Source: Cyanobacteria bacterium P01_D01_bin.44 (GTDB lineage: Bacteria; Cyanobacteriota; Cyanobacteriia; Phormidesmidales; Phormidesmidaceae). Taken from it: a stretch of DNA of 20,642 nt. Shown one piece after another: positions 1-20,642 of this stretch (position 1 is the stretch's first letter; each line of letters starts with the position of its first letter). Below the pieces are notes generated by a model. It was not told the DNA's origin. It saw only the letters and a list, made by a program, of their open reading frames with translations, and did no database searches. The translations under genes and the position numbers were made by a program. The stretch is taken from positions 1 to 20,642 of the forward strand of contig JBCCRZ010000029.1 of NCBI GenBank assembly GCA_039200855.1, read 5' to 3'.

Positions 1-19
1 TAAATTGGAGTATTTTACA

Positions 20-646
20 ATGGCCAAATTCTCCAAACGCGAGGGAAAGATTGGTGTGCTCATTGAGGAGCATTTTGATGAAACGGAATTTCGCAGGTTC
101 AACGAGTTCTTTCCTAAAAATGGATATGAGCTAGAGTATATTTCTCATCTCTGGAGCCAGGATAGTTTAACCTTTAACGGAAATGACCTCACAGAAGAAG
201 TCACTGTTACTACAGAGCTTGACCACGTAGACCCTGCGGATTATGAAGGCATCATTTTAATTGGTGCATATGCCATGGATCGGCTTCGCTATGAGGAAGC
301 GCCTCAGGAAGGAGAACCTAATCAGTCTTCTGCCGTCAAATTCCTACGGAAAGCGGTCGAAGCGATGGATAGTGGTGATCTAAAAATCGGGACTATCTGC
401 CATAGCCTTTGGTTATTTTGCGCTGCACCAGATTTACTCAGACAGCGCAAAATAACCTGTGCCCACAATATTATATGCGATGTACGCAACGCGGGTGGTG
501 TTGTTGTATATGACGGCGATAGCACTAAGGAGATCAATATTGATGGGGGACTGATTACGGCCAAGCATCCCAATGTAGTCGATGAGTTTATGAAGGTTTT
601 CTTGAAGGCAATTCGACAGCAAAATCCAGTCGTGTCTGTTAAATGA
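20..646 (+). CDS. DJ-1/PfpI family protein (class I glutamine amidotransferase-like fold)
   Basis: ORF track 5..646. I start it at ATG 20 because GGAG (7-10) lies 9 nt upstream and the TTG at 5 overlaps that SD. The protein has the PfpI-type nucleophile elbow KIGTICHSLWLF (Cys-His) and an N-terminal KIGVLIEE strand typical of the family. Confidence 0.8.
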   Translation: MAKFSKREGKIGVLIEEHFDETEFRRFNEFFPKNGYELEYISHLWSQDSLTFNGNDLTEEVTVTTELDHVDPADYEGIILIGAYAMDRLRYEEAPQEGEPNQSSAVKFLRKAVEAMDSGDLKIGTICHSLWLFCAAPDLLRQRKITCAHNIICDVRNAGGVVVYDGDSTKEINIDGGLITAKHPNVVDEFMKVFLKAIRQQNPVVSVK

Positions 647-713
647 GTAATAGTCATTAACCAAGAAAGAAAGAAAGAACTGCTCACCAGTTGACACTTT
701 ACAATAAAGAAAA

Positions 714-2831
714 ATGATCGCTACAATACCCAGCTACACGGAACCCTCAACAGCAGTATACGCCTCAAAGGCGGGACGAACCCATCCTTTAGGCTCTACG
801 CCCGACGCTAATGGCGTAAATTTTTCAGTCTTTTCAGAGCAAGCAACATCTGTCCAGCTTTTGTTGTTTGAGAGCCATGATGCACCGCAGCCCAGCCAGA
901 TTATTGAGCTAGATCCCAAAGTCAATAAAACCTTCCATTTCTGGCATGTCTATGTCCAAGGACTGAAACCTGGAGCCCACTATGCCTATCGGGTGGATGG
1001 TCCCAGCAATTTGCATGGAGCAGGCAACAGGTTCAACAAGAATAAAGTGTTGATTGATCCTTATGCCAAAAGCAACGCAACCACCTGCTGGCAGAGAATG
1101 GATGCCCTGGGTCATCACGACAATGTCACCACCTCAATGCGCAGTGTAGTCATTGATATATCGGATTATGACTGGGAAGGGGATCGTCCCCTTAATCGAC
1201 CCATGAGTGAAACAATTATTTACGAGATGCATGTCGGTGGATTTACCAAGTCACCGACATCAGGATGTCGACATCCCGGTACGTTCTCTGCAGTTATTGA
1301 AAAGATTCCTTACCTAAAGGAGCTGGGTGTTACTGCCATTGAGCTGCTGCCGATATTTGATTTCGATGAAACTGAAGTACTGCGGGACGTTGATGGTGAA
1401 CCCTTAAAAGACTATTGGGGGTATAACCCGCATAGCTTCTTCGCACTTGATAATTCTTACTGTTCTTCAGCGGGTGGAAAAGAGCATATCCAAGAATTTC
1501 GAGATATGGTCAAAGCGCTTCATAAGGCTGGAATCGAAGTCATTTTAGACGTTGTTTTTAATCATACAGGTGAAGGTAACCATCAAGGCCCAATGATTAG
1601 CCTTAAGGGTTTCAACAACAGTGCCTACTATCATCTTGTGCCATTTGATCGACAATATTACATGGACTACTCAGGGTGTGGTAATACAGTCAACTGCAAT
1701 CACCCGATTGTAGAGAAGATGATTGTGGAATGTTTAGAATACTGGGTTCAGGAGATGCACGTCGATGGGTTTCGATTTGATGAAGGCTCTATTTTGTCTC
1801 GTGGACAAGACGGCACGCCTCTAGCTGACCCACCGGTCGTGTGGCATATTGAAACCTCCGGTACATTAGCCGAAACTAAGATTATTGCTGAAGCCTGGGA
1901 TGCAGCTGGGCTTTATCAAATCGGCTATTTCCCCGGATACCGTTGGGCTGAATGGAATGGTCGGTTTCGAGATGATATTCGTGGATTTGTCAAAGGGGAT
2001 CCTGGGCTAGTGGGTGCAGTCTCCTCACGCATGGCTGGCAGTGCAGACCTCTATCAATCAACCGGACATTTGCCGATTAATAGCATCAACTTTGTCACTT
2101 GCCATGATGGTTTTACGCTCAACGATCTCGTCTCTTACAATCAGAAGCACAATGAGGCCAATGGGGAAAATAATCAGGATGGCATTAGTGACAATCTGAG
2201 TTGGAATTGCGGCTTTGAAGGAGAGACAGAAGATATAGAGGTCGAGAAGCTACGCCGCAAGCAAATTAAAAATTTTGCAGCCATCCTCCTACTATCTCAG
2301 GGGACTCCGATGATTGTCGCTGGTGACGAAGTCAGACGCACCCAGAGAGGTAACAATAACGCCTATTGCCAGGATAATGAGATTAATTGGTTTGACTGGA
2401 GTCTTGTCGAGAAAAACACTAACATATTCAGATTTTTTAAGATGATGACTGGGTTCAGGATGTCCTATTGCAAAGATTCTTTTCGTCGGACGCATTTCTT
2501 CGAGGGCAATGTAAATGAGCGAGGGCTTGCAGATATTTCCTGGCACGGGACTCAGTTGTTCAGCCCTGGTTGGGATGACCCCACTGCCAGAGCGCTTGCT
2601 TTTACCATTGGCGGATTTGCAGGCGCGTCAGATGTTCACGTCATGCTGAATATGCATTGGGAAGATCAAACCTTTGAAATTCCAACGCTTCCAGGTAGGG
2701 CCTGGTACAAGGCTGTTGACACTGCTGAATCTTCTCCAAGGGATATTGTGGAAATGGGACAAGAAATCTTGGTTCCTGGCAATACCTGTCTTGTTCAGAA
2801 TCGCAGCATTGCTGTTCTCATTTCCCGATAA
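714..2831 (+). CDS. glgX: Glycogen debranching enzyme GlgX (GH13 isoamylase-type)
   Basis: 705-aa ORF. The four GH13 conserved regions are readable: VILDVVFNHT (I), DGFRFDEGS (II), IAEAWD (III), FVTCHDGFTLND (IV). The N-terminus is CBM48-like (GVNFSVFSEQATSVQLLLF). Length and motif set are typical of GlgX. Confidence 0.9.
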   Translation: MIATIPSYTEPSTAVYASKAGRTHPLGSTPDANGVNFSVFSEQATSVQLLLFESHDAPQPSQIIELDPKVNKTFHFWHVYVQGLKPGAHYAYRVDGPSNLHGAGNRFNKNKVLIDPYAKSNATTCWQRMDALGHHDNVTTSMRSVVIDISDYDWEGDRPLNRPMSETIIYEMHVGGFTKSPTSGCRHPGTFSAVIEKIPYLKELGVTAIELLPIFDFDETEVLRDVDGEPLKDYWGYNPHSFFALDNSYCSSAGGKEHIQEFRDMVKALHKAGIEVILDVVFNHTGEGNHQGPMISLKGFNNSAYYHLVPFDRQYYMDYSGCGNTVNCNHPIVEKMIVECLEYWVQEMHVDGFRFDEGSILSRGQDGTPLADPPVVWHIETSGTLAETKIIAEAWDAAGLYQIGYFPGYRWAEWNGRFRDDIRGFVKGDPGLVGAVSSRMAGSADLYQSTGHLPINSINFVTCHDGFTLNDLVSYNQKHNEANGENNQDGISDNLSWNCGFEGETEDIEVEKLRRKQIKNFAAILLLSQGTPMIVAGDEVRRTQRGNNNAYCQDNEINWFDWSLVEKNTNIFRFFKMMTGFRMSYCKDSFRRTHFFEGNVNERGLADISWHGTQLFSPGWDDPTARALAFTIGGFAGASDVHVMLNMHWEDQTFEIPTLPGRAWYKAVDTAESSPRDIVEMGQEILVPGNTCLVQNRSIAVLISR

Positions 2832-2888
2832 CATTCAGATTTCTAGAGTTTTCTAGAACATTATTTTCTATCTTTGCGGAGAGATTCA

Positions 2889-5051
2889 ATGAATAGCATA
2901 GATTTTTCTTTCTCGGATATGGTTGCCGGGTATGTCACCGACTTTAAGCTAGATGGTGGGCAATCTGGAACTTTCTCACTCAGTACATCGGATGGGCGCG
3001 AGTTTGAGATTGCGTTAACCGCCTCAACCTATGCTGAGTTGGTTCGTAACTTAGGAGAGCCTTATCAAGACTGCACTGCTCAGATTCATTCAATGCTGAC
3101 CCCTGGCCGATATCTTTTTGCTTACGGTATTTTCTATCCTGACACCCAACCATTAGGCTTTGAAGCTAAGCATATCGATTTTGTGGGTCGAACAGAAAGT
3201 GAATACCTTTTCGAGAAGCCAGACTGGTGGCTTAATCAGATTAAGGGGCTGGCCAATTTTTATCTCAAATCACAGTTTGAAGAGGGTGAGATTGATTATC
3301 GAAAATACCGCACGGGATTGGGACTAGTGGGGGCAAAAAATAAGAGTAGTCGGCAAGAGACCGATACTATTTCACGCTTAGTATATGGCTTTGCGACGGC
3401 CTATATGATGACCGGAGAAGATCTTTACTTGGAAGCCGCCGAAAAAGGGACTGAGTATCTTCGTAAACATATGCGCTTTCTAGACGAAGGAGAGGAGATT
3501 TGCTATTGGTACCATGGAATTGATGTAAAGCCAGATGGTAGTGAACAGAAAATATTCTCTTCCGAGTTTGGAGATGACTACGATGCTATTCCTGCTTACG
3601 AGCAGATCTATGCATTAGCTGGACTCACACAAACTTATCGAATTACAGGTGCTCCGAGCATTCTAAATGACATTAAGCTGACGATTAATCTGTTTAATCG
3701 TTATTTCCTGGATACGTCAGAAAAAGGAGGCTTTTTCTCTCATATTGATCCCATTACGCTCAGCCCTGATTGCGAATCATTGGGGCAAAATCGTCTCAAG
3801 AAGAATTGGAATTCTGTTGGCGATCACGCTCCGGCTTATCTAATTAATCTCTGGCTAGCGACTGGCAAGGAAGAGTATGCTGACTTTCTTGAACATACGT
3901 TTGACACGATTGAAAAGTACTTTCCAGACTATGAACATAGTCCCTTCGTTCAGGAACGCTTTTACGAAGATTGGGGCCACGATACAACTTTAGGATGGCA
4001 ACAGAATAGAGCAGTGGTAGGGCATAATCTTAAAATTGCCTGGAACCTAATCCGGATGAATCATTTAAGGCCTAAGGAAAAGTATGTTGCCCTGGCGGAA
4101 AAAATTGCTAAACTTATGCCTGAGGTGGGTTTAGACCGGCAGAGAGGTGGATGGTACGATGTTGTAGAGCGGGTTCTAGAACCCGGCCAGCAGCAACACC
4201 GGTTAGTCTGGCATGATCGAAAGGCATGGTGGCAGCAAGAACAGGGGATCCTGGCTTATCTGATTTTGGCCGGTTCTCTAGATAAGCCCGAGTATAGAAA
4301 GTTGGCACGTGAATCAGCTGCTTTCTACAACGCCTGGTTCCTGGACTATGAGGCAGGGGGGGTTTACTTCAACGTCTTAGCTAACGGAATCCCTTATTTA
4401 TTAGGCACTGAGCGGGGTAAGGGGAGTCACTCTATGAGTGGCTACCACTCCTTTGAACTGGCTTACCTGGCTACGGTTTATACCAATCTGATGCTAACTC
4501 ACAAACCAATGGATCTGTACTTTAACCCACAGCCTGGGGGCTTCGAAGACAATATTCTGAGAGTGCAGCCAGATATTCTTCCGCCCGATAGCGTTCGAAT
4601 TTCTGAGGTATGGATCAATGGTCAACCATACTCTAATTTTGACGCTGACGGCTTAGCGATCAAGCTACCGTCAACTCAAGACAAGATCAAGGTTAGGGTT
4701 CGTATTGTTCCAACCCAAGTCTCTTTCAGTGCGACCTTATTAGACGTGACGAATGGAACTGCCAAGATGTCTTTAGTGGGCTTGTTAGATACCCATGCTG
4801 TTCAGGTTTTTGAAGAAGAGCTGACAAAGATCAAAGGGCAATCGGTCAAGCGCCTCATCTTGCTATTAGATGGTTTACAATGTGTATCTGGAGCAGGTTT
4901 GCGAGCGCTAGCATTTGCCACTCAGAAGATGGATTCTGGCATAGAGGTTCATGTGCAAGGCGCTTCAGAACAAGTTGTAGCTAGCTTTCAGAAAAGCGGT
5001 TTTCACAGAGCTGTGAAGATATTAGAGAAGAGTGAACCCCTTAAGGTTTGA
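2889..5051 (+). CDS. AGE-superfamily (N-acylglucosamine 2-epimerase-like, alpha/alpha-6 barrel) protein with C-terminal STAS domain
   Basis: ORF track 2874..5051 (TTG). ATG 2889 is preferred because GGAGAG (2879-2884) lies 4 nt upstream. The central ~400 aa show AGE/cellobiose-epimerase-like repeating helical motifs (RLVYGFATAY, YEQIYALAGLTQTY, NSVGDHAPAYLINLWLAT, VVGHNLKIAWNL, WWQQEQGILAYL, GYHSFELAYL). The last ~110 aa (nt ~4713-5048) read as a SpoIIAA-like STAS domain (LVGLLDTHAVQVFEEEL...KRLILLLDGLQCVSGAGLRALAFA...IEVHVQGASEQVVASFQKSGFHRAVKI). Confidence 0.7.
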   Translation: MNSIDFSFSDMVAGYVTDFKLDGGQSGTFSLSTSDGREFEIALTASTYAELVRNLGEPYQDCTAQIHSMLTPGRYLFAYGIFYPDTQPLGFEAKHIDFVGRTESEYLFEKPDWWLNQIKGLANFYLKSQFEEGEIDYRKYRTGLGLVGAKNKSSRQETDTISRLVYGFATAYMMTGEDLYLEAAEKGTEYLRKHMRFLDEGEEICYWYHGIDVKPDGSEQKIFSSEFGDDYDAIPAYEQIYALAGLTQTYRITGAPSILNDIKLTINLFNRYFLDTSEKGGFFSHIDPITLSPDCESLGQNRLKKNWNSVGDHAPAYLINLWLATGKEEYADFLEHTFDTIEKYFPDYEHSPFVQERFYEDWGHDTTLGWQQNRAVVGHNLKIAWNLIRMNHLRPKEKYVALAEKIAKLMPEVGLDRQRGGWYDVVERVLEPGQQQHRLVWHDRKAWWQQEQGILAYLILAGSLDKPEYRKLARESAAFYNAWFLDYEAGGVYFNVLANGIPYLLGTERGKGSHSMSGYHSFELAYLATVYTNLMLTHKPMDLYFNPQPGGFEDNILRVQPDILPPDSVRISEVWINGQPYSNFDADGLAIKLPSTQDKIKVRVRIVPTQVSFSATLLDVTNGTAKMSLVGLLDTHAVQVFEEELTKIKGQSVKRLILLLDGLQCVSGAGLRALAFATQKMDSGIEVHVQGASEQVVASFQKSGFHRAVKILEKSEPLKV

Positions 5052-5308
5052 AACTCAAGTGTTCTTTTCTTCATCCAATATCGTTGAAACACGAGCCCAA
5101 ACTCCGACCAATCTCGCCTGTTTATAAAGCGGGTCCGGAGTATGGCCATCAAGTAGCCGAGGACTGGGGATTAATCTTGAGAAAGAGCATCTGACTATGC
5201 CAGTGGCTAAACCAGATGGTAAGTAGGCACAGGATATTGCTGCACCTGCATACTGAGCCCTGAGAGTTCGAAGCAGTTGATAGTTTGCATCAGTAAATGG
5301 AGTTTGAT

Positions 5309-5875
5309 ATGGGAAAGCAAAGTAACTACTACCAGGGGTTATCGGCTGATTACTCAAGAGCAGGTCTGGTCTCTGGAGATTTGCAGAAAAAGCTGATCAA
5401 AGATGCGGAGGCGTATATCAAGCTTCAGGAGAGCAAGCTTCCTGACATTGGTTCTAAATATAGCCTGAAGCAGATTGAGAAAGAGAATGTAGATTGGTGG
5501 CCTGTCCACTGTGAAGCTCTAAGGCAGGGGAGAGGCGATCTTTTAGCGGGTGAATATACGGATGACTTGACCTATTTTTGTCAAGATGGCCCTTTTTACG
5601 GGAAGACAGCTGGAACTAAACGAGAAGCTAACTGGTGGGCCATTATTGCCCAGCCAGAGGTGACGATGGTTTGGCCTATCGTGATGTTTAAGGGTGAGGT
5701 TGTTTACTTTGAGTGGAAATGCCTCGATGATGAGACCAATGAAACAATTGCTAAAGGGAACGTGACTTATCTTCGTCGTGGCCATCGAGGAGGATGCTAT
5801 CTCAAAACAGAACAGCTCACTTTCTATCGCGATGTCTTCGCATCAGAATCATTGATGAATTTGATCACGACTTAA
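5309..5875 (+). CDS. Hypothetical protein, probable NTF2-like/SnoaL-like fold
   Basis: ORF track 5297..5875. ATG 5309 has GGAG (5299-5302) 6 nt upstream. The C-terminal ~120 aa (LLAGEYTDDLTYFCQDGPFYGK...GEVVYFEWKCLDDETNETIAKGNVTYL...TEQLTFY) resemble the cone-shaped alpha+beta NTF2-like pattern. The fold call is tentative. The gene sits 15 nt upstream of the next gene. Confidence 0.55.
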   Translation: MGKQSNYYQGLSADYSRAGLVSGDLQKKLIKDAEAYIKLQESKLPDIGSKYSLKQIEKENVDWWPVHCEALRQGRGDLLAGEYTDDLTYFCQDGPFYGKTAGTKREANWWAIIAQPEVTMVWPIVMFKGEVVYFEWKCLDDETNETIAKGNVTYLRRGHRGGCYLKTEQLTFYRDVFASESLMNLITT

Positions 5876-5890
5876 TTAGGAGAAAGTATT

Positions 5891-6586
5891 ATGAAAACAA
5901 TGGTTTTGGACAGTTTGGAAACAACTTTTTCTGATCTTGCAACCTGGTATGCGGATGAGGTTCGAGAAAGCTCTGGTCTGGCAGTAAAGCAGCGAGCTTT
6001 CATGTCTATTGCTTGTGATGTCTGCGACCAGAGATTATCTGGTCCGCTGGAGTTTCATATCAAGATGGCCTTGGATCATGGTGCCACCCGTCAGGATGTA
6101 AAAGAGGCCATCTTGCATATGGGGGTTTATGGAGCCTATCCAAAGTGTTTTGAGACAATTGCCAGGTTAAAGGAAGTCTACGCCGAATTTGACAAAGAAG
6201 GTTTGTATCTTACGGGTAATAAGGTTTCACATCCAGAACCAGATATCAATTGGGTATTGGATACCAGCGTTAAAGATGGCCTAATTGCATTTGAACCTCA
6301 GTACGGTGATCTTTCGTCTCGAATGGCGGGTGAAGTTTGGGGGCGTCCAGGCTTAACCCCGATGGAGCGAGTTTATATCTCAATGGCAGGTGATGTGAGT
6401 CAGCAGACGTTGAGCGCAGATGGCCCTTTCCCCTTTCATGTATCCTTGTGTCTTGAAAACGGAATGACTCGCGCTCAGGTTCGAGAGATGCTGATGTATC
6501 TTACGATTGATGCAGGCTTCTCTAGAGTTTGGAATGCCTTTGAGGCTCTCAATGCTCACTTTGCTAGACTGGATGCCCAGCTTTAG
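5891..6586 (+). CDS. Carboxymuconolactone decarboxylase (CMD/AhpD-like) family protein, two tandem CMD domains
   Basis: Strong SD AGGAG 8 nt upstream. Domain 1: KQRAFMSIACDVCDQ...FHIKMALDHGATRQDVKEAILHMGVYGAYPKCFE. Domain 2: LTPMERVYISMAGDVSQQ...FHVSLCLENGMTRAQVREMLMYLTIDAGFSRVWNAF. Both fit the CMD H...AL..G.t..ev.E......Y.G.P pattern. Confidence 0.8.
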   Translation: MKTMVLDSLETTFSDLATWYADEVRESSGLAVKQRAFMSIACDVCDQRLSGPLEFHIKMALDHGATRQDVKEAILHMGVYGAYPKCFETIARLKEVYAEFDKEGLYLTGNKVSHPEPDINWVLDTSVKDGLIAFEPQYGDLSSRMAGEVWGRPGLTPMERVYISMAGDVSQQTLSADGPFPFHVSLCLENGMTRAQVREMLMYLTIDAGFSRVWNAFEALNAHFARLDAQL

Positions 6587-6661
6587 AGGTGTCTGTTTCT
6601 CAAGGTATTTTGGTTCGCTTTGTACTTATTGTTGTTACTCGGAGGATCGTCTGCTCATAGG

Positions 6662-6690
6662 TTGACAAACAAATTGTCTAACAATATGAA
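6662..6690 (+). promoter_or_regulatory. Possible internal sigma70-type promoter TTGACA-N17-TATGAA with overlapping GACAA-N5-TTGTC inverted repeat
   Basis: TTGACA at 6662-6667, a 17-nt spacer, then TATGAA at 6685-6690, 18 nt before ATG 6708. This lies in the only sizeable gap (~120 nt) of the four-gene operon. GACAA (6664-6668) and TTGTC (6674-6678) form a short dyad. Support is a sequence match only. Confidence 0.25.
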
Positions 6691-6707
6691 TTAGACGATA
6701 AGTGTTG

Positions 6708-7820
6708 ATGCTAGAGAACACTTTGATCATTGATGGCGCAGTACATGCTTTTGACTTTTCAGCCGAGAATCGTGTTGAGACATTTCCTGTAGAGAAGTTC
6801 GGAGATGTTCAAACCTTTTGGCACGAGGTAATTCATTCTGCACTCGAGTCTCCAGAGCCGGGCTACTTACAAACTCGAGAAGAGTTTACGAGACCTTGGA
6901 ATGCAGAAGATCTGGCTCATGCTTTATTTGTCGAATCTAGTGTAGATATAGCCGTTGCGCACAGTGTTCAAATTTCGGCAGTGCTTCAAAATGGACCTAG
7001 CCCTTGGGATTCGCATATTAAACTTAAAGAGTTAGCGCCTGATCGAGTACTCTTGTATGGCGAAGTAGACACCTTTAGTGATGACATAAGTGCAGTCTTC
7101 GACCATATGGCCAAAAGAGTGAGTGAAGGTGCCGTTGGCTTTAAGTTTTATCCTTCAAATGGAATGTTTGATGTCGAATCTAACAAAATGGTTGCCATGC
7201 GATACGACGATCCCGAGATTGCATACCCATTCTTTGAAAAAGCACAATCACTTGGCATAAAGCATGTTGCCTTTCATAAAGCGCAGCCAGTTGGGCAAGG
7301 TCCGAGTGATATTGTCGACGTGCAAGATATTTCGACCGCGGCAGCGATGTTCCCCGATATGACTTTTGAAGTTGTCCATAGCGGATGGGCTTTTTTGGAG
7401 GATTCAGCTCTCCAAATGCAGATGCATCCTAACGTCTACGCTAACTTAGAATCGACCATGGGCTTGGTTGTACGTCAGCCTCGCCGCTTCGCTCATATTA
7501 TTGGAACTCTACTCCAATACGGACAAGCAGATAAAATACTTTTTAGTTCGGGCTGTGTTTTAAATCATCCTGAGCCCATCATCAAGGCATTCATGGCATT
7601 CGAAATGCCAGAAGATTTGCGTGAAGGGTATGGGTATCCGGCATTAACGCTGGATATCAAGAAGAAAGTTCTCGGTGAAAACATGGCTAAACTCCATGGG
7701 CTAGATGTAGATGCCATCAAAGCACGTATCAAGGACGATAAGTGGAGCCGCCTACGAGCAAAAGGTAACGCTAACCCATGGAGTGTCCATCGTGGTCGAA
7801 AAAGTCTGGCAGCCGTTTAA
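6708..7820 (+). CDS. Amidohydrolase-2 (PF04909-like TIM-barrel metal-dependent hydrolase/decarboxylase) family protein, divergent
   Basis: ORF track 6702..7820 (GTG); ATG is at 6708. Strand-end motifs are in family order: IIDGAVHAFDF, GAVGFKFYP, IKHVAFHKAQP, FEVVHSGWAF, NVYANLES, KILFSSGCV. Confidence 0.7.
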   Translation: MLENTLIIDGAVHAFDFSAENRVETFPVEKFGDVQTFWHEVIHSALESPEPGYLQTREEFTRPWNAEDLAHALFVESSVDIAVAHSVQISAVLQNGPSPWDSHIKLKELAPDRVLLYGEVDTFSDDISAVFDHMAKRVSEGAVGFKFYPSNGMFDVESNKMVAMRYDDPEIAYPFFEKAQSLGIKHVAFHKAQPVGQGPSDIVDVQDISTAAAMFPDMTFEVVHSGWAFLEDSALQMQMHPNVYANLESTMGLVVRQPRRFAHIIGTLLQYGQADKILFSSGCVLNHPEPIIKAFMAFEMPEDLREGYGYPALTLDIKKKVLGENMAKLHGLDVDAIKARIKDDKWSRLRAKGNANPWSVHRGRKSLAAV

Positions 7821-7855
7821 CTCAGTCATCGCTTTAACAAGTAGGACGCGAAATT

Positions 7856-8239
7856 ATGAACACGCTATTTAGTACTGAAGAAAGTGTTGTTAGTTGGATA
7901 AAATCTCAGGTCAATGAAGTCTGCGACCCCTGTGGATTAGCCCAGGGACTCTCAATCGGCATGGTTGATATGGGGCTCATTCGAGATATTCTGATTCAGC
8001 CTGCGGACGCTGGCTGGGATGTTGCCCTAGCCATTCGGTTCACTTCTGCAGGTTGTTTTTACTTTCCATACTTTGAGCGAGAAATTCGTGCTCGGATAGA
8101 GACCCATCAGCAAATTGAATCTCTCGATATCAAGTGGGATAATGTGATTGATTGGACGCCAGACGATCTGAGTGACGCAGCTAAATCTAAGTTTAAGGAG
8201 CATAACAGCCTGTTGGCCTCAGCTGTTTCACAGCAATAG
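7856..8239 (+). CDS. DUF59/MIP18-like (PaaD/SufT-type metal-sulfur cluster assembly factor-like) protein
   Basis: 127-aa ORF 35 nt after the amidohydrolase gene, with an AGGA SD. The pattern VNEVCDPCGL...IGMVDMGLIRDILIQ...VALAIRFTSAGCFYFPYFEREIRARI matches the DUF59 layout (DP.., lGlv, t..gC.). Confidence 0.65.
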   Translation: MNTLFSTEESVVSWIKSQVNEVCDPCGLAQGLSIGMVDMGLIRDILIQPADAGWDVALAIRFTSAGCFYFPYFEREIRARIETHQQIESLDIKWDNVIDWTPDDLSDAAKSKFKEHNSLLASAVSQQ

Positions 8240-8351
8240 CAACCGTCAAAAGCATGGCTAAGTAGGTCAGTTCAATCAAATGTGTTCAACTCTGTGCTCA
8301 CTAGCGAAGTCATCCCCGAAGAGCCTTAGGGGCATCCGGGGTTGACCTCCC

Positions 8352-8398
8352 CCCCAGAGCCCTACGCCTTGGCATATGCCCGTAGGGCTTTAGAGGGG
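8352..8398. repeat. GC-rich imperfect palindrome / hairpin module (possible dispersed-repeat or small-RNA element)
   Basis: AGCCCTACG (8358-8366) pairs perfectly with CGTAGGGCT (8381-8389) around a loop that contains the perfect palindrome GGCATATGCC (8371-8380). CCCC (8352-8355) and GGGG (8395-8398) can extend the stem across an AGA bulge. It is flanked by further C4/G4 blocks (8314-8350). Confidence 0.4.
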
Positions 8399-8741
8399 AC
8401 TAAGGGGGCGAGTCAGAACTTTTATCGGTCAATCAGGCGCTGAGGGTTAGGTTGGTAGGGTAAATAAGATCTCATTAAATCTGAAAGTTTTTTGGACGAA
8501 GCTTTCGGATTTTTACTGACTACGGCTGTCTCATTTGAAATTGTAAGCATCACATTTTTTTAACTGCGCATCAGAAAAAATCTCTAAATGCTGAGAGATC
8601 TCTCTAGCTACGTTGCAAGATTTCTCGGCGAAACTACATTTCAAAGCCCCTCGCGCCCTCGCGATGAGGTTATTGGGGTGCTTGGAATAAAGTCTTCGAC
8701 AAACTTCATTGTAATCCTCAGCTAATTAGGAATTTACAGTC

Positions 8742-10400
8742 ATGATGCCTATTTTATTTGTGTTAGATGACGATCTCGACGTTCTAAAAGCGATTAAGCG
8801 TGACTTGCATTATAAGTATGGACAACATTTCCGAGTATTAGGCGCAAATTCGGGGATTACAGCGCTTGAAACCTTAAAAAACTTAAAGTTGCGCAACCAA
8901 CCAGTCAGCCTATTGTTGTCAGATCAGCGCATGCCACATATGACAGGCGTAGAGTTTTTTGAGCAAGCGATCGCAATTTTCCCCACTGCTAAACGGGTCT
9001 TGATCACAGCTTATACAGATACGGATACGGCAATCCATGCGATTAATAAAACGAAAATTGATTATTACTTACCAAAGCCGTGGACGCCACCGAAAGAGTA
9101 TTTATATCCTATCCTCAGTGATTTGCTCGAAGACTGGCATGCCTCATTTGAGACGCCGTGTAGAGGGATTCGGGTGATTGGTTATCGACGATTGCCTCAG
9201 TCCTATCAAATCAGAGACTTTTTGACACGCAATCAAATTCCTTACCATTGGCTAGATGTTGAAACAGATCACGAAGCCAGTCTTTTATCGAATTGCGTGA
9301 TACCTAACAATTCACAATGGCCTCTAGTGGTTTTTCCAGATGGCTCACATTTGGTGAAGCCTGGAAATGGTGAAATTGCTGAAAAACTAGGCCTAAAGAC
9401 TCGCCCTGAACGCTCATTTTATGATCTGGTGATTGTTGGGGGAGGCCCCTCTGGTTTGGCCGCCGCTGTTTATGGTGCATCCGAAGGACTACGCACGGTT
9501 ATGGTTGAGAGAGAAGCGCCTGGCGGGCAAGCTGGAACAAGTTCTAGAATCGAAAATTATCTAGGATTTCCATCGGGACTCAGTGGGGCAGATTTGGCCA
9601 GGCGGGCTGTCGCGCAGGCTAAACGATTTGGTGTAGAGATTTTGTCTCCCCAAGAAGTAACGAGTATTCATATTGAAGATCCGTATCGCGTGGCTAAATT
9701 AAAGAATGGGGCTGAGCTGAGTTGCCATGCGCTTTTAATTGCCACTGGTGTCACCTATCGCAGACTTGATGTCCCTGGCCTTGAAGCGCTGCGCGGAGCA
9801 GGGGTATACTACGGGGCTGCCACAACGGAAGCATCTGCCTGTCAGGGAGAAGATGTCTATATCGTAGGGGGGGCAAATTCAGCTGGCCAAGCAGCTATTT
9901 ACTGTGCCCAATATGCACGAAGTGTTGTGCTTTTGGTGCGAGGTGCTTCGCTAGAAAAAAGCATGTCTCAGTACTTAATCGATCAAATTAGAGATACAAA
10001 AAACATCACAGTATGGTTACACTCCAGCGTTGTTTCAGTGAAAGGCAAGCCTAGTCTTGAAGCGATTACGGTTGCCAATTCTGTCACCAGGGAGATTCAA
10101 ACGGTTCCGACAACTCGACTTTTTATCTTTATTGGCGCGATCCCGCATACGCACTGGTTAGGGGACACGGTAGAACGAGATCGGTGTGGCTTTATTTTGA
10201 CGGGTCCCGACCTGATGGAGATAGAGCATTGTTCACGTAAGTGGCCGCTTAAGCGCGATCCTTTTTTACTTGAAATGAGTGTTCCTGGCATGTTTGCAGT
10301 GGGGGATGTTCGTCATAAATCGGTCAAACGAGTGGCCTCTGCCGTCGGTGAAGGTGCGATCGCAGTACAGCTCATACATCAGTATCTCAGTACTATTTAA
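8742..10400 (+). CDS. Fused response regulator / thioredoxin-reductase-like FAD-dependent oxidoreductase
   Basis: 552 aa. The N-terminal REC domain has a complete acceptor set (DDD near residue 10, LLLSDQRMP, LITAYTD, YLPKPW). The middle is a thioredoxin-fold-like segment (IRVIGYRRLPQSYQIRDFLTRNQIPYHWLDVE). The C-terminus is a TrxB-like two-dinucleotide-fold domain (YDLVIVGGGPSGLAAAVYGASEGL, GGQAG, VYIVGGANSAGQAA, GMFAVGDV). Confidence 0.85.
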   Translation: MMPILFVLDDDLDVLKAIKRDLHYKYGQHFRVLGANSGITALETLKNLKLRNQPVSLLLSDQRMPHMTGVEFFEQAIAIFPTAKRVLITAYTDTDTAIHAINKTKIDYYLPKPWTPPKEYLYPILSDLLEDWHASFETPCRGIRVIGYRRLPQSYQIRDFLTRNQIPYHWLDVETDHEASLLSNCVIPNNSQWPLVVFPDGSHLVKPGNGEIAEKLGLKTRPERSFYDLVIVGGGPSGLAAAVYGASEGLRTVMVEREAPGGQAGTSSRIENYLGFPSGLSGADLARRAVAQAKRFGVEILSPQEVTSIHIEDPYRVAKLKNGAELSCHALLIATGVTYRRLDVPGLEALRGAGVYYGAATTEASACQGEDVYIVGGANSAGQAAIYCAQYARSVVLLVRGASLEKSMSQYLIDQIRDTKNITVWLHSSVVSVKGKPSLEAITVANSVTREIQTVPTTRLFIFIGAIPHTHWLGDTVERDRCGFILTGPDLMEIEHCSRKWPLKRDPFLLEMSVPGMFAVGDVRHKSVKRVASAVGEGAIAVQLIHQYLSTI

Positions 10401-10404
10401 TATT

Positions 10405-11829
10405 ATGATTGACACTGATACATTATGCCAGTTGCCATATTTTGCTGAGCTATCAAAACAGCAGTTAGACTGGTTGACGAAGCATGGCAACCAGATCACC
10501 CTAAGTCCGGGTGATTTGTTAGTCTCTGAGGGCGATTCGCCTGAATACTTTTATATTCTTCTCAAAGGCGAGCTTCAGAGTACTCAAAATATTGGAGAGG
10601 AGGAGATCGGTTTTGCCAGCTATAAGCCCGGACATTTTCTTGGCGAGATGCATATCGCTCTAGAGAGTGCTCATGTGAGTAGTGTACGGGCTCTGGTTCA
10701 CTGTCAGCTTTTTGAGTTGAAGAAGGGGGTATTTTTTCAAATGATGGCAATGTTTCCCTCTGTAAAACACTTCATTGTCTCTAAGATGGAACAGCATTTT
10801 CACGCAGCTCAAGGCATTCAATACCATGAAAAACTGGTTGGGCTTGGCACATTAGCGGCAGGTCTTGCTCATGAACTGAATAATCCAGCCGTAGCAGGGA
10901 ATCGGGCCGCAGAACATTTGCGCAACCATTTAGAGCGTTTGCAACCGCTGAGGACAGATGTTCAAACCACACTCTTAAGTGACTTGCAACTGGATGTGAT
11001 CTCGCGGGCAACAGCCCCCTTGTTTTCTGATCCATTCGAGAAAAGCGTTCAGGAGAGTACGGAATCCTTCTTATTAGATCCCTTAGAGAGAAGCGATCAG
11101 GAGGATAGAATTTTATCATGGCTGGCGGCCCGTGGTATCAATCATTGTTGGGAACTTGCGCCAACTTTAGTGGAGGCAAATCTACATATAGATTGGTTGG
11201 ACAGGGTTGCAGCGCGTGTAGACGCTGAGTCACTCCCCGGTGTACTGACATGGATTGGGTCTACGTTAGCCGTTAACAGACTACTGAGTGAGATACAACA
11301 TTGCACAACCCGTATTTCTGAAATGGTCAGTGCTGTTAAAGAATATTCGTACATGGATCAGGCTCCACTACAGGAAGTGGATATACATGAGGGGATTAAC
11401 TGTACTCTGTTGATGTTAGGGCATAAGATTAAGCGCGGCATCACCCTATTCTGTGAGTACGACCAACGCCTTCCCCGCATCTGTGTCTATGGCAGTGCAC
11501 TCAACCAAGTTTGGACCAATATCATTGACAATGCGATTGATGCAATTGATGCGATTGATGGACAAGGACAGCTCTGGATTCGCACTATGCGCGAAGATGA
11601 GTGTGTATTAGTTGAGATTATCGATAATGGGTCGGGCATTCCCCCTGAGATTCAATCGCGTATCTTTGAGCCATTTTTTACCATCAAGGGGGTCGGTCAA
11701 GGGACTGGCCTAGGCCTGAGCACTAGCTACCGGATTGTGGTTGAAATCCACCAAGGCAGCATCCGAGTGACGTCTAAGCCGGGTAAAACCTGTTTTCAGG
11801 TTCGCTTACCGCTTAAACAATGCGCTTAA
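10405..11829 (+). CDS. Sensor histidine kinase with N-terminal CAP/cyclic-nucleotide-binding-type domain
   Basis: ORF track 10279..11829. I start at ATG 10405, in frame and 4 nt after the upstream stop, because the upstream extension overlaps the TrxR-like gene. CAP_ED pattern: LPYFAELSKQQLDWL...GDLLVSEGD...FYILLKGEL...FLGEM. H-box LAHELNNP (His codon 10870-10872), N-box WTNIIDNAIDA, G1 DNGSGIP, F FEPFFT, G2 GQGTGLGLS. Confidence 0.85.
   Translation: MIDTDTLCQLPYFAELSKQQLDWLTKHGNQITLSPGDLLVSEGDSPEYFYILLKGELQSTQNIGEEEIGFASYKPGHFLGEMHIALESAHVSSVRALVHCQLFELKKGVFFQMMAMFPSVKHFIVSKMEQHFHAAQGIQYHEKLVGLGTLAAGLAHELNNPAVAGNRAAEHLRNHLERLQPLRTDVQTTLLSDLQLDVISRATAPLFSDPFEKSVQESTESFLLDPLERSDQEDRILSWLAARGINHCWELAPTLVEANLHIDWLDRVAARVDAESLPGVLTWIGSTLAVNRLLSEIQHCTTRISEMVSAVKEYSYMDQAPLQEVDIHEGINCTLLMLGHKIKRGITLFCEYDQRLPRICVYGSALNQVWTNIIDNAIDAIDAIDGQGQLWIRTMREDECVLVEIIDNGSGIPPEIQSRIFEPFFTIKGVGQGTGLGLSTSYRIVVEIHQGSIRVTSKPGKTCFQVRLPLKQCA
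11533..11559 (+). repeat. In-frame 9-bp tandem triplication (GCGATTGAT GCAATTGAT GCGATTGAT) encoding AID-AID-AID in the kinase N-box
   Basis: Read directly from the sequence. The three units are at 11533-11541, 11542-11550 and 11551-11559. Confidence 0.85.
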
Positions 11830-11830
11830 A

Positions 11831-11847
11831 CGCTCATGCTATGAGCG
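11831..11847. terminator. Perfect 7-bp stem / 3-nt loop hairpin between convergent stop codons
   Basis: CGCTCAT (11831-11837) gct ATGAGCG (11841-11847). It sits between the kinase TAA (11827-11829) and overlaps the monooxygenase TAG (11839-11841, minus strand). On the minus strand it is followed by TTTAAG; there is no real U-tract on either strand. Confidence 0.3.
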
Positions 11848-12990
11848 GCCTGTACCATACTTAAACTGGGAGCGTTCCCCCAGATCTTTCCCGAGTTTCC
11901 ACAAATGCATTCCCAGTCTGATTTGGTTCATTTCCCAGGTGTCTAAAGCTTTGACCACATCATGGGACTGTGCCACTAATGCATCAGCCAGTGCGATCGC
12001 ATTGGCAGCCCCTTTAGAAACACTGGCTGCTGTATGAGGGCGGGGAATGAAGGCGGCGTCACCCATGAGAGCAACACGATCAAACGCCATTTGCGGCACA
12101 CTCAAATCCAAAATTGCCTGAACAAACGGATCTTTCGTCGCAGCAACTAGCTTTTGGAAGGGGGGCGTCAGAACTTCATCAGCATACGATCGCATCTGCT
12201 GTTCAACTTCTGGGGCGATCAGGCCAGGGGGAATAGAATAATCGCGACGTTTGCCAGTTTTGTCAGTGAGAATATGGGTCAATTCTGTTGTTTCATCGTA
12301 GTTAACATACCATACCCAATTAAAGCGACGTTCTCCGGGGGTAAGCGACTCATTCTCCCCTGGAATCACATACTGGAGAATATGAGAATTAGGAAATTGA
12401 TAAAACACAAAGCGTTCTGTAAAAAGAGCCGCTGTCTCTGGGTCGAGTTCCGTCTCATCAACTAATCCACGATAGGCCACATAGCCTGCATAGCGAGGTT
12501 CATAATTGGGAAGAAGCTGCTGTCGAGCGGTTGAATTTGGACCATCTGCACCAATCAGTAAATTGCCAGTGTCACAGGTGCCATCCGCAAAAACAGCCTT
12601 AACCTGCTCACTGTTGTGCTGAATTTCCTTCAAGGTTTTCCCCTGGTGGTAATGCTCCGAGGGAAAATGTCGCCGCATAGTACCATACAGTAAATTCCAG
12701 GATGTCAAAACCTGACGCATCGGCATCTGTTGAGCAACGCCGCCATCTGCTTTCAGGTAGAACCGTTCGTGAGCGATCACGCCGAGGGGCGCTTCATAGC
12801 TTACACCTGCCCGCTGAAATGCTTCCACCACTTCTGACTGTAGAACTACGCCACCGCCACGACTGTCAAGGGAATGTGTTGATCGCTCATATATGTCTAC
12901 CTTCCAACCGATCGATCTCAGCAATATACCTGCAAATAAACCGCCTAATGAACCGCCAATCACAATGGCATGACCTGCTGCTGCGTTCAT
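11839..12990 (-). CDS. FAD-dependent monooxygenase (aromatic-ring/2,6-dihydroxypyridine hydroxylase-like)
   Basis: ORF track 11839..13005 starts at a TTG that is part of the SD (ttGGAGGAagtgggaATG). ATG 12990 is preferred. Motifs: GxGxxG AIVIGGSLGGLFAGILL...DIYER, LLIGADGPNS, and C-terminal GDAAFIPRPHTAASVSKGAANA. Confidence 0.8.
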   Translation of the reverse strand: MNAAAGHAIVIGGSLGGLFAGILLRSIGWKVDIYERSTHSLDSRGGGVVLQSEVVEAFQRAGVSYEAPLGVIAHERFYLKADGGVAQQMPMRQVLTSWNLLYGTMRRHFPSEHYHQGKTLKEIQHNSEQVKAVFADGTCDTGNLLIGADGPNSTARQQLLPNYEPRYAGYVAYRGLVDETELDPETAALFTERFVFYQFPNSHILQYVIPGENESLTPGERRFNWVWYVNYDETTELTHILTDKTGKRRDYSIPPGLIAPEVEQQMRSYADEVLTPPFQKLVAATKDPFVQAILDLSVPQMAFDRVALMGDAAFIPRPHTAASVSKGAANAIALADALVAQSHDVVKALDTWEMNQIRLGMHLWKLGKDLGERSQFKYGTGRS

Positions 12991-13073
12991 TCCCACTTCC
13001 TCCAATGACGAACCCAGATCATTCGCCGTATTATTGTCGTTATTGTTTGGATTAATCGTGCTAATTGTTGTAT

Positions 13074-13718
13074 TCAGGCAGTTGTCAATGCATTTGCTGC
13101 GTTTTGCAAAGCCTTTAGGAAAGCACTAACTGATTGAGCACCTGACAAAACTTCTTCCCCAATTCGGATATAAGGTACGCTATGAATACCTTGAGCGAGC
13201 GCTTGACGTTCCAATTTTCGCACATCTTGAATTCCCGTATCAGACAACAAGAATGTCCTTACCGATTCTGCATCCATACCCACCTCGGTCGCCAGCTTTG
13301 CTAAGGTATCGACTTCAACAATATTGTGCCCTTCCGTGAAATATGCCTTTAGAATGCGCTCTGCCATTGCATTTGCTCTATCTTGTTGAGCCGCAAACCA
13401 TACTAAGCGATGAGCTTTGAGGGTATTGGGTGTAATACTCATTAAGTCGTAACGAAACTCAATCTCATCGTCCTGGGTTGCTTGAATGGTTTGTGCATCT
13501 AATACCTGCGAGTAATCCCAACTGCCAAATTTATTGGTGCGGTAGGTCTTGCGGTTGATTCCCATGGCTGGCATATCTGGATTTAACTCAAAGGGGTACC
13601 AAACTCGCTGAATGTTGACAAGAGGACTGAGGAGAGCAATCGCCTTATTCAGGCGTGCTTCTGCAACGAGGCACCAGGGACAAATAAAATCTGAGGTGAT
13701 TTCGATCGTTAACATCAT
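13074..13718 (-). CDS. DsbA-family thiol:disulfide oxidoreductase (FrnE / 2-hydroxychromene-2-carboxylate isomerase-like)
   Basis: 214 aa. The active-site motif DFICPWCLVA is near the N-terminus and GIHSVPYIRIG near the C-terminus. It is co-directional with the monooxygenase, with an 83-nt gap. Confidence 0.8.
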   Translation of the reverse strand: MMLTIEITSDFICPWCLVAEARLNKAIALLSPLVNIQRVWYPFELNPDMPAMGINRKTYRTNKFGSWDYSQVLDAQTIQATQDDEIEFRYDLMSITPNTLKAHRLVWFAAQQDRANAMAERILKAYFTEGHNIVEVDTLAKLATEVGMDAESVRTFLLSDTGIQDVRKLERQALAQGIHSVPYIRIGEEVLSGAQSVSAFLKALQNAANALTTA

Positions 13719-14050
13719 GTAGCTTTCTCAACAGGTTACTCTCTTACCATAGCTCCACTCATAAAAAATGATAATATACCTTTTTTGCTAAACACCTTTG
13801 CAATAAGCGCAAAGAAGAGTCCTAATGGGGCTTGGTTCAAACGAAGGTCACACTATGGGCGCGATCAGATCGTCTAAAGGCTTGACGCCATCCTTCCGCG
13901 TTGACGCAATAGCAGGCTGGGCCATTGTCAAAGATGATCTGATTTCGGCTGCGAGTGTTACCTAAAAACCGCTGAAATTGAACCATGCCTAAAATCTTCG
14001 GAGTGGCTGCGTAATTAGGGAGCTATTGATAGGAATATTCTCTTCTGAGT

Positions 14051-14260
14051 CATTGTCATCGGCGGATAAAGCATCGCTATTATCCAACCCTTGGATTTAG
14101 CGAGTTTGATGCTGCCCAAAGATTCTGTCGAGCGGTGGATGAAGTGGGCAACTTTTTTAGACCTCGAACGCAAATGGCAGAATTCGTATCTCTATATGAG
14201 CGCAGGCAGAAATTTATCAAAGGTGTTGAGGAACTGGAGGCATTATTTCTGGCTGCATAA
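14051..14260 (+). pseudogene. 3'-terminal remnant of an IS6-family (IS6100-like) transposase gene
   Basis: Not in the ORF track. My translation of the frame with codons at 14051, 14054... gives HCHRRIKHRYYPTLGFSEFDAAQRFCRAVDEVGNFFRPRTQMAEFVSLYERRQKFIKGVEELEALFLAA*. This matches the IS6 C-terminal signature as I recall it (..H...K.R...m.GF.S...AQRF...f......FRPR..m). The same frame upstream (back to ~13853, TLWARSD...FRLRVLPK...MPKIF....LGSY) looks like a heavily decayed continuation with about 10 in-frame stops. Confidence 0.5.
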
Positions 14261-14358
14261 AAACAAAAAGGATGGGAGAGGATATTTTTATGGCGATTAA
14301 AGATTATTTGGCGACTTAGTCCTGACACTTTCTCTTAATCTGGGAACAGCTGGCAAGA

Positions 14359-15498
14359 TTAACCAGGACCATTCGAGGTTGGGTAAGCACGCGAAGACTG
14401 AAACCGTTGAATTGAAAACGGTTCAATCGCCAGGGAGCTCTTGTGATTCAAAATTAGCTCCGACATAATTCGCCCCACAACGGGTGACAGTTGGAAGCCG
14501 TGAGCCGAGAAACCAAACACATGGTAGACGTTGGGCACTTTCGCGCTGGCACCGATGACGGGAATGCGATCCGGCATAAAGGCTTCCAAGCCTGCCCAAG
14601 TTCTGACAATGCGAACACCTGCCATCCTGGGAAACAGGTCCAGCACAGTGCGGCTGCTCTCAGAGAGTTTTAAGAAATCAATTTCTGTCGTCTCTCGCAC
14701 CATATCATGTTCGGCCAGATAAGCCCCGCCAATCAGCACGGTGCCGTTTTGCATCTGCTTAAAAGACAACTTACGGGAGGCAGCCCCCACCACTGGCTCC
14801 AGGAAAGGAGGTAAGCGCTCAGTCACCATCATCATGGGAGCACCAACCTTTAGAGGAACCGGTTCCTCTAAATAGTCACACACTTGTCCAGCCCAAGCTC
14901 CCGCACAATTGACGAGGATGGGGGCATCAAATTTAGTTTGTGCTGACACCACCCGCCAATAATCTCCGACTCGATCTAATCTAGTCACCCGGCAGCCCGT
15001 TCGATACTCTACCCCCAGGGACTGAGCTTTACGACGAAAGGCGGTGAGGGCGTGATAAGGACGGGCAAAGCCATCCCCGGCGCTATACAGTCCGCCGACA
15101 CAATGGGGAGCCAGGGCTGGCACCAGCTGGTAAAGGCGATCGCGATCAATGATTTGCTCATGGTCAAATCCCAGGGACCGAGCCAGGGCAGCCCGTTCTT
15201 CTAGCTTTTGTAAATCGGCAGCATTCTCTGCCACCCGCACCTGTCCGCTGAGTTTAACATCGCAGTCACTGCCGACTAAGGCACGGATATCCCGCCACAT
15301 TTGAGCGGCAACCACTGCCAGGGGAATCTCCGCCGGATGGCGATTCAAACGCCGCAACCCGCCCGCATTGACCCCAGAAGCATGGCGACCAGGGCTGTTC
15401 TTTTCTACAACAATCACCCTCTGGCCAGCCATCGCCAGGTGCAGCGCCGTAGAAGACCCGATCAAACCGCCCCCGATGATCACCACATCTACCGTCAT
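14359..15498 (-). CDS. FAD-dependent oxidoreductase, DAO family (opine oxidase subunit B / HcnC / sarcosine-oxidase-beta-like)
   Basis: The ORF track extends to 15648, but that N-terminal extension overlaps the upstream gene. The real start is ATG 15498 (MTVDVVIIGGGLIGSSTALHLAMAGQRVIVVEK), which forms an ATGA overlap with the upstream stop. The body is DAO-like (HASGVNAGGLR, VNCAGAW, HGFQLSP). Confidence 0.8.
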   Translation of the reverse strand: MTVDVVIIGGGLIGSSTALHLAMAGQRVIVVEKNSPGRHASGVNAGGLRRLNRHPAEIPLAVVAAQMWRDIRALVGSDCDVKLSGQVRVAENAADLQKLEERAALARSLGFDHEQIIDRDRLYQLVPALAPHCVGGLYSAGDGFARPYHALTAFRRKAQSLGVEYRTGCRVTRLDRVGDYWRVVSAQTKFDAPILVNCAGAWAGQVCDYLEEPVPLKVGAPMMMVTERLPPFLEPVVGAASRKLSFKQMQNGTVLIGGAYLAEHDMVRETTEIDFLKLSESSRTVLDLFPRMAGVRIVRTWAGLEAFMPDRIPVIGASAKVPNVYHVFGFSAHGFQLSPVVGRIMSELILNHKSSLAIEPFSIQRFQSSRAYPTSNGPG

Positions 15499-16898
15499 TC
15501 CTCTACCCTCGCTAGGTTGGCTAGCTGAGCAATGCTCAGGGGTCTGATCGGGGGACGCACCCGAAATGGTGGATAGTCGGCGACGGGGCACTGATGAGCA
15601 GCAGCAACAATATGGGCCACTGCTGGGGCACACTGCCTGCCCTGGCAAGGCCCCATCCCACAGCGGAGATAAAATTTAACCTGGTTGGGATCGGCATGGC
15701 CGCCCTGGACAGCCTGGCGGATTTGCCCCGCCGAAATTTCTTCACACCGGCAGACTAAGGTTTCGTCATCGGAGGGGACGAGAAGTGACTCTGGTAGGCG
15801 GGATAAGGCTTCTAGAAAGGGGCGAACTTTCAAATCTCGCCGCAACCCCTTGAGATCCGCCTTACCCTGACGATCCCGCTGTTGGGAGTTGATTAGATTC
15901 AATCTTCGAGCCGCTTCCAGGGCTGCTAACCGACCACGATGTTCGGCGCTACGCGCCCCCCCAATCCCGGCATTATCGCCCACGACTACAATCCCCGGCA
16001 CAGTCGTATTGCCCCACTGATCCACCTGGGGACGCCAACTCTGTTGACCCTGATCCCAGATCTGCTGGCAACCTGCGGCTCGGGTCAGGTTAGTTCTGGG
16101 GATCACCCCAAAATGCACCAGGAGACTGTCTGTGCTGATGGTCTCGCGCCGACGGATGCCCAGACTATCCCAACCGTATTCCACTGCCTCGATGTGCTTG
16201 TCACCTTGAGCCTGTAAGTGAGAAATCCCGTAGTAAATGGGCACGCCCGCTTTATTGAGATCCAGGGTGTATTTCAACCCACGGGTAATGTAATCTCCAG
16301 CGCCTAATGCCCTCGGTAAATGAGGAGCAGCCCGCCACAAGTTGCTGCCAGGGGAGAGGTCTAGCACAGCTTTCACCGAGACCCCAGCCCGGACGTATTG
16401 CCAGGCCACCAACAGGGGCAACGGCCCAGTTCCGGCGATGACCGTCCCATTAGCGGGCACCACCCCAGTGGTTTTCAGCAATATCTGGGCTGCGCCTGCA
16501 TTCATCACCCCTGGCAACGTCCAGCCCAGAAAGGGGACGGGGCGCTCCATGGCCCCACTGGCCACAATCACCTGCTCCGCTTGAATGAGGGAAGCTTGTT
16601 CGTGGCGCAAGATGCCAATCTGACGCTGAGCATTCAAAGACCAAACGGTTGTCTGGGGTAAATACTGGGCTCCACTGGCGTCAAAGGCTTTTACCAGGTC
16701 AGCACCGTGCTGGTAATCGGCCCCCAGCAATCTTGCCCGGTCTGCGGGAGCATTTGAGATTGCCCGGTAAATTTGTCCACCGGGGGAGGGTTGCTCATCG
16801 AAGACCACCACATCCATGCCCAGACTGGCCGCGGTGGTCGCCGCACACAGCCCCCCAGGCCCGGCCCCAATCACCACGAGCTGGTATGACTCAGGCAT
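15495..16898 (-). CDS. NAD(P)/FAD-dependent oxidoreductase with C-terminal BFD-like [2Fe-2S] motif (opine oxidase subunit A / HcnB-like)
   Basis: ORF track 15495..16907 (GTG). ATG 16898 gives MPESYQLVVIGAGPGGLCAATTAASLG. There is a second dinucleotide fold (VIAGTGPLPLLVA). The C-terminal Cys cluster is CRCEEIS...YLRCGMGPCQGRQC. Confidence 0.8.
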   Translation of the reverse strand: MPESYQLVVIGAGPGGLCAATTAASLGMDVVVFDEQPSPGGQIYRAISNAPADRARLLGADYQHGADLVKAFDASGAQYLPQTTVWSLNAQRQIGILRHEQASLIQAEQVIVASGAMERPVPFLGWTLPGVMNAGAAQILLKTTGVVPANGTVIAGTGPLPLLVAWQYVRAGVSVKAVLDLSPGSNLWRAAPHLPRALGAGDYITRGLKYTLDLNKAGVPIYYGISHLQAQGDKHIEAVEYGWDSLGIRRRETISTDSLLVHFGVIPRTNLTRAAGCQQIWDQGQQSWRPQVDQWGNTTVPGIVVVGDNAGIGGARSAEHRGRLAALEAARRLNLINSQQRDRQGKADLKGLRRDLKVRPFLEALSRLPESLLVPSDDETLVCRCEEISAGQIRQAVQGGHADPNQVKFYLRCGMGPCQGRQCAPAVAHIVAAAHQCPVADYPPFRVRPPIRPLSIAQLANLARVEE

Positions 16899-17187
16899 CT
16901 TCCCCACCGACTCCCCGCTGGCGGCAAATCTTCATGCCTTCTGCTACCTGCACTTGACAGGCTTGACGGTTGGGCACGCCGTCGATTTCCATCAGGCACT
17001 CAAAACACACCCCCATCATACATAAAGGGGCACGAGGTGCCCCCGACAGAGGTGTGGTACGGGTATACCCTAACCCATGGACTAAAACAGCCGCAGCCAC
17101 TGTCTCATCTGCAGGAACTTGGACCTCCTCACTTTCAATATTGACGGTTACCGTCGGGTCACTCAGGTCACTCAGACGCTTAAACAT
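16891..17187 (-). CDS. Small (2Fe-2S)-binding subunit (HcnA / sarcosine-oxidase-alpha N-terminal-like)
   Basis: 98 aa: TVNIESEEVQVPADETVAAAVL...PLCMMGVCFECLMEIDGVPNRQACQVQV. This is the Cys pattern of the small subunit of HcnABC-type enzymes. Its 3' end overlaps the next gene's start by 8 nt. Confidence 0.75.
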   Translation of the reverse strand: MFKRLSDLSDPTVTVNIESEEVQVPADETVAAAVLVHGLGYTRTTPLSGAPRAPLCMMGVCFECLMEIDGVPNRQACQVQVAEGMKICRQRGVGGEDA

Positions 17188-17220
17188 GTTTGGTTGCCTC
17201 CCCAGTCCATTGTCCCAGCA

Positions 17221-18282
17221 TCAGACCTTCACCTTCGAGGCCAGATCAGGATGCTCAAACACCATACTCTGTTGCAGGTCTAGCTGGGTCCCCTGGTGGT
17301 GTTTCTTGGCTCGATTGAACATTGCCGTTGCGATCGCAACATCAATATAGGCCAGACCCACAGCATTAAAATAGATCCGCTCTGCCGCCGATTCACGCCC
17401 TGGCTTTTTCCCCGACACCAATTCATGCAGATCGGCATGGATACTGTTAGCGCCAATCAGCCCTTCTTTATACATCCGGCTTAACGTCTGGGTCCGGTGG
17501 GTGACCGTTTCCCAGTCGTCGCACACGATTTTATCGGCCTGTAAGGCCACTTCATATTCATCCTCCCAGCCCCCCACATGGCTATAGAAAGCACCGGGTT
17601 TCATCCAGACCGCTTTGAGTAAGGGGGCCTGGGCGCTGGTGGCGGTTACCAGAATATCCGCACCCTCCATGGCTTTTTGAGCATCCGTATTCGTTGAGAA
17701 AAACTCCATATCTGGATACAACCGTGAGAGCTCAGCAACGAATTGTTCTTCATGGGTCACCTGGTAGTCTGATACTCGACATTGCTTAAGCCCAGGACAT
17801 ACCGCTTTCATTGCGATTAAATGCATCTTCGCCTGCTCGCCGGCCCCAATGAACCCAATCACTTCAGAGTCTGGGCGAGCTAGGCGCTTGGCCGCAATCC
17901 CACCCATAGCAGCTACCCGCATATTCGATGCGAGCGTCCCTTCCATAACACAGATAGGAAACCCCGTTTCAATTTCCGAAAGGATAAAAATAGCCGATAA
18001 ATTTTGCTGGTCGTGCTGGCTGGGATTCATCGGAAAGACCGACACCCATTTCACGCCGCACACCTTTTCATCTAAAAGCGTTGCCGGTAAACAGTTAATC
18101 CGTTCTTGGGTGGCCTGATTAAAAATCTGTACAATTTTCTCAGGAAAAATGACATGATGCCTCTCAAATTCGAGCATGCCTTTTTCTGCGACATCCATCA
18201 CCATCCGGATGTCCATACAACCTGCATCCAGGAGGTCTTCCTGGGATAAATAAGTGAATCTGAGACTATGTTTGTGAGTCAT
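17221..18282 (-). CDS. Ornithine cyclodeaminase / mu-crystallin family NAD(P)-dependent enzyme
   Basis: 353 aa. Motifs: VCGVKWVSVFPMNP, TLASNMRVAAMGG (T..R.AA), Rossmann VIGFIGAGEQAKMHL, ADILVTATSAQAPLL, PGAFYSHVGG, NAVGLAYIDVAIA. It lies 33 nt upstream of the 2Fe-2S subunit gene on the same strand. Confidence 0.85.
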   Translation of the reverse strand: MTHKHSLRFTYLSQEDLLDAGCMDIRMVMDVAEKGMLEFERHHVIFPEKIVQIFNQATQERINCLPATLLDEKVCGVKWVSVFPMNPSQHDQQNLSAIFILSEIETGFPICVMEGTLASNMRVAAMGGIAAKRLARPDSEVIGFIGAGEQAKMHLIAMKAVCPGLKQCRVSDYQVTHEEQFVAELSRLYPDMEFFSTNTDAQKAMEGADILVTATSAQAPLLKAVWMKPGAFYSHVGGWEDEYEVALQADKIVCDDWETVTHRTQTLSRMYKEGLIGANSIHADLHELVSGKKPGRESAAERIYFNAVGLAYIDVAIATAMFNRAKKHHQGTQLDLQQSMVFEHPDLASKVKV

Positions 18283-18691
18283 AAAGAGGATTCCTAAAAC
18301 TTACTGTGAAAAACATTTAGTCAATACTCAACTCGACTGGAAGAGAAAAAGCCTAGGCGAGCATGGGATTTGGATTGCCTCAAGAGCATATAATCTAATC
18401 TGTTTAGCCATTTTGATCACCAAACAAACCGATGAAAACATTTCCTGTCTCAAATCAACTAGCAACGACACTCATTTCTATCATGGCTTCTTCTTGCTGA
18501 AGGAAACATATAAATTTAATTTTCTAAAACATTGTTACGTTGCTTTAAATTTACCAATCTACCTATCCATCCCAGGATTGACAGTTCAGAACACCAGCAA
18601 CGTGTTATGGATTTGAGCATCTCTGAAAATGAAAGCTCCACGTGTGAGCTGACTACTTGAATCCAGCCTAAACGGCGACACTAGAGAAAAC

Positions 18692-19411
18692 GGCTGTGTT
18701 GCAAGAAGTTAGTTAGGAGAGGATTTTCCTGCCGATAGATCCTTGATTAGCCAGCCACTCCGAAGAGCTCGTGGATGAAAGAGAGCTGTCCTATAACATC
18801 GCCTTTGTCGATATCTTTGACCTGTCCCTTACGAATCATATTCATTGCCTCATAACCTCTGAGGGTTCGTCTGGCCGTGTTGAATGAGCTAAACCCCAGG
18901 CCAGGTTTGATGCGTCGTTTGATGAATCTATGGTCCTGTTCGACAATTATGATTTGATTTGAGCACTTTCTTGAGAAAGCATTTGGCGGCTTTGGCATCC
19001 CGCTTAGCACTGAGCATGAAGTCCAGGGTATTGCCTTCAGAATCGACGGCTCGATAGAGGTATTTCCACACGCCTTTGATTTTGATGTACGTTTCATCCA
19101 CCCTCCATTAATCATGGGTGGGACTCAGATGCGGGCGGCAACGCTTGTCTAATTCCCGGCTGTAAGCCTGGACCCAACGAAAGATAGTGGTGTGATCGAC
19201 TTTGAGGCCACGCTCACGCATCATTTCCTCCAAATCTCGATAGCTCAAGCTATAGCGCAGATACCATTGGACATTCAGCAGGATGATCTCAGGTTTGAAA
19301 TGACACCACTTAAACGGTTTTGAGGAAGACATGGACTATTGGCAGATGCGATCGAGCAGACTTTAGATTAACCTGGAATTATAAAATGGGGCGCTTTTTT
19401 GCAACGGAACC
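18692..19411 (-). mobile_element. Degenerate IS6-family insertion sequence (~720 bp) with recognisable terminal inverted repeats
   Basis: Left end GGCTGTGTTGCAAG (18692-18705). The right end reverse-complements to GGTTCCGTTGCAAAAAA (19411 back to 19395). Both fit the IS6/IS26-type GGnnnnGTTGCAA terminus. The transposase pseudogene lies inside. The element is ~100 bp shorter than typical IS6 members, consistent with the internal deletion. The flanking 8-mers (gagaaaac and ggaactcc) do not match, so no target-site duplication is seen. Confidence 0.75.
18747..19332 (-). pseudogene. IS6-family DDE transposase pseudogene (in-frame stop plus out-of-frame internal deletion)
   Basis: The N-terminus FKWCHFKPEIILLNVQWYLRYSLSYRDLEEMMRERGLKVDHTTIFRWVQ is classic IS6. 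An in-frame TAA at 19108-19110 is followed in the same frame by WRVDETYIKIKGVWKYLYRAVDSEGNTLDFMLSAKRDAKAAKCFLKKVLKS, ending at a TAG (18928-18930). The C-terminus (IVEQDHRFIKRRIKPGLGFSSFNTARRTLRGYEAMNMIRKGQV) continues in the +1 frame. The ~40-45 aa that normally carry the second catalytic Asp are missing. Confidence 0.85.
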
Positions 19412-19473
19412 GGAACTCCTCGGATTGAAGCGTTTCCAACAGACCTAATCCAACTGCTTCAAAACGGAAGCTC

Positions 19474-19502
19474 AGCCATCGTTAACTGATGGCTTATTTT
19501 GT
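19474..19502 (+). terminator. Weak intrinsic-terminator-like hairpin
   Basis: AGCCATC (19474-19480), loop gttaact, GATGGCT (19488-19494), followed by TATTTTGT. The stem is only 7 bp. It lies between the IS remnant and the NRPS gene, with no obvious upstream plus-strand gene to terminate. Confidence 0.3.
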
Positions 19503-19607
19503 CGTGAAAGTGTAACCTGAAAACCCCAGTTTTTGCACCATGCCCGAAACTTAGCAACCATCCGAGCGCAGCGCGTCCAGGACAGGGCGGATGGCACTGG
19601 TCAGCAT

Positions 19608-19648
19608 AAACCTGAATAAACCTGAATAAACCTGAATTTAAACCTGAA
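19608..19648 (+). repeat. Direct-repeat array of AAACCTGAA, 4 copies spaced 10, 10 and 12 bp
   Basis: Copies are at 19608-19616, 19618-19626, 19628-19636 and 19640-19648. A fifth copy, TAACCTGAA, is at 19513-19521. The array ends 95 nt upstream of the NRPS ATG. Confidence 0.85.
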
Positions 19649-19742
19649 CAAATATGACATTTTAGGGATTTTCTCTGTCAGCCATCTCCGACATGATTGA
19701 GGCATATCGAACAAGCCAGCCTTTCACCACAGGAGAGATATC

Positions 19743-20642
19743 ATGGCATCCCCGAATTTTCATTTATCGATTGCCCAAGAGAGGCTGTGGTGCCTGTCGC
19801 AGATGGAAGGAACCTCGGCGACGTACCATATGAGTCGATCATTTCATATAGAAGGGTGTCTAGATATCAAGGTCTTAGAAAAGGCTATCGATGAAGTGGT
19901 GCGTCGCCATGCAGTGTTGCGAACTACGTTTTCTACTCTAGATGGGTTACCGGTGCAAGCGATTGACCCGGCCATGAAGATACCTCTGCAGGTGATCGAG
20001 GGGTCAAATCTGAATGGATCTCTTCCCGATTGGTTGAACCAAGCAACACAGCAACCCTTTGATTTGGACGCAGAACCGCTACTGCGGGTGAAGCTGGTTC
20101 AACTGAAGGAGGAAGAATCCGTCTTACTGATCATCATGCATCACCTTATCGGCGATGACGGATCAATGGAGATATTTATTAACGAGCTCGCCAGTCTCTA
20201 TGCAGCCTATTGCCACGAACAACCATCTCCTTTGCCCCCATTGCCGCTTCAGTATAGTGATTACCACCTCTATCAAAGACAGGGGTTGCAAGCGGACGTA
20301 CTCGAGACACAACTGGGGTATTGGGAGCAACAACTCGCAGAGCTGCCAGCATTATTGGAACTGCCTACAGATTATTCCCGACTGGTCATGCAAACCTTTC
20401 GGGGGCAGACCCACACCGTACAGCTACCCCTGGCCTTGAGCCAAGACGTCAAAGCCCTAGCACAACAGCAAGGGGTATCGCTGTTCATGGTATTGCTGGA
20501 GGTCTTCCAACTGCTCCTCTATCGCTATAGTGGACAGCAAGATATCGTGGTGGGCACCCCTGTTGCCAATCGACAGCGGGCCGAGTTGGAGGCGTTAATG
20601 GGTTTATTTGCTAACACCCTGGCCCTGCGGGTGCAGATTGAT
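19743..20642 (+). CDS. Non-ribosomal peptide synthetase, 5' partial (N-terminal condensation domain; continues beyond window)
   Basis: This open frame is absent from the ORF track because it has no stop in the window (300 codons). ATG 19743 is the first start after an in-frame TGA (19698-19700), with AGGAGAG 5 nt upstream. C-domain core motifs occur in order: SIAQERLWCL (C1), RRHAVLRTTF (C2), MHHLIGDDGS (C3, 20136-20165), QYSDYHLYQ (C4), MGLFANTLALR (C5). Confidence 0.9.
   Translation, partial: MASPNFHLSIAQERLWCLSQMEGTSATYHMSRSFHIEGCLDIKVLEKAIDEVVRRHAVLRTTFSTLDGLPVQAIDPAMKIPLQVIEGSNLNGSLPDWLNQATQQPFDLDAEPLLRVKLVQLKEEESVLLIIMHHLIGDDGSMEIFINELASLYAAYCHEQPSPLPPLPLQYSDYHLYQRQGLQADVLETQLGYWEQQLAELPALLELPTDYSRLVMQTFRGQTHTVQLPLALSQDVKALAQQQGVSLFMVLLEVFQLLLYRYSGQQDIVVGTPVANRQRAELEALMGLFANTLALRVQID

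Follow-up and report, generated by a model that had tools for sequence, protein, structure and literature searches.

The characterized OdhABC, LhpBEF and HcnABC enzymes are α-β-γ flavoenzymes, B. thailandensis likewise has the genes in the order γ-α-β (OdhC-A-B), and the occ and noc regions of Ti plasmids combine oox or nox with ocd (PMC4575208). On pTiChry5 an ABC transporter and the gene of an NAD(P) opine dehydrogenase directly precede the γ-α-β genes. Among insertion sequences, ISAcma1 is an 844-bp member of clade V of the IS6/IS26 family (PMC6807381); it comes from pREB7 of Acaryochloris marina and encodes a 236-aa transposase. Here we describe a locus that brings together relatives of both systems, in a stretch of 20,642 nucleotides (the window) from the marine cyanobacterial MAG P01_D01_bin.44. 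Judged from its predicted proteins, the minus-strand operon at 14359-18282 is an OCD/mu-crystallin enzyme gene followed by those for the γ, α and β subunits of an HcnABC/OdhABC/LhpBEF-type flavin/iron-sulfur amine dehydrogenase. The operon is probably a horizontal acquisition, with two IS6-family elements beside it that are separate, dead relics, the left one standing at a true breakpoint.

The first gene (17221-18282) encodes a predicted OCD/mu-crystallin-family NAD(P) enzyme of 353 aa (PF02423 at 1.8e-55). All of its NCBIfam matches, the best being SbnB, archaeal AlaDH and Pyr2C reductase, lie below the equivalog cut-offs; its PDB relatives are 4M54, 1VLL and 6T3E, and SbnB is matched at 5e-44 compared with 1e-19 for a true ornithine cyclodeaminase. 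It is followed by the γ subunit (16891-17187), a 98-aa Fer2_4 [2Fe-2S] protein (PF13510 at 1.5e-24), and by the 467-aa α subunit (15495-16898), in which a domain search found Pyr_redox_2, BFD-like [2Fe-2S] and SO_alpha_A3 domains and which matches a recorded protein of the MAG at 100% identity. The β subunit (14359-15498), whose ATG overlaps the α-subunit stop codon, is a DAO-family FAD dehydrogenase (PF01266 at 5.9e-73) of 379 aa, a length that agrees with the NCBI and Logan gene calls. Its best solved relative is 1Y56_B, the β subunit of L-proline dehydrogenase; with its Ti-plasmid homologues it shares 40-44% identity, and with a copy from a B-C-A-B cluster on an Azospirillum plasmid 54%. 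With dN/dS of 0.05-0.11 against four homologues, the four genes form an intact operon maintained by selection. The AT-rich leader and promoter region (18283-18691, minus strand, GC 0.39-0.42) shares with homologous operons only the 50 nt nearest the OCD gene: similarity to two of them (L084 and L089) stops at ~18331-18335, beyond which no nucleotide match to the leader was found. By analogy with the characterized enzymes, the β subunit would oxidize the C-N bond of an N-substituted or cyclic amino acid to an imine, candidate substrates being an opine-like compound or D-proline/hydroxyproline; electrons would pass through α and γ, and the OCD-family enzyme may then handle the imine or amine product with NAD(P)(H).

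About 70 further loci carry the operon, in unrelated settings and almost never with IS6. All four genes are found together in seven genomic contexts with unrelated neighbours, two being Acaryochloris plasmids that carry several transposases and one a toxin-antitoxin-rich region of Synechococcus PCC 7336, as well as in two more distant loci (65% α-subunit identity, 61-63% GC) and ~60 metagenome loci; no neighbouring protein family is conserved across them, and hence no constant neighbour hints at the substrate. As a self-contained unit, the operon is dispersed across marine bacteria and, very patchily (~25 clusters), cyanobacteria. Its nearest ~25 homologues (70-86% identity) are the ones with a named cyanobacterial source, after which identity falls to 66% or less. 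Even the closest homologue sampled is separated by a dS of 0.8-1.4, so the data point to no recent donor. Identities among the cyanobacterial copies are star-like at ~80%, a pattern that, taken by itself, is also compatible with ancient vertical inheritance and repeated loss.

To the left of the operon, comparison with relatives revealed a break in gene order. The conserved dsbA upstream region (13727-13830, minus strand), comprising the promoter and a LysR-type operator (TTTGCG..N..GCAAA), is 72-88% identical at the nucleotide level to the corresponding position of ~48 cyanobacterial loci; synteny with other cyanobacteria extends no further than this stretch, homology ending at ~13830. Among 80 relatives no other part of the window is syntenic, the closest available genome reaching 79% aa identity at best in the anchor gene. 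In 48 of 68 informative relative loci a LysR gene lies adjacent and divergent to dsbA (median gap 124 nt); in the window this gene is missing at ~13.83 kb, where it would begin, and no remnant of it was found across the whole window. The break is followed by ~0.2 kb of unassignable DNA (13831-14044), with no match in plasmids or in the loci fetched for comparison, and then by the 3′ fragment of an IS6-family element (14045-14332, plus strand; IS6L). The left relic marks a true breakpoint in gene order. In place of the LysR gene stand this orphan DNA and the 3′ end of the IS6 element; from its position only, the junction may be of the kind that cointegrate formation by IS6-family elements, or an adjacent deletion, leaves behind.

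What survives of IS6L is the final 71 codons of the transposase (14045-14257), its stop codon (14258-14260) and a non-coding terminus of ~72 nt; the 5′ part is missing. Its frame +2 translation shares 65% identity (E 1e-28) with a complete IS6 transposase from Acaryochloris marina S15 (249 aa); tblastn gave 65-73% aa identity to Acaryochloris and Picosynechococcus plasmids, and positions 164-202 of NF033587 are matched at E 0.009. IS6L is a member of a rare cyanobacterial IS6 lineage. An earlier note on this DNA had proposed an unannotated, IS6100-like remnant at 14051-14260. The remnant is indeed that of an IS6 transposase and, judged from NCBI protein numbering, carries no annotated protein, but it is not IS6100-like, its intact relative being only 28% identical to the IS6100 transposase. 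A degenerate terminal repeat suspected at 14307-14322, 37 nt before the β-subunit stop codon, does fall within the conserved terminal segment; the outer end of the element, however, lies ~10 nt further right at ~14332, as mapped from Acaryochloris copies whose similarity stops 76 nt past the stop codon, and abuts the operon 27 nt from that codon.

The sharp GC shift noted near 14.3 kb was borne out by sliding-window profiles. GC climbs from ~0.46 to 0.53-0.60 at 14.4-17.3 kb (z ~8): in 500-nt windows it is 0.42-0.51 left of 14.25 kb and 0.53-0.60 over 14.5-17.25 kb, while in 1-kb windows the background is 0.459 ± 0.015, the island peaks at 0.59 (z up to 8.7) and its tetranucleotide distance reaches a maximum z of 11.6. 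The strong anomaly is confined to the genes for the three oxidase subunits (14.36-17.2 kb). For the OCD gene it is borderline when measured by total GC (0.50), though not by GC3 (0.551). The size of the step overstates the foreignness of the operon. In all 29 other loci compared, the oxidase genes surpass their own flanks in GC (median +0.074), and GC1 and GC2 supply ~55% of the excess, a share that therefore reflects protein composition; at +0.112, the excess in the window departs upwards from the cross-genome trend by only 0.8 sd. The remaining GC3 excess indicates a foreign origin: all four operon genes (0.525-0.611) exceed all 11 background genes (0.399-0.472), and high GC3 is not intrinsic to this family, in which it falls to 0.37-0.45 in several low-GC hosts. 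The nearest homologue (86% aa identity) has a GC3 of 0.59 within a flank of 0.52 GC.

That the operon is foreign to its neighbourhood, as had been suspected, is thus supported by the GC3 excess, the differing contexts, Acaryochloris plasmids among them, and the broken left synteny. Most likely the lineage acquired it horizontally from a different cyanobacterium, one of ~52-55% GC; its synonymous sites would not yet have adjusted to the host, and it now lies in a rearranged accessory stretch. We consider the locus an ordinary gene-transfer scar. The donor was most likely cyanobacterial because the nearest homologues are cyanobacterial and share HIP1 positions. Five HIP1 sites were observed in the window against 0.25 expected, and two of these (15136 and 17330) do lie inside the island, as stated previously; the site in the β gene is kept in position in six of the seven other homologous operons compared, and that in the OCD gene is common to a Calothrix operon copy. 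The sites travel with the operon and so give no date for its acquisition, making invalid the argument that their presence shows it to be old and fixed. The sample available for a population view of the locus consists of one MAG and one near-identical Logan contig. The alternative, that the operon is an old resident with a GC step intrinsic to its genes and incidental intergenic IS6 insertions, is unlikely, although the GC enrichment of the oxidase genes over their flanks in all 29 other loci, the contribution of GC1 and GC2, the strong purifying selection with saturated dS and the HIP1 sites within genes all speak for it. Against such vertical inheritance stand the GC3 of the four genes, in a family where it can drop to that of the host elsewhere, the very patchy distribution, contexts that all differ and include plasmids, and a synteny break exactly at the left border.

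On the right, the 720-bp element at 18692-19411 (minus strand; IS6R), with inverted repeats at 18692-18708 and 19394-19411, aligns end to end, both repeats included, with ISAcma1 and a Gloeocapsa IS6. It resembles ISAcma1 in ~71% nucleotide identity from inverted repeat to inverted repeat, in terminal repeats of the same GGTT..GTTGCAAAAA type and in the N-terminal H-HTH and C-terminal regions of the transposase, matching NF033587 at positions 1-64 (2e-24) and 150-202 (3e-10) as well as PF13610. It differs in its length, in a 125-bp internal deletion at 18947/18948 that shifts the frame and takes out the second catalytic Asp region, in an in-frame TAA (19108-19110) and in the lack of an 8-bp target duplication, the flanks reading GAGAAAAC and GGAACTCC. 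Even its closest recorded transposase relatives reach just 82-86% identity. The earlier note took this element as the right edge of the island; the element and its strand are as described, but its role as the boundary of foreign DNA is not established, since GC3 is also high (0.557) in the non-ribosomal peptide synthetase (NRPS) gene beyond it. This gene (19743-20642, plus strand; N-terminal condensation domain, PF00668 at 8.4e-78), cut by the contig end, is a neighbour outside the operon. Its start only 1.46 kb from the operon, its similarly raised GC3 and the lysine cyclodeaminases of the OCD family among distant PDB matches could suggest that the operon is an accessory of the NRPS cluster, supplying a non-proteinogenic amino acid such as a cyclic imino acid from the OCD enzyme. 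We regard this as improbable: those matches are weak (E ~4e-11 against 5e-44 for SbnB), a dead IS6 element stands between operon and NRPS, none of the ~70 other operon copies adjoins an NRPS, and the operon is conserved alone as a four-gene unit.

There is also a slim chance that a shared IS6 repeat led two loci, or two organisms, to be assembled into one contig, rendering the boundary artefactual. An IS fragment sits at the compositional boundary, only one assembly contains the left junction (13.8-14.2 kb), an independent Logan contig of the island starts inside IS6L at 14219, and the left-flank gene is on a separate, short Logan contig. However, the loss of LysR occurs in unique sequence 200 nt left of the IS fragment and is therefore independent of any join within the repeat. 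The Logan contig, with 4 SNPs over 5421 nt, shows the same junction of the IS6L end with the operon, flank and island were recovered from the same run, and the remnant is just 288 nt long with no second copy on record.

The two elements share only 33% aa identity over 124 residues and lie in inverted orientation, IS6L on the plus and IS6R on the minus strand. The inference that they are of different subtypes, both dead (one truncated at its 5′ end, the other deleted, frameshifted and interrupted by a stop) and not arms of a simple composite transposon of identical copies has held up; no copy at least 90% identical to either type was found among 5.8 billion proteins, the MAG's own included. A translocatable unit requires the same IS in direct orientation, and absent target duplications are common after IS26-type cointegrate or targeted events. 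An IS6-cargo-IS6 transposon, or a decayed translocatable unit of IS and adjacent DNA inserted beside a resident copy, was rejected and deserves very little credence, being already contradicted for the present structure: IS6-family elements do flank both sides and a degraded ISAcma1-like element lies 1.3 kb from the operon on the Acaryochloris plasmids, but the elements here are unrelated, inverted and lack 8-bp duplications, their junctions are unlike the Acaryochloris ones, no IS6 was found within 7-10 kb in twelve metagenome loci of cyanobacterial type or in five further genomic contexts, and ~20 other cyanobacterial-type copies have none within 7 kb. Instead, each element is a solitary relic of a separate event.

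The locus thus resembles IS26-type pseudo-compound transposons and translocatable units in having IS6 elements on both sides of a passenger without flanking 8-bp duplications, and differs from them in that the elements are of distinct lineages, inverted and both defective, and that the passenger is found elsewhere without IS6. The passenger itself shares with OdhABC, OoxAB/NoxAB, LhpBEF, HcnABC and the archaeal L-proline dehydrogenase three tandem overlapping genes encoding a DAO-type β, a Pyr_redox_2/[2Fe-2S] α and a Fer2_4 γ subunit, in the same γ-α-β order as in B. thailandensis and pTiChry5. Unlike the OdhABC, LhpBEF and HcnABC group, its proteins reach no equivalog cut-off, and neither an ABC transporter nor an arginase or hydroxyproline-pathway gene lies in its vicinity. 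Its constant partner belongs to the OCD family and not to the octopine/nopaline-dehydrogenase family. The pairing of an opine-oxidase-type enzyme with an ornithine cyclodeaminase-family gene recalls the occ and noc regions of Ti plasmids (PMC4575208), although the OCD protein described here resembles SbnB, archaeal AlaDH and Pyr2C reductase more than a true ornithine cyclodeaminase, and the unit consists of just four genes.

The operon comprises four genes that lie head to tail on the minus strand (14359-18282), with ends that overlap or nearly abut. The genes encode an OCD/mu-crystallin-family protein (353 aa), a Fer2_4 [2Fe-2S] protein (gamma, 98 aa), a Pyr_redox_2/BFD/SO_alpha_A3 protein (alpha, 467 aa) and a DAO-family flavoprotein (beta, 379 aa); gamma, alpha and beta are referred to below as the oxidase genes. 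The window is a 20.6-kb contig of the MAG 'Cyanobacteria bacterium P01_D01_bin.44', and the alpha protein is 100% identical to P0001, a protein of that MAG. The genes left of 13.8 kb are ordinary ones and include a dsbA-like gene that forms a pair with a FAD monooxygenase gene, as well as genes for an isoamylase and a histidine kinase. The product of 8742-10400 combines a response-regulator receiver domain with a thioredoxin-reductase-like Pyr_redox_2 protein in a single chain, and a gene for a histidine kinase that has a cNMP-binding domain comes next (10279-11829); many relatives have unfused paralogues of the thioredoxin-reductase-like protein (45-49% identity) within their dsbA/FAD-monooxygenase module. 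To the right of the operon lies the beginning of an NRPS (19743-20642), which has a condensation domain at its N-terminus and is cut by the contig end. A scan of the window for promoters and terminators gave no signal above chance, and a scan against Rfam gave no match.

The shift in composition that the earlier note had estimated at ~14.3 kb is real. GC is 0.42-0.51 up to 14.25 kb, compared with 0.53-0.60 across 14.5-17.25 kb, and the highest z-scores in the island are 8.7 (GC) and 11.6 (tetranucleotide distance), the background being 53 leave-one-out 1-kb windows (GC 0.459 ± 0.015). Much of this step is, however, a property of the gene family. The oxidase genes are GC-richer than their surroundings in all 29 metagenome loci with adequate flanks, by +0.02 to +0.16 (median +0.074), and follow the fitted trend oxidase GC = 0.72 × flank GC + 0.218; the excess in the window, +0.112, exceeds this cross-genome trend by only 0.022 (0.8 sd). 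By codon position the excess over background is 0.10 at GC1, 0.08 at GC2 and 0.145 at GC3, showing that ~55% of it resides at positions tied to a protein composition rich in Gly, Ala, Arg and Pro. The total GC step thus says less about foreign origin than it seems to, and is a weaker criterion than GC3.

The part of the GC excess that lies beyond protein composition is genuine. GC3 of the four operon genes (0.525-0.611) is above that of each of 11 background genes (0.399-0.472), and, as GC3 of the oxidase family drops to the host level (0.37-0.45) in other low-GC hosts, the high value is not intrinsic to the family. The nearest homologue has a GC3 of 0.59 and a flank GC of 0.52, values like those of the window, and the composition points to a putative donor of ~52-55% GC from which amelioration would be incomplete. 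GC3 is also raised beyond the operon, both in the start of the NRPS (0.557) and in the fragments of the right IS6 element (0.50-0.57), so the end of the compositional domain cannot be placed at that element. The NRPS opens directly with its condensation domain, possibly a starter C domain, and shares the raised GC3 of the operon. More generally, GC3 and a cross-genome comparison are needed before a transfer is called from a compositional island, given that the GC step is here mostly a gene-family property.

The distribution of the operon is patchy. Homologues of the alpha subunit at 70-86% identity were found in a small, scattered set of marine cyanobacteria, the named hosts being Leptothoe, Calothrix, Pleurocapsa, Synechococcus PCC 7336 and Acaryochloris, in which the operon is plasmid-borne; below these, identity is at most 66% and the only named sources are Proteobacteria. 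Seven genomic contexts were compared, including two transposase-rich Acaryochloris plasmids; the four genes stay together in every one, and no two have the same neighbours. All four are also present at two further loci with 65% alpha-subunit identity and 61-63% GC, and a metagenome scan added ~60 loci, 12 of cyanobacterial type and ~40 others with identical gene order. The neighbours give no clue to the substrate, as no Pfam family was found in more than 6 of 80 flanking ORFs, and adjacency to an NRPS is not a rule, no other copy among ~70 loci adjoining one. The operon is under strong purifying selection (dN/dS 0.05-0.11) and is far from its sampled relatives at silent sites (dS 0.8-1.4).

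The OCD gene has a history that differs from that of its partners. OCD proteins of these operons fall into two lineages ~62% identical to each other, compared at the window (17221-18282) and at four further loci (L085 12805-13863, L088 7974-9032, L098 6500-7558 and L119 1610-2668). In one the gene is co-directional and upstream, and identity is 72-89% across cyanobacterial-type loci and a more distant group; in the other it is divergent or downstream, with 81-90% identity across both groups. The oxidase subunits, by contrast, follow the split between cyanobacterial and more distant loci (77-90% identity within the cyanobacteria, 54-66% outside). The two groupings disagree, which shows that the operon is a mosaic with an exchanged OCD gene. 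A comparison of HIP1 sites bears on the age of the acquisition, which the earlier note had taken to be old and fixed partly because the island contains such sites. Two of the five HIP1 sites in the window do lie within the island, but the one in the beta gene, at position 356 of that gene, aligns with a HIP1 site in 6 of 7 other homologous operons (7 of 8 with the window), and that in the OCD gene is common to a Calothrix copy. The sites arrived with the operon and have no value for dating; they record its cyanobacterial history, not a long residence at this locus. HIP1 content is thus no clock for acquisition when the donor is itself cyanobacterial.

At the left edge, the ~100 nt upstream of dsbA (13727-13830, minus strand) is conserved at 72-88% nucleotide identity across ~48 cyanobacterial loci from several orders (equivalent, for example, to 8980-9077 of the relative's locus L006). 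The segment has no Rfam match and holds an inverted TTTGCG..GCAAA motif, a putative LysR-type operator. In relatives it separates dsbA from a LysR gene transcribed divergently, and it is probably the LysR operator and promoter. A regulator of ~305 aa diverges from this point in 48 of 68 informative relatives (median gap 124 nt), and is present in every relative at 77-79% identity for which the upstream gene was extracted (L004-L010, L012 and L016). The window keeps the operator, but the regulator is gone: no LysR sequence was found anywhere in it. Homology to the relatives ends at ~13830, and is followed by 0.2 kb of orphan sequence (13831-14044; no informative ORF, and neither the plasmid collection nor the fetched loci gave a match), the 5'-truncated left IS6 remnant, 27 nt and the operon. 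This arrangement is positive evidence for a putative deletion or rearrangement exactly at the start of the island. Relatives were sought with the FAD monooxygenase beside dsbA as anchor in 185,579 species genomes. The alignment with close relatives envisaged in the earlier note was only partly attainable, as the best relative is just 79% identical in the anchor protein and nothing past the dsbA module is syntenic, although it did show that the operon adjoins dsbA at none of 80 other loci and brought the loss of the LysR gene to light. The IS6 family forms cointegrates replicatively and causes adjacent deletions (PMC6807381), and such behaviour would be a natural, if unproven, cause of the left-edge rearrangement.

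The left IS6 remnant (14045-14332, plus strand) encodes the C-terminal 71 residues of a transposase (14045-14257), so the unannotated transposase relic reported at this edge is indeed a member of the IS6 family. It displays 65% identity (E 1e-28) to an intact 249-aa IS6 transposase of Acaryochloris marina S15 and 65-73% identity to plasmid copies. The NCBIfam IS6 model is matched weakly but at the correct position, and all relatives at 67-88% identity contain PF13610. The label 'IS6100-like', on the other hand, has to be dropped: the intact relative is just 28% identical to the IS6100 transposase, it is 30-35% identical to IS26-type or IS257-type transposases, IS6100 being no closer, and plasmids bearing IS6100 gave no match with the remnant as query. 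Among 5.8 billion proteins the lineage is represented by 28 (P0126-P0153), each a fragment of 74-125 aa and mostly from marine cyanobacterial MAGs, and the single intact copy seen is on an Acaryochloris marina S15 plasmid. The remnant belongs to a rare cyanobacterial IS6 lineage that is seen almost only as fragments. Its outer end was mapped against two independent Acaryochloris copies, which diverge from each other and from a third 76 nt past the stop codon; as the window aligns throughout the segment up to this loss of similarity, the end maps to ~14332, 27 nt from the last stop codon of the operon. The degenerate terminal repeat proposed at 14307-14322 thus falls short of the terminus, although it belongs to the terminal segment, and the gap is not the 37 nt suggested. 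No convincing matching left terminal repeat was found in the intact relative.

The right IS6 element (18692-19411, minus strand) aligns end to end, both terminal repeats included, with a Gloeocapsa IS6 and with ISAcma1, a clade V element of 844 bp from Acaryochloris marina (PMC6807381), in agreement with the 720-bp element with recognisable inverted repeats described at this edge. The repeats are short, of the GG..TGTTGCAA type, and the spacing of ~0.8 kb is the family pattern. The transposase matches NF033587 over positions 1-64 (2e-24) and 150-202 (3e-10), and PF13610 was also matched. The length of 720 bp corresponds to ~845 bp minus a 125-bp deletion at 18947/18948, which shifts the frame and removes residues equivalent to 139-178, including the region of the second catalytic Asp; a TAA stop codon (19108-19110) is present as well. 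The element is thus a defective member of the IS6/IS26 family with a DDE triad that is not intact. The flanks, GAGAAAAC and GGAACTCC, contain no 8-bp target-site duplication. Members of the IS6 family often lack target duplications, and the absence is no argument against membership. ISAcma1-like elements are abundant in filamentous cyanobacteria, with a best identity to the right element of 86% among 5.8 billion proteins. Degraded ISAcma1-like elements on Acaryochloris plasmids (L088 5935-6645 and L087 5015-6626) show 71-77% nucleotide identity to it. They are on the 3' side of the OCD gene, at a distance of ~1.3 kb and with another transposase inserted in the interval, whereas the right element of the window is on its 5' side. 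This proximity to the operon may be coincidental, the plasmids being rich in IS elements, or may reflect an old association. Between the right element and the NRPS start is a tandem ~10-nt repeat (AAACCTGAAT, three to four copies; 19606-19649).

Both IS6 elements are dead, as the earlier note had held, the left through 5' truncation and the right through the frameshifting deletion and the stop codon. Their transposases share 33% identity over 124 residues, confirming that they are of different subtypes, and the elements are in opposite orientation, each with its 3' end toward the operon. The intact copies that were to be looked for did not emerge: no near-identical or intact copy of either type, and none reaching 90% identity, was found among 5.8 billion proteins, which include those of this MAG.

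That the contig is an assembly chimera is improbable. The left junction is present in one assembly only, the flank gene being on a separate 1.6-kb Logan contig of the same run that stops short of the junction, and no dsbA product was found in protein records. An independent Logan contig from SRR22824307 (L001), which begins within the left remnant, matches window positions 14219-19639 with 4 mismatches in 5421 nt, reproducing the end of the left remnant, the operon and the right element; the mismatches indicate a slightly different population or consensus with the same structure. This contig stops within the AAACCTGAAT repeat, at 19639. In addition, the synteny break lies 200 nt to the left of the left remnant, where the sequence is unique, and so is independent of any join within the remnant. 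The idea that an IS6 element travels with the operon was rejected. IS6 elements do occur near other copies, but of ~70 other loci only those on Acaryochloris plasmids and a single distant pair from metagenomes have one nearby, and there the junctions differ from those of the window.

Nor is the locus an IS26-type composite transposon or translocatable unit, either of which requires two copies of one IS, directly oriented, around the passenger. The two elements here flank the operon, but they are unrelated, inverted and defective, the right one lacks an 8-bp duplication, and in nearly all other places the operon has no IS6. The earlier note was thus right that this is no simple composite transposon, the elements being inverted and of different lineages, and wrong to entertain a decayed translocatable unit. 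The locus is most economically read as an accessory stretch in which independent IS6 events have accumulated.

Taken together, the atypical composition at synonymous sites and the patchy distribution, in unrelated contexts and on plasmids, are those of a genomic island, although neither of two island hallmarks was found in the window: a tRNA scan revealed no tRNA or tmRNA gene beside which integration could have occurred, and no integrase is present among the ORFs. The locus is ordinary: a metabolic operon, most probably acquired horizontally, within an accessory region scarred by IS elements. The observation of the earlier note is confirmed and its interpretation partly upheld. Of the acquired, IS-bracketed operon originally envisaged, the foreign operon, the IS relics and the boundary stand, while the IS type, the translocatable unit and the HIP1 dating do not. 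No papers were found on the operon in cyanobacteria or on the MAG. The window adds one context for an uncharacterised four-gene unit of OCD protein and heterotrimeric flavoprotein that is common in marine metagenomes; the substrate of this widespread unit is the main point of interest.

The IS6 relics and the heterotrimeric dehydrogenase operon are of already known kinds. With three subunits in tandem, beta (DAO), alpha (Pyr_redox_2 and BFD [2Fe-2S]) and gamma (small 2Fe-2S), the oxidase is by its architecture a predicted heterotrimeric flavin/iron-sulfur amine dehydrogenase of the OdhABC/LhpBEF/HcnABC type. OdhABC, which acts on opines, and LhpBEF, which acts on D-hydroxyproline, are characterised heterotrimeric flavin/FMN/[2Fe-2S] dehydrogenases, HcnABC being alike, and the gamma-alpha-beta gene order of the operon is the same as that known from Burkholderia thailandensis (PMC4575208). 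The operon proteins reach no equivalog-model cut-off that would name a substrate, such as the opines, D-hydroxyproline, glycine or L-proline of this enzyme type. The beta subunit is 40-44% identical to homologues on Ti plasmids and 54% identical to a copy on an Azospirillum plasmid, whose B-C-A-B cluster has ABC transporters and RidA proteins; the best solved relative of beta is the beta subunit of Pyrococcus L-proline dehydrogenase, while those of the OCD protein are SbnB, an archaeal alanine dehydrogenase and Pyr2C reductase. Based on the architecture and on these relatives, the alpha-beta-gamma complex would oxidise an N-substituted or cyclic amino acid to an imine, and the OCD-family enzyme would supply a coupled NAD(P)-dependent step. 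In pTiChry5 gamma-alpha-beta come right after the gene for an NAD(P) octopine/nopaline dehydrogenase, the place that the OCD-family gene has in the window. It is conceivable, though we regard it as rather doubtful, that the unit constitutes a widespread marine pathway that oxidatively cleaves or interconverts an opine-like compound or cyclic imino acid, and that benthic and symbiotic cyanobacteria acquired it repeatedly, with OCD lineages being swapped; invertebrate opines and D- or hydroxy-proline may be the substrates. If true, the obligatory pairing of OCD enzyme and oxidase would represent a new module of two enzymes, not a variant of OdhABC or LhpBEF.

What the first reader, a model, noticed from the sequence alone, without database searches (positions are those of the whole stretch)
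14359..18282. OCD/mu-crystallin enzyme co-operonic with a three-subunit HcnABC/opine-oxidase-type flavoenzyme in a cyanobacterium
**Operon structure.** The four minus-strand genes have gaps or overlaps of +33, -8 and -4 nt. They encode an OCD-family NAD(P) enzyme, a 98-aa 2Fe-2S subunit, an HcnB/OoxA-like subunit with a BFD-type Cys cluster, and a DAO-family HcnC/OoxB-like subunit.

**Known precedents for this combination:**
- Agrobacterium Ti-plasmid opine catabolism, where ooxB/ooxA or noxB/noxA sit next to ocd.
- Proteobacterial hydroxyproline/D-proline routes, where a heteromeric D-hydroxyproline dehydrogenase acts alongside an OCD-family pyrroline-2-carboxylate reductase.

**Inference.** The set oxidises a secondary amine (an opine, or a D-/cyclic imino acid), and the OCD-family partner reduces or cyclises the product. 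That would give a D-to-L stereoinversion or a proline/pipecolate/opine-type building block.

**Why it matters.** I am not aware of a characterised cyanobacterial example. Its position ~1.5 kb from an NRPS start raises the possibility of precursor supply. The substrate cannot be read from the sequence.
Basis: partly seen in the sequence, partly recalled or inferred. Interest (0 to 1): 0.75.

Follow-up and report, generated by a model that had tools for sequence, protein, structure and literature searches.

The report
Mobile four-gene amine oxidation–reduction cassette
Four tightly packed genes encode a three-subunit flavin/iron-sulfur amine dehydrogenase of the opine-dehydrogenase family and an uncharacterised OCD/mu-crystallin-type NAD(P) dehydrogenase; this set recurs as a self-contained, IS-flanked unit in marine cyanobacteria and Gammaproteobacteria, its substrate is unknown, and nothing links it to the neighbouring NRPS gene.

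Summary
**Observation: confirmed.**
- Four minus-strand genes lie at 14359-18282 with spacings of +33, -8 and -4 nt.
- They encode an OCD/mu-crystallin protein, a 98-aa Fer2_4 subunit, a Pyr_redox_2+BFD subunit and a DAO subunit.

**Flavoenzyme.**
- It carries every cofactor motif of the flavin-containing opine dehydrogenase (OdhABC) family.
- Its catalytic subunit falls with 100% bootstrap in the clade whose beta gene follows alpha (Watanabe's type-2, C-A-B order).
- It lies apart from HcnC (27% identity), OoxB (21%) and SoxB (21%).

**OCD-family protein.**
- It is not a cyclodeaminase: OCD's Glu56 and the Asp228 loop are missing.
- Its nearest structures are SbnB, archaeal AlaDH and T. litoralis Pyr2C reductase.
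- 121 of 122 clade members lack the NAD-specific Asp, which suggests NADPH use.

**Distribution.**
- At least 9 marine cyanobacteria and many marine Gammaproteobacteria carry the four genes together, in three arrangements, with no transporter, regulator or NRPS.
- In the window, inverted IS6 remnants bracket the set.

**Best reading (moderate confidence).** The flavoenzyme oxidises a C-N bond of an endogenous D- or N-substituted amino acid. The OCD-like enzyme reduces the product with NAD(P)H.

**Rejected.** NRPS precursor supply is not supported. HCN synthase and sarcosine oxidase are rejected.

The parts
17221..18282 (-). OCD/mu-crystallin-family NAD(P)-dependent dehydrogenase (353 aa). It belongs to an uncharacterised clade and is not a cyclodeaminase.
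   Evidence: - PF02423, E 1.8e-55. All NCBIfam hits fall below their cut-offs: SbnB family 203 of 327 bits, archaeal AlaDH 197 of 409.
- The tetrad K49/K78/R122/D314 is invariant in 122 of 122 clade members. Asn63 replaces OCD Glu56. The GGDxPGK loop carrying Asp228 is replaced by a shorter GGWEDE.
- Foldseek top hits are SbnB, TlLhpI and AfAlaDH.
16891..17187 (-). Gamma subunit, a [2Fe-2S] ferredoxin-like protein (98 aa).
   Evidence: - PF13510, E 1.5e-24.
- Motif C-x4-C-x2-C-x12-C at residue 56.
- 41% identity to the pTiAch5 Oox gamma and 36% to HcnA.
15495..16898 (-). Alpha subunit (467 aa): FAD-binding Pyr_redox_2 fold with a BFD-type [2Fe-2S] Cys cluster and an SO_alpha_A3 domain.
   Evidence: - Pfam domains.
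- GAGPGG at residue 11 and C-x-C-x27-C-x4-C-x4-C at residue 383.
- 42% identity to OoxA and 30% to HcnB.
14359..15498 (-). Beta (catalytic) subunit, DAO-family flavoprotein (379 aa), of the type-2 Odh-like clade.
   Evidence: - PF01266, E 3.8e-73.
- GGGLIG at residue 9 and the R-T-W FMN motif at residue 299.
- NJ bootstrap 100 for the clade shared with proteobacterial betas that lie downstream of alpha (50-55% identity to the closest of them; 41-55% across the clade).
- HcnC 27.6%, OoxB 21.1%, SoxB 21.5%.
18283..18690 (-). AT-rich upstream region (GC about 0.35-0.41), the presumed promoter region of the four-gene unit.
   Evidence: Composition profile. No consensus sigma-70 site was found, so this is an inference only.
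13995..14046 (+). Relic of the 3' end of a second IS6-family element (last codons ..KIFGVAA* plus downstream bases). It is the left arm of the 52-nt inverted repeat that brackets the cassette.
   Evidence: the repeat finder I1: 52 nt, 79% complementary to 18715-18766. blastn E 4e-8. Translation.
18691..19412 (-). Degraded IS6-family element. The transposase is broken into at least 3 frames. IS26-like terminal inverted repeats lie at 18691-18707 and 19396-19412. The right arm of the 52-nt repeat lies at 18715-18766.
   Evidence: - PF13610 and NF033587 hits.
- Terminal inverted repeat.
- 72% identity to an ISAcma1-family IS6 element on Acaryochloris plasmids.

Best explanation
**What it is (well supported).**
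- The four genes form a self-contained, horizontally mobile unit.
- Gamma, alpha and beta assemble into a heteromeric FAD/FMN/[2Fe-2S] amine dehydrogenase. It belongs to the flavin-containing opine dehydrogenase (OdhABC) family, in the lineage with C-A-B gene order and a 'type-2' beta.
- The fourth gene encodes an OCD/mu-crystallin-family dehydrogenase. It retains the substrate-carboxylate/amine tetrad but lacks the residues that make a cyclodeaminase.

**How it most likely works (inferred).**
- The flavoenzyme oxidises the C(alpha)-N bond of a D-configured or N-substituted amino or imino acid made inside the cell. Electrons pass through FMN and the Fe-S clusters to a membrane or soluble acceptor.
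- The resulting imine, or the 2-oxo acid after its hydrolysis, is reduced by the OCD-like enzyme with NAD(P)H to an L-configured product.
- The pair would therefore act as a cofactor-coupled oxidation-reduction (deracemisation or salvage) module. It would resemble DauA/DauB, or D-proline dehydrogenase plus Pyr2C reductase.
- The substrate cannot be named from sequence.
- The unit entered this genome on an IS6 composite structure and is functionally unrelated to the adjacent NRPS.
For: **Family of the flavoenzyme.**
- All motifs that Watanabe 2015 (PMC4575208) gives for Odh, D-HypDH and L-ProDH are present.
- Alpha is 42% identical to OoxA.
- Beta sits in a clade with 100% bootstrap together with betas encoded downstream of alpha in gamma-alpha-beta or beta1-gamma-alpha-beta2 clusters. 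Those are the arrangements described for BtOdhC-A-B and BjOdhB1-C-A-B2.

**Functional coupling with the OCD gene.**
- The OCD gene is adjacent in 8 of 8 cyanobacterial loci, and in 8 of 8 gammaproteobacterial loci whose contig reaches that side (the ninth, L013, is cut inside alpha). The layouts differ: upstream, downstream or divergent.
- Cyanobacterial alpha, beta and gamma are monophyletic (76-88% identity). Their OCD partners fall into two lineages, at 85-89% and 61-65% identity, so the partner was exchanged yet kept adjacent.
- A 46%-identical OCD relative again sits with RidA and a beta-gamma-alpha complex in L092.

**Direction of the OCD-like step.**
- The tetrad is invariant.
- Asn63 replaces OCD Glu56, and the Asp228 loop is absent.
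- The NAD-specific Asp (Watanabe 2014, PMC4141209) is Ala or Ser in 121 of 122 members. This points to NADPH and a reductive role.
- The nearest folds are SbnB, TlLhpI and AfAlaDH.

**Endogenous substrate.**
- No transporter or regulator lies in any OCD-cassette locus, and the flanks are housekeeping genes.
- By contrast, the three OCD-less type-2 clusters read in full (L047, L052, L076), the Ti occ operon and L092 all carry ABC or TRAP transporters.

**An imine is released.** A RidA gene follows the flavoenzyme genes in 38 of 92 loci, including 4 gammaproteobacterial cassettes and the Ti occ operon.

**Mobility.**
- A 52-nt inverted repeat, made of two IS6 3' ends, brackets the cassette.
- GC3 is 0.53-0.61 in the cassette against 0.40-0.48 in neighbouring genes.
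- Copies lie on Acaryochloris plasmids, next to a related IS6 element.
Against: - No biochemical datum exists for any member of this clade, and the substrate is unknown.
- The only characterised type-2 enzyme (BjOdhAB2C) is an octopine dehydrogenase with a millimolar Km. That fits opine cleavage rather than stereoinversion.
- I did not have the B. japonicum or B. thailandensis sequences. The 'type-2' label therefore rests on gene order plus clade membership.
- LhpBEF (D-HypDH) was not compared directly.
- RidA would hydrolyse an acyclic imine. That fits a keto-acid intermediate, and it fits opine cleavage equally well.
- The window's own OCD protein has Asp at the coenzyme position (1 of 122), so here it may use NAD(H).
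- The nearest OCD relatives (43-50% identity) sit with ATP-grasp ligases in glycan clusters. That hints at synthesis of unusual N-substituted amino acids rather than salvage.
- Co-transcription is inferred from spacing only.
- The AF2 model is of only moderate confidence (pLDDT 71) and is poor in the substrate loops.
Confidence: 0.45

Rival explanations
1. Opine-type catabolism, as in the Ti-plasmid occ operon. The flavoenzyme cleaves an N-(carboxyalkyl) amino acid, for example a marine opine such as alanopine, strombine or tauropine, or an octopine-family compound. The products are an amino acid and a 2-oxo acid. The OCD-like enzyme then oxidises the released L-amino acid (AlaDH-like), or cleaves the other C-N bond as SbnB does.
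For: - The closest named and characterised relatives are opine enzymes: OoxA at 42% identity and the type-2 Odh described as an octopine dehydrogenase.
- pTiAch5 has ooxB-gamma-ooxA-ridA-ocd. That is the same gene families in one operon.
- OCD-superfamily members include sponge tauropine/strombine dehydrogenases, succinamopine synthase and SbnB.
- The hosts are marine, and L092 is a clearly catabolic cluster containing a related OCD-like gene.
Against: - No transporter or regulator lies in any of about 17 cassette loci from two phyla. The three OCD-less type-2 clusters read in full, the Ti occ operon and L092 all have them.
- The lack of the NAD-specific Asp in 121 of 122 members argues for NADPH-dependent reduction rather than catabolic oxidation.
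Confidence: 0.27
2. An opine redox shuttle. The OCD-like enzyme condenses an abundant amino acid with pyruvate or 2-oxoglutarate, using NADPH. The flavoenzyme, with RidA, re-oxidises the opine and passes the electrons to the quinone or cytochrome pool. The net reaction is NADPH:acceptor oxidoreduction.
For: - The cassette is self-contained, with no transporter, and sits among housekeeping genes.
- The OCD-like enzyme has an NADPH-type signature.
- The flavoenzyme family uses artificial acceptors and cytochrome c, not O2.
- The hosts (cyanobacteria, Methylococcales) have extensive internal membranes; this last point is my own background knowledge.
Against: - There is no precedent in bacteria and no direct evidence.
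- The cassette is patchily distributed and IS- or plasmid-borne in cyanobacteria. That is odd for a core redox function.
- A decaying copy exists in L005.
Confidence: 0.08
3. Precursor supply for the neighbouring NRPS (a proline-, pipecolate- or opine-type building block).
For: - The NRPS Condensation-domain ORF starts 1.44 kb from the OCD start.
- OCD-family enzymes supply pipecolate or L-Dap in some pathways (RapL, SbnB, CmnK).
Against: - The NRPS gene is divergent.
- A degraded IS6 element lies between the two.
- The cassette is bracketed by IS6 remnants.
- No NRPS lies next to the cassette in the four other cyanobacterial loci with gene calls (L002, L004-L006) or in the gammaproteobacterial loci.
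- The NRPS is cut by the contig end, so no A-domain can be read.
Confidence: 0.04
4. Ornithine to proline to P5C. The OCD protein is a true cyclodeaminase and the flavoenzyme is a heteromeric L-proline dehydrogenase of the archaeal type.
For: The best PDB hit for beta is P. horikoshii L-proline dehydrogenase beta, 1y56_B. Cyanobacterial arginine catabolism is known to run through ornithine and proline; this is my own knowledge and was not tested.
Against: - Beta is only 24.6% identical to PDH beta and lies in another clade.
- The OCD-like protein lacks Glu56 and the Asp228 loop.
- It is only 25-27% identical to the Ti Ocd.
- It scores 116 bits on the OCD model, whose cut-off is 350.
Confidence: 0.05
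5. HCN synthase (HcnABC) or heterotetrameric sarcosine oxidase.
For: The gene order gamma-alpha-beta equals hcnA-hcnB-hcnC. One ortholog is labelled HcnB by an automatic annotation. Weak soxA and soxB model hits exist.
Against: - Identities to P. aeruginosa HcnA/B/C are only 36, 30 and 27%. HcnC carries a roughly 40-aa insertion that is absent here.
- The HcnC clade is separate, with 100% bootstrap, and is sister to the window's clade in only 3% of replicates.
- hcnABC has no OCD partner.
- Alpha is 467 aa without the GCV_T half of SoxA. soxA scores 108 of 1164 bits and soxB 109 of 529. There are no soxD or soxG genes.
Confidence: 0.02

Closest known systems
Flavin-containing opine dehydrogenase OdhABC, type-2 lineage (B. 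japonicum OdhAB2C; B. thailandensis OdhC-A-B; Watanabe et al. 2015, PMC4575208)
   Same: - Three subunits with the same domains and the same cofactor motifs: two ADP-binding sites, two kinds of [2Fe-2S] motif, and R-x-W.
- The same C-A-B gene order.
- Beta clusters with 100% bootstrap with proteobacterial betas in that arrangement, at 50-55% identity to the closest of them.
- A RidA gene often follows the flavoenzyme genes.
   Different: - The window's sub-clade always carries an OCD-family gene and never a transporter or regulator.
- The three OCD-less type-2 clusters read in full have ABC transporters and no OCD gene.
- The substrate is unknown.
Octopine catabolism operon of Ti plasmids (occQMPT-ooxB-gamma-ooxA-ridA-ocd, pTiAch5)
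   Same: The same four protein families, plus RidA, lie in one operon. Alpha is 42% identical and gamma 41%.
   Different: - Gene order is beta-gamma-alpha.
- OoxB is a type-1 beta, 21-23% identical.
- Ti Ocd is a true cyclodeaminase, 25-27% identical, with Glu56 and the GGDCPGK loop.
- The Ti operon includes an opine ABC transporter and the regulator OccR.
DauA/DauB coupled dehydrogenases of P. aeruginosa (D-Arg to L-Arg; Li & Lu 2009, as cited in PMC4141209)
   Same: The logic of a DAO-family flavin dehydrogenase paired with an OCD-superfamily NAD(P)H enzyme, giving D-to-L conversion.
   Different: DauA is a single-subunit enzyme. DauB belongs to another OCD subfamily (subfamily 10). The resemblance is by analogy only; no sequences were compared here.
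Thermococcus litoralis LhpI (Pyr2C reductase/AlaDH/N-methyl-Ala DH) clustered with heteromeric L-proline dehydrogenases (PMC4141209)
   Same: - An OCD-family enzyme with the same tetrad sits next to Odh-related heteromeric flavoenzymes.
- TlLhpI is among the top sequence and fold matches: 32.5% identity, TM 0.80/0.87.
   Different: - The archaeal cluster also has proline racemase-like and dehydratase genes.
- TlLhpI has the NAD-specific Asp and a longer loop.
- PDH beta is only 24.6% identical to the window's beta.
SbnB / CmnK (N-(1-amino-1-carboxy-2-ethyl)-glutamate dehydrogenase, L-Dap synthesis)
   Same: - SbnB is the best PDB sequence and fold hit: 154 bits, TM 0.81/0.86.
- It shares the shortened loop in place of GGDxPGK.
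- It acts on an opine-like secondary amine.
   Different: - Identity is only 29%.
- The score on the SbnB model is below cut-off, 203 of 327 bits.
- No SbnA partner is present; the partner here is a flavoenzyme.
HCN synthase HcnABC
   Same: Gene order and subunit sizes. It belongs to the same superfamily of heteromeric flavoenzymes.
   Different: Identities are 27-36%. HcnC forms a separate clade and carries a specific insertion. There is no OCD partner.

Membership tests
Heteromeric flavin-containing amine dehydrogenases (OpnDH / D-HypDH / HCN synthase / archaeal L-ProDH superfamily; Watanabe 2015) | Three subunits encoded in tandem: a DAO-family beta, a small 2Fe-2S gamma, and a Pyr_redox_2/BFD alpha | tested here: met
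   Pfam domains. Overlapping genes.
Heteromeric flavin-containing amine dehydrogenases (OpnDH / D-HypDH / HCN synthase / archaeal L-ProDH superfamily; Watanabe 2015) | Cofactor motifs: GxGxxG in alpha and beta; C-x4-C-x2-C-x11-12-C in gamma; a C-x-C...C-x4-C cluster in alpha; R-x-W (FMN) in beta | tested here: met
   All were found: gamma residue 56; alpha residues 11 and 383; beta residues 9 and 299. The alpha Cys cluster is invariant in the alignment of 14 alpha orthologues (A1).
Heteromeric flavin-containing amine dehydrogenases (OpnDH / D-HypDH / HCN synthase / archaeal L-ProDH superfamily; Watanabe 2015) | alpha4beta4gamma4 assembly with FAD, FMN and [2Fe-2S]; dye-linked dehydrogenase, not oxidase | not testable with these tools
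   Needs expression, gel filtration and cofactor analysis.
OpnDH type-2 (BjOdhB2 / BtOdhB lineage) | Beta encoded downstream of alpha (C-A-B or B1-C-A-B2) and phylogenetically distinct from type-1 (OoxB/NoxB/PpOdhB) | tested here: met
   Gene order. NJ bootstrap is 100 for the clade with downstream betas and 100 for a separate OoxB/type-1 clade.
OpnDH type-2 (BjOdhB2 / BtOdhB lineage) | Direct orthology to the characterised B. japonicum and B. thailandensis proteins; octopine dehydrogenase activity | not tested
Activity needs an assay.
HCN synthase HcnABC | Membership of the HcnC/HcnB/HcnA clades (cyanide-forming glycine dehydrogenase) | tested here: not met
   Identities of 27, 30 and 36% to P. 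aeruginosa HcnC, HcnB and HcnA. HcnC has an insertion absent here. The clades are separate with 100% bootstrap.
Heterotetrameric sarcosine oxidase SoxABDG | An alpha of about 965 aa with a C-terminal folate/GCV_T domain, plus delta and gamma subunits; scores above the soxA and soxB model cut-offs | tested here: not met
   Alpha is 467 aa with no GCV_T domain. TIGR01372 scores 108 of 1164 bits and TIGR01373 109 of 529. No soxD or soxG lies nearby.
D-hydroxyproline dehydrogenase LhpBEF | Membership of the LhpB clade; beta-gamma-alpha order; neighbouring Hyp epimerase and Pyr4H2C deaminase genes | tested here: inconclusive
   The gene order differs, and no epimerase or deaminase gene lies in the window or in related loci. 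No LhpB sequence was available for a tree.
Ornithine (or lysine) cyclodeaminase sensu stricto | Glu56 (binds the delta-amino group) and catalytic Asp228 in the GGDxPGK loop (P. putida numbering); score above the OCD model cut-off | tested here: not met
   - Asn63 is invariant at the Glu56 position.
- The loop is replaced by GGWEDE.
- 25-27% identity to the Ti Ocd.
- NF005762 scores 116 of 350 bits.
OCD/mu-crystallin superfamily dehydrogenases | Rossmann GxGxx[A/S] motif and the substrate tetrad [R/K]-K-R-D | tested here: met
   Rossmann motif G146-A-G-E-Q-A151. K49, K78, R122 and D314 are invariant in 122 of 122 members.
OCD/mu-crystallin superfamily dehydrogenases | NAD(H)-specific Asp after the second Rossmann strand (TlLhpI Asp159) | tested here: inconclusive
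   Asp172 is present in the window protein, but the position is Ala (101) or Ser (20) in the other 121 clade members.
SbnB family (TIGR03944) | Score above the equivalog cut-off; partnered with SbnA | tested here: not met
   203 bits against a cut-off of 326.9. 29% identity. No SbnA-like gene in any locus examined.

The most novel reading that the evidence does not exclude
The cassette would be a stand-alone 'opine shuttle'. An NADPH-dependent OCD-like synthase and a membrane-linked flavin dehydrogenase would cycle one small N-(carboxyalkyl) amino acid. The cycle would feed NADPH electrons into the quinone or cytochrome pool of bacteria with internal membranes (cyanobacteria, methanotrophs). 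That would be a bacterial counterpart of invertebrate opine redox metabolism. Alternatively, it could be a PLP-independent deracemase for an as yet unrecognised endogenous D- or N-substituted amino acid.
Probability: 0.1. Interest if true: 0.8.

Novelty: new variant of a known kind. Interest (0 to 1): 0.45.

Why it matters
- Both enzyme families are known, and their pairing has precedents: the Ti occ operon, DauAB and the archaeal LhpI clusters.
- This particular four-gene unit has no characterised member, yet it is abundant. It pairs a type-2 Odh complex with a tightly conserved OCD-like dehydrogenase in which 165 of 353 positions are at least 97% conserved.
- The 90%-identity cluster of the OCD clade's library representative has 1252 member sequences. 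They come from marine Gammaproteobacteria (methanotrophs, Arenicellales, Thiotrichaceae) and at least 9 marine cyanobacteria.
- The unit carries no transporter or regulator. Its substrate is therefore probably an ordinary intracellular metabolite.
- Identifying that substrate would assign a function to a large block of 'FAD-dependent oxidoreductase' and 'ornithine cyclodeaminase family' annotations.
- It would also extend the known chemistry of both superfamilies.
- For natural-product mining the result is negative: the gene set should not be counted as part of the neighbouring NRPS cluster.

Tried and rejected
- **HCN synthase.** I recovered genuine P. aeruginosa hcnABC. All three subunits are distant and phylogenetically separate. 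Rejected.
- **Sarcosine oxidase.** The domain architecture and model scores fail. Rejected.
- **True ornithine cyclodeaminase.** The catalytic residues are missing. Rejected.
- **NRPS link.** I looked for an NRPS next to orthologous cassettes in 4 other cyanobacterial and 8 gammaproteobacterial loci and found none.
- **Recent transfer from a GC-rich proteobacterium.** The cassette is GC-richer than its flanks in 10 of the 11 related loci measured (the exception, Synechococcus PCC 7336, has GC-rich flanks), including the gammaproteobacterial hosts. It also carries two cyanobacterial HIP1 sites. Composition alone therefore does not show a recent inter-phylum transfer. The IS6 bracket and the plasmid copies show mobility within cyanobacteria.
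- **Promoter/terminator scan.** Nothing above the shuffled expectation.
- **Rfam.** No RNA family in the window.
- **Naming the nearest OCD relatives.** Cluster names were almost all missing. One was 'SbnB-type' according to JGI.
- **SuyAB-like reading of the SAF+GD_AH pair in L092.** NCBIfam gave only a weak galactarate-dehydratase hit, so there is no substrate clue.

Full report
**1. What is in the sequence**

- Four minus-strand ORFs occupy 14359-18282. With the biologically sensible ATG starts, the layout is as follows:

| Gene | Coordinates | Length |
|---|---|---|
| OCD-family | 17221-18282 | 353 aa |
| gamma | 16891-17187 | 98 aa |
| alpha | 15495-16898 | 467 aa |
| beta | 14359-15498 | 379 aa |

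- The spacings are +33, -8 and -4 nt. A GGGGAGG ribosome-binding site precedes gamma, and the other two junctions are ATG/TGA overlaps.
- Pfam assigns PF02423 to the OCD protein and PF13510 to gamma. Alpha carries PF07992 + PF04324 + PF17806, and beta carries PF01266.
- The window is almost the whole 20,644-bp contig of the MAG 'Cyanobacteria bacterium P01_D01_bin.44'.
- A contig from an independent run carries the identical OCD protein with the same neighbours.

**2. The flavoenzyme**

- All cofactor motifs that Watanabe et al. (2015, PMC4575208) list for the heteromeric opine, D-hydroxyproline and L-proline dehydrogenases are present:
  - GxGxxG in alpha and beta;
  - C-x4-C-x2-C-x12-C in gamma;
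  - the C-x-C...C-x4-C cluster in alpha;
  - R-T-W in beta.
- A tblastn search of plasmids found Ti-plasmid OoxA as the closest named relative of alpha, at 42% identity.
- To test the HcnABC alternative I retrieved genuine P. aeruginosa HcnC and its locus. The window subunits are only 27% (beta/HcnC), 30% (alpha/HcnB) and 36% (gamma/HcnA) identical. HcnC also has an insertion of about 40 residues that is absent here.
- A scan of one genome per species with an alpha-subunit alignment returned 80 loci. Mapping the four window proteins on them shows three classes:
  - cyanobacteria, with alpha at 78-86% identity;
  - marine Gammaproteobacteria, with alpha at 54-55% and beta at 61-66%;
  - other Proteobacteria, with alpha at 38-48%.
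- In the third class the arrangements are beta1-gamma-alpha, gamma-alpha-beta2 or beta1-gamma-alpha-beta2. These are exactly the PpOdhB-C-A, BtOdhC-A-B and BjOdhB1-C-A-B2 layouts of the paper.
- In NJ trees the window's beta groups with the 'beta downstream of alpha' proteins with 100% bootstrap. It is 50-55% identical to the closest of them. The HcnC clade and the OoxB/type-1 clade are each separate, also at 100%.
- Archaeal PDH beta is 24.6% identical and SoxB is 21.5% identical.
- Sarcosine oxidase also fails on architecture and on model scores.
- I therefore file the complex in the Odh family, type-2 lineage. The caveat is that the characterised B. japonicum and B. thailandensis sequences themselves, and LhpBEF, were not compared.

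**3. The OCD-family protein**

- It scores below every NCBIfam cut-off. The best hits are the SbnB family (203 of 327 bits) and archaeal AlaDH (197 of 409). True OCD scores 116 of 350.
- PDB searches by sequence and by fold give the same order: SbnB, T. litoralis Pyr2C reductase (TlLhpI) and A. fulgidus AlaDH come first, and true cyclodeaminases rank well below.
- I applied the superfamily features defined by Watanabe et al. 2014 (PMC4141209):
  - the [R/K]-K-R-D tetrad is K49/K78/R122/D314, invariant in 122 clade members;
  - OCD's Glu56 position is an invariant Asn63;
  - the GGDxPGK loop with the catalytic Asp228 is replaced by a shorter, invariant GGWEDE, a deletion shared only with SbnB.
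- It is thus a dehydrogenase/reductase and not a cyclodeaminase.
- The Asp that marks NAD(H)-specific members is Ala or Ser in 121 of 122 clade members ('CRVAAK'). That suggests NADPH. The window protein alone has Ser-Asp-Tyr at this site.
- The exhaustive representative search places the whole clade in one 50% cluster. The 90%-identity cluster of its representative has 1252 members.
- The nearest outside relatives, at 43-50% identity, are also uncharacterised:
  - ATP-grasp ligase-OCD fusions in polysaccharide clusters;
  - a neighbour of an ATP-grasp gene in a NeuB cluster;
  - a protein that JGI labels SbnB-type;
  - a 46% relative that again sits with RidA and a beta-gamma-alpha complex, behind a GntR regulator, a TRAP-TAXI transporter and a dehydratase.

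**4. Is the pairing real?**

- The OCD gene is adjacent to gamma-alpha-beta in all eight cyanobacterial loci. It is also adjacent in all eight gammaproteobacterial loci of the clade whose contig reaches that side; the ninth, L013, is cut inside alpha.
- The cyanobacterial layouts differ:
  - upstream on the same strand in the window, Leptothoe and Pleurocapsa;
  - downstream in Synechococcus PCC 7336;
  - divergent on Acaryochloris plasmids.
- The identity matrices are incongruent. Cyanobacterial alpha, beta and gamma are monophyletic at 76-88% identity. Their OCD partners form two lineages, at 85-89% and 61-65%, that correlate with layout. The window type is closer to the gammaproteobacterial OCDs, at 71-74%.
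- The partner has therefore been exchanged or re-acquired yet always kept next to the complex. That is good comparative evidence of functional coupling.
- OCD is also the most conserved of the four proteins across phyla.

**5. Context clues**

- None of the cassette loci has a transporter or regulator. In Gammaproteobacteria the flanks are unrelated housekeeping genes.
- The three OCD-less type-2 clusters read in full, the Ti occ operon and L092 all have ABC or TRAP transporters.
- A RidA (imine deaminase family) gene follows the last flavoenzyme gene in 38 of 92 loci. These include pTiAch5 and four gammaproteobacterial cassettes, but no cyanobacterial one.
- Together with the NADPH signature, this makes an endogenous substrate and a reductive role for the OCD-like enzyme the most economical reading.
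- In that reading the flavoenzyme's relatives attack D-configured or achiral C-N centres (D-Hyp, the D-carboxyalkyl side of opines, glycine), and it makes an imine or oxo acid. The OCD-like enzyme's relatives make L-centres, and it reduces that product. The logic is that of DauA/DauB, or of D-proline dehydrogenase plus Pyr2C reductase.
- I give this 0.45.
- Opine catabolism of the Ti type is the main rival, at 0.27. It rests on the characterised relatives and on the verified ooxB-gamma-ooxA-ridA-ocd operon.
- A closed opine redox shuttle is the most novel reading that the evidence does not exclude.

**6. Mobility and the NRPS**

- The cassette has higher GC (0.50-0.59) and GC3 (0.53-0.61) than its neighbours (GC about 0.46, GC3 0.40-0.48).
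- The same offset occurs in 10 of the 11 related loci measured; the exception, Synechococcus PCC 7336, has GC-rich flanks. Two HIP1 sites also lie inside the cassette. Composition alone is therefore not proof of recent import.
- The structural evidence is stronger. A 52-nt inverted repeat (13995-14046 and 18715-18766, 79% complementary) brackets the cassette.
  - Each arm is the 3' end of an IS6-family transposase gene.
  - The right arm belongs to a frameshifted IS6 element at 18691-19412 with IS26-like terminal repeats.
  - The left arm is a short relic.
- A related IS6 element lies about 1.3 kb from the OCD gene on an Acaryochloris plasmid. One plasmid copy of the cassette is decaying.
- The NRPS ORF is real: a Condensation domain from 19722 on the + strand. 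However, it is divergent, lies beyond the IS6 element, and is cut by the contig end.
- The NRPS has no counterpart next to the cassette in the other loci with gene calls, four cyanobacterial and eight gammaproteobacterial.
- Precursor supply is not supported.

**7. Verdict**

It is also imprecise on family: the complex is Odh type-2 rather than Hcn, and the OCD-family protein is a dehydrogenase rather than a cyclodeaminase.
- The unit is a new, widespread variant of a known kind of system, with an unknown substrate.
- Interest is moderate. It is a good target for enzymology but is not categorically new.

Noticed in passing
window 13995-14046 and 18691-19412: Two inverted IS6-family remnants bracket the cassette like a decayed composite transposon. 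One is a 52-nt relic and the other a frameshifted element with IS26-like inverted repeats. A related ISAcma1-family IS6 element lies near the cassette on Acaryochloris plasmid NZ_CP064926.
   Followed up: yes
window 17767-17769 (OCD residue 172): The window's OCD-like protein is the only one of 122 clade members with Asp at the NAD-specificity position (S-D-Y instead of A-A-K). This may be a coenzyme switch.
   Followed up: partly
window 18217-18282: NCBI's gene model for the OCD protein (331 aa) starts 22 codons too late. The omitted N-terminus contains residues that are invariant in all homologues (F9, Y11-E15).
   Followed up: yes
window 19607-19657: A 10-nt tandem motif, TAAACCTGAA, is repeated about five times just upstream of the NRPS Condensation-domain ORF that starts at 19722. 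Its function is unknown.
   Followed up: no
window 8742-10400 and 10279-11829: A response-regulator receiver is fused to a thioredoxin-reductase-like flavoprotein (552 aa). It is followed by a protein with cNMP-binding and HATPase_c domains. This is an unusual redox-signalling pair.
   Followed up: no
window 2874-5051: A 725-aa protein combines a GlcNAc-2-epimerase-like domain with a C-terminal STAS domain, next to a GlgX/isoamylase-type debranching enzyme (714-2831).
   Followed up: no
window 8967, 10356, 11993, 15136, 17330: There are five HIP1 (GCGATCGC) sites against 0.25 expected. Two lie inside the cassette, so the cassette has been in the cyanobacterial gene pool for a long time.
   Followed up: partly
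L005 7973-9032 and 11495-12505 (Acaryochloris sp. 'Moss Beach' plasmid): This is a decaying copy of the cassette. The OCD gene is split by a frameshift, the beta gene is N-terminally truncated and was not called, and many IS elements lie around it.
   Followed up: partly
L093 6001-8367, L094 4468-6834, L095 4697-7041: The closest relatives outside the clade are ATP-grasp (L-amino-acid ligase)-OCD-like fusions, or adjacent gene pairs. They sit inside polysaccharide or nonulosonic-acid clusters (Wzy, DegT, NeuB). They may make and attach N-substituted amino acids to sugars.
   Followed up: partly
L092 148-10442: A metagenomic cluster reads GntR, TRAP-TAXI transporter, SAF+GD_AH dehydratase, OCD-like (46% identity), RidA, beta (type-1-like), gamma, alpha. 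This second, clearly catabolic setting pairs this OCD lineage with an Odh complex.
   Followed up: partly
L012 4109-4441, L088 11867-12223, L091 10473-10817 and 35 further loci: A RidA/YjgF-family gene immediately follows the last Odh-type gene in 38 of 92 loci, across type-1, type-2 and OCD-cassette clusters. This association is not discussed in the Odh papers I read.
   Followed up: yes
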